A stretch of DNA of 64,000 nt, from positions 2,403,704-2,467,703 of the forward strand of contig OZ241333.1 in the NCBI GenBank assembly GCA_965200085.1. The letters are read 5' to 3'. Shown piece by piece: positions 1-64,000 of this stretch. The notes below the pieces were generated by a model. The model was given only the letters and a program-made list of their open reading frames with translations. It had not been told where the DNA came from and searched no databases. The stretch is from Dehalococcoidia bacterium. GTDB lineage: Bacteria > Chloroflexota > Dehalococcoidia > Lucifugimonadales > JADFKI01. Position numbers and translations under genes: made by a program. Each line of letters opens with the position of its first letter. Position 1 is the first letter of the stretch.

Positions 1-128
1 GATTGCAAGAGCGCGAAGGGCGGCTACGAGAGCAGGAAGCGCGTCTGCAGGAGCGCGAAGAACGCCTGACTGCAGAAGCTCGAATAGCGGAGCTGGAAGC
101 CGAACTCAGACGATACCGCGGCGAATAG
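1..128 (+). CDS. C-terminal fragment (truncated by window edge) of a second Uma2-family (DUF820) putative nuclease paralog
   Basis: The frame is open from the window edge and reads LQEREGRLREQEARLQEREERLTAEARIAELEAELRRYRGE*, with the stop at 126-128. Nt 9-128 match nt 867-986 of the next gene with 4 mismatches counted by eye. The family call rests only on that identity. Confidence 0.5.
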   Translation, partial: LQEREGRLREQEARLQEREERLTAEARIAELEAELRRYRGE

Positions 129-182
129 AAGCTCCCGCACTGACAGAGTGCCAACACCTGTTTGCTAAAAAGGGAGGACACG

Positions 183-986
183 ATGACCACTGAAACCACC
201 GCCATTGTCTATCCTGAAACGGACGGAATGCCATTGCCAGACGGAGAGTATCAAGCACCACTATACAGAGATGTTGTCAGTACACTCGAGACGCATTTCG
301 AGAATGTGCCCAATTCAAAAGTGAACGGCAACACCTTCATATACTACCGGGAGGGCGATCCCCGCCGTTCTGTGTCTCCGGACTGCTATGTTGCACTGTT
401 CCTGTCGGAGGACGCCGCAGCTTCGATAGAGCGCAACAACGTCTATCTGCTTTGGGAAGTCGGCAAGGCTCCTGACTTCGTGCTTGAGATAGGCTCTGAG
501 AGCACCGCTAGGAACGACATGACACGAAAGCGCACCCTGTACGCTGAGCTGGGAGTTCAGGAGTATTGGCGCTATGACGCGAGCGGCGGTGATTTCTACG
601 ATGAGCCGCTGGTGGGTGAGACTCTGCTGGATGATGAGTATGTGAGGTTGGAGCATCGCAGCGATGAAGAGGGCAGACTGTGGTCGCACAGTGCGGTGTT
701 GAATCTGGACCTGTGCTGGGATGAAGGTGTTCTGCGTTTCTGGGATCCTGCTGCGAACGTCTGGCTGCTGAACCACCGGGAAGAGCATGAAGGGCGCTTG
801 CAAGAGCGCGAGGGGCGACTAGCGGCGGAAGCCGAGAGTATGCGGGAGCGCGAAGGTCGCCTACGAGAGCGCGAAGGTCGCCTACGAGAGCAGGAAGCGC
901 GTCTGCAAGAGCGCGAAGAACGCCTGACTGCAGAAGCTCGAATAGCGGAGCTGGAAGCCGAACTCAGACGATACCACGGCGAATAG
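183..986 (+). CDS. Uma2-family (DUF820) putative PD-(D/E)xK endonuclease with Glu/Arg heptad coiled-coil tail
   Basis: The track ORF is 162-986. ATG 183 is preferred because GGAGG sits at 173-177 with a 5-nt spacer. Family-typical motifs are YPETDGMPLPDGEYQ, SPDCYV, APDFVLEIGSEST and LYAELGVQEYWRYD. Confidence 0.85.
   Translation: MTTETTAIVYPETDGMPLPDGEYQAPLYRDVVSTLETHFENVPNSKVNGNTFIYYREGDPRRSVSPDCYVALFLSEDAAASIERNNVYLLWEVGKAPDFVLEIGSESTARNDMTRKRTLYAELGVQEYWRYDASGGDFYDEPLVGETLLDDEYVRLEHRSDEEGRLWSHSAVLNLDLCWDEGVLRFWDPAANVWLLNHREEHEGRLQEREGRLAAEAESMREREGRLREREGRLREQEARLQEREERLTAEARIAELEAELRRYHGE
804..929 (+). repeat. Imperfect 21-bp (heptad-encoding) tandem repeat inside the Uma2 tail
   Basis: GAGCGCGAAGGTCGCCTACGA occurs exactly at 846-866 and 867-887. 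Degenerate copies lie at 804-824, 888-908 and 909-929, encoding EREGRLR, EQEARLQ and EREERLT. Confidence 0.7.
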
Positions 987-1287
987 ACCCTGCCCTCGCA
1001 CCTGCCACAGCGCCAGCGCCTGCCTGCTAAAAGCGATACCCGAATACCCCACGTCAATCTGCCCCCGCGCCGCAACAGCGCCAAGCGATAATCCACCATT
1101 TCTCACACACATTTTCGCCCGGACCGGAGCCGCATGGCGCCGCGCTGCTGCAAATTGTGATTCCTATTGATACTGCTGATACTGCGGTTGTTTATTATTA
1201 GGAAAAACGCACTTTACAAAACGCATAATTAAACCTAATATATACTCGTAAATCTAATATGGGGCTTTTTCCCGCCTAACGAATATC

Positions 1288-1319
1288 CAAATATGGGCTG
1301 TGGTCGCAGCCCATATTTG
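1288..1319 (+). promoter_or_regulatory. Perfect 13-bp-stem hairpin in the leader of the giant surface-protein gene
   Basis: CAAATATGGGCTG (1288-1300), loop TGGTCG, CAGCCCATATTTG (1307-1319). It lies about 100 nt upstream of ATG 1419 in an AT-rich 430-nt intergenic region. Confidence 0.4.
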
Positions 1320-1402
1320 CCCTGTATCTTGCAGTGAAGGAGGGATGTTCAATTGAGATGATACAGATCTGATATACCCGTCTATGATTCGATCCCAAAC
1401 AC

Positions 1403-1417
1403 AAAAAAGGGGGGGGG
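1403..1417 (+). repeat. A6G9 homopolymer pair forming the only Shine-Dalgarno-like element of the giant gene
   Basis: The sequence is ACAAAAAAGGGGGGGGGTATG. The G-run spans 1409-1417 and ends 1 nt before ATG 1419. Confidence 0.8.
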
Positions 1418-1418
1418 T

Positions 1419-4400
1419 ATGAACAAAATCCTACGACACAACAGTTATCTTTTGCGTATCAGAAACTTTACCCTCATCGCCGCCCTGGCTCTGGCTGCTT
1501 CGTTGGTCGGCATCGACATAGGCTTGACGCCCACGCCTGTCGAAAGCCAGACCACCGACCCGCTGCAGGTTCATAACACTACCATGACTGCCGCAGAATC
1601 CGGCACTGATGTCGGCTATGACAAAGGGTTTCAGGGGTCAATTGGGGATGCCACATTCACAATTGGCACCACAGATTACGAGATCGACTCCCTGCTCACT
1701 AGAAGCGATTCTGATGGAAAGATACTCAGGTACGCGGACGTAAGCGAAAGATTCAGCGCAGCCACTGAAAGCAGACTCCTGCTCATCATTAACGACAGAA
1801 CCTACAAATTCAGTGATGCCACTGAACCTTCAGGCAGCGTTGCTTACCATTGGGACATCACTGATGATGAACTATTTGTGGACGAAGGATCTTACCCGTT
1901 CCATCTCATCTATGCCCCTGAAGAGCCGGGCAGCGCCAGTATCAGCGATGCGGGCGTGATTACCTGGACTTCCCACAGCGACACCTCCTCGTACTCGGTT
2001 CGCCACCTGCAGCCCGGCGCGGACTGGACGGAAGTGGAAAACGCCACCAGCCCTTATCAGATACCGAACTTTACATCCGTTGGCGCGGTACACTTCCAGG
2101 TTTGCGCTCATGCTTCTGCCGTCGATGATCTAATGACCTGCACCGACGAGATGGTCGTCATTCACGGCGAGCCGCTGGGCGTGCTGCACACCACCCTGCA
2201 TGCCAAAGATACTGGCGGCGACATCGGCTATGACTTCTTTGACGGCCTCGGACTTGCCGTCGGAAGCATCGATAATCTCAAGTTCACAACTGACGCCACA
2301 AATCACACGATCAAATCCCTGTTCACCAATGCCACTGATAATCACCTCTGGTTCGCGATTAAAAGCGGCGAATTAAGCGATGACACTAAGAGCAGACTCC
2401 TGCTCATCATCAACGGCAACACTTACAAGTTCAGCGATGCCACAGAACCTTCAGGCGAAACCGGCACTTACGATTGGGACATCACCGACGCTGAAGAATT
2501 CGTGGTCGAAACATCTTACGTGTTCTGGCTAATCTACGCCCCTCAAACGCCCGGCAACGCCAATGCCAGCAATCACGGCGTGGTTACCTGGGATTCCCAT
2601 GACGACACTTCCTCATACTCGGTTCGCTACAAGGAGTCCGGCGCGACTGAGTGGATGGAAGTAGAAGACGTCTCCAGCCCCTACCAGATACCGGGCATTA
2701 CCCGGGGGACTGAGTACGATGTCCAGGTTTGCGCCAACGCCTCTGCCGTCGATCTTGAGGCCTGCACCGCCGACCTCACCTTCGTCAACGACCCGCTGGT
2801 TGTTCTGCACACGACCCTGAATGCCGCAGACTCTGCCGGCGACATCGGCTATGACGGCGGATTTGGCGACGGAAGCATCGATAATCGCAAATTCAAAATT
2901 GACACCACGGAATACACGATCGAATCACTGTACACCAGGGCCTCTGAAAACATACTCCGGTTCGAGACCGTAAGCGGAAAACTCGGCGATACCGCCGAAA
3001 GCAGACTCCTGCTCATCATCAACGGCAACACTTACAAGTTCAGCGAAGCCACAGAACATGCCACACTTGGAAGATACGATTGGACCATCACTAGCGGTGA
3101 ACGATTTACAGACGGAACCGCTTACCCGTTCTATCTCATCTATATGCCTGAAGAACCTGACAGCGCTATGGTCAGCGATACGGGCGCTGTTACCTGGACT
3201 ACCCACAGCGACACCTCCTCGTACTCGGTTCGCCACAAGCAGCCCGGTGCGGACTGGACGGAGGTAGAAAACGCCACCGTCCCGTACCAGATACCGAACC
3301 TTTCCATTGGAGCGGTACACTTCCAGGTTTGTGCTCATGCCGCGGCCGTCGAGCTTGAGACCTGCACCGATGAGATGATTATCATCTACGGCGAACCGCT
3401 GGGCGTTATGCACACGACTATGACTGCCGCGGAACTCGGCTTTGATGTCGGCTATGACGAGCCGTTCGAGCAGGGGGCGGTCGGGAATCGTAAGTTCACA
3501 ATTGGCGCCACCGAGCACATGCTCCAATCCCTCTACACTACACCCGTTACTCCAACAAGTAAGCTCACGTTCCAGAGCGCGACGGGAACACTCGGCGATG
3601 ACGCTGAAAGCAGGCTGCTGCTCATCATTAACGGCAGAACTTACAAGTTCAGTGAAGCCGAAGAAAGCACTTCCACACCTGGACTATACCTGTTCGCCAT
3701 CACTAGCGATGAATATTTTACAGCCGGAAGCTCTTATCCGTTCTGGCTTATCTATGCGCCTGAAGAACCCGACAGCGCCAGTGTCAGCGATGAGGGCGAG
3801 GTTACATGGACTGACCACGCCGACACTTCCTCGTACTCGGTTCGCTACAAGCAGCCCGGCGATGCCAACTGGACGGAAGTGGAAGACGCCACCAGCCCGT
3901 ACCAGATACCGAGCCTTTCCATCGGCGCGGTGCACGTCCAGGTTTGCGCCCATGCCGCCGCCGATGACGATGTTAAGACCTGCACAGACGAGATGATCGT
4001 CATCTACGGCGAACCGCTGGGCGTTCTGCACACGACCATGAATTCCGTGGACCTCAGCCCTGATACCGGCTTTGACATCTGTTGCCTGGGGTCAGTGGAG
4101 AATAGCAAGTTCACCCTTGGCGCCACCGAGTACACGCTCAAAGTCTTGCTCACCAGGGATGGTTTCTCACAAGATCGGCTCATGTTCCAGAGCGACCCTG
4201 AACCATTCAGCGATGACGTTAAAAGCCGGCTGGTTCTCGTCATCAACGACAGAACTTACAAGTTCAGTGAAGCCGACTATCGTGATCTTCTCACTGGAAA
4301 CTACTACACGTGGGACATCCCCAGCGATGAACTTTTTGCGGACGAAACCGCCTACCCGTTCTGGCTTATCTACGCGCCGGAAGAGCCGGGCAGCGCCAGC

Positions 4401-4814
4401 GCTACCAACGAGGGCGTTGTTACTTGGACTACCCATGACGACACCGCTTCGTACTCGGTTCGCCACAAAGATTCCGACACACAGGATTGGACGACAGCGG
4501 CAGACGTTGAAAGTCCCTACCAGATAACAGGGCTTTCCCCTGGCATTGAATATACCATCCAGGTTTGCGCCCATGCTGCTGCCGACGACGATGTAATGAC
4601 CTGCACCGCCGACATCACCATCACGACGCCTACGACGCCCAGCCCGACGCCTACGGCTACGATGACGCCTACTCCGACAATGACACCTACTCCGACAATG
4701 ACACCGACGCCTAGCCCTACACCTACGGAGACAACGACGCCTACTGCGACGCCAACAGAGACGATGACTCCCACGGCTACAGTGACGCCTACGGCTACCC
4801 GACGGCAACGATGA
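1419..4814 (+). CDS. Secreted or cell-surface repeat protein, N-terminal part: signal/TM segment, five tandem ~205-aa modules and a PT linker. The frame breaks at 4797-4801.
   Basis: 1131-aa ORF. The N-terminal hydrophobic segment is FTLIAALALAASLVGI. Five copies of (E/K)SRL(L/V)L(I/V)IN(D/G)xTYKFS(D/E)A...YPF(H/W/Y)LIY are each followed by an Fn3-like unit (VTWTxHxDTSSYSVR(H/Y)K...SPYQIP...VQVCAHA). It ends in TPTPTM-type linker sequence, then RRQR*. Confidence 0.85.
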   Translation: MNKILRHNSYLLRIRNFTLIAALALAASLVGIDIGLTPTPVESQTTDPLQVHNTTMTAAESGTDVGYDKGFQGSIGDATFTIGTTDYEIDSLLTRSDSDGKILRYADVSERFSAATESRLLLIINDRTYKFSDATEPSGSVAYHWDITDDELFVDEGSYPFHLIYAPEEPGSASISDAGVITWTSHSDTSSYSVRHLQPGADWTEVENATSPYQIPNFTSVGAVHFQVCAHASAVDDLMTCTDEMVVIHGEPLGVLHTTLHAKDTGGDIGYDFFDGLGLAVGSIDNLKFTTDATNHTIKSLFTNATDNHLWFAIKSGELSDDTKSRLLLIINGNTYKFSDATEPSGETGTYDWDITDAEEFVVETSYVFWLIYAPQTPGNANASNHGVVTWDSHDDTSSYSVRYKESGATEWMEVEDVSSPYQIPGITRGTEYDVQVCANASAVDLEACTADLTFVNDPLVVLHTTLNAADSAGDIGYDGGFGDGSIDNRKFKIDTTEYTIESLYTRASENILRFETVSGKLGDTAESRLLLIINGNTYKFSEATEHATLGRYDWTITSGERFTDGTAYPFYLIYMPEEPDSAMVSDTGAVTWTTHSDTSSYSVRHKQPGADWTEVENATVPYQIPNLSIGAVHFQVCAHAAAVELETCTDEMIIIYGEPLGVMHTTMTAAELGFDVGYDEPFEQGAVGNRKFTIGATEHMLQSLYTTPVTPTSKLTFQSATGTLGDDAESRLLLIINGRTYKFSEAEESTSTPGLYLFAITSDEYFTAGSSYPFWLIYAPEEPDSASVSDEGEVTWTDHADTSSYSVRYKQPGDANWTEVEDATSPYQIPSLSIGAVHVQVCAHAAADDDVKTCTDEMIVIYGEPLGVLHTTMNSVDLSPDTGFDICCLGSVENSKFTLGATEYTLKVLLTRDGFSQDRLMFQSDPEPFSDDVKSRLVLVINDRTYKFSEADYRDLLTGNYYTWDIPSDELFADETAYPFWLIYAPEEPGSASATNEGVVTWTTHDDTASYSVRHKDSDTQDWTTAADVESPYQITGLSPGIEYTIQVCAHAAADDDVMTCTADITITTPTTPSPTPTATMTPTPTMTPTPTMTPTPSPTPTETTTPTATPTETMTPTATVTPTATRRQR
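1566..4620 (+). repeat. Five tandem intragenic repeats of about 610 bp (approximate limits)
   Basis: The ESRLLLIIN motif recurs at about 1768, 2391, 2997, 3606 and 4222. Nt 2391-2447 and 3000-3056 are identical except for 1 nt over 57 nt. Confidence 0.8.
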
Positions 4815-4843
4815 CGGCTACGGTTACGCCGACCGCAACTATG
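4621..4843 (+). repeat. Pro/Thr-rich linker-coding low-complexity repeat spanning the frameshift
   Basis: It encodes TPTTPSPTPTATMTPTPTMTPTPTM...TVTPTAT in frame A, then continues as PTATMTATVTPTATM in the -1 frame. Confidence 0.75.
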
Positions 4844-6409
4844 GGTCCGCTTCCCGGAATGCCCACGGATGTTACGATCGATGTGTACTATGCAGGGGAG
4901 ATAATCGTTAACTGGACGGACGGCGCTGACGCCACCAGCCATCAAGTTCGGATCGGCACCAGCAGCGGCAGCGGCGACTGGGTGTCCCCGAATGACCCCT
5001 ACATCCCCAGCCCTCTTCACCCGGCGAAGCACAAGTTCACCGGGCTGTCTAGCGGCACGATGTATTACATAGGGGTGCGCGCAGTCAACGGTAATGGGAA
5101 CAGCCAGGTGGTTGAGCTTACCGGCGTGCCGATGAACAACGTAGCCTACTACGATATTGCTTCGGGGGACGGTGAGCTTACCGTGAGCTGGCCAGCTGCG
5201 GCCGGCGCCACCAGTTACCAGCTGCGCATACACACTCCGATCAAGCTCCCGACCGACGGCACATTTGCTGAAACAACTGAGCTGTCGTACACCTTCAGCG
5301 GCTTGACGAATGGCATTACTTACCATGGCCAGCTGTCCAGCAAGAACGCAACCGGCTCCTTAAAATCCGCTGTGGCTTGGGATGGCGCTCCCCAGACGCC
5401 GATGGAAGCCCCGGAGGGACTCACGACTGAAGCCGGGAATATGGAGCTGACCGTAAGCTGGGACGATGTCGAGGACGCGACCGGTTACGAAATTCGGTAC
5501 AGCGACGAAATGAACGGCGGCGACTGGATGCAGGCAAGCAGCCCCCACGTGATTACCGGATTGACCAACGACACGATGTACTACGTCCAGGCGCGCGGCA
5601 AGAACAGCGGCGGACACGGTCCGGCGGCATCTGCCAGCGGCATGCCGGAGGAGGTGCTCATACAGGGTCTCGAAATAACCCCAGGCGACCAGCAGCTGCA
5701 TTTGAGCTGGGACGCGATGCCGAACGCACAATTCTACGATGTTGGGATTGTGCAGGTTCCATCGGGAGGGGGCTTGCAGAACTGGAGGAATGTCGGATCG
5801 GTTACAACTTATACCGTGACGGAACTCGTGCCGGATTCCGGTGAGGAGCTCTGGAACGGGACTGATTACCTCGTGGGTGTGCGCGGCGGACTGCCGAACG
5901 ATCGTTTCACGCAGGTACTCGCCGGCTTGGGCACTCCGGGGGAGGAAACGCCAACGCCAACAGCGACGATGACGCCGACTCCGACGATGACGCCGACGCC
6001 AACTATGACGCCAACTATGACGCCAACTATGACGCCAACGATGACACCGACTCCGACTATGACGCCGACACCGACCATGACGCCGACTCCGACTATGACG
6101 CCGACACCAACTATGACGCCGACTCCGACCATGACGCCAACGATGACACCGACACCAACTATGACACCGACTCCGACTATGACGCCAACGATGACACCGA
6201 CACCAACTATGACGCCGACTCCGACGATGACGCCGACGCCAACGATGACACCGACGCCGACAGCGACGCCGGAACCTACAAGATCGCCTCGTACGCCGGA
6301 ACCTACGGTTACGGTTGAGCCGCCAGATCCTCCGCTTACGCCGGAACCTACTATGCCACCACCACTTACGCCGGAACCTACAAATACAAAAGTGCCTATA
6401 GACCTGTAG
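4811..6409 (+). CDS. C-terminal part of the same surface protein: four fibronectin type III-like domains, a long (TPTPTM)n/(TPTM)n linker and a PEPT-rich tail
   Basis: 532-aa ORF. Fn3 signatures are ELTVSWPAAAGATSYQLRI, MELTVSWDDVEDATGYEIRY, QLHLSWDAMPNAQFYDV and FTGLSSGTMYYIGVRAVNGNG. The frame is open upstream of ATG 4811 and continues the PT linker of the preceding ORF. Confidence 0.8.
   Translation: MTATVTPTATMGPLPGMPTDVTIDVYYAGEIIVNWTDGADATSHQVRIGTSSGSGDWVSPNDPYIPSPLHPAKHKFTGLSSGTMYYIGVRAVNGNGNSQVVELTGVPMNNVAYYDIASGDGELTVSWPAAAGATSYQLRIHTPIKLPTDGTFAETTELSYTFSGLTNGITYHGQLSSKNATGSLKSAVAWDGAPQTPMEAPEGLTTEAGNMELTVSWDDVEDATGYEIRYSDEMNGGDWMQASSPHVITGLTNDTMYYVQARGKNSGGHGPAASASGMPEEVLIQGLEITPGDQQLHLSWDAMPNAQFYDVGIVQVPSGGGLQNWRNVGSVTTYTVTELVPDSGEELWNGTDYLVGVRGGLPNDRFTQVLAGLGTPGEETPTPTATMTPTPTMTPTPTMTPTMTPTMTPTMTPTPTMTPTPTMTPTPTMTPTPTMTPTPTMTPTMTPTPTMTPTPTMTPTMTPTPTMTPTPTMTPTPTMTPTPTATPEPTRSPRTPEPTVTVEPPDPPLTPEPTMPPPLTPEPTNTKVPIDL
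5948..6270 (+). repeat. Coding tandem repeat of 12- and 18-bp units (ATGACGCCNACN / ATGACGCCGACTCCGACN)
   Basis: About 320 nt encode TPTPTATMTPTPTMTPTPTMTPTMTPTMTPTM... with synonymous variation between units. Confidence 0.85.
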
Positions 6410-6442
6410 CGCAAGCGTATGCCTGTGCTGCGGGTATGAACT

Positions 6443-6480
6443 AAGAGGCGTCCCTCGTCAGACGGCGGGGGACGCCTCTT
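6443..6480 (+). terminator. Stem-loop downstream of the surface-protein gene
   Basis: AAGAGGCGTCCC (6443-6454) pairs with GGGACGCCTCTT (6469-6480), 34 nt after stop 6409. No clear U-tract follows. Confidence 0.45.
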
Positions 6481-6537
6481 GCTGCCACAGCGTCAGGCGG
6501 GCTCAGTGAATGCAGAACGAGATTAAGGAATAACAAG

Positions 6538-6972
6538 TTGCCAAAGAAAGAGTTCAATTTCGGCTTCAGACTTCGGGTGCGGTGGGGAGAGTGCGACGCG
6601 CAGGGGATAGTGTTCAACGCGCAGTACCTGAACTTCATCGAAGTGGCGCAGGCTGAGTATTTCCGCAACATCGGAATGCGCCTGTACAGCGATGAGATGC
6701 GCGGAGAGTTTGATCTGGCAACGGTCAAAGCGACGCTGGAATATCTGTCGCCGGTGCGGGTCGATGATATGCTGGACGTCTGCGTGCGGGTGACGCGCAT
6801 GGGCAACAGCAGCATCACATTCAATACCGAGATATATCTCGCAGGCTCCGACGATCTGTGCACACACGCAGAGGTTATCTACGCGAACTTCGACGCGGAT
6901 ACCGGCGTAACGCGGCGCATCCCGGATCACATACGAGAAGCCATTCGCGAATTCGAGACGAACGGCGGCTGA
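6538..6972 (+). CDS. Acyl-CoA thioesterase, 4HBT/YbgC-type hotdog fold
   Basis: FRLRVRWGECDAQGIVFNAQYLNFIEVAQAEYFRNIG is typical of YbgC/4HBT thioesterases. The start is TTG. Confidence 0.75.
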   Translation: MPKKEFNFGFRLRVRWGECDAQGIVFNAQYLNFIEVAQAEYFRNIGMRLYSDEMRGEFDLATVKATLEYLSPVRVDDMLDVCVRVTRMGNSSITFNTEIYLAGSDDLCTHAEVIYANFDADTGVTRRIPDHIREAIREFETNGG

Positions 6973-7012
6973 GACTCGGCGAGGTCAGCGCGCGCTTGGT
7001 TTAATCCATGAT

Positions 7013-7360
7013 TTAATCCACGTTCACCTTAACGATGACGGCGGCGTTGGCAATGATAGTAACGTCGCCGGAGCCTTCCCTGCCCTCGATCTCCAATCCC
7101 CCCTGCACGACCTTCAGCACGCCTTTGCCATGCGGCAGTACGCTTAGAACTTCATCGTGGTTGACGGCTTCGGGGTTCGGTATGCCGATTGTTACTTCAA
7201 CAATCATCTCCTTTGATGTGTTGGGCCCAAGCAGTCCGAGAAACATCAGGCTGCTCTGGTGAACGGCGTTCCATGTCGCGCGTTTTGCGGCTTCGGTGTA
7301 GTCTTGCCCGTGCAAGTCTATGCCCGTCCCCATTTCAAGAATCGCAGGTGTAAGCGGCAT
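7013..7360 (-). CDS. Lin0512-family conserved hypothetical protein
   Basis: LEMGTGIDLHGQDYTEAAKRATWNAV matches my recollection of the Lin0512 family N-terminus. ATG 7360 is preceded by GGAGGG, so the track ORF start at 7378 is probably too long. Confidence 0.55.
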   Translation of the reverse strand: MPLTPAILEMGTGIDLHGQDYTEAAKRATWNAVHQSSLMFLGLLGPNTSKEMIVEVTIGIPNPEAVNHDEVLSVLPHGKGVLKVVQGGLEIEGREGSGDVTIIANAAVIVKVNVD

Positions 7361-7555
7361 TTTTCCCTCCGGCTGCAAGTCGTGTTAGCTGTAAGTTAAC
7401 AGATGAGTGAAAGTTTGGGGCTAATTTGAACGCCTGTCAAGTTCCTGAAATTAAAATTCGCGCAGCGCATCAGTTTGAAATCTTTGCTGCATCATTGGCA
7501 GCCGCATAATTCAAACTGACCCACTATCAAAATCAAAATTCGCGTGGAAACTCAA

Positions 7556-7585
7556 TGGACATAAACAGGGGCAGCCTGTTAAAAT
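7556..7585 (+). promoter_or_regulatory. Candidate sigma70-type promoter for tRNA-Gly
   Basis: TGGACA (7556-7561), 18-nt spacer, TAAAAT (7580-7585), 10 nt before the tRNA 5' end. Confidence 0.35.
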
Positions 7586-7595
7586 CGACAGGCAA

Positions 7596-7670
7596 GCGGG
7601 AGTAGCTCAGGGGTAGAGCATCTGCTTCCCAAGCAGAATGTCGCGGGTTCGAATCCCGTCTCCCGCTCCA
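7596..7670 (+). tRNA. tRNA-Gly (anticodon CCC), CCA encoded
   Basis: Folded by hand. Acceptor GCGGGAG/CTCCCGC, D arm GCTC-AGGGGTA-GAGC, anticodon arm TCTGC-TTCCCAA-GCAGA, T arm GCGGG-TTCGAAT-CCCGT, then T-CCA. Confidence 0.9.
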
Positions 7671-7697
7671 CCGCCTTGCACAATAGAAGGGATTTCT

Positions 7698-8048
7698 ATG
7701 CCTATTATCAACAGGGACGATTACGAAAAACAGGAGCTTTCGCCCGGAGTTGATCGCTGGGCGCTGGTTGACGGCGAGAAAGGCTCGGATTCAACGAGCG
7801 TCGGGGATGTTGTCTTGGGCGTGGACGGCATTGTGCCCACACATATTCATCCAACGGAAGAGGCAATGGTAATTCTGGAAGGCGAACTGGATGCCATATT
7901 GGGAAACGAGACAATTCCTGTGCGCGAGGGACAGACCGTGCTTGCTCCGGCAGGTGTGCGGCACGGCTTCGTGAATCGATCAGGCTCGCCCGCGCGGGTT
8001 CTTGCCATCTTTCCCACCGCGAATATGGAACGCACTCTGGTCGATTAA
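7698..8048 (+). CDS. Cupin-domain protein
   Basis: HIHPTEEAMVILEGELDA...GQTVLAPAGVRHGFVN matches cupin motifs 1 and 2. ATG 7698 follows GAAGGGA. The track start at 7638 overlaps the tRNA. Confidence 0.8.
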   Translation: MPIINRDDYEKQELSPGVDRWALVDGEKGSDSTSVGDVVLGVDGIVPTHIHPTEEAMVILEGELDAILGNETIPVREGQTVLAPAGVRHGFVNRSGSPARVLAIFPTANMERTLVD

Positions 8049-8102
8049 ATCTGCCACCATACTTATATTCATCAACCTCGAAACAACTACCCAGGATTGG
8101 CG

Positions 8103-9263
8103 ATGCAGCAATTGGACAAACAAGTCCGCGAAACATCCGAGAATGTCAAAGAGCTGTCAGCGCGGTTCGCGCAGGAACGCGCGGAGCGGCAGAGGCGGCG
8201 CTCACTCGATAAAGCAGATTTCGATGCGCTGTTCGATGCAGGTTTTCATCTGACAGGCGTGCCCCCGGATATGGGCGGATTAAACGGCGGCGTTGCTGAG
8301 TTTACGAGGCCGTTGTGCGAGATGCTGCGGATACTGGCAAAGGGCGATCCAAGCGTCTCTTTGGTCGCATCGATGCACCCGGCGGTCATCGGCGGATGGC
8401 TGGAGGTTCCGCAGGCTCCCCCACCCTATAGCGATGCCTGGGAACAGCAGCGCCGGACCGTGTTCGTGAGCGCGCGCGAAGGCTGCTGGTGGGGCACTAT
8501 CATATCAGAGCCGGGCAGCGGCGGCGATCCCTCCAAGAGCCGCGCGGTGGCAAAACTACATCCGTCGAACGGCAAGTACCTTATCAGCGGTCAGAAGCAC
8601 TTCGGCAGCGGCTCCGGCATCACTTCGTTCATGATTACGCAGGCAGTGCCGGAAGGCGAATCGGCGCCCGATGTGTTCTATATGGATATGCGCGGAGTGC
8701 CGTGGGACGGCTCAGCAGGCGCAACCCTGACACGGGCATGGGACGGGCACGGCATGACGGCTACACAGAGCCACGCTATGGACTTTGACGATATGCCCGG
8801 AATACGCGCTGCCTGGCCCGACAATCGAGCACGCATAAGAGCGCGTGAGACTGCGGGACGTCCGGCGGGGCACTTATTCACATCGGTGATTGTGGGAGTT
8901 GTACAGGCAGCGGTCGAGAGCGCGCGTGAGCAGGTGCGTGGAAAGAAAGCTTCGATGCGCCCGTTTGAGCAGGTGGAATGGTCGCGCGTGGAGATGGAGG
9001 CTTGGCTGATTGAGCAGGCATACGAGGGCGTTCTGCGGGATGTGGAGAGCGGCAGCGGCGCTGCATCGCGCAGCGGTCTTCTGTGCAAGGAGGCTGTGGC
9101 TGAATTGGCGGAATCCGTGATGTCGAGGATAAGCAAGGTAGTCGGAGGCGGCGCGTACTCGCGGAGTTCGCCTTACGGCTTCTGGCTTCAGGATGTTCGC
9201 GCTCTTGGGTTCCTAAGACCGCCCTGGGGATTCGCATTTGACCGCATCTTTGAAGGCAGCTGA
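8103..9263 (+). CDS. Acyl-CoA dehydrogenase-family flavoprotein (divergent)
   Basis: About 386 aa. GVPPDMGGL, WWGTIISEPGSGGDPSKS, SGQKHFGSG and the C-terminal helical domain resemble ACAD or ACAD-like oxygenases. ATG 8103 follows AGGA. Confidence 0.6.
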   Translation: MQQLDKQVRETSENVKELSARFAQERAERQRRRSLDKADFDALFDAGFHLTGVPPDMGGLNGGVAEFTRPLCEMLRILAKGDPSVSLVASMHPAVIGGWLEVPQAPPPYSDAWEQQRRTVFVSAREGCWWGTIISEPGSGGDPSKSRAVAKLHPSNGKYLISGQKHFGSGSGITSFMITQAVPEGESAPDVFYMDMRGVPWDGSAGATLTRAWDGHGMTATQSHAMDFDDMPGIRAAWPDNRARIRARETAGRPAGHLFTSVIVGVVQAAVESAREQVRGKKASMRPFEQVEWSRVEMEAWLIEQAYEGVLRDVESGSGAASRSGLLCKEAVAELAESVMSRISKVVGGGAYSRSSPYGFWLQDVRALGFLRPPWGFAFDRIFEGS

Positions 9264-9288
9264 TAGAGGTAGTACATTGAATCGAGAA

Positions 9289-10554
9289 ATGTCCACGAAG
9301 TTGTATGATACCGCTAGAGGCATAATTCCCGGCGGTGTAAACAGTCCGGCGCGCTCCTGGGGCGCAGTGGGCGGAAGTCCGCTCTTCCTAACAAGAGGAG
9401 CAGGCAGCAGAGTCTGGGATGCGGACGGCAACGAATATATCGACTATGTATGCTCGTGGGGACCTCTAATCCTCGGACACGCTAACGAACGAGTAATAGC
9501 GGAAATAACCCGGGCAGCACATGACGGTACAAGCTTCGGCGCACCGACCGAGCGCGAGAACGAAATTGCTCAAATAGTAGTGGATGCCTATGAGTCCATC
9601 GACATGGTGCGCTTTGTTAACTCCGGCACCGAGGCGACTATGAGCGCGCTGAGGCTGGCGCGCGCGTACACCCGCAGGCCCAAAATCGTCAAGTTTGAAG
9701 GCGGATACCACGGACATTCGGACGCACTGCTGGTCGCAGCTGGCTCAGGCGCACTCGCGCATGGCGTACCGGACAGCGCGGGCGTTACCGAATCATTTGC
9801 ACAGGACACGCTTCTATCGAAGTATAACGATCTATCGTCAGTAGAAGCGCACTTTGACGCATTCCCGAACGATATAGCCTGTGTCATCGTTGAACCTGTC
9901 GCAGGCAATATGGGTGTTGTTCCACCTCAGGACGGATTCCTGCAAGGACTTCGAGATTTGACTGCGAAGAACGGCACGCTGCTGATTTTCGATGAGGTAA
10001 TCACCGGATTTCGAGTGGACTACGGAGGCGCACAGCAGCGATACGGCATCAGTCCTGATATAACCTGCCTAGGAAAAATTATCGGCGGCGGAATGCCTGT
10101 CGGAGCATACGGCGGCAGCGCCGATATTATGGCAACCGTTGCCCCGCTGGGCGCGATGTATCAGGCAGGAACGCTGTCCGGCAATCCTGTGGCGATGGCG
10201 GCGGGAATTGCAACTTTGAAGCAGCTGCAGGAACCCGGTGTGTACAATGCGCTCGGCGCTAAAGCGGCATCGCTCGCGGCTGGTATGCAGGAAGTGTTCG
10301 CCGAAGCAGAAGTTCCCCTGCGAATCAACCGCGTCGGGTCAATGATGACTATGTTTTTCAACTCCAATGAAGTGAACGGCTGGGATACGGTGTCCACATC
10401 GGACAGCGAGGGTTTTGGGCGCTTCTTCCACAGGATGCTTGAAGAGGGCGTTTACCTGCCGCCGTCTCCTTTCGAGGCGATGTTTGTGTCCACGGCGCAC
10501 AGCGATGCTGATATCGAAGCGACGCTTGACGCCGCGCGGAGGGCATTAGGATAG
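9289..10554 (+). CDS. hemL: Glutamate-1-semialdehyde 2,1-aminomutase
   Basis: IPGGVNSPARSW, YIDYVCSWGPLILGH, FDEVITGFR and CLGKIIGGGMPVGAYGG identify HemL. The start could instead be TTG 9277, which has AGAGG 7 nt upstream. Confidence 0.92.
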   Translation: MSTKLYDTARGIIPGGVNSPARSWGAVGGSPLFLTRGAGSRVWDADGNEYIDYVCSWGPLILGHANERVIAEITRAAHDGTSFGAPTERENEIAQIVVDAYESIDMVRFVNSGTEATMSALRLARAYTRRPKIVKFEGGYHGHSDALLVAAGSGALAHGVPDSAGVTESFAQDTLLSKYNDLSSVEAHFDAFPNDIACVIVEPVAGNMGVVPPQDGFLQGLRDLTAKNGTLLIFDEVITGFRVDYGGAQQRYGISPDITCLGKIIGGGMPVGAYGGSADIMATVAPLGAMYQAGTLSGNPVAMAAGIATLKQLQEPGVYNALGAKAASLAAGMQEVFAEAEVPLRINRVGSMMTMFFNSNEVNGWDTVSTSDSEGFGRFFHRMLEEGVYLPPSPFEAMFVSTAHSDADIEATLDAARRALG

Positions 10555-10664
10555 ACGGACAGAGGAACACACGGAACTAATAGTAATACGCGCAATCGTT
10601 TGCATCACTTTGTCGCCGACTGCTGCAGAACTATCTTCCTATTGCTGAATGAAATCATAAGTCG

Positions 10665-11336
10665 CTACGAGTAACAAGAGCGAATCGCAGCTATCCCTTC
10701 GGCAACGCTCATGCGATCGTTGTACACGGCAGAGCCGGCCACTAGCACATTCGCTCCCGCAGATACTACGCTGCCAGCTGTGCTTGCGCTAATGCCGCCG
10801 TCCACTTGAAGATCTATCTCCAAACCCCGCTCCTGTATCATCGCACGCACGCGGCATATCTTGTCCAGCATGGATGGTATGAACGACTGCCCGCCGAAGC
10901 CAGGGTTAACAGTCATAACAAGAACTTGATCAATATCACCGATCACCTCTTCGATTGCCGCAACAGGCGTGGCGGGGCTGACAGCAACACTTGGCTTCTT
11001 GCCTGCTTCTCTTATCTGATGAACGGTGCGATGCAGGTGGGTACAGGCTTCGGCGTGAACCGTGATAACGTCCGCCCCCGCTATAGCAAAATCATTTATG
11101 TATCTATCGGGAGCGTCAATCATCAAATGCAGGTCAAAGGGCAAGCTCGTCCAGCGCCGTATAGCCTCAACTATCATCGGACCCATTGTGATGTTGGGCA
11201 CGAAATTGCCGTCCATAATGTCGATATGTATAGCATCCGCGCCACCTTGCTCTGCCTCTGCGACCTGCTCACCCAGCCGGCTAAAATCAGCGGACAGGAT
11301 GGATGGAGCTATCTTAATACGGCGTTCAGCTGTCAT
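10665..11336 (-). CDS. rpe: Ribulose-phosphate 3-epimerase
   Basis: [35 protein letters not shown] and [14 protein letters not shown] identify Rpe. ATG 11336 overlaps the argH stop by 11 nt. Confidence 0.92.
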
Positions 11337-12693
11337 TCTCAGTCTCCAGTTCAGCCCTCGCGTCGGCGATTGCTTGCTGCACTCTTCGGAAAGCGGTTCC
11401 ACCCTTTACATCCCTAGCCGATACGGAGGAATCTACACTTATTGCGAGCACATCATCGTCGAACAGCGTGGAGAAACCCCGGTACTCATTCAGGGTCAGC
11501 TGCTCGAACTGAACATCACGATCTACCGCATACTGCGATAAGCGAGCAACCACGCCGTGCGCCTCGCGGAATGGCATACCTTTATCCACAAGGTAATCCG
11601 CGATGTCCGTGGCGAGCGCATAGCTGTCCTGCGCCGCAGCGCGCATCTTATCAGGTCTTATGCTCATCTTCGCAACCATATCGGCAAAAATCGTCAGTGT
11701 AGCAAGCAAGGTATCGTAGGTATCGAAGAAACCTTCTTTGTCCTCTTGCATATCACGGTTGTATGTAAGCGGCAAGCCTTTCATCAAAGTGAGCAAAGCC
11801 ATCAGACTACCGTACACCCTCCCCGTTTTTCCGCGCGCAAGCTCCGCGAAGTCCGGGTTGCGTTTCTGAGGCATGATACTGCTGCCGGTCGTGTAATCTT
11901 CACTAATGCGAATAAAAGCGAACTCATCCGACGACCACAGCACAAGCTCCTCCGCCATCCGCGAGAGATGCATCATACATATCGATGCTGCGGCTTGGAA
12001 ATCCAGCAAGAAGTCTCTATCGGCGACAGCATCCATACTATTGCGGGAAACGCGGGCGAATCCCAGTTCTTTCGCCACGAACTCACGATCTACTGGATAT
12101 GGCAGCCCAGCCAAAGCGCCGCTTCCAAGAGGCATCACATCGGCGCGTGCAGACGCCTGTCGGAAGCGCTCGGAATCACGCCCAAGCATTTCGAAGTAGG
12201 CGAGCATATGGTGCGCGAACAGCACCGGCTGAGCGCGCTGCACATGTGTATAGCCGGGCATAACGACATCTGCGTTTGCATCAGACTGGTTGATCAGCGA
12301 CTTTCTGAGTTCAAAAATTGCGCGCAGAATCTCACTTATAGCGTCCTTAGCAAACATCCGAACATCCAGAGCAATCTGGTCATTGCGAGAGCGTGCAGTA
12401 TGCAGTCTGCCCGCAATATCGCCTATCTTCTCGTGCAGACGCTGCTCCACGTTCATGTGGATGTCTTCGAGTTCAGGCCGCCAAGTGAAGATACCGTCTT
12501 CAATCTCTCGTCGAATTTCGCGCAGTCCTTGAGTGATCGCATCAGCGTCACTGTGCGTGATAATCCCCTGCTTAGCAAGCATCCGGGCGTGGGCGATTGA
12601 ACCTGCAATATCTTGGCGATACAACCTGCGGTCGTATTGGATGGAGACGGTGTAAGCTGAGGATACTTCTCGCATCCCACCGAGACTAGTCAT
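11326..12693 (-). CDS. argH: Argininosuccinate lyase
   Basis: [39 protein letters not shown] and [12 protein letters not shown] identify ArgH. ATG 12693 (MTSLGG...) fits the family N-terminus better than the TTG at 12741. Confidence 0.92.
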
Positions 12694-13189
12694 CGGACTG
12701 AGCGGCGCCGGCTGGTGATTCGACTTGGCGCTTTTTGACAAGGAAGCGCCGCCTAAGCGTCAGCACCTTTTCGCCGCGCTGGTTAATGCCGCGTGATTCC
12801 ATATAGACGATTCCCCTGTCCGGACGGCTCTTCGACACACGCACATCCAGGATTTCACTCTCGGCGTAGATAGTGTCTCCTTCAAATGTTGGGCCGTCGT
12901 GTGTGGCATTTTCGTATTCTAGGTTGGCGATCGCCTTGCCTGAAGTGTCCCGCACGCTGATGCCGACGACAAGACTGAAGACCAGCATGCCGTTGACCAA
13001 TATCTTGCCATGCGGATGATCTTTCATATAGTTTTCGTCGAAATGCAGAGGATTGGTGTTCATCGTCAGCAGCGTAAACAGATGATTGTCCATCGCTGTG
13101 ATGGTCTTGCCGGGCCAGTGCTTGAACACATCACCAGGCTTGAAGTCATCCAAGTATCCGCCGAAAGCATCTCGGCCGTCGTGAATCAT
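12686..13189 (-). CDS. MaoC-like (R-specific enoyl-CoA) hydratase/dehydratase, hotdog fold
   Basis: FTLLTMNTNPLHFDENY, VNGMLVFSLVVG and RGIVYMESRGINQRGEKV are MaoC-like. ATG 13189 is preceded by AAGGTG. Confidence 0.75.
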   Translation of the reverse strand: MIHDGRDAFGGYLDDFKPGDVFKHWPGKTITAMDNHLFTLLTMNTNPLHFDENYMKDHPHGKILVNGMLVFSLVVGISVRDTSGKAIANLEYENATHDGPTFEGDTIYAESEILDVRVSKSRPDRGIVYMESRGINQRGEKVLTLRRRFLVKKRQVESPAGAAQSDD

Positions 13190-13290
13190 AATCTTTTTCA
13201 CCTTTAGAGTTGGGTTTATCCTCACTGCTTTGACACGCCTGCCGCTGTCATGGCATTTACCTTTATCCCTTATCAATTATCCCCAATTAA

Positions 13291-14448
13291 TCATATCTGA
13301 TACTTCTGCAGGAGACGCCGCGCGATTATCAGTTTCTGTATCTCATTAGTCCCTTCACCGATAATCATAAGGGGCGCATCTCTATAATAGCGTTCCAGCG
13401 GGTAGTCTTTAATATACCCGTACCCGCCGTGAATACGCATCGCCTCCATCGTAACCTCTCCACACATCTCACTAGCGAACAGTTTCGCCATACCCGCTTC
13501 GAGGTCAACACGCTCTCCGGAATCCTTCTTTCGTGCCGCTTCATAAGTAAGCAGCCGTGCCGCCTCGATGTTAGTCGCCATATCAGCGAGTTTCAGCTGA
13601 ATTGCCTGATGCTGCGCAATTGGCTGCCCGAATGTCTCGCGCTGCTGCGCGTACTTAATTGCAGCATCGAAGGCGGCAGTCGCGACCCCCACAGCACGAG
13701 CAGCGACATTAATGCGCCCGCCTTCAAGTCCGCTCATAACCTGTCGAAAGCCCTCTCCTTCCACTCCGCCAACCAGATTCTCGGTCGGAACACGCACATT
13801 ATCAAACACCAGTTCAGTCGTGTCTATACCACGATAGCCGAGCTTGTCTAGCTTCTGCGCGACTGTTAAGCCTGCCGCAGGTTTTTCTACGACAAAACAG
13901 CTTATCCCGCGGTGCGGCGGCTGAGTCGTTTTGTTCGTGCGTGCAAGAACCGCAAAGGCGTTGCCGTTTGCACCATTCGAGATAAACATCTTGTTGCCAT
14001 TGATGACATACTCTTCGCCGTCCTTTACGGCAGATGTCTGAAGGTTTTGCATATCGCTGCCACCGCCGGGCTCTGTCAGCGCCAACCCGCCGCGAATTAT
14101 GCCCTCTGCCATATTAGGCAGAAAACGCTGCTTCATCTCCTCAGTTCCATAGGTGGCAATGACATAGGCAAGAATATGGTGCGTCCCAATCGGACCTGTG
14201 AGACTCATCCAGCCCTTGCTCAGCTCCTCAAAGATCATCGCAAAGGTGGTATAGTCCAGCCCCAAACCACCATATTCTTCGGGAATCATGATGCCGAACA
14301 GGCCCATCTCAGCCATCTTATCCACAAGTTCTTGCGGATATATGTCTTCGTTCTCATAATAACTTGCGACGGGTTCGACATCGCGGCGAACGAACTCGCG
14401 CACGAGATTCGTCATCTGGTTGCGTGTTTCTGTCGAAGTAAGTGTCAT
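13291..14448 (-). CDS. Acyl-CoA dehydrogenase
   Basis: EEYGGLGLDY, LTEPGGGSDMQNL, FISNG, QRETFGQPIAQHQAIQ and YRDAPLMIIGEGTNEIQ are canonical ACAD motifs. Confidence 0.9.
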   Translation of the reverse strand: MTLTSTETRNQMTNLVREFVRRDVEPVASYYENEDIYPQELVDKMAEMGLFGIMIPEEYGGLGLDYTTFAMIFEELSKGWMSLTGPIGTHHILAYVIATYGTEEMKQRFLPNMAEGIIRGGLALTEPGGGSDMQNLQTSAVKDGEEYVINGNKMFISNGANGNAFAVLARTNKTTQPPHRGISCFVVEKPAAGLTVAQKLDKLGYRGIDTTELVFDNVRVPTENLVGGVEGEGFRQVMSGLEGGRINVAARAVGVATAAFDAAIKYAQQRETFGQPIAQHQAIQLKLADMATNIEAARLLTYEAARKKDSGERVDLEAGMAKLFASEMCGEVTMEAMRIHGGYGYIKDYPLERYYRDAPLMIIGEGTNEIQKLIIARRLLQKYQI

Positions 14449-14635
14449 ACAGTTCTACCTGCTCAATCTATATCGTTAGTACGGCACCGACACGGAAGCC
14501 TAAAGGCGTTCGCTCTGCTATGAGAATTACAAGCATGGCGCTCCAATTGACGCAGCGGTTAGCATAAGCGCCAATTCACGTGCCATTTCCAGCCTCGACT
14601 TTTCCAGGGACAAAGCATGTGAATATATGCCTGCT

Positions 14636-15898
14636 TCATCGCCCCAGTGCAGGATACTGCCTTGTACCCACGTTTTTGGACGATATTCCCAGAACCTTCA
14701 GAAAGCCTTCGGCATCAGAGTGGTCATAAGTACCCATTGCCTCCATGGAAGAGTCATCTGTGTAGAGCGAATGGGGCATCGCTTCCAGCGTATCCTCGGC
14801 TGTGTCGAAGTATATCCTTCCTTTGAACAGCCTCATGGATACGGTCCCGGTCGCAAGGCGCGTCATAGGTTCAAGCGCTGCCAGCGCGGATGTAGTCGCC
14901 AGATCAAGCCAGTACCCCTGATATATCTGAATGCTTATCACAGTCGACAAATATTCGAAGAGTTCGCGTGCGCGCCGATCCAGTATGAACTGCATCAGAT
15001 ATTCGTAGCTGCTGCCTAACAGTTCCATCGCAGGCGACTCATAGATGCCGCGCGACTTTACGCCCACAAACCTGTTCTCAACGACATGAGTTCCTATACC
15101 TACGCCGTGTGTACCTGCGATGCTGTTCGCCTGCTGAAACATATCGACCAGACTTATAGGATTGCCGTTAAGCGCAACAGGGACGCCCTGTTCCCAGCGA
15201 ATTGTAACCAATTCATACCTATCGGGAGCGTCCCAGGGCCAGACGCCCATTCCCGGCTCGACAAATGTGGGCGAAATCGAGACATCTTCAAGGTCGCCGG
15301 CTTCGTGTGTCAACCCTAGGAAGTTGGCATCGGTAGAGTAACGAGATTCACGCGAAGGTCTTATGGGAAGTTCGTTCGCTTCGCAGTAGTCTAGCATCTG
15401 CTGCCTTCCGGGAAACTGCTGCACAAACTCCGGATCACGCCACGGAGCATACACATGCAACGCCGGCTCCAGCGTGTTTGCCGTCAACTGAAAGCGCACC
15501 TGGTCATTGCCGCGCCCTGTAGCGCCATGAAACAGTACACCGATGTTTTCCGATTGCATCTCCGGCAAAATAGCTTCCACTGTAACAGGACGCGCGATAC
15601 CCGTAGTATTCCAGTAACCTCCTTCATATCGTGCCTGCGACTGTATGACCTTCAGTCCCGCCTCCGCAAGTGCGTCATGCGCCGGGATGATATGAGCGCT
15701 CTCTGCGCCGCAGCCGAGCATGCGATCCTTCACTGCGTCTAGGCTCTCCTCATCCGGCTGTCCGAGGTCAACCGTATAGCAGTGTACTGAAAAGCCCTTG
15801 CTCTTCAGCCAGTGCGTAACAGTGCAGCTGTCAAGTCCGCCGGATACGGCGCCTGCTATTTGCGTTATGTTGCTGTCTTTGAGTTCGCGCCAGTTCAT
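14636..15898 (-). CDS. argG: Argininosuccinate synthase
   Basis: AGAVSGGLDSCTV, FHGATGRGNDQVRF, NRFVGVKSRGIYE. Confidence 0.9.
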   Translation of the reverse strand: MNWRELKDSNITQIAGAVSGGLDSCTVTHWLKSKGFSVHCYTVDLGQPDEESLDAVKDRMLGCGAESAHIIPAHDALAEAGLKVIQSQARYEGGYWNTTGIARPVTVEAILPEMQSENIGVLFHGATGRGNDQVRFQLTANTLEPALHVYAPWRDPEFVQQFPGRQQMLDYCEANELPIRPSRESRYSTDANFLGLTHEAGDLEDVSISPTFVEPGMGVWPWDAPDRYELVTIRWEQGVPVALNGNPISLVDMFQQANSIAGTHGVGIGTHVVENRFVGVKSRGIYESPAMELLGSSYEYLMQFILDRRARELFEYLSTVISIQIYQGYWLDLATTSALAALEPMTRLATGTVSMRLFKGRIYFDTAEDTLEAMPHSLYTDDSSMEAMGTYDHSDAEGFLKVLGISSKNVGTRQYPALGR

Positions 15899-15964
15899 GG
15901 GTGGTTATGCTTCTTTCGTATTAAGTAGAGGTGAAAGTTTATAGAGTTTCTGAAATCGTGCTTC

Positions 15965-16381
15965 TTATGGCGATGCGTAGTATGACTTTATCCGTCTATC
16001 CAACGCATCTTTTTGCGCTTCGGTGATGTTCAACGTCTCCCGCTCAGATTCGATGCTGTGCCAAATCTTATCTATAAGCAGGATGCGTTCATTTATACTC
16101 ATCTTCTTGATGTCCAACCGCTCCCATACTTGGGTTAGGTAGTCCGTTTTCAGGTTATCGTACAAAAATTTGGGAGAGAAGTCGGCGCCGTTTTCCCAGC
16201 ATATCGTCCCTAGTTCTCTATCCAAGCGAACTGTCTTGAAGTAGTCAATCTCTTTGAGTTGTTCAAAGACCGGACCCCATAGTTCGTATTCTAAGTCAAT
16301 CTGCCCCTCTTTGCCGTCTTCAAACTTGAGCCATACTTTGTAGTCGGCGATATACTCATAATCTGTTAGTTCCGGAATCAT
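15965..16381 (-). CDS. DUF2442-domain protein fused to a C-terminal 'putative addiction module component' (Unstab_antitox-like) tail
   Basis: The DUF2442 part is YKVWLKFEDGKEGQIDLEYELWGPVFEQLKEIDYFKTVRLDRELGTICWENGADFSP. The antitoxin-component-like tail is SINERILLIDKIWHSIESERETLNITEAQKDALDRRIKSY. ATG 16381 lies 4 nt after the upstream stop. Confidence 0.75.
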   Translation of the reverse strand: MIPELTDYEYIADYKVWLKFEDGKEGQIDLEYELWGPVFEQLKEIDYFKTVRLDRELGTICWENGADFSPKFLYDNLKTDYLTQVWERLDIKKMSINERILLIDKIWHSIESERETLNITEAQKDALDRRIKSYYASP

Positions 16382-16385
16382 TAGT

Positions 16386-16643
16386 TTACTCCAGAGGTGC
16401 AATCTTTTTGACAGGCTTGCGATTTTGGACCAGTGTCCAATTCTCCATAAGTTCGTCCCGATGCCTATCATGCCATTCCTGAACTGCGCGGAGTTGTCGT
16501 CTTGGAAATTGGCCTTGAATCTCGCCATTCTGTATATCTACGGATATTTTATATCCGCTATATCTCGCATGGAAATGCGGCGGTGAATGATCCCTGTAAT
16601 ACATGACGATGACAATGCCCAGAAATCTGCTTATCTCAGGCAA
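16386..16643 (-). CDS. DUF4160-domain protein
   Basis: MPEISRFLGIVIVMYYRDHSPPHFHARYSGYKISVDI...LRAVQEWHDRHRDELMENW. The start is TTG, with AGGTAGGA upstream. Confidence 0.8.
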   Translation of the reverse strand: MPEISRFLGIVIVMYYRDHSPPHFHARYSGYKISVDIQNGEIQGQFPRRQLRAVQEWHDRHRDELMENWTLVQNRKPVKKIAPLE

Positions 16644-16652
16644 TAATTTGTC

Positions 16653-17357
16653 CTACCTAATACCAATGCCCAAGCGTTTCAATGTGTCTTTAGCCGATTG
16701 AAGCTGAACAGCCTGAGTTACTTCATCATCGCTCGGATCCATAATCAATCTGAAAGTCCCTTTCGGACTAACACGCCAGGCCTTCGGAGTCTGCCCTTTC
16801 TTAATGTAGTCGCCTATTTCACTACCATCCTTATTCATACTTTGATTAGAAGGTATCGTTGTAATTGAACTATGGGCAAATCGTCCTTTTGGGTTTTCCA
16901 AATATTCCCGCAAGTGTTTCCTTTTCCATTCATTCGGAATTATGTCTTGATTACAAAGTTCATAGATGGAATCCCAGAAGCTCATATCAGACATAGTAGA
17001 AGTAATTTTCGCGACCGCGCGACTACTTCCTCGATCCTTTACTTGCGCCTCACGCCACTCCAGCCACCATTTGAGCGACTTACGGCTCTCGCCGGAAGGG
17101 TTTCCTATGAGCAATGCTTTCACACTGATGTCTTCGTCAAGATCAGGCCAGTGTATGCCGCATCCGGATTCAATTATTTCCCAGTTGCTGCGTTCTACGG
17201 GCGTACCGTGCCACAAGCGCGGATACCACACCAGAGGTACGGATATAATGCGAGCGCCTTCCAAGCTAACCGACAACGCATCATCAGTAACGGACACATC
17301 CATCGCGCGTGCTCCGGATAATTTCGTCTTCACCAGCTCATAGTAAGAAGAATTCAT
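16653..17357 (-). CDS. DUF2442-domain protein with an unrecognised 129-aa C-terminal extension. The track ORF 16653-17522 looks like a frameshift-generated chimera with the upstream DUF4160 remnant.
   Basis: The DUF2442 core is VSVTDDALSVSLEGARIISVPLVWYPRLWHGTPVERSNWEIIESGCGIHWPDLDEDISVKALLIGNPSGESRKSLKWWLEWR. The likely native start is ATG 17357 (MNSSYYELV...), which overlaps the DUF4160 3' end by 20 nt. Confidence 0.65.
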   Translation of the reverse strand: MNSSYYELVKTKLSGARAMDVSVTDDALSVSLEGARIISVPLVWYPRLWHGTPVERSNWEIIESGCGIHWPDLDEDISVKALLIGNPSGESRKSLKWWLEWREAQVKDRGSSRAVAKITSTMSDMSFWDSIYELCNQDIIPNEWKRKHLREYLENPKGRFAHSSITTIPSNQSMNKDGSEIGDYIKKGQTPKAWRVSPKGTFRLIMDPSDDEVTQAVQLQSAKDTLKRLGIGIR

Positions 17358-17574
17358 TCCATTTTTCGGAGAACGCTCTTGGTTTGCCATTATCAACTGC
17401 TTAATCCGATTGAGCTCCGCATTACTGAACAGCTTTGACCGTTCAAACTTGACCGGATCTAGCCAGAACTTAGCCTGTCTGTTATCTCTAATCACATGCA
17501 ACATGCGGCGGTTCAATACCATCGCTTGAATAGAAACGAAAACTATAGGGGCCGCTTCGTAATACTGTCGGCAT
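17338..17574 (-). pseudogene. DUF4160-family gene disrupted by two compensating frameshifts
   Basis: From ATG 17574 the frame reads MPTVLRSGPYSFRFYSSDGIEPPHVACD*. The conserved continuation HVIRDNRQAKFWLDPVKFERSKLFSNAELNRIKQLIMANQE is in the +1 frame. The family-like end FSEKWNEFFLL* (stop 17338-17340) is back in the original frame. Confidence 0.65.
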
Positions 17575-17609
17575 TAACTTGTGCAGCCCCTTGTTTTTCC
17601 AGAATAAAC

Positions 17610-18812
17610 CTATCCTGCGGTCGCAGTATCAAGCGCACGGTTGAGCTTTTCGATGCATTCGTCCACATCCGCCTCCGTGATAATAAGCGGCGGCATAAAG
17701 CGGATAGCATCAGGCAGCACCGGATTAAGAAGCACGCCTTCATCGTTCGCGGCGGCAACTACTGCAGGCGCAATTGCCGATTGCAGCTGGAGAGCGAGCA
17801 GCAGCCCCATGCCGCGCACACCCTTCACTACATCCGGACGCGCCGTTCTCATCTCTTCGAGCTTGGATTCGAGATACGCCCCGACTTTGCGCGCGTGCCC
17901 AGGTATGTCGTTCTCCACCATGTAGCGCACTGTGGCATTGCCTGCCGCTGTAGTGAGAACATTTCCGCCGAAAGTGCTGCCATGGTCACCCGGCTCCAAA
18001 ACATCGCAGCTGTCTTTGCACATGAATGCGCCGATAGGTACGCCGTTTCCAAGTCCTTTAGCAGATGTCATCACATCAGGCTCTACATCGAAGCGCTCAT
18101 ATCCCCAGAGACTACCCAACCGTCCCATGCCGGTCTGCACCTCATCGAATATCAGCAGGATGTTGTTCTCATCGCACCATTCACGTAGCCCTTTGAGGTA
18201 TCCCTCGCTTGGTACATTGACACCACCCTCACCTTGCAAAACCTCGACCATTATCGCGGCAGTGTTATCCGTAGTAGCTCCGCGTATCGCATCCAGGTCT
18301 TCGTAAGGCACATTCGTGTAACCTTCGGCAAGCGGCAGCCACGCCTGCTGATACGCTGGCTGTCCGGTCGCCGCAATCATGCCGAGCGTGCGTCCATGGA
18401 ACGAATTAAGCACGGTGATGACATCCTGCGCCCCGTTGCGATGCAGCCGACCATACTTACGAGCTAACTTAACCGCGCCCTCGTTCGCTTCCACACCGCT
18501 ATTGGAGAAGAACACCTTGTCCATGCAACTGTTCTCGACTAGCGCCTCGGCAAGTTCAAGCTGAGGAATCGTGTAGAATAGATTGGACGTCTGCACCAGC
18601 GTTCCCGCCTGCTGACGAATGGCTTCGGTAACGACTGGGTGGCAGTGTCCGAGGTTGTTCACTGCTAATCCTGCTGCAAAATCAAGATACTCTTTGCCGT
18701 CAGTATCCCATACGCGGGCGCCCTGTCCGCGCTCAATCACCATAGGCTGACGATTGAACGTATGAATGTAGTATCTGCTTTCTTTCTCTTTCCATTCCGC
18801 TGCTGATGTCAT
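17610..18812 (-). CDS. argD: Acetylornithine aminotransferase
   Basis: YLDFAAGLAVNNLGHCHP, FFSNSGVEANEGAVKLARKY, LIFDEVQTGMGRLG, SAKGLGNGVPIG. Confidence 0.9.
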   Translation of the reverse strand: MTSAAEWKEKESRYYIHTFNRQPMVIERGQGARVWDTDGKEYLDFAAGLAVNNLGHCHPVVTEAIRQQAGTLVQTSNLFYTIPQLELAEALVENSCMDKVFFSNSGVEANEGAVKLARKYGRLHRNGAQDVITVLNSFHGRTLGMIAATGQPAYQQAWLPLAEGYTNVPYEDLDAIRGATTDNTAAIMVEVLQGEGGVNVPSEGYLKGLREWCDENNILLIFDEVQTGMGRLGSLWGYERFDVEPDVMTSAKGLGNGVPIGAFMCKDSCDVLEPGDHGSTFGGNVLTTAAGNATVRYMVENDIPGHARKVGAYLESKLEEMRTARPDVVKGVRGMGLLLALQLQSAIAPAVVAAANDEGVLLNPVLPDAIRFMPPLIITEADVDECIEKLNRALDTATAG

Positions 18813-18922
18813 TTCTCCCCTTCCTCTGTGTATGCCTAATCATTAACTGATTAAGTTTCTATGTAAGTACATTATTACTCAACACTATTCACCGAAAACT
18901 GACAGGCTAACTCACTGCGGCT

Positions 18923-21736
18923 CTACTGATCCCCAAGAGATTCAGTCAATCTGTCCAGAGCTTCCTCAAGTTCCGCAAGGCTCTGCTTCACTTCTTGTAT
19001 AGCGTTCTGAATAGTCTCGACTGTCGCATCCACCGCACCTCCTGAAGATACCTGCTGTGGTGCAGCGTCCGCCGGTCTGTCTTCAGATTCAGTATCAGTG
19101 AGGAAATAATCTGAGCCTGTCAGCGCGCTAAGCGCCTCATTGAGCGAATCTTCCATCACAACTTTGTCGCCGGTGGCAAGTATGACCCGCTTCAATTCAG
19201 GGAAGTTAACCCCCTCCGCTCGGATGTAAACCGGTTCCGCGTATAATATGCCCTGGTCAACGGGTATAACCAACAGGTTGCCCCTTATGCACTCTGAACC
19301 GGTCGTACAGCGCAGGGTAAACCACGCCGAAATATCTTGGTTGTTATCTATGCGTGCCTCTATCTGTGCGGGTCCGTCAATCTGCCTGTCCTTAGGGAAG
19401 TTAAACGCTATCAAGCCGCCATAATTTTCACCATCGCTGCGCGCTGCGAGCCAGCCGATAAGATTCTGCCGTTCGTTTGGCGTGTACGGCAGAAGCAGCA
19501 CAAACTCTTCCTTCTCTTCCTCGGGCAGTTTCATGATTACATAATACGGCTCCACCTGATTAAGCTCATCACCTTGCCCAAACTTCTCCTCAGCCACTGC
19601 CCACAGGTCTTCGTTATTGTAGAAGTTTTGCGGCTCTTGCATGTGATAGCGGATGTACTTCTCCGCCTGTATGCGGAATAAGTCCTGCGGATAACGCACA
19701 TGCTCTCTGAGGGCTTCAGGCATATCCGCTTGTGAAAGGAACAGCGTAGGGAATATACGGGCGTAGGTTTGTACAATAGAGTCTGACTCGTCCCAAATAT
19801 AGAACCGCAGATCGCCAGTGAACGCATCCACCGTGATTTTCACGCTGTTGCGCATGTAGTTCAGCTCGCCCCCAAGCGGATCCGAGTACGGATACCTGTC
19901 AGTGTAGGTATATGCGTCCTGAATCCAGAACAAGCCTCCGTCAGCGACTGCAATATACGGATCATTGTCAAGAAGCAGGAAGGGCGCAACCGTATGAACA
20001 CGTTCTTGAATCGCACGCCGATATTGCAGACGGCTATCCCCTGTAATCTGTCCGCTGATGAGTATATTGATATCGGCAAACTGCCACGCATAAGAGAGCC
20101 GGCGGAACAAAGAAGATAGGCGCACGCCCCCATGTCCGTGATAGTTTGTGCGGAACAGTTCCCCTCCCTCAGTCTGATAGTCAAGCTCATCTTGAAGCGT
20201 ATTGACTATCACATAATCCACGGTATTCTCGCCATAGTATATACGCGGATTAGTAACCAAAAGTTCCGGCGGACCTTCTGCATCTACTGCCTGGATTGGG
20301 ATTATCCCATCTGCCGGTATGTCCTTGGCGAAAAACTCGGGCCTCCCCTCAGCCGTGAACTCTGTTACAGGGCTCATGGCGATACCCATACCGTGTGTAT
20401 ATACGAGGCGAGTGTTCGTCCAGTTCTGCGCTCCCGGGTCTAGTTTTTCCGGCGCAATCTCGCGCGCTGAAAGCAGCACCTGCCTTATCTCTCCACCTAG
20501 TTCGTAGCGGTCAACATCAGCATCCCGGAAGTCATAGTAGGTCCGGATGAGCTGAATCTGTCTATATACACTGGACAAGGGGCGGTAATCCCACAACCGT
20601 ATATTATTAATAGTCAGCGGGTTACGCTTAATAACTTCAGCGTCCACATCGGTCTGAGCCGAATAGAACTGTTCCACAACACGGTCAAGCCCGAATGCGC
20701 TGCGAGTGAACTTAATGTTGCGCTCTATGAATGGAGCCTCGCGCACGAACTCGTTAGGGTTAACCGTGAACTGCTGAATTAAGCTTGGCCAAACGCTGCC
20801 CAACACGATGTTCGCTACGAACCAGAGCGCAAACGCCCCAATGAGCAGACGTCTGCCGCTAATGTATGTGTTCGCCAGCATAAGCAAGCCCGCGCCCACA
20901 GCTATAATCGTCATTATCAGCAGCGCAGGCATACGCGCGTTCACATCAGCGTATGCCGCTCCAAACACCGCGCCTTCTTCGGAAAGCAGCAAGTCCCATC
21001 TGTCAAGCCAATGACCAAATCCGATAGTGAACATCACCAATGCCGCAATAATTGACAAGTGTATCTTCACACCCGGCGCGTTCAGGTCAAGCCTCATGCC
21101 TTGCATGCTGAAACGAAGAAAATAATAAGCGAGCGAAGCAAGCAGTGTCAGTATCAGCGCGCCTAATACCCAGCCTTGTAAAACGTTGAACATAGGAAGC
21201 GTGAACACGTAGAAACCTACGTCCCGTCCGAACACAGGATCCACCTGCCCAAAAGGCAGAGCGTTTGAGAAGCGCAGGAAGACTTCCCACTGAGCTGACA
21301 GTATTGTGCCAAAGATGACGGCAAGCACAGCCACGGCGGCCACACTTATAATAATCAGCGCGCGGCTCATGAATCTCAGGAGGTCGTCGGGCAGGGGCAG
21401 CGATATCCTGCCCCTAGAAATGAAACTCGCAGCAAAGATACTCACGCCGGCAAGCACCGCCATCGCAACAGCACCGGCAACAAACAAGGTTATGCGCGTC
21501 ATCAAAACCTTGACAAAGATACCGCGATAGCCCAAATTATCGAACCAAAGCCAATCCGTATAGACGCCGCGTCCAAACAGGAACATCGCGAACAGAATCG
21601 CAGCCACAGCAGCGAACGCAATCCATTTCGCGAGGGTGCCTATCTGCCCAAAAAACTGATACAACTCTATGGTGGAAGCGTCATCGCCGCCGTTGCCTCT
21701 GTCTCCACTGCTGCCGTTCTGATATTCACCAGCCAT
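18923..21736 (-). CDS. UPF0182-family large polytopic membrane protein
   Basis: 937 aa. The N-terminal multi-TM region carries TDWLWFDNLGYRGIFVKVL, followed by a large soluble part and an acidic tail. The length and motifs are typical of UPF0182/COG1615. Confidence 0.8.
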   Translation of the reverse strand: MAGEYQNGSSGDRGNGGDDASTIELYQFFGQIGTLAKWIAFAAVAAILFAMFLFGRGVYTDWLWFDNLGYRGIFVKVLMTRITLFVAGAVAMAVLAGVSIFAASFISRGRISLPLPDDLLRFMSRALIIISVAAVAVLAVIFGTILSAQWEVFLRFSNALPFGQVDPVFGRDVGFYVFTLPMFNVLQGWVLGALILTLLASLAYYFLRFSMQGMRLDLNAPGVKIHLSIIAALVMFTIGFGHWLDRWDLLLSEEGAVFGAAYADVNARMPALLIMTIIAVGAGLLMLANTYISGRRLLIGAFALWFVANIVLGSVWPSLIQQFTVNPNEFVREAPFIERNIKFTRSAFGLDRVVEQFYSAQTDVDAEVIKRNPLTINNIRLWDYRPLSSVYRQIQLIRTYYDFRDADVDRYELGGEIRQVLLSAREIAPEKLDPGAQNWTNTRLVYTHGMGIAMSPVTEFTAEGRPEFFAKDIPADGIIPIQAVDAEGPPELLVTNPRIYYGENTVDYVIVNTLQDELDYQTEGGELFRTNYHGHGGVRLSSLFRRLSYAWQFADINILISGQITGDSRLQYRRAIQERVHTVAPFLLLDNDPYIAVADGGLFWIQDAYTYTDRYPYSDPLGGELNYMRNSVKITVDAFTGDLRFYIWDESDSIVQTYARIFPTLFLSQADMPEALREHVRYPQDLFRIQAEKYIRYHMQEPQNFYNNEDLWAVAEEKFGQGDELNQVEPYYVIMKLPEEEKEEFVLLLPYTPNERQNLIGWLAARSDGENYGGLIAFNFPKDRQIDGPAQIEARIDNNQDISAWFTLRCTTGSECIRGNLLVIPVDQGILYAEPVYIRAEGVNFPELKRVILATGDKVVMEDSLNEALSALTGSDYFLTDTESEDRPADAAPQQVSSGGAVDATVETIQNAIQEVKQSLAELEEALDRLTESLGDQ

Positions 21737-21753
21737 AGAACATCTGCCTGCCT

Positions 21754-22662
21754 TTACCCAATTCGTGTTCCAAGCGTTTCACCGGAAATTACATCTATTA
21801 ACGCAGACGGGCTGCGACCGTCAACGATGTGGGAAATGCCGCCCGATTTCAGCGCGGTCAGACAAGCTTCCAGTTTAGGAATCATGCCGCCCGCTGCAAC
21901 ATTTGAGTTAATCAATCCTCGCGCCTGCCGTTCTGTCAAGCGCGGTATCAGCCTTCGGGACGTATCTAAAACGCCCGGAACATCAGTCAAAAATACTAGC
22001 TTACTCGCGCCAATGGCAGCTGCGATTTCTCCCGCCGCAGTATCCGCGTTGATGTTCAGAAGCGCAGTAGATTCATCGCCCTCTTCGGCAATTTTCATGC
22101 CAACAGGCGCGATAATAGGAATGCAGCCGGAGTTCAGTACAGCGTCGATAGGGTCAGTGTTGACATCCACGACGTCCCCAACGAATCCAAGCTCTGGATC
22201 GCGGACAATCGCACGCAGCATGCCATCGTCCGCTCCGCTGATGCCAATAGAACGGGCGCCAAGTTCCACCATAGAAGCGACGAGAGTCTTGTTAATGAGA
22301 CCTGTGAGCACAGCAACGACGATTTCAAGACTTGAACCATCGGTAACGCGCAGTCCACGCACAAAACGCGGCATCACACCCTGCTTCGCCATCCAATCAC
22401 TGATAATTTTTCCACCGCCATGCACCACTACCGAATTAACGCCCTGCTTCTGAAGCCTTGCTAGGTCATGTAGGGTGGTGTCGTGGCTGCCTAGAGTGCT
22501 GCCGCCAATCTTTACTACAATCGTCCCACTGAAACTGGTCTCCTTATCCGCCTCTGCCTGTGGAGTATTTTCCAAACTAGCCAATTCGCCGGAATTGACT
22601 ACTTCAGATTCTATCTTGGCATGAGGCACATTCATCCCTGCACGGGTGTTCGATGTTGACAT
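21754..22662 (-). CDS. argB: Acetylglutamate kinase
   Basis: IVVKIGGSTLG, VVVHGGGKIISDWM, GLRVTDGSSLEIV, LLNINADTAAGEIAAA. Confidence 0.9.
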   Translation of the reverse strand: MSTSNTRAGMNVPHAKIESEVVNSGELASLENTPQAEADKETSFSGTIVVKIGGSTLGSHDTTLHDLARLQKQGVNSVVVHGGGKIISDWMAKQGVMPRFVRGLRVTDGSSLEIVVAVLTGLINKTLVASMVELGARSIGISGADDGMLRAIVRDPELGFVGDVVDVNTDPIDAVLNSGCIPIIAPVGMKIAEEGDESTALLNINADTAAGEIAAAIGASKLVFLTDVPGVLDTSRRLIPRLTERQARGLINSNVAAGGMIPKLEACLTALKSGGISHIVDGRSPSALIDVISGETLGTRIG

Positions 22663-22667
22663 ACTCT

Positions 22668-23888
22668 TTAAGTGCTGTACGCCGAATTGAAGGTTACATA
22701 TTCTTCGGTCAGATCACAGCCCCAAGCCGTCGCGCTCACATCTCCCATATTCAAGCAAACACCAAAGCGTACATCGGGCGAGCTCGCCATTGCACTTACG
22801 ACCGAATCCATATGAAATGGTATGGATTTGCCTTCGTGGACAATCTGAATATCGTTGATAAAGATGTCTATTTTAGACTCATCCATATCTGCGCCGCTCT
22901 TGCCCAGCGCCATCATAATGCGTCCCCAATTCGGGTCGTTGCCGTGCACCATAGCCTTGACCAGCGAAGAAGTTGAAATCTCCCTCGCAGCCTTGCGCGC
23001 ATCCGCGACCGTGGTTGCCTGCTCCACTGTAACCTCGATGAGTTTCTTCGCACCCTCGCCGTCTCGTACCATCTCCTTCGCCAAAGAGGTGCACACAAAA
23101 GTGAGCGCTTCCTCGAATGCATCGGCCTCCGACGTGCCCGCAACAATCTCATCGCCACCCACCTGTCCATTAGCAAACACCAGAACCGTGTCGTTCGTAC
23201 TCTGGTCGCCGTCCACACTGCACATATTAAAGGAAGTATCCACAGCCCTGCTGAGCGCCGATTGCAAGAACGACTGCTCTACCGGGGCGTCCGTCGTCAC
23301 GAATGCAAGCATAGTTGCCATATTGGGGTGGATCATCCCAACACCCTTCGCCGCACCGCCCAGCACCACTTTGCGGCCGCCCAAATCAATAGACACCGCA
23401 AGATCCTTATGGCGTGTATCAGTGGTCATAATAGAGCGCGCGAAATCATGTCCGCCGCCACTCGACAGACTCACATTGCCGACATTCTGTCGCAGCAGCG
23501 CCATTGGAAGCTCCACACCAATCATGCCCGTGCTGCAAACCAGCATATCCTCCGCGCTCACTCCCACATGCGCAGCCGCAAGCTCAGTAAGTTCTGCGGC
23601 ATCCGCCAGTCCCTGCTCGCCCACGCAGCAGTTCGCGCAGCCGCTGTTCGCCACCACACCCCGCGCCGTACCGCGCTGCGCGCGCTGTCTGCTCAGCACC
23701 ACAGAAGGGGAGAGTATCTTATTCGTAGAGAAAGTAGCGGCGAGATTAGCAGGCGTCTCAGATAGCAAAATGCCCAAGTCGAGCACACCGTCGTCCTGAG
23801 TCTTCAATCCCGCATAAGTTCCGCCCGCCACAAATCCATTAGCAGAAGTAACACTGCCGTCACTGATAATCTCAATCATCGCTGCCAT
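22668..23888 (-). CDS. argJ: Bifunctional glutamate N-acetyltransferase / amino-acid acetyltransferase
   Basis: GFVAGGTYAGLK, ANSGCANCCVG, the autoprocessing site MATMLAFVTTDA, GDQSTNDTVL, and the C-terminal NSAYST. Confidence 0.92.
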   Translation of the reverse strand: MAAMIEIISDGSVTSANGFVAGGTYAGLKTQDDGVLDLGILLSETPANLAATFSTNKILSPSVVLSRQRAQRGTARGVVANSGCANCCVGEQGLADAAELTELAAAHVGVSAEDMLVCSTGMIGVELPMALLRQNVGNVSLSSGGGHDFARSIMTTDTRHKDLAVSIDLGGRKVVLGGAAKGVGMIHPNMATMLAFVTTDAPVEQSFLQSALSRAVDTSFNMCSVDGDQSTNDTVLVFANGQVGGDEIVAGTSEADAFEEALTFVCTSLAKEMVRDGEGAKKLIEVTVEQATTVADARKAAREISTSSLVKAMVHGNDPNWGRIMMALGKSGADMDESKIDIFINDIQIVHEGKSIPFHMDSVVSAMASSPDVRFGVCLNMGDVSATAWGCDLTEEYVTFNSAYST

Positions 23889-24245
23889 ATACGCTCCTCA
23901 CTCGTTGCGACGCATCCCCTAATTAACATAGGCAGAACACGCCAAAATAGCCAACGAATTATAGCACAGCGCAGCATGGGGGCGCAAAGTTGCCATGGTA
24001 ACTGACACTGTCTCGGGTAGTGTTGATGGTAAGCTAACGGGATAAGCAGGTATTCGGAGAGCAGTGATATTTACGCGAGCACAGCGCAGCCTACTGACAT
24101 GAAGTTCAGTGCTCCTGTTCTATGGAGCTCCCGTCTTTTTTCTAAAACATTGTCCTATTTCAACACTACCTGAAACAGCGCCAAACTTCTCCCCAATCCT
24201 TGACAGCATGCATTCTTATTGGTTACGCTGAAACCACGCTTTTAC

Positions 24246-24317
24246 GGGCTTGTAGCTCAGCGGCAGAGCGGTCGGCTCATAACCGATTGGTCCCAGGTTC
24301 GATCCCTGGCAAGCCCA
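24246..24317 (+). tRNA. tRNA with anticodon CAT: elongator Met, or Ile2 if lysidine-modified. It does not look like an initiator.
   Basis: Folded by hand. Acceptor GGGCTTG/CAAGCCC, D arm GCTC-AGCGGCA-GAGC, anticodon arm GTCGG-CTCATAA-CCGAT, T arm CCAGG-TTCGATC-CCTGG, discriminator A, no encoded CCA. It lacks the three consecutive G-C pairs in the anticodon stem that mark initiators. Confidence 0.88.
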
Positions 24318-24433
24318 CTTCCAGCCAACCACATAATGTCGTATAAAGACAAAGAGCATACTTCCGCTTTTGATGACTAACACAACCCGCTCAGACACAT
24401 CCATCACATCCACGCCAACAAGGTGATGAGCAG

Positions 24434-24982
24434 TTGCTTACTCGACTAACTGCTTTAATTCTGCTGAGCATATTTATAATGGGACAAACCCCCGGCGAGC
24501 GCGTCTCCGTCTTCGACAAACCCCTGCAGCTTCACCGCGGACCGGCAGGACCCTACGAAATCATCATCACTATTCAGCCGCACAAACCCAGAGTCGGCAC
24601 TGTCCATTTCGGAGTAACCATACTCGACCCGGAAACCCAAACTCTAGTTGAAGACGCTCGTGTTCTCATCGTCGCCTACAACCCGGAAGGGGAGCCCACA
24701 TACCAAACTCCTGCGCTCAACGATCCTGCAACCCCAATCCACTACAAGGGCAACATTATCTTCCGCAGCCCCGGACAATGGTCGCTTCTTACCAAAATTG
24801 AGACCACAAAACATGGCGAAGTAACCGCCTCCACGCCAATCAATATCGCAGAAACCACCTCGACAGCAAGCACCGAAGGGCTGTTGATGTTGGCGTTAGT
24901 AACCCTCGCGCTAGGCGGCGGCACTGCCTATGTCATATACAGCATCAAACGACAACAACGAGCCAATCCTACTAATCCGTAA
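24434..24982 (+). CDS. Hypothetical C-terminally membrane-anchored protein with a beta-rich (FixH/YtkA-like?) ectodomain
   Basis: TTG start 7 nt after AAGGTGA. It has an N-terminal signal-like segment LTALILLSIFIMG and a C-terminal TM segment LLMLALVTLALGGGTAYVIYSI followed by KRQQR. The domain guess is weak. Confidence 0.5.
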   Translation: MLTRLTALILLSIFIMGQTPGERVSVFDKPLQLHRGPAGPYEIIITIQPHKPRVGTVHFGVTILDPETQTLVEDARVLIVAYNPEGEPTYQTPALNDPATPIHYKGNIIFRSPGQWSLLTKIETTKHGEVTASTPINIAETTSTASTEGLLMLALVTLALGGGTAYVIYSIKRQQRANPTNP

Positions 24983-25328
24983 TGTTATATATAACTAACG
25001 CTGTACCTTCCCGATAAAAAGTAACCTCCACTGTCAGCCCCAGCAGCTTATGCTCATTCAAATGCGAAGGTGTAAATCCCGGCACAACCTTGCCCCTGCC
25101 CTCGAAACTCCATACAACCCCCTCAGCATCTTCCACCTCAAGTGCGCTTAGCGAAATCAGCGATTCCGACCTCACTTCCAAAACAGTTCCTCTCACAGCC
25201 TCAAGCGTTAGCTCCGCGTCTTCCCGCAATTCTAACGCATCTCCGCCACAGGAGACTAACGACAGCGCAGTCAAAATTACCGCTATCGCAGCAATCCTAT
25301 ACACCAATCTGCCCCAAATCCGCATCAC
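24972..25328 (-). CDS. Small putative lipoprotein
   Basis: Signal peptide with a lipobox, AIAVILTALSLVSCGG. No family recognised. It overlaps the convergent upstream gene by 11 nt. Confidence 0.5.
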   Translation of the reverse strand: MMRIWGRLVYRIAAIAVILTALSLVSCGGDALELREDAELTLEAVRGTVLEVRSESLISLSALEVEDAEGVVWSFEGRGKVVPGFTPSHLNEHKLLGLTVEVTFYREGTALVIYNITD

Positions 25329-25470
25329 TCCATCCTCTCGGTCAATCCGCGCCGCACCTCATTTTTATACTAAAGATATAAACATTCTAAATTATCGTTC
25401 AGAAAATGGACTAAATTTGCGTTGACCGTAATTTATGCTCTTTTGTACTTTGGCTATGTGGAGGTGTGAT

Positions 25471-27687
25471 ATGCCCAAAATTAAACTCGCATTCGTTCTA
25501 GTAGCAATAGTATTCCTTTCGTGGACCGTAAGCCAAACAAATCTCTTACACGCAGAAAGCAGCGAACCGCTCTATATCGTAGTAGTGGACAGGCATGCTG
25601 CCGGTATGTCTCAGGAAAACCAAGACCTGGCAGTCTCATTTGTAGGTTTGCTGTCTGCACTTCGTGAGAACCAACGCGTCGGCTTCTTGACAGCAGACAG
25701 CGAAGAATTTATCGGCCCAGCGGTATCAGGCAGCGCCGAGCACAAGAACGCATACAAAGAATTAACCGCCAGAATAGAGGATTCCTCCTCTGTTCCCGCA
25801 CATGACCTGTCAGCATCCTTATCTTACGCTCATGAACTAATGAAGTTCGAGAGCGCGGGCGAAGGCTCGACAGTCTATGTCGTATCAGGCGGCGAGCTGG
25901 AAGGCGAAGCCCCATTCGAAGCATTCCCGATAGGCGATACAATCAGCGCTTTCAACAGGGATAACTGGCATGTTGTCAGCATTGCTCTGCCGGGCTCTTC
26001 GACCTATGCGAAGGATTTCATGCGCACCGCATCAAGCGGCACCGGAGGCGACGTCTTTCCGCTGTCAACACCGCAGGAACTCAAACTCATCGCAGACAGC
26101 GTTCTAAGCGTGGACGCGAGAGGCTCTCTCTTTGAGATAGGCCAAAACGAACTAGCGCCCACCGACGTATTCACCGCACCCATCGAGGTCGCCCCAAGCA
26201 CTACCGAGTCCTCCATAGTGTTTTTCAAACAGGGAGCCGCAGGCTCTCTCAGCCTGCAAAACCCGGCTGGAATCAAGGCGTCTGAAGGGGATCGCGCCCT
26301 ATCTAGCGTAATAGAAACTCCCCACGCGGTCGTCTGGACGCTTACAGATCCGGCTCCCGGTGAATGGGTGGTAGATGTTCGCGGCGCTAATGGGTTCATC
26401 TCCGCCTGGCACTACCCCAACCACAAGCTTAATCTTAATCTTGTGTCCTTTGAGACGATTCCGTTTGATCAAAACAATGAAATCGTGGCTTATGTATCCG
26501 ACGGAGAAACGCGCGTAGATGTACCCAACGCCGAACTACGCGCCACTATTATCGACACCACCGGACAAATATTCACATACACCCTGAACGACAATGGTGA
26601 ACTTGGCGATTCTATCCCAGGAGATTTGTACTACTCGACTACGGTCCCTCCGCTGAGTGCAGAAGGCAAGCACAACATAGAACTGGAACTATACTGGCCC
26701 GAGTATGAGCACTCTATATTCACGCGCAATTCCGTTATGGCACAGGGCTTCCCTGTACTAGATGTTGACCTCACACATACTGAGGGTCTCACGCTCGGCA
26801 AGCGCGCAACCATCGGCACTGTAGAAGTTAAGGTCAACGAACAGCCTTACGGCATACCCACCAGCATGATCTCCGCCGAAATCTTGTCAGAAAGCGGCAA
26901 AGGCGTCGTAGAGATTATTCCGAGGGAACTGTTGAACACCGGGCACGCTTGGAATTTCGACATCGTGTTTACGCCGGCAGAAGAGGAACTTCACACCCTT
27001 TTCCTCCGTCTGGACATGGAGTATGCTGCACGCGAATACAGCTTCATGGCGAACTCTCAGGTGCTTTCTTCGTTCGCTCTTCCGGCAGCGCCTCCAACTC
27101 AATCAGTCGTAGTTCCAGTTCAGCAGAGTCAGCCTTCTCCGCCTCCTGTCGTAGTCCAGCCGGCACCGCCTGCGCCTGTCGTTGTTGAGCAGCCCCCTGC
27201 GCTGCCACAAGAGAGCGGAAGCTTCCCGGTGATGGCGGTAATATACACAGTGGCAAGTGCACTGGCACTGATTGTGATTGCGGCGCTAATCTATGTAGCT
27301 TACAGGCTGACACGCCCAAGTCCTTACGGCTACCTGTACGATGACACGGGCAAATTACTGGTAGATTTCTCAACTATTGAGCGTCCGTTCGCTACACTGC
27401 TGACATCCAAAAACCTGCTGCGCGGCGAAGAACTAGACGTCCCCGAAATGCGAGGATTGTCTTTCTATTACACGAAGGGCAATGTGGACATACGCAGCTC
27501 ACAGACGGAGCCAACCATTCGAGTCAACAATCGTCCGCTGATTAATGGTCAAGAAACTCGCTCGCTCAACCAGTCATGGATCGGCACACAGGGCAAACTC
27601 TTCAGCCTGTATTTGATGAAACCCGACCAAGCATCTGAGCCTTCAGTTGCGCCCATAGCAGGCGATGCCATAGCAGGCGATGATTAA
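25471..27687 (+). CDS. Large single-pass membrane protein: signal peptide, vWA-like N-domain (MIDAS not conserved), Ig-like beta region, Pro-rich stalk, TM helix and a cytosolic FHA-like C-terminal domain
   Basis: ATG 25471 follows GGAGG. LYIVVVDRHAAGMS...VYVVSGGE is vWA-like. The Pro-rich stalk is PAAPPTQSVVVPVQQSQPSPPPVVVQPAPPAPVVVEQPP. The TM helix is FPVMAVIYTVASALALIVIAALIYVAY. The C-terminal YGYLYDDTGKLL...LLRGEELDV...IRVNNRPLINGQ is FHA-like. Both domain calls are tentative. Confidence 0.6.
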   Translation: MPKIKLAFVLVAIVFLSWTVSQTNLLHAESSEPLYIVVVDRHAAGMSQENQDLAVSFVGLLSALRENQRVGFLTADSEEFIGPAVSGSAEHKNAYKELTARIEDSSSVPAHDLSASLSYAHELMKFESAGEGSTVYVVSGGELEGEAPFEAFPIGDTISAFNRDNWHVVSIALPGSSTYAKDFMRTASSGTGGDVFPLSTPQELKLIADSVLSVDARGSLFEIGQNELAPTDVFTAPIEVAPSTTESSIVFFKQGAAGSLSLQNPAGIKASEGDRALSSVIETPHAVVWTLTDPAPGEWVVDVRGANGFISAWHYPNHKLNLNLVSFETIPFDQNNEIVAYVSDGETRVDVPNAELRATIIDTTGQIFTYTLNDNGELGDSIPGDLYYSTTVPPLSAEGKHNIELELYWPEYEHSIFTRNSVMAQGFPVLDVDLTHTEGLTLGKRATIGTVEVKVNEQPYGIPTSMISAEILSESGKGVVEIIPRELLNTGHAWNFDIVFTPAEEELHTLFLRLDMEYAAREYSFMANSQVLSSFALPAAPPTQSVVVPVQQSQPSPPPVVVQPAPPAPVVVEQPPALPQESGSFPVMAVIYTVASALALIVIAALIYVAYRLTRPSPYGYLYDDTGKLLVDFSTIERPFATLLTSKNLLRGEELDVPEMRGLSFYYTKGNVDIRSSQTEPTIRVNNRPLINGQETRSLNQSWIGTQGKLFSLYLMKPDQASEPSVAPIAGDAIAGDD

Positions 27688-27745
27688 TATGCATCATTAG
27701 CAGAGTAACCTGTCCCATCAAATAGAAGGGACACACAAACACAAA

Positions 27746-27785
27746 AAGAGGCGCTGGTATTTATAAATAAATACCAGCGCCTCTT
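27746..27785. terminator. Bidirectional stem-loop terminator between convergent genes
   Basis: AAGAGGCGCTGGTATTTA (27746-27763) pairs with TAAATACCAGCGCCTCTT (27768-27785). It is flanked by an A-run upstream and T-rich sequence downstream. Confidence 0.7.
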
Positions 27786-27868
27786 ACTTAGAGGTTATAA
27801 CTATTTAACTATTCCCGACTCCCATCCGAACAGGAGTCGGATATCAAGTGCAGCAGAGATGAAATTAA

Positions 27869-28414
27869 TCAGTCCGATTCCTCGATACGAATTGTCTTCA
27901 TTGCGTCACCCGGCGTTCTATGCCGCATCGGATCTCGCACCGCAATGCCGTTCACCACATCCATACCTGACACAACCTTGCCAAAGACCGAGTGGTGATC
28001 GTCAAGATGTGGTGTGGGAACGAATGTGATGAAGAACTGACTGCCGTTAGTGCCACGCCCACCGCGGACTCCTGCATTCGCCATCGAAAGAATGCCAGGC
28101 GAATTGTGCCGCAGGTTAGGATGAAATTCGTCATCGAACTGATACCCGGGCCCACCGCTGCCAGAACCTGTCGGATCTCCGCCCTGAGCCATAAAGCCTG
28201 GAATTACACGATGGAAGGTTACTCCATCGTAGTATCCGTCTCGCGCAAGAAATACAAAGTTGTTCACGGTTACCGGCACTTCCGCAGCGAACAGCTCTAT
28301 CTGTATCTCGCCGCCCTTCTCCATCTCTATCGTCGCAGTGTATCTCTTGCTCTGATCTATCGCCATAGCAGGCGGCGAATCATACCGTTTAATTGTCACA
28401 GTTCCTCCAATCAA
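27869..28414 (-). CDS. Peptidyl-prolyl cis-trans isomerase, cyclophilin type (cytoplasmic form)
   Basis: [74 protein letters not shown]. Confidence 0.9.
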
Positions 28415-28428
28415 TCTTGCTCTATAAC

Positions 28429-29211
28429 TTAATTCTCTTCAATCCTAATCGTCTTAATTGCATCTCCAAGAAAGCTCGGCGGAGGCCGCGCGCTCGGATC
28501 GCGCTTCCTGATATCAAGCACCACATCCATTCCTTCTACAACCTTGCCAAAAACTGAATGGCAAGATACTCCCCTCTCCGTGCATGCCTTCTCCGAACCG
28601 TCAGGATTCAGCCCGTCAAGGAATCCGGTATCACGGAATGTGATAAAGAACTGGCTGCCGTTAGTACCCATGCCGTTACGCATACCTGCGTTCGCCATCG
28701 AAAGTATCCCAGGGCCGTCATGCTGCAGTTCGGGATGAAATTCGTTATCGAACCGATAACCGGGACCGCCTCCGCCGGAGCCGGTCGGGTCGCCCGTCTG
28801 TGCCATGAAGCCGTCAAGGACTCTGTGGAAAGTAACACCGTCGTAGAAGCCTTCATTGGCAAGGAAGACAAAGTTATTAACCGTCATCGGAGCGCGCTTT
28901 TCAAAAAGGTCTATTACGATCTCACCGCCTTTTTCCAATTCGATGACTGCTGTAAAATCCTTGCTTGTATCTATCGTCATCGCAGGCGGTGCGTCCCACT
29001 GCTTGAATGCAGGCTCCGGTGCGGCGGCGGCAGGTGCAGGCTGAGTAGGCGCAGGCTGAGCAGGCGCAGCAGTAGGCGCTTTTGGCGCCCCAAGTTCCGG
29101 CTCGCTCGAACCGCAAGCTATCATTAGCAGCGCAAACACCGCCGCAGCCGTAAACGCCATCGTTCGTGAATATCTGACTAGCATTTTCTTATTAAAACCT
29201 TCCTGCAACAT
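28429..29211 (-). CDS. Peptidyl-prolyl cis-trans isomerase, cyclophilin type, with lipoprotein signal and Pro/Ala linker
   Basis: The lipobox is [11 protein letters not shown] and the linker is [26 protein letters not shown]. The cyclophilin core follows: [41 protein letters not shown]. Confidence 0.88.
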
Positions 29212-29333
29212 GCCTGTAAAATGGCGCTATCTCTCTGCGCCTCCAGCGACACCTATTCTACAATCGCCGCAACTTAATCGCTACCCCAAGCACGCAAATC
29301 ACTTGTCATCTCAATTAGCATCAGCCCAGGGCA

Positions 29334-30257
29334 TCAACCTATGGCATTTGCGAAGTGCATCGCTTGGTCAACAATGTCAACGCCAACCATCTCGCTGTGC
29401 GCGCTGATGAGCTGACGAGTTATCGGGCCTGGACACTCATCTCCCACTCTTCGATTATCCACTCGGCTTACGGGTACAATGCGCGGACTCGTGCGCGAGA
29501 AGAACACCTCGTCCGCAGTGTACAGGTCGTATGGCTGCAAATCCTCTTCACTAAACGGAATATCCAAACGATCAGCCAACTCTATCAGTACACCGCGAGA
29601 AATGCCTTGCAATATGCTGCGATCTGTCGGCGTTTTGAGAACACCGTCCTTCACAAGAAACACATTGTACCCGCTGCCTTCCGTAAGGTTGCCCGCATCG
29701 TCCAGCAAAATTGGCTGTGCATCCGGATCAACATCCGAAACCTCAAGTTCCGCCTGCACGAAGTTTAACCGGCTGTGATGCTTCACCTTCGGATCCAGCA
29801 CCTGGCTGCTGTAACTTCGAGTGCGTGCTATTACCCCGTGCGCTCCATCTGTGTAGAAGTGTGCGAACGACGCAAACGCCACAGGTTTCACGCTGATGCA
29901 CACCGTTGCTGGTCCTGCATCTCCGATCCGCCTCGCTTGAGTGCCGCGCGTAACAAATGGGTTAATCGTAAAGTCTCCCACGCTCGCCAAGCGCTCCTCA
30001 TTGTGCCTCACTGCCTCTTCACAAAGTCTAGCCATTTCAGCAGGACTGATACCGCAATCGATGCGAAGATACTTCAGTGAGCGGTACAGCCTATCAACAT
30101 GCCTGTCTAGCAAAAACGGTACGCCGTTGAAAGTGCGCGCGATGTCAAAGACGACATCTGCCACCATAAAACCTCTGTCGTCAGGTGAAATCCGCACATC
30201 CTTGTACGCAACCCACTCACCATTGAAATACGCCGTGTATTCGCCATAATCAGCCAT
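29334..30257 (-). CDS. Class IV (branched-chain / D-amino-acid) aminotransferase
   Basis: FNGEWVAYKDVRISPDDRGFMVADVVFD, LDRHVDRLYRS, NVFLVKDGVLKTP, ILQGISR. ATG 30257 follows AGGAG. Confidence 0.82.
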   Translation of the reverse strand: MADYGEYTAYFNGEWVAYKDVRISPDDRGFMVADVVFDIARTFNGVPFLLDRHVDRLYRSLKYLRIDCGISPAEMARLCEEAVRHNEERLASVGDFTINPFVTRGTQARRIGDAGPATVCISVKPVAFASFAHFYTDGAHGVIARTRSYSSQVLDPKVKHHSRLNFVQAELEVSDVDPDAQPILLDDAGNLTEGSGYNVFLVKDGVLKTPTDRSILQGISRGVLIELADRLDIPFSEEDLQPYDLYTADEVFFSRTSPRIVPVSRVDNRRVGDECPGPITRQLISAHSEMVGVDIVDQAMHFANAIG

Positions 30258-30614
30258 CACAAATCTCCTGTACATATTTCAGTACTGCTGTCATCCCGCT
30301 CTCGTCATAATATATCACCACGTCCTTGATATGCCATGCTGCCTCGAAGAATGCAGCCCAATCGTTAACGGAAGCAAAGTCTTCATATCAGATTTTATAT
30401 CAGCAAGTCTATTGATGATGCATGCAACCTCATGTTGTGCTATTTGTGCTATAAAAGATGTAACATTTCTTATGTGAAAGATTACCGTGTCGATTTAATC
30501 AAACAGACCGCAAGCAGACAGCAAACAGGACAAACAATCAGTACAGCAAGATCAATCCAAACTAACCGCACTAACCGCAGCGCAGCGCATGTACACGGCA
30601 CACGAGCGCCCATA

Positions 30615-31334
30615 GTGGAGATGCGCGCCCTGACAAAGCGATACGAAGAGGGGAATGAGACGCGCTCTGTGATTCAAAACGCCGAATCTGAGATTTATCG
30701 AGGCGAGTTCGTCGCATTAGCAGGTCCCAGCGGCTCCGGCAAGACCACACTCCTCAATCTTGTCAGCGGCATCGACACTCCAACAAGCGGCGATGTGCTA
30801 ATAAACTCTGTATCCATTACAAACCTTACTGAAAAAGAGCGCACTCTATTCAGGCGAAAAAACATCGGGTTCGTATTCCAATTCTTCAACCTGATTCCAA
30901 CACTGAGCGTCCGCGAAAACCTCCTGCTGCCACTCCAGCTCAACAACTTTTCGAATGTAAAGTCGGAAAGAAGGATTTCAGAACTTCTGGAACGAGTTGG
31001 CATGCGAGACCGCCTCGACAGCTACCCGGACAGGCTATCCGGCGGAGAGCAGCAGCGAGTAGCAATTGCCCGCGCACTCGCACACGACCCACTCCTTGTT
31101 CTTGCTGACGAACCAACGGGCAATCTCGATTCTGAAACCGGAATGTCAATCCTACTGCTTCTCAAAAGTATGGTAGAGGACAGCGGCAAGACGATGATAA
31201 TCGTGTCTCACAGTGATGTCGTTGTCAGAATGGCAAACCGCGTGCTCACGATGGAAGACGGCAGGCTGGTGGAACGAACGCCCGGCGATACTCGCATCAC
31301 ACTCCCCTATCGGCGACAGTCCGAGCAAGCATAA
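30615..31334 (+). CDS. ABC transporter ATP-binding protein (MacB/LolD/AttE-like)
   Basis: Walker A is GPSGSGKTT, the signature is [15 protein letters not shown], and Walker B is [12 protein letters not shown]. The start is uncertain: GTG 30615 or ATG 30621. The upstream part of track ORF 30432-31334 is low-complexity and probably leader sequence. Confidence 0.85.
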
Positions 31335-31357
31335 GCGGGAAGCAGAGTGTATATGGC

Positions 31358-33943
31358 ATGAGTAAAGTACTCTGGCTTTCGAGCATGCGCTACCTGCTCA
31401 ACCGCTCCTGGCAGATGGCGCTCTCAGTGCTAAGCATAACTCTCGGCGTGGCTATTGTGATTGCCATAGACCTCGGAAATCAGAGCGCAAAGCACGCCTT
31501 CAGCCTGTCCACAGAAGCAGTTACCGGCAAGGCAACGCATCACATCATTGGCGGACCCGGCGGTTTGCCTGAAGACACATATCGCGCTTTACGCCTTGAT
31601 CTAGGCGTCAGAACCTCCGCGCCGGTCGTGGAAGGTTATGCCCGTCTGCCCGGAGATACAACAAATGGAACAATACTGCGTCTGCTCGGAATAGATCCGA
31701 TAGCAGACGACCAGTTCCGACCATACGCCGACAGCAATTCGGAAGGCAGAGGCGCGCGTGCCCCCATGAACTTCGCCACATCCCTTCTCGCAGCGCCGAA
31801 CACCGCTCTGCTGTCAGCAGATACCGCCAATTCTCTGAATCTGCAGTCAGGGGATTCCGTAACTCTGGAAATCGCGGGCACAGAGCGCGTAATCGATATT
31901 GTGGGACTAATCACACCGAGTAACAGCCTGAGCAGCGAAACGCTGAAGAACTTACTTATCACCGATATATCAACGGCGCAGGAGCTAACCGGGTCTGAGG
32001 GGCGTATTAGTCGTATAGATCTAATCGTACAGTCGGATGAACAAGCAAAGACGCTTATGGCACGGATACGCTCCATTCTGCCGGCGGAAGCAGCTCTGGT
32101 AAGTGCGGAGAATCGATCAGAGACCATCGAAGAATTGACAAGCGCCTTCGACGACAATCTCTTTGTCATAAGCCTGCTCGGTCTCATCGTAGGTGCGTTC
32201 CTGATTTACAACGCGATGACATTCTCCATAGTACAGCGCCGTCCCCTCATAGGCACGCTGCGTGCGCTCGGCGTTACGAGGCGGCAGATATTCACCCTGG
32301 TGCTCAGTGAAGCGCTGATTATCGGAATTATCAGCTCAGTCATCGGGGTGCTGCTTGGCATAGTAATCGGGCGCGGCATTCTGAACATCATTACGCAAAC
32401 CATTACCGATCTATTCTTCGTATCATCAGTCCAGGAACTTTCTATTCCTGCGTGGGCACTGATAAAGGGCGCAATGCTGGGGATAATCGCTACATTGGCG
32501 GCAGCCTTCGTTCCTGCGCTCGAAGCAACCGGCATCCCGGCGAGAGAAAGCCTTTCCCGCTCACACCTTGAAGCGCGCCTCAGGAATACCGTGCCGCTCG
32601 CCTCAATAGTGGGTGTCGGTCTGTCAGCCGTAGGCACGGCTCTGCTGTTCTTACCCTCACAGTCGCTCATTCTTGCTTTCATAGGCATAGGCATCATCGT
32701 GCTCGGATACGCTATGCTTACACCTGCCTGCGTAATCCTATTCAGCAAGTCGATCGCGCCGCTCTTGCATAGCGTTTTCGGCACAATGGGCACAATGGCA
32801 GCGCGCGGAATATCCGCCTCCATCAGCCGCACCGCCGTGGCAATCGCGGCATTAGCGGTGGCAATATCCATCACAATTTCCATTGATACTATGGTGCAGA
32901 GCTTCCGCAGCACAGTGGTTCAATGGCTGGACAATTCACTCAGCTCAGACATTTACATCTCCCCGGCATCTTTCAGTTCTCAAGGAGCAGGTGAAGAATT
33001 AAAATCACATATACTTGACCGCATACGAACTATCAGTGAAGTAGAAAGCATACGCACCGTTCGCAACGCACGCGTCAATTCCCCTGACGGCGAAGTTGAG
33101 CTTCTTGCGTTCGACACAAATTATGACAACTTCGTGCGCTACAACTCATTCAAGGAAGGAAGCCCTGCGCTAATCTGGGACGAGCTGCAAAGCGGCGAAG
33201 CAGTGGCCGTGTCGGAACCTTACGCCTACCATAACGACAAAGGCATCGGTTCAACGGTTCGCCTTTTCACATCCGAGGGAACGCGCGACTTTCGCATAGC
33301 GGGCATCTACTACGACTATCGCAACTCCGCAAACGGCAAAGTAATGATGAGCCGCAGCGCATATAACCGCTTCTGGAACGACGAAAGTTTCACCGGGATA
33401 GGAATAACGGCAACAGACGGAAGCGATATCGATGGTCTAAAAGCTGCGATCGAAAACGCAATTGGCAACGACGCCGATGTAGAAATAAGATCCAACGCAG
33501 AACTTAAAGCTGCGGCGCTTGAAGTATTCGAGCGAAGCTTCGCCATCACATCGGTTGTGTATGCCCTGTCAATAATCGTAGCATTTGTGGGCGTGCTGAG
33601 CGCTCTGATGGCGATGCAGATGGAGCGCTCAACCGAGTTCGCCACACTCCGCGCTATAGGCTTCACTCCGGGACAGGTTTGGTTAATGTTCACATCACAG
33701 ACAGGACTGATGGGTATAGCCGCAGGCTTGATAGCGCTGCCACTGGGACTGATACAAGGCGCTGTGCTCATATTCATAGTTAATCGGAGGTCATTCGGCT
33801 GGTCAATGGATATGGAAATCTATCCGTTAATGCTGGTGCAGGCTGTCGTCTTTGCCGCTGCCGCTGCCCTGCTTGCATCAGTCTATCCGGCTATTAAAAT
33901 GTCTCGTTCCTCACCCGCCGAAGTGCTGCATCATGATGAGTGA
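31358..33943 (+). CDS. ABC transporter permease with duplicated FtsX-type domains (AttF/G-like, YbbP-like)
   Basis: 861 aa. Two blocks of four TM helices follow large periplasmic loops. FtsX-like motifs are RRPLIGTLRALGVTRRQI and EFATLRAIGFTPGQV. Confidence 0.85.
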   Translation: MSKVLWLSSMRYLLNRSWQMALSVLSITLGVAIVIAIDLGNQSAKHAFSLSTEAVTGKATHHIIGGPGGLPEDTYRALRLDLGVRTSAPVVEGYARLPGDTTNGTILRLLGIDPIADDQFRPYADSNSEGRGARAPMNFATSLLAAPNTALLSADTANSLNLQSGDSVTLEIAGTERVIDIVGLITPSNSLSSETLKNLLITDISTAQELTGSEGRISRIDLIVQSDEQAKTLMARIRSILPAEAALVSAENRSETIEELTSAFDDNLFVISLLGLIVGAFLIYNAMTFSIVQRRPLIGTLRALGVTRRQIFTLVLSEALIIGIISSVIGVLLGIVIGRGILNIITQTITDLFFVSSVQELSIPAWALIKGAMLGIIATLAAAFVPALEATGIPARESLSRSHLEARLRNTVPLASIVGVGLSAVGTALLFLPSQSLILAFIGIGIIVLGYAMLTPACVILFSKSIAPLLHSVFGTMGTMAARGISASISRTAVAIAALAVAISITISIDTMVQSFRSTVVQWLDNSLSSDIYISPASFSSQGAGEELKSHILDRIRTISEVESIRTVRNARVNSPDGEVELLAFDTNYDNFVRYNSFKEGSPALIWDELQSGEAVAVSEPYAYHNDKGIGSTVRLFTSEGTRDFRIAGIYYDYRNSANGKVMMSRSAYNRFWNDESFTGIGITATDGSDIDGLKAAIENAIGNDADVEIRSNAELKAAALEVFERSFAITSVVYALSIIVAFVGVLSALMAMQMERSTEFATLRAIGFTPGQVWLMFTSQTGLMGIAAGLIALPLGLIQGAVLIFIVNRRSFGWSMDMEIYPLMLVQAVVFAAAAALLASVYPAIKMSRSSPAEVLHHDE

Positions 33944-33946
33944 TAT

Positions 33947-35119
33947 ATGAGTGATATTACGCGATTCGCAATAATTGCGGCGGGTCTGTCCATAACAGTC
34001 GCGGCTCTAGGCACCATCGCTTATGCGCTCGCTCTATCAGGGCAGACTACGGAAGTCGGAGCAAGCCTATCCCTGTCGGACGCGCTAAGTGTGAGCGCCG
34101 CCAATTTTAAGAGTGTTACCACGGCGAAGCCACTCACTTTCCCCGAAGACCATGGCGCCCACCCGGAATATGCAATTGAATGGTGGTACTACACTGGGAA
34201 TCTCGACACGGCAGCAGGCAGACATTTCGGCTACGAGCTTACCTTCTTCAGAACAGGCTTGACGGCAAACGAAAGTCAGCGAAGTTCAAAGTGGGCAGCG
34301 CAGAACATATATTACGCGCACTTCGCCTTAACCGACGTCGAGAACGAGGACTTCTACGCATTCGAACGAAGCAGCCGAGATGCACTCGGATTAGCAGGGG
34401 TAACAGCTGCTCCCTTCCGCGTCTGGCTGGAAAACTGGTCTGTGGCATCCGTCGGCGATAGTACGCTGCCAATGCGCCTGCATGTGATGGAAGAAGATGC
34501 GGGCATAGAAATCGAACTTCTACTCCTATACGGCGGTAAAGACACCGTGCTTCATGGCGAAGACGGTTTCAGCAGAAAAAGCAGCAGCTCCGACACGGCA
34601 TCTTATTACTATTCCATCACCCGCATGCCAACAAGAGGCACAGTTACCATCAACGGCGAGTCCCATACTGTCAGCGGCGCCAGCTGGCTCGACAGAGAAT
34701 GGAGTTCTAATCGGCTTTCTGATGAACACATCGGCTGGGACTGGTTCGCACTCCAACTGTCGGATGGCCGCGACATCATGTACGGCATACTGCGCCCACG
34801 CGAAGACAGCGGAAACGCTTTCAGATTAGGTACGATAGTAGCGGCAAATGGCGAATACAAAAGCATAGAAGCGCATAACGAAGTACGTATTACCGTATTA
34901 GATGAGTGGCAAAGCCCGCTCGGAGGTATCTACCCATCCGGCTGGCGCTTCCAAATCCTCACAGAGGGGTTAGACCTTGAAATTACCCCATACATCAGAA
35001 ACCAAGAGCTAGACACCGTCGTTCGGTATTGGGAAGGAGCGGTTCGAATAGAAGGCACATCAAACGGACAGCCCATCAGCGGCAGCGGATATGTCGAGCT
35101 GACCGGATACGCTGATTAG
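33947..35119 (+). CDS. AttH-like / CrtC-like (hydroxyneurosporene synthase family) lipocalin-fold protein
   Basis: FPEDHGAHPEYAIEWWYYTGNL...GYELTFFR and WLDREWSS are typical of AttH/CrtC-family proteins. An N-terminal TM/signal segment is present. Confidence 0.75.
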   Translation: MSDITRFAIIAAGLSITVAALGTIAYALALSGQTTEVGASLSLSDALSVSAANFKSVTTAKPLTFPEDHGAHPEYAIEWWYYTGNLDTAAGRHFGYELTFFRTGLTANESQRSSKWAAQNIYYAHFALTDVENEDFYAFERSSRDALGLAGVTAAPFRVWLENWSVASVGDSTLPMRLHVMEEDAGIEIELLLLYGGKDTVLHGEDGFSRKSSSSDTASYYYSITRMPTRGTVTINGESHTVSGASWLDREWSSNRLSDEHIGWDWFALQLSDGRDIMYGILRPREDSGNAFRLGTIVAANGEYKSIEAHNEVRITVLDEWQSPLGGIYPSGWRFQILTEGLDLEITPYIRNQELDTVVRYWEGAVRIEGTSNGQPISGSGYVELTGYAD

Positions 35120-35409
35120 CCCTCGTTCAGAAACTGAACCGCTTCATCGGCATCCAGCAGAGGATAAATCGCGAACTCCGCAGGAATCATCTCCGACCAT
35201 TCCGTAAGAAGGCGATGCAGCTCCTCATTGGAATCCACATCAAACAGCGCCACCGCTCCCCGTCCTGTGCGCGCAAAAACGAAACGCGCCAGTCCTCTGT
35301 CGAGCTTGTCCTGCGCCCAGGGCCAATACTGCTGCCTTTGCTCACGAACTTCCGAAGGCCGGGTTGGGTGCGGGCTGCTTATAGCAAGGAACAACATGCG
35401 TCTCTTCAC
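35116..35409 (-). CDS. Small dimeric alpha+beta-barrel protein (muconolactone-isomerase-like or DUF3303-like)
   Basis: 97 aa: MLFLAISSPHP...GAVALFDVDSNEELHRLLTEWSEMIPAEFAIYPL. The pattern resembles the MIase fold. This is a weak assignment. Confidence 0.35.
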   Translation of the reverse strand: MKRRMLFLAISSPHPTRPSEVREQRQQYWPWAQDKLDRGLARFVFARTGRGAVALFDVDSNEELHRLLTEWSEMIPAEFAIYPLLDADEAVQFLNEG

Positions 35410-35641
35410 TTCCTAATCTATTCTATAAACTATGTGCTGCCGAAAAGCATAGAACCACATCTTACAATAGATTCCAAGTCCATATACATTTTTCCATTTC
35501 ATCCCAGGCAGGTCTGCCGTATAACCAATCCACTTGTGGCACATTTGCAGTTCGCACTAACTCTGTGATAGCCTCTCAACCGGAATACAAACTGCGTCCG
35601 CTCCAACAGTTATTATTGGATTGGAGCAGAAGGAGCAGATA

Positions 35642-35965
35642 ATGATTGCTTTCAACTGCATTGTTCAAGAAGGGATTGTACCCGACGACCTTCGTATTAA
35701 ACTCGCATCAGAGCTCAGGCATATCAGCGCCCCCGTACTCAGCCTCTCTGAAGACGAAATAGAAGTGAACTACTATGAAATACGGCACGGCTTCGGCTTC
35801 CGCGGAGGCGAAATATCCACAACTTCGACAGTACAGGGGCAGCTCTCCGAGCCGATTGATCAGACCACTCGTGTAGAATTGATGACACAAATCTGCGATA
35901 TGTGGTGCGCTGAAACGGGCTGCAGCACGGATGAACTCATAGTATCTGTGCGCGATCCACAATAA
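35642..35965 (+). CDS. Tautomerase-superfamily-like protein lacking Pro1 (paralog of the next gene)
   Basis: MIAFNCIVQEGIV aligns with MPYYKCIVPEGSV of the downstream ORF. AAGGAG lies upstream of ATG 35642. Confidence 0.45.
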   Translation: MIAFNCIVQEGIVPDDLRIKLASELRHISAPVLSLSEDEIEVNYYEIRHGFGFRGGEISTTSTVQGQLSEPIDQTTRVELMTQICDMWCAETGCSTDELIVSVRDPQ

Positions 35966-36033
35966 AATAACTCAGCAATAGAGTACAAGTCAGCAAAAGA
36001 CGCCATCAATTAGACAGGAGAAAGGAATGGAAA

Positions 36034-36438
36034 ATGCCGTATTACAAGTGCATCGTACCCGAAGGATCAGTGGAGTTCGAAAAGAGACAAGAAGTCGCCA
36101 AAGCAATCACGGATATTCACTGTGACAGCACAGGCGCTCCTCGAACTTTCGTACATGTCGAATTCATCGAATACCCTATAGGAGGCGACAGCGGATACGA
36201 TACGGATGCAGCGTACTACATGGACGGTCGCAACCGTGCAGGGCGTCCTGAAGAAGTTAAACAGAAGCTCCTTATCGACATCACTGCCGCGTTTGTGGAA
36301 ATAACCGGTATCTCGTCTGACGACATTGCCGGCAGTATAACGGAGGGTAAGGCGTCGCAAACCATGGAAGGTGGCCATGTCCTGCCCGAACCCGGCGAAG
36401 AAGGTCCTGAGTGGTTCGAGCATGCAGCAGCCGACTAG
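36034..36438 (+). CDS. Tautomerase-superfamily protein (Tautomerase_3-like) with N-terminal Pro1
   Basis: It starts Met-Pro (MPYYKCIVPEG). About 134 aa. The pattern matches putative oxalocrotonate-tautomerase-like proteins. Confidence 0.55.
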   Translation: MPYYKCIVPEGSVEFEKRQEVAKAITDIHCDSTGAPRTFVHVEFIEYPIGGDSGYDTDAAYYMDGRNRAGRPEEVKQKLLIDITAAFVEITGISSDDIAGSITEGKASQTMEGGHVLPEPGEEGPEWFEHAAAD

Positions 36439-36480
36439 CGTCCGCGTATAATCGATACCCATCTTAACTGACATTGCGAT

Positions 36481-36511
36481 GCGCCCGGTTCTCGCCGGGC
36501 GCATTATTTTT
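36481..36511 (+). terminator. Rho-independent terminator
   Basis: GCGCCCGG-TTCT-CGCCGGGCGC stem-loop followed by ATTATTTTT, 43 nt after stop 36438. Confidence 0.8.
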
Positions 36512-36663
36512 ACCTGTCAACTCAGTTACTCTATACCGCTCAACACTTCGGACACCCCAAGTAACACCAATCGCCTAGCAGTATAGGATTTGAAATAAAT
36601 ACAACCCATGTATAACATATCTATCAATTTCAATAATGAGCAATAAGCTTCGGAGGCAGTAGA

Positions 36664-37788
36664 GTGAAAATCACAGATCTGAAAGTAACTATGTTCAACT
36701 GGAAACAAGAAGCTTGGAGGACGGGAAGCGGCGGCGGAAGCGGCGCCGGCGGTGGGGTTTTCGGCGGAAACACTTTACTTGGCATCCTGACTATTGAGAC
36801 AGACGAAGGCATTGAAGGCAACGCCTTCCTAGGCTCATCAGGTCAAGGCGCAGACGACCTTGTAGGTCCTCTAATGAAGTTCCTCAAACCGGTTGTTATT
36901 GGCAGAAATCCCCTCGATAAGGGCGCAATCTGGTGGGAAATGTGGAAGCAGAACCGCCGAGTAACCACAAACGCCATAGGCGCAATCGATGTCGCCCTCT
37001 GGGACATAGCAGGCAAAGCCGCGAACATGCCCATACACCAGCTCATCGGAACCTGTAGATACAGCGTTCCCGCGTACTCCAGCACCGCTTGGCACGCCAC
37101 AGCCGAAGAGTACGCAGAAGAAGCGCAGCACTTCCAGTCATTAGGCTGGACAGCCCATAAGCTTCATCCCCACGGCGAGCCTAAGATGGACATCAAAATC
37201 TGCCAAGTAGTGCGCGAAGCAGTGGGCGACGACATGGTCCTCATGCTCGACTCAATGTGGTCATACTGCTACGAAGACTCTGTTCGCGTCGGGCGCGCGA
37301 TCGAGGATCTCGACTACTTCTGGTATGAAGACCCTCTGGTAGAAGAGGATATCTATAACTATGTCAAGCTGCGACAAAAACTCGACATACCCATAATGTC
37401 CACAGAATATGCCCCCGGCAGGCTCTACGGCATGGCTCATTGGATTCAGAGCTACGCCACGGACATCCTACGCGGCGACGTAGCCGTAACCGGCGGCATC
37501 ACTCCGCTAATCAAGATAGCCCACCTCGCAGAAGGCTTCGGAATGAAGTTCGAGATACACCACGGCGGAAACTCGCTCAATAATGTCGCTAACCTTCATG
37601 TAACCATGGCTATTCGCAATTGCGACTACTACGAAGTATTCCCCTGCACAGGCGCAAACAAGTATGCCCTCGTCGAAGACATCGAAGTTGATGACAAAGG
37701 CTTAGTATATGCGCCCACAGAGCCTGGTCTCGGCTACGAAATAGACTGGGAACTCGTGAAGCGTGAATTCGTGGAGGAAATATCATAA
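36664..37788 (+). CDS. Enolase-superfamily enzyme (mandelate racemase / muconate lactonizing enzyme family)
   Basis: GTG start. AIGAIDVALWDIAGKAANMPIHQLIG, LMLDSMW, YFWYEDPL and the barrel-domain layout are typical of MR/MLE. An unusual Gly-rich insert (GSGGGSGAGGGVFGG) lies near the N-terminus. Confidence 0.85.
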   Translation: MKITDLKVTMFNWKQEAWRTGSGGGSGAGGGVFGGNTLLGILTIETDEGIEGNAFLGSSGQGADDLVGPLMKFLKPVVIGRNPLDKGAIWWEMWKQNRRVTTNAIGAIDVALWDIAGKAANMPIHQLIGTCRYSVPAYSSTAWHATAEEYAEEAQHFQSLGWTAHKLHPHGEPKMDIKICQVVREAVGDDMVLMLDSMWSYCYEDSVRVGRAIEDLDYFWYEDPLVEEDIYNYVKLRQKLDIPIMSTEYAPGRLYGMAHWIQSYATDILRGDVAVTGGITPLIKIAHLAEGFGMKFEIHHGGNSLNNVANLHVTMAIRNCDYYEVFPCTGANKYALVEDIEVDDKGLVYAPTEPGLGYEIDWELVKREFVEEIS

Positions 37789-37874
37789 GATAGGCATTAC
37801 CCGCCACAAACGGCAATGTTGGGTTAGTGCTCCTTCACCCAATCTTATGTAAGAGGGACGAAAGTACATCGGCT

Positions 37875-38321
37875 ATGAAAGGCGCATCTATGGACCTCCA
37901 GAAAAGAATGCACGACTCCCCGTATCACCGCTGGCTAGGCGTGCAGTTGCTGCGTGACGATGTCGGTGAGGTAGAGGTGCGCCTGCCCTTCCGTGAAGAG
38001 TTTCTCGCATCAGATGATCGTTCCAACATCCATGGGGGTATCATTTCCACACTCGCAGACCTCACAACCTGCTTCGCAATGATGAGCACCACCGGGAAAG
38101 ATGCCCCAAACATGAATCTCCAGGTGGACTACTTGCGAATGGCAGGACCCGATACGGACTTAATCGCACGCGGCACAACGGTAAAATCAGGCCGCACCGT
38201 CGGCGTGGCAGATGTGGAGATACGAACGCCAAACGGCAGGCTTATAGCCGTCGGACGCTCTACTCTTGTCAACAGTTCCCCGCCGCGTCAAACACTCACA
38301 AAAACCGACACATCACAGTAA
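37875..38321 (+). CDS. PaaI-family (hotdog) thioesterase
   Basis: YHRWLGVQL, NIHGGIISTLADLTTCFA, VDYLRMA, GRTVGVADVEI. The start is uncertain: ATG 37875 or 37890. Confidence 0.8.
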   Translation: MKGASMDLQKRMHDSPYHRWLGVQLLRDDVGEVEVRLPFREEFLASDDRSNIHGGIISTLADLTTCFAMMSTTGKDAPNMNLQVDYLRMAGPDTDLIARGTTVKSGRTVGVADVEIRTPNGRLIAVGRSTLVNSSPPRQTLTKTDTSQ

Positions 38322-38395
38322 TATGAAGAGAACAAACCGCGAATTTTGAAAGTCCAGTCGGATTTTCCGACACATCCGACAGCCGAGTATCCAAT

Positions 38396-39391
38396 ATGCG
38401 TGCAGTAGTAATACATGAACACGGTGGGCGCGACAAGCTCATTCTCGAAGAAGTACCGAACCCGGCTCCTGCACCCGGCGAAATCAAGCTGCGAGTGAGG
38501 GCAGTTGGGCTAAACTACCTCGACATCTTCGTGCGTCAGGGCATGCCGGGCTTGCCCATCGATCTGCCCCGCATATCCGGCGGCGACATCGCAGGCAAAG
38601 TCATCGCGCTCGGCGAAGGAGTCAATTCCGTCTCCATCGGGCAGCGCCTGCTCATCGATCCTGCAGTGAGCATGCCCGACGGCACGCTCGGCGCACTCGG
38701 CGAAAGCACCACAGGAGGCTTGTCAGAATACTTCACCGTCTCCGAAAATAATGCTATACCGTTGCCCGACGATGTAACTTATGAGCAAGCTGCCGCTCTG
38801 CCCATCGCATACGGCACGGCTTGGAGAATGCTCATCACCCGCGGCAAACTCCAAGCGGGAGAAAGCGTCCTTATTCTCGGCGCGAGCGGCGGAGTAGGGA
38901 CAGGTGCAGTGCAGATTGCCAAGATGCTTGGCTGCGAAGTATTCGCCGCCGCCAGCAGCCCTGACAAACTTGCGCGCCTGAAAGATCTGGGCGCAGATCA
39001 CCTCGTGAACTACATTCAATACCCTGAGTTTCACCGCTACGTCCGCAGCCTTACGGACGGAAAAGGCGTGGATGTAATCGTAAACTACACAGGGGGCGAC
39101 AGCTGGGTCCGCAGTCTGAAAGCGATCAAGCACGGCGGCCGCATCCTCACCTGCGGCGCAACTGCCGGATTTGACCCGCCGACCGACATACGCTACATCT
39201 GGCGCAGAGAAATGGACATACGCGGTTCTGACGGCTGGCGCAGAGAAGACCTTGTTCAGCTGCTCGAAGCAGTGCAGCAAGGCAGAATTACTCCCGTCAT
39301 AGGCGCGGTGCTGCCATTGGAGAATACAGCCGAGGGGCACCGGTTGCTGGAGGACAGAGAAATCTTCGGAAAAGTAATCATCACACCATAA
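38396..39391 (+). CDS. Zinc-type alcohol dehydrogenase / quinone oxidoreductase (MDR superfamily)
   Basis: MRAVVIHEHGG...LEEVPNPAPAPGEIKLRVRAVGLNYLD and GESVLILGASGGVGTGAVQIAKMLG. Confidence 0.85.
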   Translation: MRAVVIHEHGGRDKLILEEVPNPAPAPGEIKLRVRAVGLNYLDIFVRQGMPGLPIDLPRISGGDIAGKVIALGEGVNSVSIGQRLLIDPAVSMPDGTLGALGESTTGGLSEYFTVSENNAIPLPDDVTYEQAAALPIAYGTAWRMLITRGKLQAGESVLILGASGGVGTGAVQIAKMLGCEVFAAASSPDKLARLKDLGADHLVNYIQYPEFHRYVRSLTDGKGVDVIVNYTGGDSWVRSLKAIKHGGRILTCGATAGFDPPTDIRYIWRREMDIRGSDGWRREDLVQLLEAVQQGRITPVIGAVLPLENTAEGHRLLEDREIFGKVIITP

Positions 39392-39460
39392 CTATCGGTT
39401 AACACTCGTTTGCAAGACCCGCCGATAAAGCACAATCATCTTAAGAAAGGTGATAATCGC

Positions 39461-41041
39461 ATGATGCAAGTTGAAAAACATCCATCCAAGAACTTCGGTG
39501 AACTATTCTGGCGTCCCGTAATGCTCTACTCCGACAAAGTAGTCATTCAGCAGGGTGATGCTTCACTCACATATGCAGAACTGGAAACCCGCACACAGAA
39601 TCTGGCGTCAGCCCTCAGTCAACTTGGCATCGGTAAGGACGATAAAGTGATGCTCCTGATGACCAACGACTATCGCTTCGTTGAGAGTTTGTTCGGGATA
39701 ATACGCATCGGCGCGGTTGCAGTGCCAGCGAACATCAAGCTAGGTAACGACAGCCTCATATACATCGCTGAACACAGCGACTCAAGCATCTTAATCGCTC
39801 ACGAAGACCTTGCCGACAAAGCCCAGGCAATTCAGAACGGCGCCTCCAACATCGGGCACACCATAATTGTTGGCGAAAGCCTGCCCGACACTCTCGATTA
39901 CGAAGAATTGCTTGCCGACGAACAGGATGGCTTCGTAACTGCAGAGGTTGAAGACGACGATGTCGCCATGATGATGTACACTTCCGGTTCAACAGGCAGA
40001 CCAAAAGGCTGTCTGCTCAGCCATGCCAGTAAATGGTGGACGGCTCGTTCCAATGTGCGTGCCATGATGCACATCCAGTCCGACCGCGCTCTCATTGTCG
40101 GTCCTCTCTACCACGCCAACGCACTTTGGGGAAGCCTTATACCCATGCTGTACGTTGGAGGATCAGCCGCCATCCTGCCCGGTTTTTCCGCCGTGCCGGT
40201 CATCGAAGCAATCGATCGCTACAAACCTTCCTTCATGTCCGGAACGCCCTCTATGTACAGCCTGATGCTTGCCGAGCGTGAGGCGCTGGAAGCAAACGAT
40301 GTAACATCCTTCGAGTTCCTATCGTGCGGCTCTGCGCCGGTGCCCGAAGAACTTATGCAGGAGATAAACCGTGTCTTCGGCTGCGAGGTAGTGGAAAGCT
40401 ACGGCCTCACCGAGGCGGGCGCAAACGTGCTCACTCCACGCTGGGGCGTCAAGAAACTGGGCAGCTGCGGCTTGCCTGTAATGGATGTGGAAATTCGTAT
40501 CGTTGATGTCGAAGACGATAACCGCGACTGCGAACCCGGTGAAATAGGCGAACTATGGAGCAAAGGTCCGCCTAACCTGCTCGGCTACTACAAGCAGCCA
40601 GATGTTACTGCCGAGAAAATGACACCTGACGGCTTCGTCAAGTCCGGTGATCTCGTATATGCCGACGAACAGGGATACATCTACTTCCAAGGACGCAAGG
40701 ACGACATGATTAACTGCGGCGGTGAGAATGTTTATCCCAAAGAAGTGGAAACTATAATCCTCACCCACCCCGCAGTCGCAGATGTCAGTGTGGTGTCCGC
40801 ACGCCATCGAGTCAAAGGCGAAGCGCCAATAGCCTGGGTAGTGCTGCACAAGGGCGAATCGGTTGACGAAAATGATCTAAAACAACACTTCTTCGCAAAC
40901 GGACCTGCGTATGCCCACCCACGCCGCGTATTCTTCTTGAACGAAATCCCCGTCTCCGGCACAAACAAAATAGACCGCAAATGGCTCACCGAAGAAGCAT
41001 CCCGGCGCATCCCGGACGGCATTGCCGGCGGCATGGGATAG
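39461..41041 (+). CDS. AMP-dependent acyl-CoA synthetase/ligase
   Basis: The AMP-binding motif is MMYTSGSTGRPKGC. Also YGLTEAG, GDLVYADEQGYIYFQGRKDDMINCGGENVYPKEVE and TNKIDRK. Confidence 0.9.
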   Translation: MMQVEKHPSKNFGELFWRPVMLYSDKVVIQQGDASLTYAELETRTQNLASALSQLGIGKDDKVMLLMTNDYRFVESLFGIIRIGAVAVPANIKLGNDSLIYIAEHSDSSILIAHEDLADKAQAIQNGASNIGHTIIVGESLPDTLDYEELLADEQDGFVTAEVEDDDVAMMMYTSGSTGRPKGCLLSHASKWWTARSNVRAMMHIQSDRALIVGPLYHANALWGSLIPMLYVGGSAAILPGFSAVPVIEAIDRYKPSFMSGTPSMYSLMLAEREALEANDVTSFEFLSCGSAPVPEELMQEINRVFGCEVVESYGLTEAGANVLTPRWGVKKLGSCGLPVMDVEIRIVDVEDDNRDCEPGEIGELWSKGPPNLLGYYKQPDVTAEKMTPDGFVKSGDLVYADEQGYIYFQGRKDDMINCGGENVYPKEVETIILTHPAVADVSVVSARHRVKGEAPIAWVVLHKGESVDENDLKQHFFANGPAYAHPRRVFFLNEIPVSGTNKIDRKWLTEEASRRIPDGIAGGMG

Positions 41042-41050
41042 GATTGCGTT

Positions 41051-42295
41051 ATGACAAAAACATTTCTCCTGAAAAACGCCCGGCTCATTGACGGCAACGG
41101 AGACGCGCCGTTAGACAGTCAGTCTGTACTAATCAGTGATGGCATTATCTCAGCAGTCGCTGAAAGCGAAGCCCTGACCGTCCCTCCGGACGCCGCTGAA
41201 ATCGACCTGAGCGGCAAGACGCTGCTGCCCGGCTTCATAGACTGCCATGTGCATATCATGGGCAACCCGGACCCGCGTCTCGCTCCCCGTCCGTCCAACA
41301 TCCCCATACGAGATGACGCATACCTTAAAGGACGGAACCTGCTTCAGGCTGTCAACGCCTGCAAAAAGACACTCCATGCAGGCTTTACAACCATTCGAGA
41401 CCTAGGCGCGCCAAATGAAATCTTCGCCCTGCGAGACAGCCTATCAGCCGACGAACACATCGGTCCCCGCCTGCTGTCAGCCGGCAAAGGCATTACACAT
41501 ACCGGTGGACACGGCACCGAGTACGGAGATATGGCTCATGTCGCTGACGGCGCCGAAGAAGTGCTAAAGGCTATAAGGTATCAGGCAGTCGCAGGCGCAG
41601 ACGCCATCAAAATAATCGGAGGCACGCGTCCCGCCCTTTCGCCGCCCTTCCGTGGACGCGCCGGTTACATAACTCAAGAACTCATCCCCGGAGTGGAAGA
41701 GGCGCACAGAGCAGGGCTAAGAGTCGCCGCACACGCTCACTCGCACACCGAAGGAATCAAGAACTGCATCCGAGCGGGCGTGGACTCCATCGAACACGGC
41801 TTTCCCCTTGATGAAGAAGCGGCTGAAATGATGGCTCAACGCGGCACATATCTTTGCCCCACTCTCTCAGTCAATCCAGCAGCGCAGCAAGCTATTGAGG
41901 AAGGACTGTGGACTTACCGCGGGTCCGAGGAGCAGATGAAGCGCATGGAGACTTATGCTCGCGATACAATCAGATTGGCAAAGCGCACAGGAGTGAAAAT
42001 CGCGCTAGGCACGGACGCCGCTATGCCTCTTGTATTCCATGGCGACAATGCCCATGAGTTCGAGCTGATGGTAGAGTATGGCTTATCGCCTATGGAAGCC
42101 ATAGTAGCTGGCACGCGCAACGCTGCCGATAATATCGGACTGCTGAACGAGTCTGGAACTATTGAAGCAGGCAAACGCGCAGATCTAGTTGCCGTTGACG
42201 GCAATCCGCTGGAAAATATCAGCATACTGCGTGACGCCGCCGCCATAGTCCTCGTCATAAGAGATGGGATGACGGTGAAGAACACCCTAGTTTAA
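41051..42295 (+). CDS. Metal-dependent amidohydrolase
   Basis: LLPGFIDCHVHI, AHAHS and ALGTDA mark the metal-ligand positions of the amidohydrolase fold. Confidence 0.85.
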   Translation: MTKTFLLKNARLIDGNGDAPLDSQSVLISDGIISAVAESEALTVPPDAAEIDLSGKTLLPGFIDCHVHIMGNPDPRLAPRPSNIPIRDDAYLKGRNLLQAVNACKKTLHAGFTTIRDLGAPNEIFALRDSLSADEHIGPRLLSAGKGITHTGGHGTEYGDMAHVADGAEEVLKAIRYQAVAGADAIKIIGGTRPALSPPFRGRAGYITQELIPGVEEAHRAGLRVAAHAHSHTEGIKNCIRAGVDSIEHGFPLDEEAAEMMAQRGTYLCPTLSVNPAAQQAIEEGLWTYRGSEEQMKRMETYARDTIRLAKRTGVKIALGTDAAMPLVFHGDNAHEFELMVEYGLSPMEAIVAGTRNAADNIGLLNESGTIEAGKRADLVAVDGNPLENISILRDAAAIVLVIRDGMTVKNTLV

Positions 42296-42298
42296 GAC

Positions 42299-43234
42299 CT
42301 AGAACTGCTCCTCCGTCGCCCAAGTTTTTATCAGATGGTGCGCTATTGCAAGCTGCCCCGGCACCGTCAGTTTATCGCTCTTACCCTCCAGCGCAAGCAG
42401 CACTTCAGAGCGCTCAAACCACTGAACATCCGTCATCTCTTCCGCATCCATGTTGATGTCCGTAGTAGCGGCTTCAGCAATGCAGCCTATCATCAGAGAC
42501 GAAGGAAACGGCCAAGGCTGCGAAGAATGATAACGTACATTCTTCACCTGTATCCCTGCTTCCTCCATAATCTCACGCGCCACAGCCTCCTCTATCGCCT
42601 CTCCCTGGTCCATAAACCCTGCCAGCGCCGAGTACATACGCATACGCGACAGCCTTCCTCTTGACTGCCCCAGCAAACAGCGGTCTCGCTCCGTGTCCTC
42701 CACCACAGTGATTATCACAGGATCGGTGCGCGGGAAGTGCTGCGCCTTGCACGACGGACACACACGCATCTGACCGCCACGCCTCATAATTGAAGGCTGC
42801 CCGCACACTGAACAGAATCCGTGCCGCCTATGCCAGTCCAGCTGCGCACGCGCCTGAGCAACTATCCCGCCTTCCTGCACTGACAGAAGCTCTCCCGCTG
42901 TCCTGCAATCCTCAAAGCGAACTCTCGTGCATCTCTCGACAGAAGCCGCAGCGTTCTCATCGGACAGTTCGACTGCAAAGTGTGTAACGCCGTCATGCAG
43001 CCCCAGCATAATCGGCTTATTCTCTACACCGCACTCACGCAGCGCATCTACGGACATCCACACTAATGTCGGTTCTGCATCACCTCCAAGCAGCACATTC
43101 AGATTATTGAACGGCAGAAATCGACTCCGAGAATCCCGCGACTGAGCCTCAATCCAATCCTCGTCACGCCGCTCCCGTTCACCCCTGTCCAGCGGATTGC
43201 CTGCAAATACATGTGGCTTCCTCAATGAATACAC
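42299..43234 (-). CDS. nudC: NAD(+) diphosphatase (NADH pyrophosphatase)
   Basis: The Zn ribbon is CSVCGQPSIMRRGGQMRVCPSC. The Nudix box is GFMDQGEAIEEAVAREIMEEAGI. The NudC signature is SQPWPFPSS. Confidence 0.9.
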   Translation of the reverse strand: MYSLRKPHVFAGNPLDRGERERRDEDWIEAQSRDSRSRFLPFNNLNVLLGGDAEPTLVWMSVDALRECGVENKPIMLGLHDGVTHFAVELSDENAAASVERCTRVRFEDCRTAGELLSVQEGGIVAQARAQLDWHRRHGFCSVCGQPSIMRRGGQMRVCPSCKAQHFPRTDPVIITVVEDTERDRCLLGQSRGRLSRMRMYSALAGFMDQGEAIEEAVAREIMEEAGIQVKNVRYHSSQPWPFPSSLMIGCIAEAATTDINMDAEEMTDVQWFERSEVLLALEGKSDKLTVPGQLAIAHHLIKTWATEEQF

Positions 43235-43569
43235 TCCTTACATCGCCCGTTATAATACTGCGACCTAGCGCCGCCTCCAAGCGATTATACATAACAGAAA
43301 CCACGCTATTCCATAATCAATAGCGCTTCTCAACTAAATAACCATTAAATAACAATCAATACTCTCTCGTGCACGACTACCATATTTCACCCTGTTTTAT
43401 GTATCATGCCTTTGCTCTAGAATTGCCAAAACGGACATTTGACCTTGTATTCGCTGTAATTAGCAGGGGCACGGGACGATCAACAACACATCAGAGCCAA
43501 CTCAACGCCAGCGCAACTGAGGCCGGAGTACATTCTTTGAACAGAAACCCTGACGGACACCAAGTCGCT

Positions 43570-45120
43570 ATGAACAAGAGATACGACTACATCATCGTGG
43601 GAGCAGGTTCTGCAGGCTCAGTCCTTGCCGCTCGCCTATCCGAAGATTCTAACTGTTCAGTTCTGCTCCTCGAAGCAGGCATGGACTATCTCACACCCGA
43701 GCAGATGCCCGACACCGTAAAATACGCTTACGGTACGGACGCAACTATATGGGAAAGCCGGCATATATGGAAGTTCCGCGCCAGAGCCAGTGATCGCGCC
43801 TATATCGACATACCGCGCGGAAAGGTAACGGGCGGCTCCAGCGCAGTTAACGACGCCCAGTTCCTCCGAGCCATGCCGGATGATTTCGACAGGTGGGAAA
43901 GCTGGGGAAACACAGAATGGAGCTACAACAAGATATTCCCATACTTGCGAAAGCTGGAGACTGACCTAGATTTCGAAAACGAATTCCACGGCGCCAATGG
44001 CCCAATCGTCTGCCGCAGGCATCAGCCCGAGGAATGGGGACAACACCAGCATGCGTTCTATCAGGCATGTATGGATGCCGGCTTCGCTCACTGTCCTGAC
44101 CATAATCGCCCCAACTCAACCGGTGTAGGACCGCTCGCATTTAACATAGATGACCGGGTACGAGTAAGCACCGCAATCGCCTACCTGGATCCCGCGCGCA
44201 ATCGAGCCGGGCTTACTATAATGTCGAACTGCCATGTACACGGCATCATCTTCGAGCGCAGCCGAGCGGTGGGTGTACGTGCGATTAGAGAGCAGAAAGA
44301 GTTTACTGCATACGGCAGCGAAGTAATCCTATGCGCCGGCGCCATAGGAACGCCACAAATCCTCGCGCTATCAGGGATTGGTCCTGCTGACCAGCTGCGA
44401 CAGTTAGGCATACCTGTGATACAGAACCTCCCCGGAGTCGGGCGCAATCTCAGAGATCACCCCGATGTGCCAATGGCTTGGAGAACACACGCAGACTTTC
44501 AAATAAACACTGAACAAGTCGCAACCGGGACAGTAACTCTGCGATTCACAGCGTCAAACTCGCCTTTCACCAACGATCTGGTCATCTATATGGGAAACTA
44601 CTCGGCTGCAAAACCGATGCGAGGGCAAGATAACTTGCACCCCATCGGCTTAGGCGTAAGCCTCTGCCTATACTTAGCGCTAAGTCAGGGTGAGCTGCGC
44701 ATCCGTTCACGCGACCCATATCAGCGCCCATATCTCGATTTCAATCTGCTGGCTCACCCCTTCGACCGCGCCCGCCTCCGAGAAGCAATCAAACTATGTG
44801 CAGATATATTCAAGCACAAAGCCTTCGCTCCCATCATCCTAGACCGCATCGCGCCGTCCGAAGATATACTGAACGATGACAACGCCCTTGATTCTTGGAT
44901 GAAGCGCGAAGTAGTAACCGCACACCACGTTTCAAGTACCTGCAAGATGGGACCTGAAGATGACACCATGTCGGTAGTTGACCAGTATTGCAAAGTGCAC
45001 GGTGTAGATGGGCTCAGAATCATCGACGCATCTATCATGCCCGACACCGTGCGCGCCAACCTCAACTTAACCGTAATCGCCATGGCAGAGCGCGCAGCCG
45101 ACCTTATCAAAGAAGATTAG
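43570..45120 (+). CDS. GMC-family FAD oxidoreductase (choline-dehydrogenase-like)
   Basis: YDYIIVGAGSAGSVLAARLSED, LLLEAG, GKVTGGSSAVN, and the C-terminal HHVSSTCKMG...GLRIIDASIMP. ATG 43570 fits the family N-terminus. Confidence 0.9.
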   Translation: MNKRYDYIIVGAGSAGSVLAARLSEDSNCSVLLLEAGMDYLTPEQMPDTVKYAYGTDATIWESRHIWKFRARASDRAYIDIPRGKVTGGSSAVNDAQFLRAMPDDFDRWESWGNTEWSYNKIFPYLRKLETDLDFENEFHGANGPIVCRRHQPEEWGQHQHAFYQACMDAGFAHCPDHNRPNSTGVGPLAFNIDDRVRVSTAIAYLDPARNRAGLTIMSNCHVHGIIFERSRAVGVRAIREQKEFTAYGSEVILCAGAIGTPQILALSGIGPADQLRQLGIPVIQNLPGVGRNLRDHPDVPMAWRTHADFQINTEQVATGTVTLRFTASNSPFTNDLVIYMGNYSAAKPMRGQDNLHPIGLGVSLCLYLALSQGELRIRSRDPYQRPYLDFNLLAHPFDRARLREAIKLCADIFKHKAFAPIILDRIAPSEDILNDDNALDSWMKREVVTAHHVSSTCKMGPEDDTMSVVDQYCKVHGVDGLRIIDASIMPDTVRANLNLTVIAMAERAADLIKED

Positions 45121-45203
45121 TCGTAACAACTCCTCATATATACGCTCACTCCCACCAATCAGAGGTCATATCTGTGCTACCGCTATTAAGTAATAGAATA
45201 GAA

Positions 45204-45232
45204 TTGTACGATAGAGTGCGCTAGGATATACT
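45204..45232 (+). promoter_or_regulatory. Candidate sigma70-type promoter upstream of relA/spoT
   Basis: TTGTAC (45204-45209), 17-nt spacer, TATACT (45227-45232), 59 nt before ATG 45291. Confidence 0.4.
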
Positions 45233-45290
45233 ACAATAGTGAAAAGTCAGGTTAAATTCAAACCGATAAGCATCATAGGCATGCGTAAAC

Positions 45291-47456
45291 ATGGTTGACA
45301 TTCTTCTGGACAAAGCAAAGGTTTACCTACCTGCGGACAGGCTGGGCATCATTGACCAAGCTTATCAGTTCGCTGCGGAAGCGCACGAGGGACAGTTTAG
45401 GCGGTCAGGTGAACCTTTCATAGAGCATCCGCTTCAGACTGCGTTATTTCTGGCAGAATTGCGTCTTGATTCTAATGCACTTGCAGCGGCGCTCTTGCAT
45501 GATGTTGTTGAAGATTGCGATGTGTGCTTAGAGGAAATCGAGGTCGAGTTCGGGAGTGAAATTGCAGGACTCGTCGATGGTGTTACCAAGCTGACTAAGG
45601 CTGAGATGGCTTCGGAGGAAGGGAATAGAGGGTTCTTGTTAGCAGGGCCTGAGGTGGATTTGGAGCAGGCTGCGAGCCTTCGCAAGATGCTGGTCTCGAT
45701 GGCGTCCGATATACGCGTAGTGCTAATCAAGTTGGCGGACAGGCTGCATAACATGCGCACCCTGTATGCGCTTTCCCCAAACAGACGCCGCGCCATTGCG
45801 AAGGAGACGCTGGAGATATTTGCCCCTCTAGCGCATCGACTCGGTATATGGGAGATAAAATGGCGCCTTGAAGATTTGGCGTTTCAACATCTGAACAACG
45901 GCGCGTATCAGGAAATATCCAAGATGTTGAACGCGAAGAGGCTGGAGCGCGAGGAATATATCGAAAGCGTGCGTTCGATGCTCCAAGCGGAGCTGGACAA
46001 AGCCGGTCTCAAGGCTGAGGTTACGGGCCGTCCGAAACATATTTACAGCATTCATAAGAAGACCGAGAAGTATCGGCGTCAGAACCTCGGCGTAGATGAC
46101 ATTCACGACCTTTTTGCGCTGCGGATACTCGTTGACAATGTGAAAGACTGCTACCTAGCTCTTGGTATGGTGCATTCGAATTGGCGGCCCTTACCGGGTC
46201 AGTTTGACGATTACATCGCAAATCCTAAGGATAACCTATACAAGTCACTGCATACTACGGTGCTGTGCATTGACGCGCATCCGGTCGAAGTTCAGATACG
46301 AACTTATGAGATGCACCGGCTTGCCGAATATGGTGTTGCGGCTCATTGGTTATACAAAGAGGGACGCTCGTCGGACATAGAGTTCGAGGAGAAGATGACA
46401 TGGCTGCGCCAGATTCTGGACTGGCAGCGAGATGTGAACGGATCGCATGAGTTCATAGAGTCGTTTAAGACGGACATATTTAAGAACCAGGTATATGTTT
46501 ATACTCCTAAGGGAGATCTAAAAGAGCTGCCTGCCGGGGCGACGCCGTTAGACTTCGCTTTCCGCATTCATACCGACGTGGGACATCGGTGCATTGGCGC
46601 TAAAGTGAACGGGAAGCTAGTCGCTCTCACATACCAGCTGCAGAACGGCGATACCGTTGAGGTTATGACGAGCAAGACGGTGAAGGGACCTAGCCTTGAC
46701 TGGCTTAACCCTAATCTTGGCTATCTCAAATCGAACTCGGCGAGAACGAAGGTCAGGCAGTGGTTCAATCGTCAAGAACGCAAAACAAACATTGAACGCG
46801 GAAAGGACATATTCCGCAGACAGCTCCGCAGGCTGAATATGTCGATGGCGGATGAAGAGCTTGCGCGCGTTCTCAAATTCAGCAGCACTGAGGAGTTTCT
46901 TGCGGCACTGGGCGGCGGAGATATAACAGTAGAGCAAGTTGTTGAGCGTATAACGAATCAGGAAATCCCTCAGGATGAAGATTTTGAGCAGATTCACAGC
47001 GTTCCTGCCAGCAGTCCCGCCTCGGGCATCGAGGTGCTGGGCGTAGGAGACCTGCTGACACAAATGGCAAATTGCTGTACACCTATTCATGGGGACAGCA
47101 TTATCGGTTATATCACACGAACCAGAGGCGTTACCGTTCATCGCAGAAACTGCTCCAACATCGTTGCCGAGCGTGAGACTGAGCGTCTAATTCCTGTCGC
47201 GTGGAGTAAAGCGCATCCGCTTTATCCTGTACGCGTTCGACTGGAGGCGCGTGACAGAGTGGGACTGCTTCGTGATATTACCTCCCTTGTTTCGGAAGAA
47301 GGTGTTAATATAGCATCATGTGTGTCAGAAGAGGAGAAGGATGTTAGCATCATCTCTCTGACAGTTTATGTTGACGGTATCAGCCAACTCAACCGTCTGT
47401 TCTCCAAGATGGAGAGCGTACGAGGAGTGATTGGCGTGAGCAGAACGAGAGTTTAA
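45291..47456 (+). CDS. relA: Bifunctional (p)ppGpp synthetase/hydrolase (RelA/SpoT homolog)
   Basis: The HD domain carries HEGQFRRSGEPFIEHP and LLHDVVED. The synthetase domain carries HIYSIHKK and YKSLHTTV. A TGS domain (VYVYTPKGDLKELPAGATPLDFAFRIHT) and a C-terminal ACT-like domain follow. Confidence 0.93.
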   Translation: MVDILLDKAKVYLPADRLGIIDQAYQFAAEAHEGQFRRSGEPFIEHPLQTALFLAELRLDSNALAAALLHDVVEDCDVCLEEIEVEFGSEIAGLVDGVTKLTKAEMASEEGNRGFLLAGPEVDLEQAASLRKMLVSMASDIRVVLIKLADRLHNMRTLYALSPNRRRAIAKETLEIFAPLAHRLGIWEIKWRLEDLAFQHLNNGAYQEISKMLNAKRLEREEYIESVRSMLQAELDKAGLKAEVTGRPKHIYSIHKKTEKYRRQNLGVDDIHDLFALRILVDNVKDCYLALGMVHSNWRPLPGQFDDYIANPKDNLYKSLHTTVLCIDAHPVEVQIRTYEMHRLAEYGVAAHWLYKEGRSSDIEFEEKMTWLRQILDWQRDVNGSHEFIESFKTDIFKNQVYVYTPKGDLKELPAGATPLDFAFRIHTDVGHRCIGAKVNGKLVALTYQLQNGDTVEVMTSKTVKGPSLDWLNPNLGYLKSNSARTKVRQWFNRQERKTNIERGKDIFRRQLRRLNMSMADEELARVLKFSSTEEFLAALGGGDITVEQVVERITNQEIPQDEDFEQIHSVPASSPASGIEVLGVGDLLTQMANCCTPIHGDSIIGYITRTRGVTVHRRNCSNIVAERETERLIPVAWSKAHPLYPVRVRLEARDRVGLLRDITSLVSEEGVNIASCVSEEEKDVSIISLTVYVDGISQLNRLFSKMESVRGVIGVSRTRV

Positions 47457-47511
47457 TTAAACAACCGATGTATGAGAAACAGGCCGGTTGTATTGCGGGA
47501 GGACAAGAGAA

Positions 47512-47772
47512 GTGCCAAGTGCCAAGTCAGCACGAGTATCGGTGAGGAAGCGCAATCGGAACATTCCGTTGCGTACTAGAGCCAAGACTGAAATCAAGAA
47601 AGCGCGAACGCTCATAGACGCCCAAGACATAGAGGGCGCTGAAAAGGCGGTTCGCTCTGCATTCGCAGTACTGGATAAGGCAGCCCAAAAGGGCGCTCTG
47701 CACGCTAACAATGCATCGCGTCGCAAGTCGCGAATTATGAAGGCGCTGCAGAAGGCAAAGAGCGCGGGCTAA
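47512..47772 (+). CDS. rpsT: 30S ribosomal protein S20
   Basis: SAKSARVSVRKRNRNIPLRTRAKTEIKK...LDKAAQKGALHANNASRRKSR. GTG 47512 lies 8 nt after GGGAGG. Confidence 0.9.
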   Translation: MPSAKSARVSVRKRNRNIPLRTRAKTEIKKARTLIDAQDIEGAEKAVRSAFAVLDKAAQKGALHANNASRRKSRIMKALQKAKSAG

Positions 47773-47806
47773 TATAAATGTACAGGATGGAAGGAATCAC
47801 TAAATA

Positions 47807-48160
47807 ATGCTCAGGATGAGATTGAGAAGGGTCGGGGCGAGGAATCAGCCGAGTTACCGTATAGTAGTAGCGGATTCTAGGGCAGCGCGAGACGGCGCTT
47901 TCGTTGACTACCTGGGACACTACAACCCGCGCACAGAGCCTCCAACGATTGTCATAGACGAAGAAAAGGCGCGCAAGTGGCTCAGCGTTGGCGCACAGCC
48001 TTCGGATGCGGTGCAGCGTATTTTGGATAAGATGAGCGCGCCTGAAGAAGCGCCCATCGCAGAAAGTCAGTCGAACTCGGAGGCAGAGTCATCATCCGAA
48101 GCGGACGACACCGCAGGTGATGAGATTTCTGACAAAGCGGAAACAACCACTGTCGAATGA
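47807..48160 (+). CDS. rpsP: 30S ribosomal protein S16 with acidic C-terminal extension
   Basis: MLRMRLRRVGARNQPSYRIVVADSRAARDGAFVDYLGHYNP. Confidence 0.92.
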   Translation: MLRMRLRRVGARNQPSYRIVVADSRAARDGAFVDYLGHYNPRTEPPTIVIDEEKARKWLSVGAQPSDAVQRILDKMSAPEEAPIAESQSNSEAESSSEADDTAGDEISDKAETTTVE

Positions 48161-48387
48161 AAGATATAGTTGAGTACATAGCCAAAGAGATAGTATCTCA
48201 TCCTGACGAAGTTGTAGTTACTGAGGAAGAGGAAGGAGACGGACTTATCATACTTCGGCTCGAAGTCGCTCCTTCGGACAAAGGCAAAGTCATTGGACGT
48301 CAAGGCAGGGTGGCACAGTCTATACGCTCCCTGCTGCGTGTGGCAGCTGTCAAAGACGGCACAAGAGTTATCCTTAAAGTAGATTAG
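48157..48387 (+). CDS. KH-domain RNA-binding protein (UPF0109/YlqC-like)
   Basis: KGKVIGRQGRVAQSIRSLL carries the GxxG KH motif. The start overlaps the rpsP stop (ATGA). Confidence 0.85.
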   Translation: MKDIVEYIAKEIVSHPDEVVVTEEEEGDGLIILRLEVAPSDKGKVIGRQGRVAQSIRSLLRVAAVKDGTRVILKVD

Positions 48388-48396
48388 GCTCTCCGT

Positions 48397-48912
48397 TTGT
48401 CTTCCGTTCCAACTTCTGACGAATCGCCTGTCGTTGTGGGCAGGATACGCTCTGCTTGGGGAATACGCGGCGATGTAGGCGTGGAGGTGCTGTCGGACTC
48501 GCCGAGTCGCTTCGCCAAAGGGAGCGTCTTGCTGCTTAGGGGCAAGCCCACTTTGGTAGAGCGCTCTCGAAAAGGTAAGCGCGGCCTTTTAGTGAAGCTG
48601 GACGCCGCAGACAATCGCACACAGGCGGAAGCTCTGCGCGGAGAGGACCTTACAGTACTGCCGGAGCAGGTAGAGCCGCTGCCGGAAGGTATGTACTACC
48701 ACTTTCAGATTTTGGACCTGCCAGTAGTTACGCAGGACGGTGAACCGCTCGGCGCCATAAGCGAGATAATCGTTACGGGCAGCAATGATGTATATGTCGT
48801 TCACGAGGAAGGACGCCGCGACATTCTGGTGCCTGCGCTTCCGAATGTAATTCTCGCCGTTGACCTAGAAATGCGAGAAATGACCGTTAGTTTGCCGGAC
48901 GGTCTGGTTTAA
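48397..48912 (+). CDS. rimM: 16S rRNA processing protein RimM
   Basis: VVGRIRSAWGIRGDV, the PRC-barrel C-terminal domain, and the position after rpsP-KH. The start is TTG. Confidence 0.88.
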   Translation: MSSVPTSDESPVVVGRIRSAWGIRGDVGVEVLSDSPSRFAKGSVLLLRGKPTLVERSRKGKRGLLVKLDAADNRTQAEALRGEDLTVLPEQVEPLPEGMYYHFQILDLPVVTQDGEPLGAISEIIVTGSNDVYVVHEEGRRDILVPALPNVILAVDLEMREMTVSLPDGLV

Positions 48913-49826
48913 TTCCCCACTCCTGCCGCTTCCTGCATCACTGATGCCGCTTTGAATTCGGCGATGAGCCGCTGCACCAGTGCCGCGTCATTGGGAGGAA
49001 GCGCGAGCCGAGGCGAACGCGGCTCTCCGATGGGCATTCCCACTGCTGCCATAGCGCACTTAGTTGCAGATACATACTTGTCTCCTGCTATAGCGTTTAG
49101 CAAGGGAATCATGCGGTTGTAAAGAGACAACGCTTCGTCCCGTCTTCCTTCGTCCATAAGATCGCACACTGCGGCCGATTCTGCCGGCAGGAAGTTCCCG
49201 ATAACTGACACATACCCTTTTGCGCCGGCCGCCAATGATTCGAAAGGGTGGTATCCGGCGAACACCGTCACGTTGTCAGTGAGGCGGTGTATCTCGCGCA
49301 CTCTTGATATGTCGCCGCTGGATTCTTTAATGTAGCGCACATTATCCAGAGCGCTGAGACGCGCCACGAATTCCGGGCGCAGGTCAACGTTGGCAGTGTT
49401 AGGGTTGTTATATACCATGATTGGTATGGAGACGGCGTCGCTGATACGTCGGAAGTGTTCGAAAAGTTCGTCTTCAGTGGGACTGGAGTAGTAGGGCGAG
49501 ATTATCATCAATCCGTTTGCGCCGATCATCTGCGCTTCGACTGAGTAGCCCACTGCTTTGTCCGTCCATTCGTCTGCAGTGCCGATTAGCACCGGTACGC
49601 GTCCGTCCGCGGCTTCGACGACGGTCTCGATTATCTGCACACGCTCAGAGTCGCTGACTGACAGGAATTCCCCGGTGCTGCCGAGAGGAATAATGCCATG
49701 CGAGCCGTTCTCGACTTGCCAGCCGACAAGACGGCGCAAAGCGTCGGTATCGATGCTGCGTCCGCCGGGTGTGAATGGCGTGGCAAGGACAGTGTAGCTG
49801 CCTCTGAAATCTTCATCTATGTACAT
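48909..49826 (-). CDS. Dihydrodipicolinate synthase / N-acetylneuraminate lyase family (class I aldolase)
   Basis: TPFTPGG...GIIPLGSTGEFLSVSDSER, PVLIGT, YNNP and IKESSGD (the Schiff-base Lys context). The substrate is not inferable. Confidence 0.8.
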   Translation of the reverse strand: MYIDEDFRGSYTVLATPFTPGGRSIDTDALRRLVGWQVENGSHGIIPLGSTGEFLSVSDSERVQIIETVVEAADGRVPVLIGTADEWTDKAVGYSVEAQMIGANGLMIISPYYSSPTEDELFEHFRRISDAVSIPIMVYNNPNTANVDLRPEFVARLSALDNVRYIKESSGDISRVREIHRLTDNVTVFAGYHPFESLAAGAKGYVSVIGNFLPAESAAVCDLMDEGRRDEALSLYNRMIPLLNAIAGDKYVSATKCAMAAVGMPIGEPRSPRLALPPNDAALVQRLIAEFKAASVMQEAAGVGN

Positions 49827-49839
49827 TGGTGCGCTCTCC

Positions 49840-50898
49840 TTAGGTTAGGGATGCTAGGCGGACTTTGAAGTGGGCGGGAAGTTGTCCGGTGTGTTCTATG
49901 ATGGTTTTTGTGTTTCTTACTTGAATCTGTCCGGAGTAGTAAATTTCGATATATACAGGTCCTACTTGACGGGGCCGTTTGAATTCAGCTCCATCGGAGT
50001 GAAAGGGCTTACTAGCAATTATGTATCTCGTTCTTCCCTGTTTAATAGGGCAGTGACTCTCCACTAAAAGGTTTTTGTTCAGTAACCATCTAACGGTTTC
50101 GGACATCATTGCCGCCCAAGATGTAATTTGTATGGATGAATTGTCTGGGAATAGCAGCTCGGCCGGTTTAGAGTATTTAGGGGGTTTTAGTTCCGATAGC
50201 GGTATCCATTCAGTTATGTCAGGCGATAAAGATTGGTTAATGGGTTTTTGTTCGATTGACGGCGGTATTACCCGTTCTTGAACTGGCGTAGGAGCATAAG
50301 TTTCGGTCGGCTCTGATACCGCATTAGCCATACTAGAATTATCAGTTGCGTCTGTTGTTACATAATTTTGCACTGCGCCTAATCCGATGATCGGCTCTTG
50401 CGCTGCGATTATGCTACTTCCTTGTACGCTAGGACGCCATAGAGCAAGGGCTTGCAGGCATACCTTTGCGGGAGACATTTCTCCGACCGTGAATGTTGAA
50501 ATGAGCCTTTCCTCTAAAGGTGCCTGCTTGAATGTTAGATAGATTTTCCATGTTTTTCCGTCAGTGAGTGCGAAGTGAGGAGTACCAATAAAATTACAGT
50601 AGTTGAGGCCCTGCAACGTTACTTTGTCATCTAAAGGCTCACCTAGTTTCTTTGCTTCTATAATTAAGGCGGGAGCTGAACTATCATTTCCTAATAACGC
50701 ATAATCTGCAGAACCTGCTGAGGATCTGTATTCAGGAATGACCATCGAAGGGTCTTCTGTGTTCCAGCCAAGAACCCGCAGCAACGGGTCGATGAGAGCA
50801 TAGCGTGTCAGTGCCTCGCTCTGTCTGAGGGCTGCACCGTGTTCTGTGATGCGCCGGCGCAGGGTTTCGACCGTGTCAAGCAGGTTCTCTAGCGGCAT
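49840..50898 (-). CDS. Orphan protein with an N-terminal HsdR-N-like PD-(D/E)xK nuclease-fold domain, a Pro/Thr/Ser linker and an unrecognised C-terminal domain
   Basis: SEALTRYALIDPLLRVLGWNTEDPSMVIPEYRSSAGSADYALLGNDSSAPALIIEAKKLGEPL matches the type I restriction HsdR N-terminal-like pattern (D...E-A-K). The DNA is visibly AT-richer than its neighbours. Confidence 0.65.
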   Translation of the reverse strand: MPLENLLDTVETLRRRITEHGAALRQSEALTRYALIDPLLRVLGWNTEDPSMVIPEYRSSAGSADYALLGNDSSAPALIIEAKKLGEPLDDKVTLQGLNYCNFIGTPHFALTDGKTWKIYLTFKQAPLEERLISTFTVGEMSPAKVCLQALALWRPSVQGSSIIAAQEPIIGLGAVQNYVTTDATDNSSMANAVSEPTETYAPTPVQERVIPPSIEQKPINQSLSPDITEWIPLSELKPPKYSKPAELLFPDNSSIQITSWAAMMSETVRWLLNKNLLVESHCPIKQGRTRYIIASKPFHSDGAEFKRPRQVGPVYIEIYYSGQIQVRNTKTIIEHTGQLPAHFKVRLASLT

Positions 50899-51095
50899 GG
50901 AATATTCCTTCTAATGCTTGCTGCGCGGATTATAGCATGGCGCTGATGCGAATATAGACAAACAAGAGAGCGATTCTTAACGACTAGCGGTCTGTCCAGC
51001 ACTAAGATTGACTTATCACCTTCAATCCATCAATGCTATGCGGTAATGACTATACCCGCCTTCGTAAGTAAGATTTACGTCAAAATGCAGGGCGT

Positions 51096-52433
51096 CTAAG
51101 AGAGCAGGCGGAGTAGAGTTCGTATCCAATAGAGCAGTCCGCCTTCGAGTTCACGGCGTGAATCCGGAGCTATGTTGGTAAGTATCCACATATAGGTCAT
51201 CGCTTGGTGGAGCGCTCCGAGCGGCTTCGAAGCCTCAAAAGCGTTCACCAAAACTTCCATAGGCGCGTACTTTGTCCAAGCTTCGAGGTAGGCATTTCGC
51301 AGGCGCATATCAGCGTCCGGAATGCCCCTTATCACGCTTTCGTCAAAGTAAGCGGCAGAGATTGTGGACATCTCAAAAAAGGGATGAGAGATACATATAT
51401 CAGTCCAGTCGAAGAAGGTGTAACCCTTGTCGCTGATGATGATATTGCCGCCAAGATCGCCATGAACTAGGGTATGCGGCAAACCTATCTGAGCCAGCTG
51501 AGCGCACATCAGTTTGAGCGGCATGGAAATAGAACGCAGAGCGCTCAGTTCAGATTGGGATAAGCCGCTGTCTCCGCCCGACAGCATCCGTTCGCACGAA
51601 GCAATTAGCGGATCTGTCATCTCGACCATCCGAACTAGACGTCTGTCTGGTATGTTCAGCGAGAACCATTTGCCTATATGCTCGACCTGCTCGACTTGCG
51701 ATCGTGAAAACAGACGCAGTGCATCTTCCCAGCGCGCGATGTCCTGACATTCGTGCAGCATGGCGCTGCCGTAATCCGGCATTAGAAGCCATCCGCGTTC
51801 GGAATCGACGGCGAGCGGCGGCGGGAGCAGCTGGGGACACTGTTCAGCAACGGCTTGCATCGCCCGTCCTTCATGAGACATAAAGGGAGGAGTTGCCTTA
51901 AAGTACACATCGCCCCTATCTGTGCCGACCTTCATCGTGCAGGACAATCCCCACGATCGCTGCTGAATTATAGGTGTTTGCGGCGTGCAGCCAAGCGCAG
52001 CCAAATGAGCGGCAATCCACTCACATACCTCATCGTGCCAACCGATCGATTCCCAAGGCGCGCGCAGTTCCGAGGGACTGTGCAGATTGGCAATCCAAGC
52101 GCTGATAGCCTCAGTTACTGCAGGGTTGGCAAAACCAATAGATGAGGCTTCACCCTGCCCTATCCATCTGGCACTTGGCGGCGCTGATACATTCGTTTCT
52201 CTTGCGGCAGCTACAAATATACGCCAGCGTTCACCGTCGGCGCTGCTTTGCGCTGCGTACTGAAGTGTCCATGTATCAAAGCCGAGCTGACGGCGCATTT
52301 CGGAGTTTATATGCTCGACAATGCGCGAGTCCGTTGTAACAGGACTGAAAGTGGGAACATACCATCCGTCAGAAGACGGCAGCGCCAATACACTTCCATC
52401 TTCTTGCCGTACAACTACGACATGGTATTTCAC
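51096..52433 (-). CDS. Phosphotransferase (APH/choline-kinase-like) family protein with an extra N-terminal domain
   Basis: The catalytic loop is LVHGDLGGNIIIS and the metal-binding motif is FFDWTD. The ~110-aa N-terminal region (MKYHVVVVRQEDGSVLALP) may be Nudix-like. Confidence 0.75.
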   Translation of the reverse strand: MKYHVVVVRQEDGSVLALPSSDGWYVPTFSPVTTDSRIVEHINSEMRRQLGFDTWTLQYAAQSSADGERWRIFVAAARETNVSAPPSARWIGQGEASSIGFANPAVTEAISAWIANLHSPSELRAPWESIGWHDEVCEWIAAHLAALGCTPQTPIIQQRSWGLSCTMKVGTDRGDVYFKATPPFMSHEGRAMQAVAEQCPQLLPPPLAVDSERGWLLMPDYGSAMLHECQDIARWEDALRLFSRSQVEQVEHIGKWFSLNIPDRRLVRMVEMTDPLIASCERMLSGGDSGLSQSELSALRSISMPLKLMCAQLAQIGLPHTLVHGDLGGNIIISDKGYTFFDWTDICISHPFFEMSTISAAYFDESVIRGIPDADMRLRNAYLEAWTKYAPMEVLVNAFEASKPLGALHQAMTYMWILTNIAPDSRRELEGGLLYWIRTLLRLLS

Positions 52434-52441
52434 GGCTTCGA

Positions 52442-54088
52442 TCAGAAGGGACGTCTATGCGAGAATGCGCGCTCTTCGTTAGTAATGAACTCCAGCAGCG
52501 CAGCCCGTCCATTCTCGGTAGCGGCTTTAGCACGCAAAATTGCCGAGGCAACATCATCCGGATCTTCAACACGCTCTGCCCAGCCACCCATATCGCGCGC
52601 TAAGTCGGCATAACGACCGCCAAGGTCGCGGGTGCCATAGAGATCATGCGAGAGCGCCATCGCATCTGTTTCGATTGCCATCGTGGAATTGTTGAAGACG
52701 ACTGTCAGTATGGGGATATTGCTGCGAACCGCCGTCTCGAAGTCCAGCCCTGTCATGCCGAAAGCGGCGTCTCCCATAAAATTGACCACAAACTTATCGG
52801 GCGATGCGAGTTTCGCGCCGATGTTTAAGCCCAACCCCGTGCCAAGTCCGTGTGATTTCCCCCATCCGAGATAAGTTCGGGGACCGCCCGCCTGATAGAA
52901 GGGCATAATCTGATCGCGCGGACTGCCGGAATCATGCGTTACAATTGCATTATCAGAATCGATATGCTGCATAAACTCCCATATCACGCGATACGGTGTA
53001 ATCGGCTTCTGACTAGATGTAAGGGTGGGCATCCATTCGTCGAGCCATTCTTGGCGCACGGATGCGATCTCCTCGGCGACAGAGCCGTCATTCCGCCGTC
53101 CATCGCCAAGAATGTCTTTGCAGGCGTCGATAAACTGCCGCAGTACGAGCTTGGCATCTCCGATGATCGGATGATCAGCGAAATAGTTCTTATCGATGTC
53201 TATTGGTGCATTGGTCGCATGGATAAGCGTTTTCCCCGCGGGCACATTCATCGTCATGCCATGCGTGGTGAAGCTCGTGCCGATGCCAAATACAACATCC
53301 GCCTTACTTACGAAGTGGAACACCGGACGGCTCATCACACCTGACCCGCTGCCGAGAGCCAACGGGTGTTTTTCGGGAAATGCGCTTTTGCCTGCCATTG
53401 TGGTCATAACCGGAATTTGCGTGAGTTCGGCTAACTCTATCAGCTCTTCAGTTGCGTTGGCGTACATCACGCCCTGTCCTGCGTGAATGACAGGATTATC
53501 TGCGTTCAGCAGAGCTTGCGCGGCAGCTTGAACATCGGCTGGGTTTCCGGCAGCAGCAGCCGGCTTAACCGGGCGGTATCCGTCCACAATGTTGTCAGGC
53601 ACTTCGTCGACTGCCACATCCGCGGGAACCTCCACCATTACTGGTCCGGGTCTGCCGCGCTTAAGGGCAGCAAAGGCACGACGCATGGTTTCCACGACTC
53701 GCTCGGGCGTGTTTATTTGCTCGATCTGCTTGGTAACGGAGGCGTAGCTGCGAAGCGAGCTATAGTGTGGGAAGACGCCGTCTCGCTCTCTTGGATGTCC
53801 AAGAGGAAGAAGAAGCATCGGAACGGCGTCCGAGAATGCGGTCGCAACACCGGCATAGGCGTTCTCGGCGCCGGGTCCGTACTGCATTGCGAAGACGCCG
53901 GCAGGCTTACCGTTAGTTACACGCGCATATCCGTCACCGATACCCACGCCTATACGCTCCTGCCGGCAAATTATGGGGCGAATTCCTGCATCTGCCGCTG
54001 CTTCGATGATTGGCGTAGTGGGGAACGCACTCAGGTATTCGATGCCTTCCTTTTTCAGAATCTGTGCTATCGCGTCAATGGTTCGCAT
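52442..54088 (-). CDS. Thiamine-diphosphate-dependent enzyme (acetolactate-synthase-like large subunit family)
   Basis: The N-terminal Pyr domain carries GIEYLSAFPTTPI and GPGAENA. The TPP-binding motif is GDAAFGMTGLDFETAVRSNIPILTVVFNN. Confidence 0.85.
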   Translation of the reverse strand: MRTIDAIAQILKKEGIEYLSAFPTTPIIEAAADAGIRPIICRQERIGVGIGDGYARVTNGKPAGVFAMQYGPGAENAYAGVATAFSDAVPMLLLPLGHPRERDGVFPHYSSLRSYASVTKQIEQINTPERVVETMRRAFAALKRGRPGPVMVEVPADVAVDEVPDNIVDGYRPVKPAAAAGNPADVQAAAQALLNADNPVIHAGQGVMYANATEELIELAELTQIPVMTTMAGKSAFPEKHPLALGSGSGVMSRPVFHFVSKADVVFGIGTSFTTHGMTMNVPAGKTLIHATNAPIDIDKNYFADHPIIGDAKLVLRQFIDACKDILGDGRRNDGSVAEEIASVRQEWLDEWMPTLTSSQKPITPYRVIWEFMQHIDSDNAIVTHDSGSPRDQIMPFYQAGGPRTYLGWGKSHGLGTGLGLNIGAKLASPDKFVVNFMGDAAFGMTGLDFETAVRSNIPILTVVFNNSTMAIETDAMALSHDLYGTRDLGGRYADLARDMGGWAERVEDPDDVASAILRAKAATENGRAALLEFITNEERAFSHRRPF

Positions 54089-54178
54089 AGATTCATCCTT
54101 TCACATCTACTTGTGCTGCTGCTAATTGCGATTCATCTGGGCGGAGTTTATCTCGCCGAGTCGATGATTAATCTATGC

Positions 54179-55192
54179 TTACTCTTCGGACACCTTAATC
54201 AGAAGTTTGCCGAAGTTCTCGCCACGCATCAAGCCAATGAAGGCTGTCGGGGCGTTCTCGATGCCTTCAACCACATCTTCTTTATACTTCATCTTGCCTT
54301 CCTTAATCCAGCGCGAGATACGCCTACGCCCTTCTTCATAACGGTTGGCAAAATGAAAAACGAGAAAACCTTGCATGCGCGCCTGATGTACATTGAGCAT
54401 GCGTATGTTTCTGGGTCCCATCTCCGGATCGGCTAAGTTATACTGAGAGATTTGGCCGCATATCGATATACGAGCAAAGTCGGCAAGGTTCTCCATCACG
54501 GCATCGGTAACAGGTCCGCCAACATTGTCGAAATATACGTCTATTCCCGAGGGGCAGGCTGATGCGATCGCCTCGGAGATATTTTCGGTCTTGTAGTTTA
54601 TCCCCGCATCAAAGCCTAGTTCATTTACGATGTAGTCAATCTTTTCCTGTGTGCCAGCAGTTCCAACCACATAACAGCCCATGATTTTGGCAATCTGTCC
54701 GACCACCTGCCCGACAGCGCCGGAGGCTGCGGATACCACTACGGTGTCGCCCGGAGTGGGCTGGCAAACATCTAAGAATCCGAAGTATGCAGTCATGCCG
54801 GTCATTCCCAGGATACCTAGTGCAGTCGAAAGAGGACCGAGATTAGGATCAATGCGACGCAGATCCTGTCCGTCGGAAACCGCATACTCCTGCCAGCCAA
54901 GCTGGCCATCGACAAGCTCGCCCACGCTGAACAACGGAGTACGCGACTCGATGATGCGGCCAACTGCGCTGCCTATAATGACTTCGCCAAGCTGCATCGC
55001 CGGCGCAAACGACCCGGTATCCCGCATCCGGCCGCGCATATACGGGTCGAGCGAAAGCCAGATAGATTGAACTAAAACTTCACCTTCGCCAGGCTGCGGG
55101 ATTGGCTCTTCGATGAGTTCAAAGTCGGAAAGTTTAGGGTAGCCTTCTGGCCTGGATTTTAGCGTTATCTTACGATTGGTTTCGCTTGTCAT
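54179..55192 (-). CDS. NADP-dependent alkenal/one oxidoreductase (MDR, LTB4 dehydrogenase/YncB-like)
   Basis: LKSRPEGYPKLSDFELIE, SLDPYMRGRM, VVVSAASGAVGQVVGQIAKIMG, NFGKLLIKV. Confidence 0.85.
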   Translation of the reverse strand: MTSETNRKITLKSRPEGYPKLSDFELIEEPIPQPGEGEVLVQSIWLSLDPYMRGRMRDTGSFAPAMQLGEVIIGSAVGRIIESRTPLFSVGELVDGQLGWQEYAVSDGQDLRRIDPNLGPLSTALGILGMTGMTAYFGFLDVCQPTPGDTVVVSAASGAVGQVVGQIAKIMGCYVVGTAGTQEKIDYIVNELGFDAGINYKTENISEAIASACPSGIDVYFDNVGGPVTDAVMENLADFARISICGQISQYNLADPEMGPRNIRMLNVHQARMQGFLVFHFANRYEEGRRRISRWIKEGKMKYKEDVVEGIENAPTAFIGLMRGENFGKLLIKVSEE

Positions 55193-55258
55193 TGAATTTG
55201 GTCCTCTTAATTCTGATTTGCAATTGTTTAGATGTTTATATGATCAAGTCGCAGCAAT

Positions 55259-56368
55259 CTAGTGGATACATAGCGACCGCTCGACTTTGCGCCTTATCCG
55301 TCTGATCCAGAGTCTTGTAAGAGTATTCGAGCGTCCGAACAGCAGTGATAGCGCAATTATACCATACACAGAACGTCTGGGTATTTTGATGCGAGTTTCA
55401 GGGTCAAGCCAATCCTCACTGCTGGGCAGCAACACAAGGGTTTGCAGACCGATTATCAAAGGCAGGAGTGCGGCAATCCGAAGACGCAGGCTGCGGCGTG
55501 GTATGGCGAGTGTGTACTGCTCAGCAGAGCTGAAATAGGCGAGCGTCCTGCGAACTCCCCAAACCAGAAGAGGGCGCGCTTTCAGCGTATTATGCACATC
55601 CAATAGGTCTTCACTGTGGAGCGAAACTCGGTCGAGTTCACTTTGCGGCAAGTAGCAGCGACCAATTCGCAAATCTTTTGACACATCGCGCAAGATATTA
55701 GTCATCTGGAGAGCCAAGCCAAATCGCACTCCGAGCGCACTCATTTTTCGCTCATCCCAGTGTGCAAGACACGGCGCGTGCTTCATCAACACTGTTGTTA
55801 AGAATTCACCCACACACCCTGCTACAAGATAACAGTACTCCGCCAAATGCTCCGGCGTCTGCAAGGACACAATCTTGTTAGACTTGTCATTAGAGTTCTC
55901 AATCTGAAAAGTAGTCAGATCGAACAGCATGCCGCGAGTAAGCGTCAGAACAACCATGCAAGCACGCTTGGCATCCGATGCGTCCAACCCATTGAACAGA
56001 GCAAAAATCTGAGGCAGAGAGTCTAGCAGTTCGCGCTCGCTATCGACTAATCGCAAGTCCGCAAGAGCGCGGGTAAGTTCATCCACATCCGCAGCAAATG
56101 CGCCGTTGTTCACTACTTGCCTAAACTGACACAGATACGCAATGCGCCGCTCGATGTCTATGGAAGCGCTGTCGGCGATCGTATCGGCTGCGCGCGCAAG
56201 CAGGTAGGATATGCCAACAGGCTCGCGTATTACGGGGGGCAGTATCCGAATCGACAGGTAAAAGGCTCTGGATACGGATTTCAGTAATCCGGTGAGCAGT
56301 CGCCGTCGTATCTCCGGTGATACGGAAGGTGCTTCACTCGATGTTTCTTCGGAAGTGCTCGTGCGCAC
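55259..56368 (-). CDS. Squalene/phytoene synthase-family protein
   Basis: SRAFYLSIRILP and YLLARAADTIAD (first Asp-rich motif). YCYLVAGCVGEF. NILRDVSKDLRIGRCYLP (second motif). The start is GTG. Confidence 0.8.
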   Translation of the reverse strand: MRTSTSEETSSEAPSVSPEIRRRLLTGLLKSVSRAFYLSIRILPPVIREPVGISYLLARAADTIADSASIDIERRIAYLCQFRQVVNNGAFAADVDELTRALADLRLVDSERELLDSLPQIFALFNGLDASDAKRACMVVLTLTRGMLFDLTTFQIENSNDKSNKIVSLQTPEHLAEYCYLVAGCVGEFLTTVLMKHAPCLAHWDERKMSALGVRFGLALQMTNILRDVSKDLRIGRCYLPQSELDRVSLHSEDLLDVHNTLKARPLLVWGVRRTLAYFSSAEQYTLAIPRRSLRLRIAALLPLIIGLQTLVLLPSSEDWLDPETRIKIPRRSVYGIIALSLLFGRSNTLTRLWIRRIRRKVERSLCIH

Positions 56369-56447
56369 GCTGAGGCTGCTCTTTCCTTAATAACAATAAC
56401 CGGCGCTGCTTTCAGTCTGTCTTAATTCGCGACTGCTTCATCGTTGC

Positions 56448-56993
56448 CTACTTGCCGAAACCACGCTTCAAACCGCGAATGAAAGAGACTTGCCCAAGGT
56501 GCTGGTCTTGTTCGCCGATGAGCTGGCGGAATATGCCGCCGAGGCTGCGGCCACTGAAGTATCGAACACTTGCGGGGAACTCCGGGAAAGGCGTTCTGTC
56601 TTCCGGCACAATATCGAAATCGTCGTCGCTCAGACCTCGCAGGTAGGGCAAGGTTTCCTCTCGCACTGCGTCAAAGTATTCACCGAGCTGTTCTTTGGTG
56701 ATTGGCGGAAACGCAGCGACCTGTTCCAGCGTATAGTTCACGCCATGATCAACCTCTGGGATGCCCGTTTTCCCACTCCAACCGTCGCGTATCCAGACCT
56801 CCTGAGCGCCGCGTGCGAATACATTGATAAGCCTGTCCTCCACACGCGCGGCGTGCCAAATTATGAAGACGATTGAATTGGATTCAGAATCGGGCCGCCA
56901 GTGCATCTCCTCTTCTGTCAGTGGCGCAGTCGCTGCATAAACTCGCCTGCGGTAATCTTCTAAGCACTGTTCGACGAATTCGTTGAGTTTCAT
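56448..56993 (-). CDS. DinB-family (four-helix-bundle metal-binding) protein
   Basis: EEMHWRPDSESNSIVFIIWHAARVEDRL and the C-terminal EQDQHLGQVSFIR fit the DinB_2-type His triad pattern. Confidence 0.7.
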   Translation of the reverse strand: MKLNEFVEQCLEDYRRRVYAATAPLTEEEMHWRPDSESNSIVFIIWHAARVEDRLINVFARGAQEVWIRDGWSGKTGIPEVDHGVNYTLEQVAAFPPITKEQLGEYFDAVREETLPYLRGLSDDDFDIVPEDRTPFPEFPASVRYFSGRSLGGIFRQLIGEQDQHLGQVSFIRGLKRGFGK

Positions 56994-57170
56994 ACGGCGC
57001 TACCTTTCGTTCAAGCGGTAGTATTTGCTGTCCGACAACATTATCGCATGCGGTGGGCGTAAATGTTAACAACACCTTATCCGTATCGATGTGGCTATGG
57101 ATTTGACGCTCTGCCGTTTGGCGCATAAACTTTGTGAGCAGATGGAAAGTTCAATTTTGGGAGAAGTTCG

Positions 57171-57581
57171 TTGACAGCCAACCGCGCCCCCATACCGCAG
57201 CCGACGCCGGAGAGCAAGCCATTTTTTGATGCGCTGAAGCAGCACAGGTTGCTCATACAACGTTGTGCAAACTGTAATCACGCATATTACTACCCGCGTC
57301 CATTCTGCCCGGCTTGCTTGTCAAACGATGTGGATTGGGAAGAAGCCAGCGGCAAGGGCAGGCTCTACTCTTTCGTTATCAATCATCGCAGCGCGCCTGG
57401 GTTTGAAGCCCCATACATCATTGCAGTAGTTCAGCTGGACGAGGGACCTCGAATGATGACCAATCTAATAGATGTGGCGCCTGACCCGGATATGGTGAGA
57501 TGCGAAATGCCTGTTGAGATTGTATTCGATGATGTGGATGACGACTTTACGCTGCCGCGTTTTCGTCCCATCGGCAAGTAA
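57171..57581 (+). CDS. Zn-ribbon/OB-fold protein (DUF35), thiolase partner
   Basis: PFFDALKQHRLLIQRCANCNHAYYYPRPFCPACLS...GRLYSFVINH. The start is TTG. A thiolase follows. Confidence 0.85.
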   Translation: MTANRAPIPQPTPESKPFFDALKQHRLLIQRCANCNHAYYYPRPFCPACLSNDVDWEEASGKGRLYSFVINHRSAPGFEAPYIIAVVQLDEGPRMMTNLIDVAPDPDMVRCEMPVEIVFDDVDDDFTLPRFRPIGK

Positions 57582-57607
57582 GGGCATCGACAGAATAAAC
57601 GGAGATT

Positions 57608-58774
57608 ATGTTGAATAAGGCAAGGGAACTTCGAGGAAAAGTTGCCATTGTGGGCGCTTATGAGTCGGACGCTATTGGCGTACTGCCCGACAAGTCTGCG
57701 CTGACGCTGCACGCGGAGGCGGCTCGAAACGCCTTGAATGACGCAGGGCTAAGTATTTCAGATGTGGATGGACTTTTCACAGCAGGCGTTACCAGCGTCC
57801 AGCTGGGCGAGTATCTGGGCATCGTGCCGCGCTATAGCGACGGTACGAATGTGGGAGGCTGCTCGTTTATTATGCATGTGGAGCATGCAATGTTGGCTAT
57901 CAGCGCAGGCATCATCGAAGTCGCTCTGATAACGCATGGCGAGAGTGGCAGGTCCCGTGTCGGCATGGGGAGCGGAGGCATTGCGCCGGACTCGCCCCAA
58001 GGACAGTTCGAGATGCCTTATGGGACGCTTGGACCTACGACTTTGTTCTCCCTGCCCGCCACGCGACATATGTACGAATACGGCACTACACGCGAGCAGA
58101 TGGCAGAAGCGGCGGTGTCCAACCGCAAATGGGCAGCGATGCACCCGATGGCGATGATGAAAGAACCTATCACCATTGAGGATGTAATGAACTCGCGCCC
58201 GATATGCTGGCCTTATACTTTATTCATGTGCTGCCTCGTTACAGACGCGGGAGGCGCGATTGTGCTAACCGGCGCAGACAGGGCTAAGGCGCTTCGCAAG
58301 CCGCCTGTCTATATTCTGGGTACAGGAGAAGCTACAGAGCATAACATGGTCAGCATGATGGCGGATATGACCACATCGAGAGCGGCAAAGGTATCAGGGA
58401 AAGCCGCTTTTGATATGGCGGGCGTTTCGCACTCCGATATAGACGTAGCGGAGCTGTACGATGCATTCGCATTCACGCCGATGCTGGCGCTAGAGGATCT
58501 GGGGTTCGTTAAACCGGGAGAAAGCGGCCCGTTTTTGGAAGGGCAGCGCACCGCTCCGGGCGGAGATTTTCCTATGAACACAAACGGCGGAGGTCTGTCG
58601 TACACACACTCCGGCATGTATGGTATGTTCACACTTATTGAATTGACGCGCCAGCTCAGAGGTGAGGCAGGCTTGCGTCAGGTTAGCAATGCGCAGATAG
58701 GCATCGCACACGGACCCGGTGGCATGTTCGCAGCAGCAAGTACGCTCATTGCGGGCAATGCGGATACGGTATAA
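57608..58774 (+). CDS. Thiolase-like protein (SCP-x/nsLTP-type, DUF35-associated)
   Basis: About 388 aa. Motifs FTAGV, GCSFIM and NTNGGGLSYTHSGMYGM, and the pairing with the upstream DUF35 gene. Confidence 0.85.
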   Translation: MLNKARELRGKVAIVGAYESDAIGVLPDKSALTLHAEAARNALNDAGLSISDVDGLFTAGVTSVQLGEYLGIVPRYSDGTNVGGCSFIMHVEHAMLAISAGIIEVALITHGESGRSRVGMGSGGIAPDSPQGQFEMPYGTLGPTTLFSLPATRHMYEYGTTREQMAEAAVSNRKWAAMHPMAMMKEPITIEDVMNSRPICWPYTLFMCCLVTDAGGAIVLTGADRAKALRKPPVYILGTGEATEHNMVSMMADMTTSRAAKVSGKAAFDMAGVSHSDIDVAELYDAFAFTPMLALEDLGFVKPGESGPFLEGQRTAPGGDFPMNTNGGGLSYTHSGMYGMFTLIELTRQLRGEAGLRQVSNAQIGIAHGPGGMFAAASTLIAGNADTV

Positions 58775-58820
58775 ATAAATACTCTGCGCCATAGAGCTCA
58801 TTTCAAAGCAGAAGACAAAT

Positions 58821-59123
58821 ATGGCAATAGACAAGATTACACTCAGCATAGAGACAGAAAGCGATGCGCGCGCAAGCGAGATTCTCGCCGACCTGCGCAG
58901 CGTGGCGGAGACACTTTTCTATCCGATGAAGCTAGTAGGATTTTGGGACTACAACGCGGACTTACATCTATGCCCGCAGGAGGAACGCAGAGAGCTATGC
59001 CCTCATAAACTGCCCGATTGCCATCCTGAACGCGTCGAATATGTCAGCACATTGCAGCGAGAGCGCAGGGCAAGCATAGAATTGAACTTTTCGCACGCAG
59101 GAATTACGATATTTTTGAGTTGA
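58821..59123 (+). CDS. Hypothetical 100-aa protein with a Cys/His cluster
   Basis: An ORF fills the thiolase to CoA-ligase gap. It contains HLCPQEERRELCPHKLPDCHPE. No family recognised, and coding status is unproven. Confidence 0.35.
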   Translation: MAIDKITLSIETESDARASEILADLRSVAETLFYPMKLVGFWDYNADLHLCPQEERRELCPHKLPDCHPERVEYVSTLQRERRASIELNFSHAGITIFLS

Positions 59124-59204
59124 TACGGTCCTGATTCATATAAATATCCGGTGAATATCCGGCATGAGCCGTATAACCCTGTACAGCCACAGGAGGGTAT
59201 AGCA

Positions 59205-60800
59205 ATGACCACAGTCGCAAACTTCCGTCCATCTTTGGCGCCCTACCCCACTTATCCGCTGCAACATATTCTCGAAGCGACTGCGCGGCGCTTGCCTCAG
59301 AAAGCCGCAATTATCGAAGGAGAGTATGTGTACACCTACCAGCAGCTTAACACATACAGCAGCAGGTTCGCGGCAGCGTTGGCTAAGCTGGGAGTTGAAA
59401 AAGGAGACCGAGTCGGGCTGCTGGCGCCGAACTGCGTAGAATTTGAGATTGCATTCTTCGGCATCATTAAATCAGGCGCAGTGGTTACGACAATCAACTC
59501 CGGCTACCGCGAGCGCGAAATTGCACATCAACTCGAAAACAGCGGCGCAGAGGTGCTGGTAGTGCATCATTCGCTGCTGAAAATTGCAGAATCGGCACGA
59601 GACGGAGCACCCGCTCTAAAGCACCTGATAATAATAGAATCAAGTTCCAGCAATCCTGACACATTCTGGGGACTGATAGAACGAGCGCCCGCTGCACCAC
59701 CGTCGGTGGAAATCGACCCCGAAGATGATCTGGCATCTCTGCCATATTCGAGCGGCACGACTGGACTTTCTAAAGGCGTGATGCTGACGCACTATAATAT
59801 GACCACAAATCTTATCCAGTTTATGAAGAGGCCCAATGAAGCGCTTCAGCAGCGTGAAGATGATGTGCTCCTCGCTCACCTGCCGCTGTTTCACATCTAC
59901 GGCATGCAAGTGCTTATGAACGCGGTGATAGCCTCGGGCGGCACGCAGGTGATGATGGGACGCTTCGACATGGACGAGATGATGCGGCTTATAGCAACGC
60001 ACAAAGTTACTCATTTATACACGGTTCCACCCGTAGGCATAGGGCTTTCACTGCTGCCGGATATAGAGAAGTACGATCTGTCGTCTATGGTGGCGGCATG
60101 CCTTGCTGCGGCGCCGGCATCCGCCGAACTTCAGATGCGTATGCAGAATGTGGTCGGCTTCCCCGTATTCCAGGCTTACGGAATGACCGAGCTGTCTCCG
60201 GTCTCAAATCTGGACTACATCGAGCCGGACAGGATGACACCCGGATCGGTCGGTCCCGCCATTGCGGACACAGAAGAGCGCGTGGTTGACCTTGAAACGG
60301 CGAAGAGAGACTTGCCTGTCGGTGAAGTCGGCGAATTGCTGGTGCGGGGACCGCAGGTGATGAAGGGCTACTATGGCAATGAAGAGGCTACGCGAGAGAC
60401 TATCAACGAGGACGGCTGGCTGCATACCGGCGACATTGTGCGCATGAACGAGGATGGCTGCGTATGGATTCTGGACCGTAAAAAGGAGCTGATTAAGTAC
60501 AAGGGCTTCCAGGTACCGCCTGCGGAATTAGAAGGGCTGCTGCTTGAGCATCCCGCTATCGCGGACGCCGCCGTAATCGGCAAAGCGGATGTCGAGGCAG
60601 GCGAAGTGCCGAAGGCTTTCGTGGTTCGCAGAGGCGGCGTTGAAATCTCTGACGAAGATGTGATGAGTTTCGTGGCAGGAAAAGTAGCCACATTCAAGCG
60701 CGTCCGTGAAGTAGAGTTCATCGACGCAATCCCGAAAAACCCGTCAGGCAAAATACTGCGGCGCATGCTAATTGAGCAAGAGAAAACATCGACAGGATAA
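59205..60800 (+). CDS. AMP-dependent acyl-CoA ligase (4-coumarate-CoA-ligase-like)
   Basis: LPYSSGTTGLSKGV, QAYGMTE, GWLHTGDIVRMNEDGCVWILDRKKELIKYKGFQVPPAELE, SGKILRR. ATG 59205 follows AGGAGGG. Confidence 0.9.
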   Translation: MTTVANFRPSLAPYPTYPLQHILEATARRLPQKAAIIEGEYVYTYQQLNTYSSRFAAALAKLGVEKGDRVGLLAPNCVEFEIAFFGIIKSGAVVTTINSGYREREIAHQLENSGAEVLVVHHSLLKIAESARDGAPALKHLIIIESSSSNPDTFWGLIERAPAAPPSVEIDPEDDLASLPYSSGTTGLSKGVMLTHYNMTTNLIQFMKRPNEALQQREDDVLLAHLPLFHIYGMQVLMNAVIASGGTQVMMGRFDMDEMMRLIATHKVTHLYTVPPVGIGLSLLPDIEKYDLSSMVAACLAAAPASAELQMRMQNVVGFPVFQAYGMTELSPVSNLDYIEPDRMTPGSVGPAIADTEERVVDLETAKRDLPVGEVGELLVRGPQVMKGYYGNEEATRETINEDGWLHTGDIVRMNEDGCVWILDRKKELIKYKGFQVPPAELEGLLLEHPAIADAAVIGKADVEAGEVPKAFVVRRGGVEISDEDVMSFVAGKVATFKRVREVEFIDAIPKNPSGKILRRMLIEQEKTSTG

Positions 60801-60883
60801 TCCGAGCGCTTTGCATTGTGGCAGTAATAAAGGCTATCATATGGATAGGTCATACATGCCAATCGAGGTCAGATAAGAGCAGT

Positions 60884-61156
60884 ATGACGAAAGTGACTAA
60901 TGACAAAAATCTTTGCGAGGTGAATACATTGGCAGACAAAGTTCTTGTTTATTCGACTATCGGATGCGGATACACTGACATAGTAAAGGCGGAGCTTGAG
61001 AAGGCGGGAACACCCTACGAAGAGGTCAACCTCTCCCTGCATCCTAATAGATGGCCTGAGATACTTCCGCATACAGACGGAATTCGGCTGACTCCGGTCG
61101 TCATTGACGGCGATGAGGTTACCGTAGGTGTGAATGGAATTGGATGCGTGTCGTAA
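60884..61156 (+). CDS. Glutaredoxin-like protein ending in Cys-x-x-stop (Uxx-star-like, Cys form)
   Basis: KVLVYSTIGCGYTDIVKAELEKAGTPYEEVNL...TPVVIDGDEVTVGVNGIGCVS*. The start is uncertain: ATG 60884 or later. Confidence 0.6.
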   Translation: MTKVTNDKNLCEVNTLADKVLVYSTIGCGYTDIVKAELEKAGTPYEEVNLSLHPNRWPEILPHTDGIRLTPVVIDGDEVTVGVNGIGCVS

Positions 61157-61202
61157 AGAACATCTTCATCTCACATAAGCGTCAACCGAACGGAGGTCAA
61201 AC

Positions 61203-61439
61203 TTGGCGGACTCCAACATAGTCATATACACGCATCCCACCTGTGAAATCTGCGTTACAGTCAAGATGGAACTCGACGAACAAGGCAAGGTGTACGAGGA
61301 AATTGACCTTGCCGAACATCCCGAGAAGTGGTCTGAGCTGGAAGCGCTCACCGACGGAGACAGGATAACGCCCGTTACAGTGGAAAATGGAGAGGTTACG
61401 ATAGGCTACCACGGCATAGGCTGCATGTTTTACGACTGA
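61203..61439 (+). CDS. Glutaredoxin-like protein with CxxC (paralog of the upstream gene)
   Basis: The TTG start lies 6 nt after GGAGG. IVIYTHPTCEICVTVKMELDEQGKVYEEIDL...TPVTVENGEVTIGYHGIGCMFYD*. Confidence 0.7.
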   Translation: MADSNIVIYTHPTCEICVTVKMELDEQGKVYEEIDLAEHPEKWSELEALTDGDRITPVTVENGEVTIGYHGIGCMFYD

Positions 61440-61455
61440 CCGCAGCAGCGTCTGC

Positions 61456-61486
61456 CCTACGATGTCTGCTGCCTAGACATCGTAGG
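61456..61486. terminator. 12-bp-stem hairpin between convergent genes
   Basis: CCTACGATGTCT (61456-61467), loop GCTGCCT, AGACATCGTAGG (61475-61486). The right arm overlaps the stop of the minus-strand gene. Confidence 0.5.
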
Positions 61487-62114
61487 CACGCATCAGGCAG
61501 ACCCAGCTCTTCAGTGTCATCTCCACTCGGCGACGGCGCAGGGCGTCCTCGTTATCCCAGAGCGCTCTGCCCACTCCCGCGGGCGGCGCACCCTCATAGC
61601 GTGTCTGTTCCCAATGAGATGGACTGTGGTAGCCCGTTACGAGCACAATCTCCTGTGGGTTTGTCGAATATGCCGTCGTCCAAAGCCCCAATATGCAAGC
61701 TCCCATCGCCTCAATCCTAGGCCAGATGCCGTTTTCGGAGCAGTGTACAAACTCATCGATGTCTCTCGGATCAATGAAAAAGCGCCGGAAGCCATAAACA
61801 GGCCGTCTGTCTTCAGGCAAAATGACGGTCTTGGGACGCGATGAGATTGCTCTGAGCAGACGTACCTCTTCAGTTTGGTGCGGTTCGGGAAACGTTGCGC
61901 TGCCGGAAGTCTGGGCTTCCTGCCAAGCGTCAATCGACTGCCACGAGGTTATCTGCACCAGTTCATTGTTCGGATTGCCAATAAGCCCTCCCAGCAGGCA
62001 TACGACTTCTCCGCCGGACGCCCGAGTCCTGTCCCAAAGTTGAGCGCGACGGACTGCGAGATACTCTTCCAGATGTTCGGGATTAACAAGTGTGCGGCGT
62101 TCCTCGAATATCAT
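61473..62114 (-). CDS. NIPSNAP-like / dimeric alpha+beta-barrel tandem-domain protein
   Basis: 213 aa with two similar halves (LVQITSWQSIDAWQEAQ and IVLVTGYHSPSHWEQTR). Tentative family call. Confidence 0.45.
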   Translation of the reverse strand: MIFEERRTLVNPEHLEEYLAVRRAQLWDRTRASGGEVVCLLGGLIGNPNNELVQITSWQSIDAWQEAQTSGSATFPEPHQTEEVRLLRAISSRPKTVILPEDRRPVYGFRRFFIDPRDIDEFVHCSENGIWPRIEAMGACILGLWTTAYSTNPQEIVLVTGYHSPSHWEQTRYEGAPPAGVGRALWDNEDALRRRRVEMTLKSWVCLMRAYDV

Positions 62115-62258
62115 TGCTCCACCTGATTGGAAGAAAAACTATCCGCGTCTATATATGAGTAGGCGAGCCATTCATTACACACCTCCCACACTTGGCTTTT
62201 CCGATACTACATCACATCTTAATTCACACAATATAGTATGGAATACTAAGCTGCGCTG

Positions 62259-62444
62259 CTACGCGTCTGATGCTAGTTTACCGCTCTCTGCCCAATTGTC
62301 TTTCGATACATCCTCGAACACTATGATTGTCGCTTCCGGCGGTGCGCCGGCGATGTCCGACATTGCGTCCGTAATCGCTTTTGCCAGCTTAGCTTTCTGT
62401 TCGTGTGTCCTGCCCGGCCACATCTCGACCCGTACTATCGGCAT
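62259..62444 (-). CDS. 4-oxalocrotonate tautomerase-family enzyme
   Basis: 61 aa: MPIVRVEMWPGRTHEQKAKLAKAITDAMSDIAGAPPEATIIVFEDV. Canonical Pro1 and length. Confidence 0.9.
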   Translation of the reverse strand: MPIVRVEMWPGRTHEQKAKLAKAITDAMSDIAGAPPEATIIVFEDVSKDNWAESGKLASDA

Positions 62445-62470
62445 TTTTTCGTCCTTTCTGCTAAACTTTT

Positions 62471-62493
62471 ATATGAGACCGTCTGTCTCATAT
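62471..62493. promoter_or_regulatory. Perfect 9-bp-arm palindrome upstream of the 4-OT gene
   Basis: ATATGAGAC-CGTCT-GTCTCATAT, 27-49 nt upstream of start 62444, in an AT-rich gap after the coaBC stop. Confidence 0.35.
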
Positions 62494-62570
62494 TATCATT
62501 CTCAAATACCTTGTCGTCTTTGCTATATTTAATAATATAATATAAGTTCCCGGCAGCGCGGCTGTTGCAT

Positions 62571-63773
62571 TTATCCTCGCAGATACGCAGCAACTCTGTC
62601 TAAAATCGCCCATCCTACATCGTACTTGCTCATTAGGGGCAAGGCTTCGCTTTCTCCCTCTCGGTCGATCAGTATAACTCGATTTGTGTCAACGCTGAAG
62701 CCGCTGTCCTGTGCGGTGATGTCGTTTGCTGCGATTAGGTGAAGCCCCTTGCTCAGGAGTTTGCTAGCGGCATTTGACATTAGGTCTTCGCTCTCAGCGG
62801 CAAAGCCTACTTTTATTAGACGCTCGCTTTCAATGCCTGCGATAATATCCGGATTCTTCACAAGACTTACTTCCCAGGTATCGGCGCTGCCCTTTTTGAC
62901 CTTCTGGTCTGCCATACTCGACGGGCGCCAGTCGGCGACGGCAGCCGCCATTATCAGAGCGTCTGCATCGGAACATTCCTTGTGCAGCGCATCATTCATC
63001 TGGAGCGCAGTCCGTACTCCGACCACTTTTATTCCAAATGGGTTCGGCAGTGCGGTCGGCGCGGAGATTAAAGATACATTTGCGCCTCTGTCGCGGGCTG
63101 CCTCGGCTACTGCGAATCCCATCTTGCCTGAAGAATGGTTGGCGATGACGCGCACGGGGTCTATCGGTTCCTGTGTGCCGCCTGCGCTCACTACGATTTT
63201 GCGTTCTGACAAGTCGCCTTTTCGTCCTAGGGTTTGGCGCAGACAGCCTAACAGTTCCGGCGTTTCTAATAGCCGACCTTTGCCGATAAGGCCGGATGCA
63301 AGCCTTCCTGACGCCGGACCTGCTATGACGCATCCGTAAGATTTCAGGGACGAAATGTTTTGTTGTGTGGCTGCGTTGTCGAACATGTGAGCGTCCATAG
63401 CGGGAGCGATAACTAACGGAGCCTGCGTAGCCAGAATCGTCGTAGTGAGCGCATCATCAGCGAACCCATGGGCTATCTTGGCTATGGTATGCGCGGTGGC
63501 GGGCGCGACTATGACGGCGTCGGCGCGCTCTGCGATTGCTACATGGTCTATGCTCAGTTCGGATTGCGGGTCGAACACATCCGTAACGACAGGCCGATGC
63601 GTAATGCTTTTGAAAGTAAGAGGTGTGAGGAACTGGCAAGCCTCTCGCGTCATAATGACATCGACAAGGGCGCCTGCCTGCGTCAGTTTGCTGGCAAGGT
63701 CAACCGCTTTGTAGCAGGCTATGCTGCCCGTAACGCCAAGTGCGATTCTGCTTTGTGCCAGAGGATCGGGCAT
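62571..63773 (-). CDS. coaBC: Bifunctional phosphopantothenoylcysteine decarboxylase / phosphopantothenate-cysteine ligase
   Basis: IALGVTGSIACYKAVDL, VAPATAHTIAKIAHGFADD, ISNHSSGKMGFAVAEAA-like (VIANHSSGKMGFAVAEAA). ATG 63773 is preferred over 63788. Confidence 0.92.
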   Translation of the reverse strand: MPDPLAQSRIALGVTGSIACYKAVDLASKLTQAGALVDVIMTREACQFLTPLTFKSITHRPVVTDVFDPQSELSIDHVAIAERADAVIVAPATAHTIAKIAHGFADDALTTTILATQAPLVIAPAMDAHMFDNAATQQNISSLKSYGCVIAGPASGRLASGLIGKGRLLETPELLGCLRQTLGRKGDLSERKIVVSAGGTQEPIDPVRVIANHSSGKMGFAVAEAARDRGANVSLISAPTALPNPFGIKVVGVRTALQMNDALHKECSDADALIMAAAVADWRPSSMADQKVKKGSADTWEVSLVKNPDIIAGIESERLIKVGFAAESEDLMSNAASKLLSKGLHLIAANDITAQDSGFSVDTNRVILIDREGESEALPLMSKYDVGWAILDRVAAYLRG

Positions 63774-63806
63774 TTTACACACCTTCACTTGACATTTGGA
63801 TTGGTG

Positions 63807-64000
63807 TTAAAGAGACATCTCGTAGATTAGGCGCAGTCCGGTCAGTGTGAGGTCCGGGTTGATGTCGTCGAACACACCGGCTTCTTTCTCGATGATGTGC
63901 GCCAATCCACCCGTGGCTACGACCTTTGATCCGCCGCCTAATTCATTATCAAAGCGCGCTACCATTCCTCGCACAAGGTCTGCATATCCGAGCACGATGC
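63807..64000 (-). CDS. coaX: Type III pantothenate kinase, C-terminal part (gene continues beyond the window)
   Basis: GYADLVRGMVARFDNELGGGSKVVATGGLAHII...INPDLTLTGLRLIY matches the CoaX C-terminus. The frame is open to the window edge. Confidence 0.8.
   Translation of the reverse strand, partial: IVLGYADLVRGMVARFDNELGGGSKVVATGGLAHIIEKEAGVFDDINPDLTLTGLRLIYEMSL

Follow-up and report, generated by a model that had tools for sequence, protein, structure and literature searches.

At positions 1419-6409 of the window (the whole 64,000-nt stretch of Dehalococcoidia DNA analysed here), the initial annotation had placed a single ORF of about 1,660 codons. This span, however, measures 4,991 nt, which is not divisible by 3, and we found two ORFs in different frames, ORF1 (1419-4814, 1131 aa) and ORF2 (4811-6409, 532 aa), which share an ATGA, so that the start codon of ORF2 (ATG at 4811) and the stop codon of ORF1 (TGA at 4812-4814) overlap. 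Together they encode one N-terminal hydrophobic segment, five modules each made of a segment hereafter called X and an Fn3 unit with a Cys pair, a Pro/Thr linker, four Fn3 units and a Pro/Thr tail. The features of the locus are the following, with the bit scores of the X copies taken against a profile of non-window relatives only:

1213..1241, + strand: sigma-70-like promoter match, TTTACA-17-TAATAT (9/12 positions)
1288..1319: perfect inverted repeat with a 13-bp stem, in the leader 3' of the promoter-like site and 5' of the start codon
1403..1417, + strand: A6 then G9 homopolymer tract, 1 base 5' of the ATG, over the ribosome-binding region (read from the sequence)
1419..4814, + strand: ORF1, 1131 aa, with the signal/anchor, five X-Fn3 modules and the start of Pro/Thr linker 1
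1458..1532, + strand: sole hydrophobic segment, aa 14-38, RIRNFTLIAALALAASLVGIDIGL (Kyte-Doolittle scan)
1569..1913, + strand: X1, aa 51-165, first copy of the undescribed all-beta domain (65.6 bits)
1914..2168, + strand: Fn3-1, Cys pair C229/C241
2184..2537, + strand: X2, aa 256-373 (53.3 bits)
2538..2792, + strand: Fn3-2, Cys pair C438/C449
2805..3143, + strand: X3, aa 463-575, the copy used for the structure model (62.8 bits)
3144..3398, + strand: Fn3-3, Cys pair C638/C649
3408..3755, + strand: X4, aa 664-779 (44.1 bits)
3756..4013, + strand: Fn3-4, Cys pair C843/C855
4026..4373, + strand: X5, aa 870-985, the most divergent X copy (43.2 bits), with an additional Cys-Cys dipeptide at aa 888-889
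4374..4634, + strand: Fn3-5, Cys pair C1050/C1062; contains the best PF00041 stretch of ORF1 (aa 997-1054)
4635..4852, + strand: Pro/Thr linker 1, with the frame change inside
4796..4801, + strand: 1-nt deletion site where the Pro/Thr-coding frame switches (TAC-CCGAC vs TACGCCGAC in the adjoining 30-nt repeat)
4811..6409, + strand: ORF2, 532 aa, with the remainder of linker 1, four Fn3 units without Cys and a Pro/Thr tail of ~155 aa, ending in TNTKVPIDL before the stop
4853..5941, + strand: Fn3-6 to Fn3-9 (4853-5131, 5132-5398, 5399-5653 and 5654-5941); three stretches found by PF00041 (74.2 bits), four by the local Fn3 profile
5942..6406, + strand: Pro/Thr linker 2 and C-terminal tail, TPTPTM repeats (tandem-repeat periods 18, 36 and 48)
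6443..6480, + strand: terminator-like G+C-rich hairpin, AAGAGGCGTCCC ... GGGGACGCCTCTT, 34 nt 3' of the stop (read from the sequence)

The promoter match is weak, since sigma-70-like sites are no commoner in this region than in shuffled sequence. The inverted repeat at 1288..1319 may act as an operator or form a hairpin in the 5'-UTR. Part of the hairpin at 6443..6480 was also listed on the minus strand in the scan.

Despite the two frames, ORF1 and ORF2 are most likely a single gene with a frameshift, either real or introduced by assembly. By three-frame translation, the Pro/Thr reading leaves frame 0 for the other frame at ~4798/4799, where one copy of the 30-nt linker repeat measures 29 nt (TAC-CCGAC vs TACGCCGAC), and Tandem Repeats Finder reports a period of 29 at 4783-4843. 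We favour one gene because the frame switch coincides exactly with this 29-nt copy, because ORF2 has no hydrophobic segment, and because the promoter-like site precedes ORF1 while the hairpin follows ORF2. The ATG/TGA overlap is an arrangement common for translationally coupled genes and would fit two genuine genes, one for an X-Fn3 protein and one for a separate Fn3 protein. But ORF2 would then begin in the middle of a Pro/Thr linker with no signal peptide of its own, and ORF1, whose C-terminus after the frameshift reads TPTATRRQR, would end in four off-pattern residues (RRQR) right after the base loss of the repeat, so that two coupled genes are very improbable. The frameshift could also signal gene decay, in which case the locus would be the non-functional remnant of a strain-specific surface protein. 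Such a pseudogene would fit the 1-nt deletion in the linker and the orthologue searches, which found none, but we consider it improbable: the deletion is the single lesion in ~5 kb, long open frames are kept in both parts, the five X copies all keep the conserved positions of their family (43-66 bits against an independent profile) and nine of nine Fn3 units are intact. Moreover, repetitive G+C-rich linker DNA is indel-prone in assembly, related low-coverage long-read contigs also carry broken giant genes, and even if the frameshift is real, ORF1 alone would yield a truncated five-module form that would still be made and exported.

The modular architecture described in the initial annotation was borne out. 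Within ORF1 the modules, five in tandem, begin at aa 51, 256, 463, 664/666 and 870 and recur every 203-207 aa; each consists of X, a segment of ~115 aa with the motifs GxDxGYD, SRLLLIINGxTYKFSxA and YPFWLIY, followed by an Fn3 unit. PF00041 confirms the Fn3 assignment in both ORF1 (51.8 bits) and ORF2 (74.2 bits; cut-off 25), and the nine units were delimited with a local Fn3 profile. As had been noticed, the Fn3 of each module carries a Cys pair, with the two Cys 11-12 residues apart, and the part downstream of the modules adds four Fn3 units along with two Pro/Thr linkers.

The repeats had also been described as very similar at the DNA level, and this similarity had been read as recent duplication or ongoing gene conversion. 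We could confirm that 2391-2447 and 3000-3056 are identical at 56/57 nt, but only this local stretch is so similar, as module pairs overall share 66-76% nt identity. Their protein identity is 49-67%, and where residues agree, only 67-77% of their codons agree as well. An exact run of 47 nt within 2391-2447/3000-3056 is the longest among all ten module pairs and sits on the most conserved peptide. Recent duplication or conversion was argued from one short stretch and is not supported; the repeats are old overall.

Export of the protein is suggested by its N-terminus, where basic residues (aa 3-15) precede the hydrophobic stretch at aa 14-38 (Kyte-Doolittle scan), which would act as a Sec signal peptide or, if left uncleaved, anchor the protein N-terminally in the membrane. 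An exported surface protein is made plausible by this segment together with the Cys pairs of the Fn3 units, the Pro/Thr linkers and the very acidic composition (net charge -112 across 1024 aa). In agreement with the initial annotation, we found no recognisable anchor: neither an LPx[TSA]G motif nor any anchor family, SLH included, turned up (Pfam, NCBIfam), and the protein has no second hydrophobic segment, in particular none at the C-terminus in any frame. Anchoring as an autotransporter or through an outer-membrane barrel was rejected, as the protein ends in a Pro/Thr tail without a C-terminal beta-barrel translocator. SAR202 genomes lack peptidoglycan synthesis genes, and wall-dependent anchors are therefore not expected (PMC6306507).

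The X segment had been put forward as a new domain, distinct from lectin, CBM or cadherin-like Pfam families, and this claim stood up to our searches, in which the window copies matched no Pfam-A or NCBIfam family. When 55 X members were scanned singly against Pfam (E<=1), no family was matched by more than two of them, the best single match being PF14683 (E = 6e-4). Likewise, no NCBIfam or PHROGs family was found in more than 2 of the 55, with only scattered single-member matches at E>=0.01, and a PDB sequence search with two X profiles gave no match. A CBM was rejected as the identity of X, since none of the 55 members matched any CBM family beyond chance, and so was an Fn3, with a probability of 0.4% in profile-profile comparison with the Fn3 units of the window. 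Structure prediction with AlphaFold2, which the initial annotation had proposed, gave a confident all-beta model of X3 from a 55-sequence alignment (pLDDT 96.8, pTM 0.89); adding the relatives raised pLDDT from 77.5 to 96.8 and left the strand order unchanged. Foldseek found nothing better than E = 0.24 for this model in the PDB, and its weak, non-significant neighbours (E>=0.24, TM<=0.4) include CBMs and beta-sandwich domains of glycoside hydrolases.

By profile searches among 1.84 billion representative proteins, we found 90 distant relatives of X (about 20-27% identity) at E<=1e-3, 13 of them at E<=1e-10. The matches are significant and reciprocal: a profile of 50 non-window members recovered the five window copies with 43-66 bits each (244 in total) and matched no other ORF in the window. 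The family consensus reads W.G.VTVG..GYGF..G.LSD..F.VG.N.YTID...L.F.L.S.LT...L.LHV...F.FSDA...Y.W..GLDWS...VTLRL. In all, 311 X copies were counted in 87 proteins (median 3 per protein, maximum 17) of up to 7,296 aa, in which X neighbours Cadherin-like, Calx-beta, SWM_repeat, fn3 and F5/8-C domains and often has an Fn3 directly after it. One relative of 200 aa (P0103) consists of a signal peptide and a lone X, so that X is found by itself in a secreted protein as well. The relatives that were checked all come from metagenomes. Together these data show that X belongs to a family of all-beta domains, about 115-125 residues long, that had not been described before, and that the X of the window protein is not unique but one of the divergent representatives of a wider family of repeats in giant proteins of extracellular type. 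For the window protein as a whole, no close relative emerged when 185,579 species genomes and JGI metagenomes were scanned with patterns, and a full ORF1 search gave no match at E<=1e-10 among 5.8 billion proteins. Some X relatives end in a common region of ~300 aa that terminates in RW and has no Pfam match.

The X model also resembles models in BFVD of uncharacterised tailed-phage proteins, a comparison of predicted with predicted structures that gave Foldseek probabilities of 0.97-1.0, TM of 0.61-0.73 and an rmsd of 3.2-3.9 A over about 123 columns. These small proteins (A0A6J5N3E1, A0A8A6CBR9, A0A6J7WHF9 and C5IHQ2 of Burkholderia phage BcepIL02) share the predicted fold of X at 14-20% sequence identity, and PHROGs, hhalign and tblastn gave no sequence-level signal between them and X. 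Judging by its length and composition, C5IHQ2 would be gp60 of BcepIL02, a beta-rich protein of 166 aa encoded between tail-fibre genes, as are its homologues in related phages. It is conceivable, though doubtful, that X represents a new fold for binding receptors or glycans, common to phage tail-associated proteins and to giant proteins on the surface of uncultured bacteria that are marine or host-associated. If so, the X-Fn3 array would be a multivalent device for host or matrix recognition, or could instead act, in these symbiont lineages specifically, as a mimic of a phage receptor or as a decoy. In any case, this structural link to phage proteins beside tail-fibre genes is a testable lead to a binding function.

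Taking these observations together, ORF1 and ORF2 probably form one gene, frameshifted as assembled, whose product would be a very acidic surface protein of beads-on-a-string layout, exported by the Sec route and most likely multivalent and adhesin-like. The N-terminal segment would either stay uncleaved and hold the protein at the cytoplasmic membrane or be cleaved to release it, and the Fn3 units and Pro/Thr stretches would serve as rigid and flexible spacers that display the five X domains multivalently. As in a repeat adhesin, X would bind an external ligand such as host matrix, a glycan, a particle or a neighbouring cell. We infer this binding function only from the domain company of X and from its multivalency, and X may instead serve purely as a spacer. 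The RelA of the source organism shares 85-89% identity with that of Dehalococcoidia MAGs, and MAGs related to it bear names which hint that it may be associated with sponges or other hosts.

Two other roles would account for the same architecture. X could be a CBM-like module that binds carbohydrate or organic matter and holds polymers at the cell surface for uptake, in line with the metabolic neighbouring genes, with the Pro/Thr linkers, which are typical of glycan-active modular proteins, and with the CBM and glycoside hydrolase folds among the Foldseek neighbours. Since these fold matches are all non-significant, no X member matches a CBM family beyond chance, and no catalytic domain lies in the protein or adjoining it, we regard such substrate capture as unlikely. 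Alternatively, the X-Fn3 array and Pro/Thr stretches might bind no ligand and form a structural, S-layer-like coat in a peptidoglycan-poor Dehalococcoidia envelope, as a large, acidic, repetitive protein with a single N-terminal anchor and no wall-anchoring motif might do in SAR202-type Chloroflexi devoid of peptidoglycan genes (PMC6306507). A core envelope protein should be conserved, however, and no orthologue was found even in genomes whose RelA is 85-89% identical. Moreover, the gene is frameshifted and the relatives of X lie in giant multi-domain adhesin-like proteins rather than in known S-layer proteins, which makes a coat rather unlikely.

The adhesin-like reading places the locus in a familiar class, that of modular repeat surface proteins, and the gain is therefore incremental rather than conceptual. 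What is added is a well-supported, hitherto uncatalogued extracellular domain family, which counts 90 or more representative clusters and upwards of 300 copies and whose very confident predicted structure without a solved counterpart makes it a target for family definition and structure determination. Such domains are the working parts of giant surface proteins in uncultured marine and probably sponge-associated bacteria.

Among known systems, the Fn3- and cadherin-rich 'eukaryotic-like proteins' of sponge symbionts are counted among the nearest to the window protein; sponge-associated Chloroflexi are rich in Fn3, which has been proposed to mediate host interaction (PMC5524777). Of the nine Fn3 units of the locus, all of which match PF00041 above its cut-off, the five that alternate with X carry the Cys pair, likely on the F and G strands, whereas the four downstream units lack it. 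The giant bacterial repeat adhesins, with their cadherin-like, BIg, Calx-beta or Fn3 arrays, differ in that X lies outside all described repeat families, in that adhesion is only inferred here, and in that the window protein has no T1SS/RTX element, autotransporter barrel, LPxTG, SLH or C-terminal TM anchor. Like them, however, it is built of many tandem all-beta modules and linkers, is acidic and is predicted to be exported, and the relatives of X lie in proteins as large as 7,296 aa, with Cadherin-like, Calx-beta, SWM_repeat and fn3 domains beside them.

Read in the initial annotation as one ORF at 1419-6409, the surface-protein gene spans 4,991 nt, which is no multiple of three, and it consists instead of two ORFs on the + strand:

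1419-4814, + strand: ORF1, 1131 aa (ORF listing)
4811-6409, + strand: ORF2, 532 aa, in another frame than ORF1 and overlapping it by ATGA

The ORF1 translation passes through a Pro/Thr linker to its last residues, ...TPTATVTPTATRRQR*, and that of ORF2 begins inside this linker with MTATVTPTATMGPLPG... By translating all three frames, we found that the Pro/Thr reading shifts from frame 0 into the ORF2 frame at about 4798/4799. Tandem Repeats Finder placed a period-29 repeat at the same spot (4783-4843), in which copy 1 (29 nt) has TAC-CCGAC at the position where copy 2 (30 nt) has TACGCCGAC. A programmed frameshift was rejected, as no slippery heptamer of the form X XXY YYZ was seen on reading the overlap (4715-4814) by eye. 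Since the frame changes where one copy of a 30-nt repeat measures only 29 nt, and without such a heptamer, a simple indel is preferred, and we conclude that ORF1 and ORF2 are a single gene with a 1-nt deletion, either biological or an assembly error. Two less likely readings are a pseudogene, to which the break in frame would belong, and two translationally coupled genes meeting at the ATGA; the second has to accommodate a start of ORF2 within the linker and an ORF2 in which no hydrophobic segment was found. Also bearing on one gene or two, ORF1 is preceded by a promoter-like site, and after ORF2 comes a G+C-rich hairpin.

Between this site and the ATG of ORF1, the leader also holds a perfect inverted repeat with a 13-bp stem (1288-1319, CAAATATGGGCTG ... 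CAGCCCATATTTG), scored by the scan as terminator-like on the minus strand. In addition, an A6 G9 homopolymer tract (1403-1417) spans the ribosome-binding region and ends one base 5' of the ORF1 ATG. Its length could vary by slippage (phase variation), and assemblies also tend to get the length of such tracts wrong.

The repeat architecture described in the initial annotation was right. Placed by anchor motifs, the five modules start at aa 51, 256, 463, 664/666 and 870, and each comprises a domain of about 115 aa ending in ...YPFWLIY, hereafter X, followed by an Fn3 unit of about 85 aa with two Cys 11-12 residues apart. In both ORFs the Fn3 assignment was borne out by Pfam; by a local Fn3 profile, ORF1 has five units and ORF2 four. 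The fifth X copy, the most divergent one, carries two neighbouring Cys (DICCLGS, ORF1 aa 888-889, window 4080-4085) that the other four do not have. We then compared the modules pairwise.

Comparison of the ten module pairs
Protein identity: 49-67%
DNA identity: 66-76%
Identical-residue codons with the same DNA: 67-77%
Longest exact DNA run: 47 nt (module 2 vs module 3)

The match of 56/57 nt on which recent duplication or gene conversion had been proposed is correct. However, it includes the one longest exact run and encodes the most conserved peptide, SRLLLIINGNTYKFS(D/E)ATE, whereas overall DNA identity does not bear out repeats that are very similar in DNA, and 23-33% of the conserved codons differ synonymously, so that the proposal does not hold as a general statement. 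On this evidence the repeats are old, and any local conversion tract would be short at most.

The claim that X is an unrecognised domain worth defining survived all the tests we ran (Pfam, NCBIfam, PHROGs, PDB sequences and Foldseek against PDB). Pfam gave no match over the X segments of the window, NCBIfam gave none whatever over ORF1 and ORF2, and no Pfam, NCBIfam or PHROG family consistently matched the 55 aligned family members (the five window copies and 50 relatives). PDB sequences were matched neither by the profile of the five copies nor by that of the 55 sequences. We also rejected X as a divergent Fn3, its hhalign probability against the window Fn3 units being 0.4%. The structure of X was predicted from the five window copies only (pLDDT 77.5, pTM 0.75) and from the 55-sequence alignment (pLDDT 96.8, pTM 0.89), and both models had the same strand order, with about eleven strands plus a short helix. 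Neither had a significant Foldseek match in PDB (best E = 0.24 and TM<=0.40 for the 55-sequence model).

By searching the five-copy profile exhaustively with HMMER against 1.84 billion cluster representatives, we found 90 proteins at E<=1e-3, of which 13 passed E<=1e-10 but not one reached E<=1e-30; the same profile found nothing in a word-indexed set of 5.8 billion proteins. The 90 relatives, up to 7,296 aa long, have two to nine separate matching stretches each, sharing about 20-27% identity with the window copies, with the common signature W.G.VTVG...GYGF...G.LSD..F.VG.N.YTID...L.F.L.S.LT...L.LHV...F.FSDA...Y.W..GLDWS...VTLRL. In the reverse test, a profile of the 50 non-window members matched exactly the five window X segments (43-66 bits each, 244 bits total) and nothing else among the window's 828 six-frame ORFs. 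The combined profile counted 311 copies of X, spread over 87 of these 90 proteins (median 3, maximum 17). Fn3 directly follows X in at least 38 cases (e.g. relatives P0006, P0015, P0042 and P0051), and those relatives that were scanned over their full length also have Cadherin-like, Cadherin_3/4/5, Big_9, Calx-beta, SWM_repeat, F5/8 type C, SRCR and fn3 domains. Likewise, the genes adjoining two relatives have recorded Cadherin, Cadherin-like, SRCR, Calx-beta, SWM_repeat and fn3 families. A 200-aa relative, P0103, consists of a signal peptide and one X, which makes X an autonomous unit. All ten representatives looked up (10/10) were unnamed, ENA-only and in clusters of 1-3 members, and the 13 matches of a word-indexed search were all ENA or Logan only. 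The repeated unit thus belongs to an uncatalogued all-beta domain family, typical of giant extracellular multi-domain proteins.

Two relatives, P0012 and P0015, have in common a C-terminal region (~300-400 aa) starting ...(F/A)WG..A.(S/T)RF.G... and ending ...RW; the P0019 sequence stops just past the opening motif, and 18 of the 90 relatives have F or W as last residue. In appearance the region is an outer-membrane barrel translocator, but no Pfam family matches it and an autotransporter barrel was thus not confirmed; another uncatalogued domain may be present here. On contig L082 (ENA ERZ25067264 ctg831246), positions 1-20438 hold a broken X/SRCR/Fn3/Cadherin-like/Calx-beta gene cluster, flanked on one side by a Cas9-Cas2 locus with an AbiEii gene and on the other by AAA_30/TrwC (relaxase-like) genes, which suggests that at least one relative sits in a mobile or defence-island context. 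On this contig and on L081, both labelled 3x coverage, each giant repeat gene reads as a series of ORFs that follow one another on one strand; P0091, for instance, is a signal peptide and one X, then a stop. Frameshift breaks seem common for giant repeat genes in long-read metagenome assemblies.

The ORF1/ORF2 product is an acidic, modular protein of exported type. Its sole hydrophobic stretch is aa 14-38, the net charge is -112 over the 1024 residues of the module region, and we found neither LPxTG nor SLH in the protein, nor a C-terminal hydrophobic segment or hidden anchor in any frame. As SAR202 genomes are without peptidoglycan synthesis genes (PMC6306507), anchoring of the LPxTG or SLH type would be irrelevant. 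The N-terminal segment may tether the protein, with Fn3 units and Pro/Thr stretches as spacers and the X domains as putative multivalent binding modules, which would make it adhesin-like. Less probably, the same repeats and spacers would have a structural role, envelope or S-layer-like, or the X domains would capture substrate in the manner of a CBM.

Around the gene, we found housekeeping or metabolic genes:

162-986, + strand: Uma2-family putative endonuclease (nuclease), upstream neighbour
7013-7378 (- strand), 7596-7670 (+ strand): downstream neighbours 4HBT thioesterase, Lin0512-family gene and tRNA-Gly(CCC)
Further downstream: acyl-CoA dehydrogenases, argH, argG, rpe

No further X or Fn3 gene occurs within the window. 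Pattern scans with the five-copy alignment (185,579 GTDB species genomes; JGI metagenomes) gave no close orthologue and full ORF1 against the 5.8 billion word-indexed proteins gave nothing at E<=1e-10, so that the gene looks lineage- or strain-specific on these searches; a tRNA near such a gene could mark an insertion hotspot. Elsewhere in the window, a 750-aa ORF (25435-27687, + strand) begins with a signal-like segment, includes a Pro-rich stretch and, towards its C-terminus, has a single transmembrane helix with a cytoplasmic tail after it, and without a Pfam match at E<=1e-5 it may be another uncharacterised envelope protein. The window RelA/SpoT is 85-89% identical to those of several Dehalococcoidia MAG chromosomes and one 'Chloroflexi bacterium SB0664_bin_29' contig, vs ~57-61% for SAR202-labelled genomes. 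Sponge-associated Chloroflexi have many Fn3 domains, proposed as mediators of host interaction (PMC5524777). From the names of related MAGs only, we infer that the source organism would be a sponge symbiont.

Finally, the X fold resembles predicted phage proteins. Foldseek against predicted viral structures (BFVD) gave six matches at E<=1e-3 (probability 1.0), all small uncharacterised proteins of uncultured Caudovirales, the four best superposed at TM 0.61-0.73 and rmsd 3.2-3.9 A over ~123 columns. Tblastn found no phage or plasmid copies of X. The predicted fold of C5IHQ2 from Burkholderia phage BcepIL02 is also like X (TM 0.62). This phage has two 166-aa proteins, gp16, which is basic and HNH-like, and gp60; hhalign of X gave no signal with either. 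Gp60 is beta-rich, its C-terminal half is patterned as X and its gene lies between tail-fibre genes. Modular repeat surface proteins are a familiar class, and what is new in this one is the uncatalogued X domain.

Follow-up and report, generated by a model that had tools for sequence, protein, structure and literature searches.

The window, a 64-kb stretch of the chromosome of a marine SAR202 bacterium (Dehalococcoidia), carries a four-gene cassette on the minus strand within an argB–UPF0182–argD–argG string. The upstream flank is an argD-type aminotransferase gene (Aminotran_3; acetylornithine aminotransferase; 17610–18812, minus strand), and the downstream flank is argG, encoding argininosuccinate synthase (14636–15898, minus strand). 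From argD to argG, the junctions are a 35-nt gap, a 20-nt overlap, gaps of 9 and 4 nt, and a 66-nt spacer. The coordinates, strand, flanking genes, and junctions agree with those in an earlier note on this DNA, and the compositional contrast described there was also confirmed: the GC content of the cassette is 45.5% versus a window mean of 53%, and the cassette is the lowest-GC 1.6-kb stretch of the whole 64 kb. The analysis supports that the cassette is compositionally foreign. The note had described four packed ORFs; the low-GC four-gene cassette is real, but its first gene is not an open reading frame. No terminator-like site was detected on the minus strand within the cassette, and no promoter candidate around it rose above chance. 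Searches for direct repeats and attC-like inverted repeats on either side likewise stayed at chance level, and neither a tRNA gene nor an integrase gene was found at the argD–argG site.

The first gene, T1 (17338–17574, minus strand), was examined by three-frame translation and DNA alignment to homologs, and by its sequence it is a pseudogene of a DUF4160 toxin of the DhiT superfamily. Alignment of the DNA to five intact homologs and to the related locus L011 (related loci are designated by L numbers) placed a +1 insertion at ~17499, inside the invariant PHxH motif between the two invariant His codons, and this insertion creates a TAG codon at 17490–17488. A −1 deletion at ~17370, 129 nt downstream of the insertion, restores the frame. 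The earlier note had treated this gene as an ORF, and the three peptide fragments quoted for it fall in two frames; its DUF4160 assignment was borne out, as the reconstructed protein (78 aa) matches Pfam DUF4160 with an E value of 7e-17. An intact orthologue-type T1 gene is present in the relative L084 (1379–1615), alongside the same antitoxin fusion as described below. Programmed frameshifting of T1 was considered and rejected; two opposite shifts would be required, an in-frame TAG follows right after the first, and intact single-frame homologs are known. It is very improbable that the two frameshifts are assembly or sequencing errors and that all four genes are intact. Indels are the typical error of long reads and the two shifts compensate one another, but three further (Logan) assemblies, built from different runs, share the 4795 nt at 100% identity, the locus occurs on 22 contigs with the same neighboring gene products, and the insertion lies outside any homopolymer run (GTT[G]CAT).

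The second gene encodes the antitoxin A1-X (234 aa; 16653–17357, minus strand), and its 5′ end overlaps the 3′ end of T1 by 20 nt. The start at 17357 agrees with the starts of homologs; the ORF lister and some gene callers give a protein of 289 aa instead. The N-terminal DUF2442 core (~17357–17045; Pfam E value 2.4e-16) had been recognized in the earlier note, which could not place the 129 residues that follow it. That tail is real, and it can be placed: its C-terminal part (16656–16985, minus strand) is a conserved domain of ~100 aa, designated X here. The A1 tail gave nothing in a word-index protein search; the family emerged only from a full HMMER scan, with 88 matches, of which 44 had E values below 1e-10. 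Neither Pfam nor NCBIfam has a model that matches X. The AlphaFold2 model of X has a pLDDT of 96 and a pTM of 0.85, and its predicted topology is H-b-H-H-b-b-H; by topology only, the fold is predicted to be winged-helix-like. The model had no significant fold match in the PDB by Foldseek (best E value 0.9), the A1 tail gave nothing significant against the PDB by sequence, and tblastx of the X-coding DNA against 80 related argG loci returned no match. The DUF2442-X fusion is also present in P0051/L084, where X lacks an internal Met. In module 1, then, the toxin is lost to two frameshifts and an orphan antitoxin remains.

Elsewhere, X forms the N-terminal body of antitoxin-position proteins that are paired with PIN toxins. 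Stand-alone X proteins (130–168 aa) are encoded directly upstream of PIN genes with a 4-nt overlap in L085, L086, L088, L094, and L096; since most of these contexts represent a single syntenic locus shared by related genomes, they are not independent. X also occurs at the N-termini of nuclease-like proteins. Based on the model and these contexts, X is probably a new antitoxin DNA-binding domain. X is well conserved, its fold is predicted with confidence, and neither Pfam nor NCBIfam contains it; the domain deserves a family definition.

The third gene, T2 (16386–16643, minus strand), encodes an 85-aa DUF4160 (DhiT-like) toxin that appears to be intact (Pfam PF13711, E value 1.8e-22), in line with the earlier assignment of a DUF4160 protein to the second pair. 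The match to the NCBIfam model toxin_DhiT has an E value of 9.7e-24 and a score of 83.8 bits, which is below the equivalog cutoff of 100. T2 keeps the PPHFH motif, and the invariant residues M1, P2, H23, H25, and W69 are all present. The start codon is TTG, and it is conserved in L011 and L061.

The fourth gene encodes the antitoxin A2 (138 aa; 15965–16381, minus strand), in which a DUF2442 domain (Pfam E value 5.3e-14) is followed by a ParD2-like Unstab_antitox domain. The start at 16381 was assigned by homologs, and the ORF lister and some gene callers give 187 aa instead. The fusion to an antitoxin of the addiction-module type, as read in the earlier note, was verified by two profile matches above their cutoffs: PF09720 (E value 3.7e-10, profile positions 1–42 of 54) and TIGR02574 (E value 7.8e-13, profile positions 1–47 of 65). 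The helical hairpin (~16105–15977) comprises the C-terminal 45 residues and keeps the invariant S..ER, and the loss in the Unstab_antitox domain is confined to the C-terminal tail. A2 ends at a premature TAA (15967–15965) with ~19 C-terminal residues missing, and full-length fused homologs have 153–157 aa. Colinear DNA alignment with L011 and L016 identified the former 3′ end of A2 in a decayed state (15905–15964, minus strand), with the ancestral TAA stop codon still in place at 15907–15905, 6 nt before the argG ATG. By this alignment, the 66 nt now separating A2 from argG derive from the 3′ end of A2, which has decayed. Both this truncation and the pseudogene had been missed in the earlier note. 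The AlphaFold2 model of A2 has a pLDDT of 82 (~90 in the DUF2442 part), and its best PDB match is 2AUW (Foldseek E value 1.8e-3, probability 1.00). Searches of T2 and A2 against the PDB by sequence gave nothing significant.

Module 2 has an intact toxin and an antitoxin minus ~19 C-terminal residues, and judging from these sequences it is probably still functional; because A2 is without its last ~19 residues, it may also be impaired. It seems unlikely that the whole cassette is a nonfunctional relic, in which module 2 is dead too and the ORFs persist through slow decay. The two frameshifts of T1, the premature stop of A2, the relics of the same genes in three relatives, and the recurrent decay of toxins at this site (see below) fit such a reading. 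On the other side, T2 has its full length, lacks none of the invariant residues, and retains the conserved TTG start; A2 has an intact DUF2442 domain, modeled with a pLDDT of ~90; and the 234-codon frame of A1-X is open in DNA of 41–53% GC. We estimate the chance that the 130-codon X part would be open at random at ~3e-4.

The interval between argD and argG was compared across relatives, in which the two genes are adjacent in 65 related loci or species. The spacer is as short as 0 and as long as 3434 nt, with ≤150 nt in 26 of the 65 and >500 nt in 30. The five closest relatives (L004, L005, L007, L008, and L010) are empty, with gaps of 45–113 nt. Among the sense-strand cargo ORFs, those with DUF2442 number 18, Unstab_antitox 13, DUF4160 and DUF2283 nine each, and Uma2 and ParE seven each; GmrSD, AAA_21 with DUF4276, PIN, and IS481 were also found. 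In relatives such as L006, the site holds canonical Unstab_antitox–ParE pairs. All cargo runs in the direction of the arg genes, and none of the 62 antisense ORFs in the gaps had a Pfam match. In essentially all occupied loci, the gap has a lower GC content than its flanks. Apart from a single IS481 transposase in one relative, the gap cargo yielded no integrase. Relics of the cassette genes were detected in L011, L012, and L009. With domain-trimmed profiles, intact DUF4160 was found in seven loci versus 15 for DUF2442, and toxins appear to go first during decay. Inside a biosynthetic operon of SAR202/Dehalococcoidia genomes, the argD–argG junction is a long-standing hotspot for TA and defense cargo across the lineage, where cassettes turn over and decay. 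The insertion into a core operon claimed in the earlier note stands insofar as the closest relatives are empty, but the pattern is hotspot turnover and not a single clean insertion. As the cargo is co-oriented with the arg genes and no terminator was detected, argG transcription presumably continues through the cargo.

The neighbors at the hotspot bear on whether the cassette is an active antiphage (abortive-infection) defense module and not a selfish or stabilizing toxin–antitoxin (TA) locus. DUF4160 is among the effector domains listed for NsnC of the Menshen antiphage system (PMC12065111), and the junction in relatives contains cargo of defense type, namely GmrSD, Uma2, and an AAA_21/AbiEii-like protein accompanied by DUF4276. 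We nevertheless regard a defense module as improbable, somewhat more so than a complete relic: none of the four products matches a PADLOC-DB v2 model at E values up to 1, one toxin is dead and one antitoxin truncated, and the cassette is without a sensor or NTPase component. The defense-like reading in the earlier note found no direct support.

The position inside the arg string also raises the possibility that A1-X and A2 have been domesticated as transcription factors acting on the arg operon, or in trans on other TA loci. Each of the two antitoxins has a putative DNA-binding add-on, A1 has outlasted its toxin, and the ancestral A2 ended only 6 nt before argG. However, close relatives without the cassette retain the same arg genes, and the cassette is therefore dispensable for arginine regulation; neither a ParE nor a PIN partner was found in the 64-kb window. 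Such domestication is quite improbable.

Taking the domain content, gene order, and locus together, we consider it likely that the cassette consists of two tandem type II TA modules of the DhiT/DhiA superfamily, partly decayed and residing in a lineage-wide argD–argG hotspot. The earlier note had proposed a two-component TA type, which the DUF4160 and DUF2442 profile matches uphold, but its statement that the family has no experimentally established function is outdated. In Dickeya dadantii 3937, DhiT is toxic in Dickeya and Escherichia coli and is neutralized by DhiA (2021), and autorepression by the DhiTA complex lowers promoter activity by 70–99% (PMC8198452). In a plasmid-borne pair of Thermus (2025), loss of ORF2, but not of ORF1, blocks transformation, and the pair stabilizes plasmids (PMC12724237). 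NCBIfam contains the models toxin_DhiT and antoxin_DhiA (NF048015/NF048016), and both modules of the cassette are toxin-first bicistrons (20-nt overlap and 4-nt gap), as in dhiTA. Since the score against the DhiA model (32.9 bits) is below its equivalog cutoff of 200, as that of T2 is for the DhiT model, the window proteins are distant superfamily members and not orthologs of the validated pair.

Here, we propose how the modules would work, based on the sequence comparisons and models. The free DUF4160 toxin would halt growth, as shown for family members elsewhere, and the DUF2442 domain of A2 would bind and neutralize it; the toxin–antitoxin complex would repress its own transcription. The weak TTG start of T2 may hold the toxin below the antitoxin level. 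From its invariant PHxH motif, the toxin might act as a nuclease or in a metal-dependent manner, which is speculation. The C-terminal add-ons, the ParD2-like hairpin of A2 and domain X of A1, appear to be borrowed from other antitoxin families and would provide operator DNA binding and/or dimerization, with DUF2442 providing toxin neutralization. For the hairpin, a role in DNA binding is suggested by ParD2 of Mycobacterium tuberculosis, in which the Unstab_antitox region is needed for promoter binding (PMC4906023). We tentatively extend this proposal to a more general one, which is possible though rather doubtful: DUF2442 antitoxins may be modular chimeras, in which a constant neutralizing core is combined with interchangeable operator-binding modules from unrelated antitoxin families, shuffled in situ at operon-internal hotspots where TA families lie side by side. 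If so, this shuffling could bring separate TA families under common regulation or lead to cross-neutralization. The recruitment of modules of other families by DUF2442 antitoxins points to a division of labor between neutralization and DNA binding. The findings leave the current understanding standing. For annotation, the genes should be labeled as DhiT/DhiA-family TA components and one pseudogene instead of DUFs, and the argD–argG hotspot offers a natural system for studying how operons tolerate selfish cassettes and how these decay.

Two general concepts are comparable: hotspots in which defense and TA genes integrate between core genes that are conserved, and the cassette arrays of integrons. 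As in these, variable, co-oriented, low-GC small cargo lies between two conserved genes at the argD–argG site, and empty and occupied states are found in closely related genomes. In contrast to these, the site is without an integrase, attC-like repeats, flanking direct repeats, and a tRNA gene, and the spacers of the cassette are 4–35 nt with no meaningful inverted or direct repeats flanking it. The stand-alone homologs of X occupy the position of VapB upstream of the PIN gene in VapB–VapC systems, but Pfam, NCBIfam, and Foldseek place X in none of the described DNA-binding classes of VapB (AbrB, RHH, Phd/YefM, or HTH); X in the window is without the C-terminal tail, and a PIN gene is absent from all 64 kb. 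Compared with the ParD2/Unstab_antitox antitoxins of ParDE systems, A2 shares 42 of the 54 profile positions including S..ER, whereas its domain sits behind DUF2442 and lacks the tail, and tblastn of the whole window, cassette included, found no ParE. The structural match of A2, 2AUW (NE0471 of Nitrosomonas europaea, "putative DNA binding protein"), likewise joins an N-domain of DUF2442 type to a helical domain at the C-terminus, but the latter is from another family. To our knowledge, no function has been published for NE0471. The "persistence-enhancing module" of Thermus thermophilus (PMC12724237) pairs these two families in identical order, and genetic evidence identifies ORF1 as the toxin and ORF2 as the antidote; its proteins are single-domain (DUF4160, 87 aa; DUF2442, 92 aa) and plasmid-borne, whereas the window copies are chromosomal and their antitoxins are fused. 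Dickeya DhiT and DhiA have the same DUF4160 and DUF2442 domains in a toxin-first, tightly coupled or overlapping arrangement, and DhiA, too, continues C-terminally past DUF2442 (profile 160 aa). In the window, by comparison, the add-ons are different (the ParD2-like hairpin and X), one toxin is pseudogenized, and the modules reside in a Chloroflexota host at an operon-internal chromosomal hotspot.

The cassette lies on the minus strand, in the 1711-nt interval between argD (17610–18812), its upstream flank, and argG (14636–15898), its downstream flank. Every domain named in the earlier note was recovered with Pfam: DUF2442 in a 289-aa ORF (16653–17522, minus strand; E value 2.4e-16) that contains A1-X, the first antitoxin with its C-terminal domain X; DUF4160 in the toxin T2 (16386–16643, minus strand; 1.8e-22); and DUF2442 (5.3e-14) plus Unstab_antitox (3.7e-10; TIGR02574, 7.8e-13) in the antitoxin A2 (15965–16381, minus strand). 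Given the true starts, the reported junctions (35 nt, 20-nt overlap, 9 nt, 4 nt, and 66 nt) hold, and the compositional contrast is real (45.5% GC versus a window mean of 53%), the cassette being the lowest-GC 1.6-kb stretch of the 64 kb. A UPF0182 membrane protein gene (937 aa; 18923–21736, minus strand) separates argD from argB (AA_kinase, as seen in L001), and because this order is kept in nearly all related loci, the "arginine string" is broken by a conserved non-arginine gene.

Among NCBIfam models, the products matched toxin_DhiT (9.7e-24) and antoxin_DhiA (8e-8), neither reaching its equivalog cutoff. The dhiTA genes of Dickeya dadantii 3937 are a DUF4160/DUF2442 pair; DhiT inhibits growth in both Dickeya and E. 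coli, an effect that disappears when DhiA is co-expressed, and the DhiTA complex represses its promoter by 70–99% (PMC8198452). A Thermus plasmid pair stabilizes plasmids, and deletion of its DUF4160 gene, but not of its DUF2442 gene, is tolerated (PMC12724237). DUF4160 also serves as an effector domain in Menshen (PMC12065111). The premise that such pairs have no established function is thus out of date, and the core of the cassette is a partly decayed new member pair of a known toxin–antitoxin superfamily. PADLOC models gave no matches for the cassette products, and active anti-phage defense, a role that the earlier note had entertained, appears improbable.

The first toxin gene, T1, had been taken for an ORF, but its quoted peptides lie in two frames. 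On frame translation, the N-terminal peptide MPTVLRSGPYSFRFYSSDGIEPPHV reaches a TAG at 17490–17488, the middle peptide (HVIRDNRQAKFWLDPV...) shares the frame of the 289-aa ORF, and the end, EKWNEFFLL and a stop, returns to the first frame. Aligned at the DNA level with five intact homologues and with the related locus L011, the gene shows a 1-nt insertion at about 17499 (CATGTT[G]CATGTG) and a 1-nt deletion at about 17370. The extra base sits between the two His codons of PHxH, a motif that, like M1, P2, and W69, is conserved without exception in both toxin subfamilies. Sequencing error would be the trivial explanation of these lesions and is highly improbable: a 4795-nt stretch that includes them recurs with 100% identity in three Logan assemblies of different runs. 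In the related locus L084 (argG 87% identical), an intact 78-aa T1 that shares 68% identity with the reconstructed product overlaps its antitoxin gene by the same 20 nt as in the window. Judged from the frameshifts, their identity across assemblies, and the intact L084 copy, T1 is a genuine pseudogene. The −1 deletion puts the middle of the dead T1 in frame with A1; the result is an uninterrupted ORF of 289 codons that opens with the ATG at 17522, listed by some gene callers at 289 or 283 aa, with a putative chimeric N-terminal extension. L084 also carries, between argD and its intact T1/A1-X module, a 246-aa ORF (555–1295) that matches no Pfam or NCBIfam model and is a further piece of cargo at this junction.

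The fused homologues of A2 (P0002–P0012 and that of L011) are 153–157 aa long and end in ...SYRASPGxxVTWEAVKARLISTKDA; A2 of the window ends earlier, after ...SYYASP. In the DNA alignment, the 60 nt downstream of its stop are colinear with the homologues' 3′ ends, and the ancestral TAA lies at 15907–15905, 6 nt before the argG ATG. By this alignment, A2 is C-terminally truncated. It keeps exactly the N-terminal part of the Unstab_antitox domain, with the invariant S..ER, and the tail alone is lost. The A2 model (pLDDT 82) comprises a β-rich DUF2442 domain and a helical hairpin; its best PDB match in Foldseek is 2AUW (E 1.8e-3, probability 1.00), followed by 3K8R. L011 and L061 share the TTG start of T2, and L050 has GTG in its place, so a weak start codon seems to be a trait of this toxin subfamily. 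A fully dead relic is unlikely, though the likeliest of the alternatives that we weighed.

By its argG protein, the window belongs to SAR202/Dehalococcoidia (best species-representative matches 88% identical). In 65 of the 80 species-representative loci, argD lies directly upstream of argG, with spacers of 0–3434 nt (≤150 nt in 26, 151–500 nt in 9, and >500 nt in 30). In the junction comparison proposed in the earlier note, L004, L005, L007, L008, and L010, all among the closest relatives, proved empty, with mutually dissimilar spacers. L011 holds relics of T1 and A1 together with T2 and A2 (78% and 69% identity), and L012 and L009 hold relics only. At this site, frameshifted, truncated, or relic DUF4160 genes recur in different species, namely in L061 (7385–7647), L043 (7483–7740), L031 (4613–4801), L011 (7054–7263), and L012 (7773–7988); the adjoining DUF2442 genes stay open. 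Among 100 sense-strand gap ORFs, Pfam found DUF2442 (18), Unstab_antitox (13), DUF4160 (9), DUF2283 (9), Uma2 (7), and ParE (7), with single cases including GmrSD, AAA_21+DUF4276, PIN, and an IS481 transposase; none of the 62 antisense gap ORFs of at least 80 aa matched anything. Both antitoxin subfamilies include DUF2442–Unstab_antitox fusions (L011, L014, and L016), and in essentially all occupied loci the gap has a lower GC than its flanks. Searches at the site found no integrase, attC-like repeats, flanking direct repeats, tRNA gene, or terminator. The only two tRNA genes of the window, tRNA-Gly(CCC) at 7596–7670 and tRNA-Met(CAT) at 24246–24318, are distant from the cassette, which rules out tRNA-targeted integration as its explanation. 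Fewer loci carry an intact toxin (DUF4160 ≥78 aa, 7 loci) than an antitoxin (DUF2442, 15 loci), and toxins here seem as a rule to decay first.

The start codon of A1 is the ATG at 17357 (MNSSYYELVKTKLSGARAMDV), in agreement with the homologue starts. Its similarity to relatives ends at about 17044, and the remaining ~130 codons at first seemed orphan, with no match in a word-index protein search. An exhaustive HMMER search through 1.84 billion cluster representatives yielded 88 homologues of the X region (44 below 1e-10; up to 58% identity), so a negative from the indexed search is no ground for calling a region "orphan". For most of them, the alignment begins with their first residue set against M180 of the 289-aa ORF; no Pfam or NCBIfam model matches X. 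The domain occurs alone (110–168 aa), in tandem, and at the N or C terminus of ~320-aa proteins with various uncharacterized or nuclease-like partners. In P0051 of L084, it is fused to an A1-type DUF2442 without an internal Met in X, so the DUF2442–X fusion is real. In P0055, P0072, P0060, and P0045–P0050, X is joined at the N or C terminus to several different unannotated domains; by eye, some partners resemble PD-(D/E)xK nucleases (…EEDREGADL.V.VDG…IEVKGT…), and another is a ~220-aa domain ending in HFTD[IV]KKLDLFLWQ, with a weak DUF6308 match. The AlphaFold2 model of X (27-sequence alignment; pLDDT 96, pTM 0.85) has the predicted topology H-b-H-H-(h)-b-b-H and resembles a winged helix; a Foldseek search of the PDB gave no significant match (best E 0.9), the weak matches including PadR, Z-alpha, and ROQ.

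In a syntenic SAR202 locus (luciferase-like gene, X–PIN, esterase), stand-alone X genes lie directly 5′ of PIN-domain genes with a 4-nt overlap; two other X contexts examined had no PIN gene. This locus looks like another toxin–antitoxin/defense hotspot. It is variable (L085, 858–7300; also L086, L088, L093, L094, and L096), contains a luciferase-like monooxygenase, the X–PIN pair, and then a BD-FAE esterase, and is often preceded by AAA_21 (AbiEii-like ATPase) and DUF4276 and followed by Uma2. The C-terminal motif R-Y-P-L-x-G-x-P-Y-R-Y-D-x-P-[FY]-E-P recurs in X proteins paired with PIN genes.

What is new here is the chimeric antitoxin architectures, above all DUF2442–X, the X family itself, and the operon-internal cargo hotspot documented across SAR202. 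We propose that module 2 (T2 and A2) would still work as elsewhere, with a toxic DUF4160 protein, neutralization by DUF2442, and autorepression by the complex, and that module 1 (T1 and A1-X) would be an orphan antitoxin. Neither ParE nor PIN genes nor additional copies of the cassette families occur in the 64-kb window, so the C-terminal add-ons of A1 and A2 have no cognate toxin nearby. Domestication of the antitoxins as regulators is quite improbable. All cargo points the same way as the arg genes, and no terminator was detected in the cassette, so transcription would presumably continue through it into argG. Because A2 keeps the N-terminal Unstab_antitox part and X takes the place of a VapB N-domain, DUF2442 may be the neutralizing core and the C-terminal modules interchangeable operator-binding or dimerization domains. 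2AUW, deposited as a putative DNA-binding protein, likewise combines a DUF2442-type N-domain with a helical C-domain. In VapB-type antitoxins, the DNA-binding N-domain stands where X stands, and stand-alone X holds the VapB position, upstream of PIN genes.

Follow-up and report, generated by a model that had tools for sequence, protein, structure and literature searches.

An HsdR-type nuclease with an exchangeable C-terminal domain at a fixed locus in Dehalococcoidia: a candidate single-protein immune nuclease

The stretch of DNA analysed here, called the window, is 64,000 nucleotides of contig OZ241333.1 from a Dehalococcoidia bacterium. On its minus strand lies a complete open reading frame with an ATG start (49840..50898), which codes for 352 amino acids and ends with a stop codon at 49840-49842. 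The peptides quoted in an earlier sequence-only reading are found in its translation, and a public collection holds an exact copy of the protein (P0001). The product has three parts, a nuclease domain (residues 1-156), a linker (residues 157-227) and a second folded domain (residues 228-352). Direct reading of the sequence confirmed that the gene has its own upstream region of 197 nucleotides (50899..51095, minus strand). Within it are a GAAGGA which resembles an RBS (50906-50911) and TGCTATAAT (50929-50937), which resembles an extended -10 element, both on the minus strand and both consensus matches only; a promoter scan gave a 9/12 promoter-like site at 50980-50951, the number of sites in the region being not above that in shuffled sequences. 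Thirteen nucleotides downstream on the same strand is a gene of the DHDPS family (48909..49826; Pfam DHDPS, 206.9 bits), the RBS of which, AAGGAG, overlaps the stop codon of the nuclease gene. The two genes are possibly co-transcribed.

The N-terminal domain (50431..50898, minus strand) is acidic (pI 5.4) and had been read as an HsdR-N-type or Mrr-like nuclease with an intact D...ExK core. The Pfam model HSDR_N (PF04313) matches residues 26-59 only, with 26.0 bits, which marginally meets its cutoff of 25.1, and HSDR_N_2 (PF13588) covers residues 59-120 but with 19.7 bits falls short of its cutoff of 25. Taken alone the Pfam evidence is thus marginal; in precomputed annotations PF04313 is found on most homologs and PF13588 on many. 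When the family alignment was compared with HsdR of EcoKI by hhalign (probability 91.9%, E 6.9e-7), D65, E81 and K83 paired with D298, E312 and K314 of EcoKI, and Y100 with Y330. D298, E312 and K314 are required for cleavage, their mutants being cleavage-dead, and the QxxxY motif of the RecB family was defined in the same paper (PMC2602864). On the minus strand of the window the codon of D65 (motif II) is at 50704..50706, the codons of E81-A82-K83 (motif III, ExK) at 50650..50658, and those of Q96-G-L-N-Y100 (QxxxY, in the helix of residues 91-104) at 50599..50613. Among 238 family members D65 is conserved in 235, E81 in 234, K83 in 235, Q96 in 228 and Y100 in 226; E28 and E56 fall in the same range of 226-235. 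The AF2 model has a core with pLDDT above 90 (alpha28-42, beta53-59, beta62-69, beta76-82, alpha91-104, beta108-112), which is the alpha-beta-beta-beta-alpha-beta core of restriction endonucleases with the catalytic residues at their canonical places. The best Foldseek matches in the PDB are the nuclease domains of BpuSI (3s1s), DrdV (7lvv/7lo5) and a Vibrio HsdR (3h1t), those of the BpuSI/DrdV type having E about 1e-3 and probability 1.00, and phrog_4225, an 'endonuclease', matches with 50.7 bits. The HsdR-type assignment is thus borne out by the hhalign and Foldseek results, and the intact core by the alignment of the catalytic residues with those of EcoKI and their near-invariance in the family. 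The Mrr-like alternative is not supported, as the Pfam search gave no Mrr_cat match. These comparisons identify the N-terminal module as an intact, predicted endonuclease head of the RecB/HsdR-type PD-(D/E)xK class.

The linker (50218..50430, minus strand), described earlier as a Pro/Thr/Ser-rich stretch of about 70 residues, does appear as such: residues 157-227 are acidic, rich in Pro, Thr, Ser and Ala, and disordered in the AF2 model with pLDDT below 50. In the family as a whole the linker has a length of 5-130 residues (median 44), 15% Pro and a median pI of 4.5, and the linker sequences of different homologs cannot be aligned. It is followed by a basic alpha/beta domain (49843..50217, minus strand; pI 9.6), which is hypervariable, exchangeable and a new family. 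Its AF2 model is confident (pLDDT 96.2, pTM 0.90). The sequence-only reading had left this C-domain unrecognised, correctly so: despite the confident model it has no match in Pfam or NCBIfam, none of 26 diverse members searched against Pfam has a match, and Foldseek against the PDB and BFVD gave nothing with E below 0.3. There is a weak match to phrog_32890, which has no assigned function. Judged from the predicted structure, the C-domain appears to be a new module without detectable relative among solved structures. The median pI across the family is 9.1 for the C-domain versus 5.0 for the N-domain.

Several identities were considered for the C-domain and rejected. Searched as a profile against the sequences of the PDB, the C-domain matched only the poxvirus protein F13/OPG057 (E about 0.9), and a PLD/HKD-like domain was rejected because the His and Lys of the HKD motif have no counterpart. 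A TGS/beta-grasp domain was suggested by a local match of 30 columns around 'lPDG' to the TGS domain of ThrRS (1wwt_A, E 0.023); this was confirmed neither by hhalign, which gave a probability of 0.4% against the TGS domain of the RelA encoded in the window, nor by Pfam TGS, which matches 0 of the 26 C-domains. The best Foldseek match, to the SeqA structure 3fmt_B (E 1.2, probability 0.30, TM 0.40), is not significant, and the C-terminal domain of SeqA is largely helical. Short local Foldseek matches to homing endonucleases gave the idea of an HNH/His-Me finger. H300 is indeed conserved, but N326 and H335, which would have to serve as the Asn and His of the finger, vary in the family. Since Foldseek (PDB and BFVD), Pfam and profile comparisons showed no resemblance of the C-domain to known folds that bind DNA or read modified bases, it is its charge and its fusion partners only that point to nucleic-acid binding.

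These fusion partners are diverse. The C-domain was found in 683 clusters at 50% identity and in several architectures, with 1, 2, 3 or 4 copies per protein. One fusion partner is a Swt1-like HEPN RNase head (83 bits), and the C-domain is not described in the HEPN survey (PMC3710099). Two further PD-(D/E)xK heads are suggested by Pfam matches below cutoff, a NucS-like one in P0235 (17.1 bits, cutoff 24) and a YhcG-like one in P0257 (17.5 bits, cutoff 32.5), and a fusion with an AAA_16 ATPase occurs in 1 of 139 representatives. Proteins of 860-900 residues carry three copies; one such three-copy protein is encoded next to a gene for a DEAD/Cas3-like helicase-exonuclease, and another next to genes for a SNF2 helicase and an MmeI-like methylase. 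It should be noted that rare fusions with SPFH/PQQ and cupredoxin domains fit badly with a simple DNA-binding role of the C-domain.

The nuclease has 1531 homologs at E <= 1e-3, a number which shows that the family is not due to chance. They come mostly from MAGs of Chloroflexota/Dehalococcoidia, and one is from the cultured Thermomicrobium roseum DSM 5159 (WP_012642919.1). A scan of 185,579 species genomes found at least 303 loci, this number being a lower bound as the scan was limited by its pattern. GenBank phages lack the family except for small 'endonuclease' genes with the N-domain only, at about 30% identity. In the source annotations none of 10 clusters carries any name.

It had been claimed that no helicase, methyltransferase or HsdS accompanies the gene, and none is found in the window up to about 12 kb from it in both directions, where neither an immunity gene nor a methylase is adjacent. 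The same was seen in a survey of 146 immediate neighbours at 73 of 75 homolog loci (L005 and L007 were left out as duplicates of L003 and L004), in which partners of the MTase, HsdS or helicase kind were absent, as was any conserved partner. A conserved operon partner was thus looked for across the homolog loci and not found, and the most frequent neighbouring gene cluster occurs at no more than 13 of 83 clustered related loci. The neighbours are mostly metabolic or housekeeping genes (NUDIX, metallophosphatase, CN hydrolase, amidase, DHDPS), and the settings of the homologs are not recognisable as the defence islands in which it had been proposed to look for them, which leaves a role in defence unaffected or slightly less likely. 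In T. roseum the family member follows directly on parA/parB, and at the L003 locus a ParA-like gene adjoins the family member. Matches to PADLOC models among the neighbours are scattered and generic. The protein itself matches only PDC-M54B in PADLOC-DB v2, partially and weakly (26 and 24 bits, residues 25-88), and the region matched is the N-terminal helix shared by HSDR_N domains. With neither a full-length model match nor partner genes there is no full PADLOC-DB v2 system at the gene, and a literature search found nothing on PDC-M54.

The gene is low in GC, as had been claimed from two samples of 60 nucleotides (50101-50160 and 50221-50280), which were confirmed at 0.45 and 0.433. The whole ORF has a GC content of 0.466 compared to 0.543 +/- 0.023 for the 32 other ORFs in the window, and a GC3 of 0.431 compared to 0.585 +/- 0.037. 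Low GC is a trait of the whole family: the homolog is below its flanks at 74 of 75 loci, by 6.5 points on average. A GC content lower than that of the flanks is common in exchanged accessory or defence genes. In nine related genomes the gene is found at the same place beside DHDPS-RimM-KH-S16-S20-RelA, with the DHDPS-family gene as a conserved anchor, adjacent or nearly so, in L002, L003, L008, L009, L020, L030, L083 and L096. No empty site was seen: the gene is there in 9 of 9 syntenic genomes, which in so small a sample is weak evidence; a search with DHDPS relatives in metagenomes added one syntenic locus only (L096), and there the gene is present. The low-GC islet that had been proposed is not a recent acquisition, given this fixed position and the low GC of the family. 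A genomic island or prophage was rejected, since tRNA genes, an integrase and flanking repeats are absent near the gene and the family is nearly absent from GenBank phages.

The position is fixed and the sequence is not. Between the nine syntenic genomes the gene product is 39-61% identical (75% in one pair) compared to 64-98% for the flanking proteins, and in the pair L002 and L008 RelA is 97% identical while the nuclease-family protein is 48% identical. L009 and L003 have N-domains that are 97.5% identical, linkers at 45% and C-domains at 59%, and the break in identity coincides with the domain boundary. Among all pairs in the family with N-domains at least 90% identical, the median identity of the C-domains is 61% (minimum 35%), and N-domains above 97% identical are found with C-domains at 37-59% in genomes with 95-98% identity between the neighbouring genes. 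One pair is the reverse, with C-domains at 92% and N-domains at 56%. The C-domain is decoupled from the N-domain and is swapped like a cassette between related bacteria; it is the allele that moves, above all the C-terminal cassette, and the locus stays. We consider this contrast in identity to be unusually clear natural evidence for the C-domain as the part which bears specificity.

A comparison with known systems shows which features are shared. With 'Region X' of the HsdR nucleases (EcoKI, EcoAI, EcoR124I) the protein has in common the RecB-like core with motifs II (D), III (ExK) and QxxxY, and with HSDR_N domains the N-terminal helix 'sEa.TR..lIdP.L..LGW' matched by the Pfam model. Unlike type I HsdR it has, according to Pfam, no SF2 helicase/translocase domain and no C-terminal MTase-binding domain, its length is 352 residues compared to about 1000-1170, and hsdM and hsdS are found neither in the flanks of about 12 kb nor among the 146 homolog neighbours. 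The type IIG/IIL enzymes (BpuSI, DrdV, MmeI-like) also have the nuclease head N-terminal to the recognition module or modules in one chain, and their specificity evolves by exchange of recognition domains, which resembles the swapping seen here; they differ by having a methyltransferase and a TRD, to which the C-domain is unrelated by Pfam and Foldseek. The type IV enzymes PvuRts1I/AbaSI, MspJI and Mrr are stand-alone and free of methylases, with a nuclease and a separate recognition domain. The bipartite architecture without a cognate methyltransferase is like theirs, by analogy only: the C-domain does not match SRA, EVE/ASCH, the winged helix of Mrr-N, McrB-N or any other known reader, and the head is of the HsdR type and not of the Vsr or Mrr type. 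Uma2/DUF820 proteins, which are abundant in Chloroflexota and cyanobacteria, are likewise small partnerless proteins with a restriction-endonuclease fold in the same phyla, and appear as secondary Foldseek matches (3ot2, 1wdj, 6okh). They are single-domain proteins with neither linker nor C-domain, and the protein described here has no Pfam Uma2 match; Uma2 genes flank family members at L004 and L087. Finally, Cap4 (nuclease-SAVED) and Card1/Can2 (CARF-nuclease) combine a head with a separate sensing domain, and their sensors are shared by DNase and RNase heads as the C-domain is shared by HSDR_N and HEPN heads. Unlike in those effectors, no cyclase or CRISPR signal partner is nearby, and the C-domain is unrelated to SAVED and CARF by Foldseek and Pfam.

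The reading we prefer, at a probability of about one half, is an immune nuclease that works as a single protein and whose recognition domain can be exchanged. It would be self-contained and consist of two modules, the catalytic head and the C-domain. The basic C-domain of 125 residues would recognise the target or act as a sensor, with some feature of a nucleic acid as its most likely ligand, and the flexible Pro-rich tether would allow the head to cut close to the site of C-domain binding. No methylase, specificity subunit or translocase would be needed, the protein acting by itself in an innate, type IV-like immunity which spares the cell itself and is directed against foreign nucleic acid. 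In this Dehalococcoidia lineage the locus is old and has kept its position, and its alleles, chiefly the cassette of linker and C-domain, are replaced or diversify more than 10 times faster than the neighbouring genes. Fast turnover of a cassette at a fixed locus is what an arms race is expected to produce in the determinant of specificity. The hyper-divergence and the occurrence of the C-domain in defence-like contexts indirectly strengthen the reading as a candidate for defence.

That each of the nine syntenic genomes sampled has the gene could also fit a housekeeping role specific to the lineage. The nuclease might be an enzyme of DNA repair or recombination like NucS/EndoMS or the RecB-family resolvases, with a C-domain whose ligand is either some DNA structure or a protein of the replisome or of partition. 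This is in line with its position among the core genes for RelA, S16, S20 and RimM, the metabolic or housekeeping neighbours of the family, the par genes beside the T. roseum and L003 copies, and the strong purifying selection on the catalytic site. Such an enzyme would not be expected to fall to 48% identity where RelA is 97% identical, nor to exchange half of the protein, and the GC content consistently under that of the host, the variable copy number of the C-domain and the hypervariable linker length speak against it as well. So do the occurrence of the same C-domain on HEPN RNase heads and beside helicase and methylase genes, and the small number of loci, 303 in 185,579 species genomes even if this is a lower bound. 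We regard a housekeeping role as unlikely.

The C-domain may instead be a homotypic adaptor, an 'effector-associated domain' and not a nucleic-acid reader, by which the nuclease as effector arm of a dispersed NTPase conflict system would dock onto proteins of AAA_16+C or CCC architecture. Variable effectors with a shared adaptor are reportedly the pattern of such systems in multicellular bacteria, Chloroflexi included, and it is matched here by the several unrelated effector heads, the AAA_16/STAND-like ATPase and the tandem arrays. We find it improbable, as the ATPase fusion is rare (1 of 139), no NTPase gene is conserved as a neighbour, the C-domain is consistently basic, and adaptors that recognise each other should not drop to 35% identity when the effector is above 90%.

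It is quite improbable that the gene is a selfish free-standing endonuclease of the homing type, which would persist by cleaving copies of its locus that are empty or carry another allele, the C-domain recognising the DNA. A single partnerless gene of GC under that of the host, with sharp boundaries of divergence within conserved flanks and with alleles apparently replaced at one fixed site, would look like this, and there is a weak local Foldseek likeness to the DNA-binding modules of homing endonucleases (probability <= 0.12). This likeness is however not significant, no polymorphism for presence and absence was seen in the nine syntenic genomes, all of which have the gene, family members are found at many unrelated loci, and the features of introns, inteins and mobile elements are absent. 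Many HSDR_N/PD-(D/E)xK domains now serve in binding alone, and by this precedent the protein might be a non-cleaving regulator or nucleoid protein with a retained nuclease-like fold, which is very improbable given that the four RecB-type motifs are kept in about 95-99% of 238 members, a conservation not expected without catalysis.

The immune reading of the single gene may be extended, more tentatively and as less likely than not, to the family. The C-domain would then be a new class of hypervariable recognition module which recombines between conserved effector heads and so makes up single-chain innate immune receptors of Chloroflexota. The heads would include the HsdR-type DNase, other PD-(D/E)xK DNases and the HEPN RNase, the module being also found in multi-copy proteins associated with helicases, and exchange of the cassette would re-target specificity at fixed chromosomal loci outside the classical defence islands. 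Such genes would be missed by discovery based on defence islands because they are placed among housekeeping genes. A naturally exchangeable targeting domain on a modular nuclease may also interest enzyme engineers, and the cultured carrier T. roseum makes the idea open to direct testing. The defence repertoire of Chloroflexota is poorly known and has been seen mostly through MAGs; if the immune reading is true, it would include a large unannotated family, of more than 1500 proteins nameless in every source, of single-protein immune nucleases.

The gene under study (49840-50898, minus strand) starts with ATG, codes for 352 amino acids and has an intergenic region of 197 nt upstream (50899-51095), as the sequence-only reading had placed it. 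This region holds an RBS-like GAAGGA 7 nt ahead of the ATG and an extended -10-like TGCTATAAT, both as consensus matches only; promoter-like sites around it were no more numerous in the scan tool than in shuffles. A protein identical to the product is recorded from a 2.83-Mb contig (P0001). The low GC content reported from two samples within the gene (0.45 and 0.433) holds for the whole gene, with GC 0.466 and GC3 0.431 compared to 0.543 ± 0.023 and 0.585 ± 0.037 in the 32 other ORFs of the window. The next gene downstream, 13 nt away and likewise on the minus strand, belongs to the DHDPS family. All ORFs within ~12 kb either side are metabolic or housekeeping: ADH, AMP-binding, amidohydrolase, NudC-like NUDIX, GMC oxidoreductase, RelA, S20, S16, KH, RimM and DHDPS on one side, and APH-like, TPP enzyme, ADH, squalene/phytoene synthase, DinB, thiolase, AMP-binding and CoaBC on the other. 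With no helicase, methyltransferase or HsdS within this distance the gene is indeed an orphan. The upstream gene (51096-52433, minus strand, 445 aa) has as its sole Pfam match a weak one to APH phosphotransferase (27.9 bits, residues 310-390 in the C-terminal part), and the N-terminal ~300 aa have no Pfam match.

The AlphaFold2 model of the protein, made with a 19-sequence alignment, has two confident globular parts, residues 1-156 and 228-352 (pLDDT above 90), joined by a disordered stretch, 157-227 (pLDDT below 50). All available tests of sequence and structure place the head, as modelled, in the HSDR_N/RecB-like PD-(D/E)xK group. Its match to Pfam HSDR_N is marginal (26.0 bits, cutoff 25.1) and that to HSDR_N_2 lies below the cutoff (19.7 bits, cutoff 25), but three stronger tests point the same way. 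The model has the canonical core order of helix 28-42, strands 53-59, 62-69 and 76-82, helix 91-104 and strand 108-112; the second core strand carries D65, the third ends with E81-x-K83 and the next helix holds Q96xxxY100. In a Foldseek search of PDB the top matches (E ~1e-3, probability 1.00) are to nuclease domains, those of BpuSI, DrdV and a Vibrio HsdR fragment, and DUF820/Uma2-type proteins rank next. When the family alignment was compared by hhalign to the first 420 residues of E. coli EcoKI HsdR (probability 91.9%, E 6.9e-7), D65, E81, K83 and Y100 superposed on D298, E312, K314 and Y330. In the published work on EcoKI, DNA cleavage is lost in D298E, E312D/H and K314A, and the Tyr is retained without a distinct QxxxY, exactly as in this alignment (PMC2602864). 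Conservation counted over 238 two-domain family members is 232 for E28, 233 for E56, 235 for D65, 234 for E81, 235 for K83, 228 for Q96 and 226 for Y100; the RecB/HsdR-type active site is intact and under purifying selection. The sequence-only reading had staked the nuclease head on its catalytic residues aligning in profile comparisons, and with EcoKI they do; the prediction of an active nuclease is well supported by sequence and model. If the enzyme dimerises, it might do so through the long helix at its N-terminus (3-26).

The C-terminal domain, modelled alone with 54 sequences, reached pLDDT 96.2 and pTM 0.90 with a predicted beta-beta-alpha-beta-beta-beta-beta-alpha-beta order. It was first described as unrecognised and has stayed so: nothing was found in Pfam, NCBIfam or PDB sequence searches, and Foldseek gave no credible match in PDB or BFVD, the best being SeqA (E 1.2, probability 0.30) and a viral entry (E 0.36, probability 0.04). 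A PLD-like fold was dropped, the poxvirus F13 match having E ~0.9 only, and so was a TGS fold, proposed from a local 'lPDG' match to ThrRS TGS (E 0.023), which got an hhalign probability of 0.4% and no confirmation from Pfam scans of 26 members. An HNH-like fold is ruled out by family variability at the required positions. The only external relative is phrog_32890, a PHROG family of unknown function (27 bits for the target domain, 57 bits for the protein P0207), whose positions 110-188 are matched by residues ~268-340 in the second half of the C-domain (49843-50217, minus strand); tblastn with the C-repeat matched no GenBank phage record. The domain is basic (pI 9.6 in the target, family median 9.1), and the N-domain and linker of the family are acidic (median pI 5.0 and 4.5). 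Its conserved residues include W231, P251, D252, W261, E267, R270, W271, L272, R291, H300, G303, D340, F344, K345 and R347. Residue 340 (codon 49879-49881) is Leu in the target (GQLPAHF) and Asp in 96% of 54 aligned members (GQDPAQF).

An exhaustive search with the C-domain (C) alone gave 683 clusters at 50% identity. Among 139 representatives it follows the nuclease domain (N) as N-C in 78, N-C-C in 9 and N-C-C-C-C in 1, and the others have C alone (36, including many fragments), C-C (5) or C-C-C (10). Other partners are a Swt1-like HEPN RNase (P0227, 83 bits), NucS_C-like and YhcG-like PD-(D/E)xK heads (both by weak matches), an AAA_16/AAA_22 ATPase, an SPFH...TM...PQQ propeller protein, a cupredoxin and a coiled coil. 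The HEPN+C gene likewise stands alone, with a Uma2 gene next to it and housekeeping genes around. At its locus, L087, the Uma2/DUF820 gene (7286-7849) precedes it, with a second small HEPN_Swt1 gene, a transposase-associated gene and a DUF499 ATPase nearby, and at L004:7239-9847 stand-alone Uma2/DUF820 nuclease genes lie on both sides of a family member. The 860-900-aa C-C-C proteins have a ~530-aa unknown N-terminal part before the three C-domains (L089:552-5956; L091:2813-9146; L092:1-9703). One adjoins a 913-aa DEAD/Helicase_C/Cas3-like_C/DNA_pol_A_exo1 (3'-5' exonuclease) gene, and another is divergent from an SNF2 helicase and an MmeI-like methylase with MmeI_TRD; these proteins look like an uncharacterised defence-type system.

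The family of the target comprises 1531 proteins at E <= 1e-3, many of them full-length at 44-60% identity to it and none named by any source. When one genome per species was scanned, with a search limited by its pattern, 303 loci came up; MAGs of Dehalococcoidia and other Chloroflexota hold most of them, and MAGs labelled Latescibacterota, Binatia and Tepidiformaceae hold some. Full-length members at 40-46% identity occur under the Latescibacterota and Binatia labels (L010, L011, L024, L029, L035, L036, L043, L063 and others), and the family is present twice on one such record, chromosome OZ251458.1 (L043 and L073). The labels may be wrong, or else the family spans more than one phylum. A cultured carrier is Thermomicrobium roseum DSM 5159, where the 296-aa 'hypothetical protein' WP_012642919.1 on megaplasmid NC_011961.1 has both domains (100.7 and 99.3 bits with HMMs built here) and a poly-Pro linker between them. 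GenBank phages have only small N-domain-like 'endonuclease' genes at ~30% identity.

After clustering of all ORFs of 83 related loci no neighbour family was found in more than 13 of them, and no conserved partner gene among them. The commonest genes within two genes of a family member code for NudC-like NUDIX (11), metallophosphatase (8) and DHDPS (6), and just 34/152 immediate neighbours have the same direction and a gap below 60 nt. Scanned with Pfam and PADLOC, 146 immediate neighbours were mostly metabolic enzymes with a few toxin-antitoxin-like small genes (PIN, DUF2442, DUF2283, PaREP1, Uma2) and scattered, generic PADLOC matches only. With metabolic neighbours and no recurrent partner the gene is thus stand-alone, outside recognisable defence islands. 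The T. roseum member comes directly after the megaplasmid parA/parB (L095:6012-8888), and in L003/L009 a ParA-like (AAA_31/CbiA) gene and a 163-aa gene directly follow the target homolog (L003:9201-10539). AAA_31/CbiA occurs in 2/146 immediate neighbours, and the adjacency to partition loci may reflect chance or some minor connection.

The order RelA-S20-S16-KH-RimM-DHDPS-target recurs in L002, L003/L005, L008, L009, L020, L030, L083 and the metagenome contig L096, and the other flank is usually a NudC-like NUDIX gene. Since this ancestral neighbour lies at 42299-43234 in the window, the window carries an inversion of the RelA-to-target block. The region concerned, relative to L003 and L096, is 42299-50898; one junction of the inverted block holds the GMC oxidoreductase gene (43369-45120) and the other the 197-nt region upstream of the target. 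The horizontal acquisition suggested for the gene needs revision as far as a recent event is meant: the gene has the same position in related genomes, so that low GC does not mark a recent insertion here, and 74/75 homologs have GC below their flanks (mean difference 6.5 points). Low GC is a family trait.

In these syntenic genomes the flank proteins are 64-98% identical and the target 39-61%, with one pair at 75%. Between L002 and L008 RelA is 97%, DHDPS 90%, RimM 90% and the target 48% identical; for L009 vs L003 the figures are 98%, 96%, 95% and 75%. DNA identity is 0.87-0.98 in the flanks, and the divergent block coincides with the gene. In L009 vs L003 the first ~400 nt of the gene are at 0.91-0.96 and linker plus C-domain at 0.57-0.68 (protein: N-domain 97.5%, linker 45%, C-domain 59%), with the break directly after the last N-domain helix; in L020 vs L008 the N-domain is 87.6% and the C-domain 35.4% identical. 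The family gave 26,532 pairs; where the N-domains are >= 90% identical, the C-domains share a median of 61% (lowest 35%), for instance 98.7% (N) vs 37.3% (C) in P0058/P0094 and 97.4% vs 45.6% in P0033/P0036; one pair is reversed (C 91.9%, N 56.3%). Mean column entropy is 2.21 bits in the C-domain and 1.42 bits in the N-domain. The C-domain is folded, basic, modular and hypervariable, and the linker is a flexible tether. We read these identities as a linker-plus-C-domain cassette that has probably been exchanged, or very rapidly diversified, on a conserved catalytic head. A 609-aa gene without Pfam match (L002:5116-6945, minus strand), two genes from the target homolog and beyond the NUDIX gene, is hypervariable too in the near-identical genomes L002 and L008 (DNA 0.2-0.38, flanks ~0.9) and may be a second fast-evolving gene at the locus.

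Such diversification would match that of specificity determinants in conflicts between host and parasite, TRD exchange in HsdS/MmeI-type enzymes being the analogy. The C-domain would recognise a target, most simply a nucleic-acid feature, as suggested by its charge, by the heads it is joined to, both DNase and RNase, and by its occurrence in helicase/methylase-linked proteins, and the tethered nuclease head would then cleave near the place of binding. Recogniser, tethered head and conflict-like diversification together favour an innate immune, type IV-like nuclease, to which we give a probability of about one half. Of the sequence-only reading, the nuclease, its lack of partners and the unrecognised domain hold, and defence and modification dependence are candidate properties. 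The mechanism does not account for the rare C-domain fusions to SPFH/PQQ and cupredoxin or for the sparing of self DNA. A housekeeping nuclease for repair or segregation would be in keeping with the position among core genes and, in T. roseum, next to parAB, but not with how far the gene has diverged, and seems unlikely. An effector docked via a homotypic adaptor domain onto a dispersed NTPase system is a more doubtful proposal. There is little to expect from a selfish homing-type endonuclease, whose empty sites were not found in a small sample, and a non-cleaving binder is contradicted by the motif conservation and hardly credible.

The protein differs from type I HsdR in having neither helicase nor HsdM/HsdS, and from type IIG enzymes in having neither methylase nor TRD. 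Its second domain matches no known reader, so it is not filed with the known type IV enzymes, and its only match among PADLOC systems is weak and partial (PDC-M54B, 26 bits). The working logic is closest to two-domain type IV enzymes and sensor-plus-nuclease effectors; the nuclease head is known and the exchangeable second domain is new. The family is large and wholly unannotated, and island-based discovery misses it. Its C-domain has no structural relative, the natural signature of cassette-like specificity exchange appears unusually clean, and the cultured carrier T. roseum makes the family accessible to testing.
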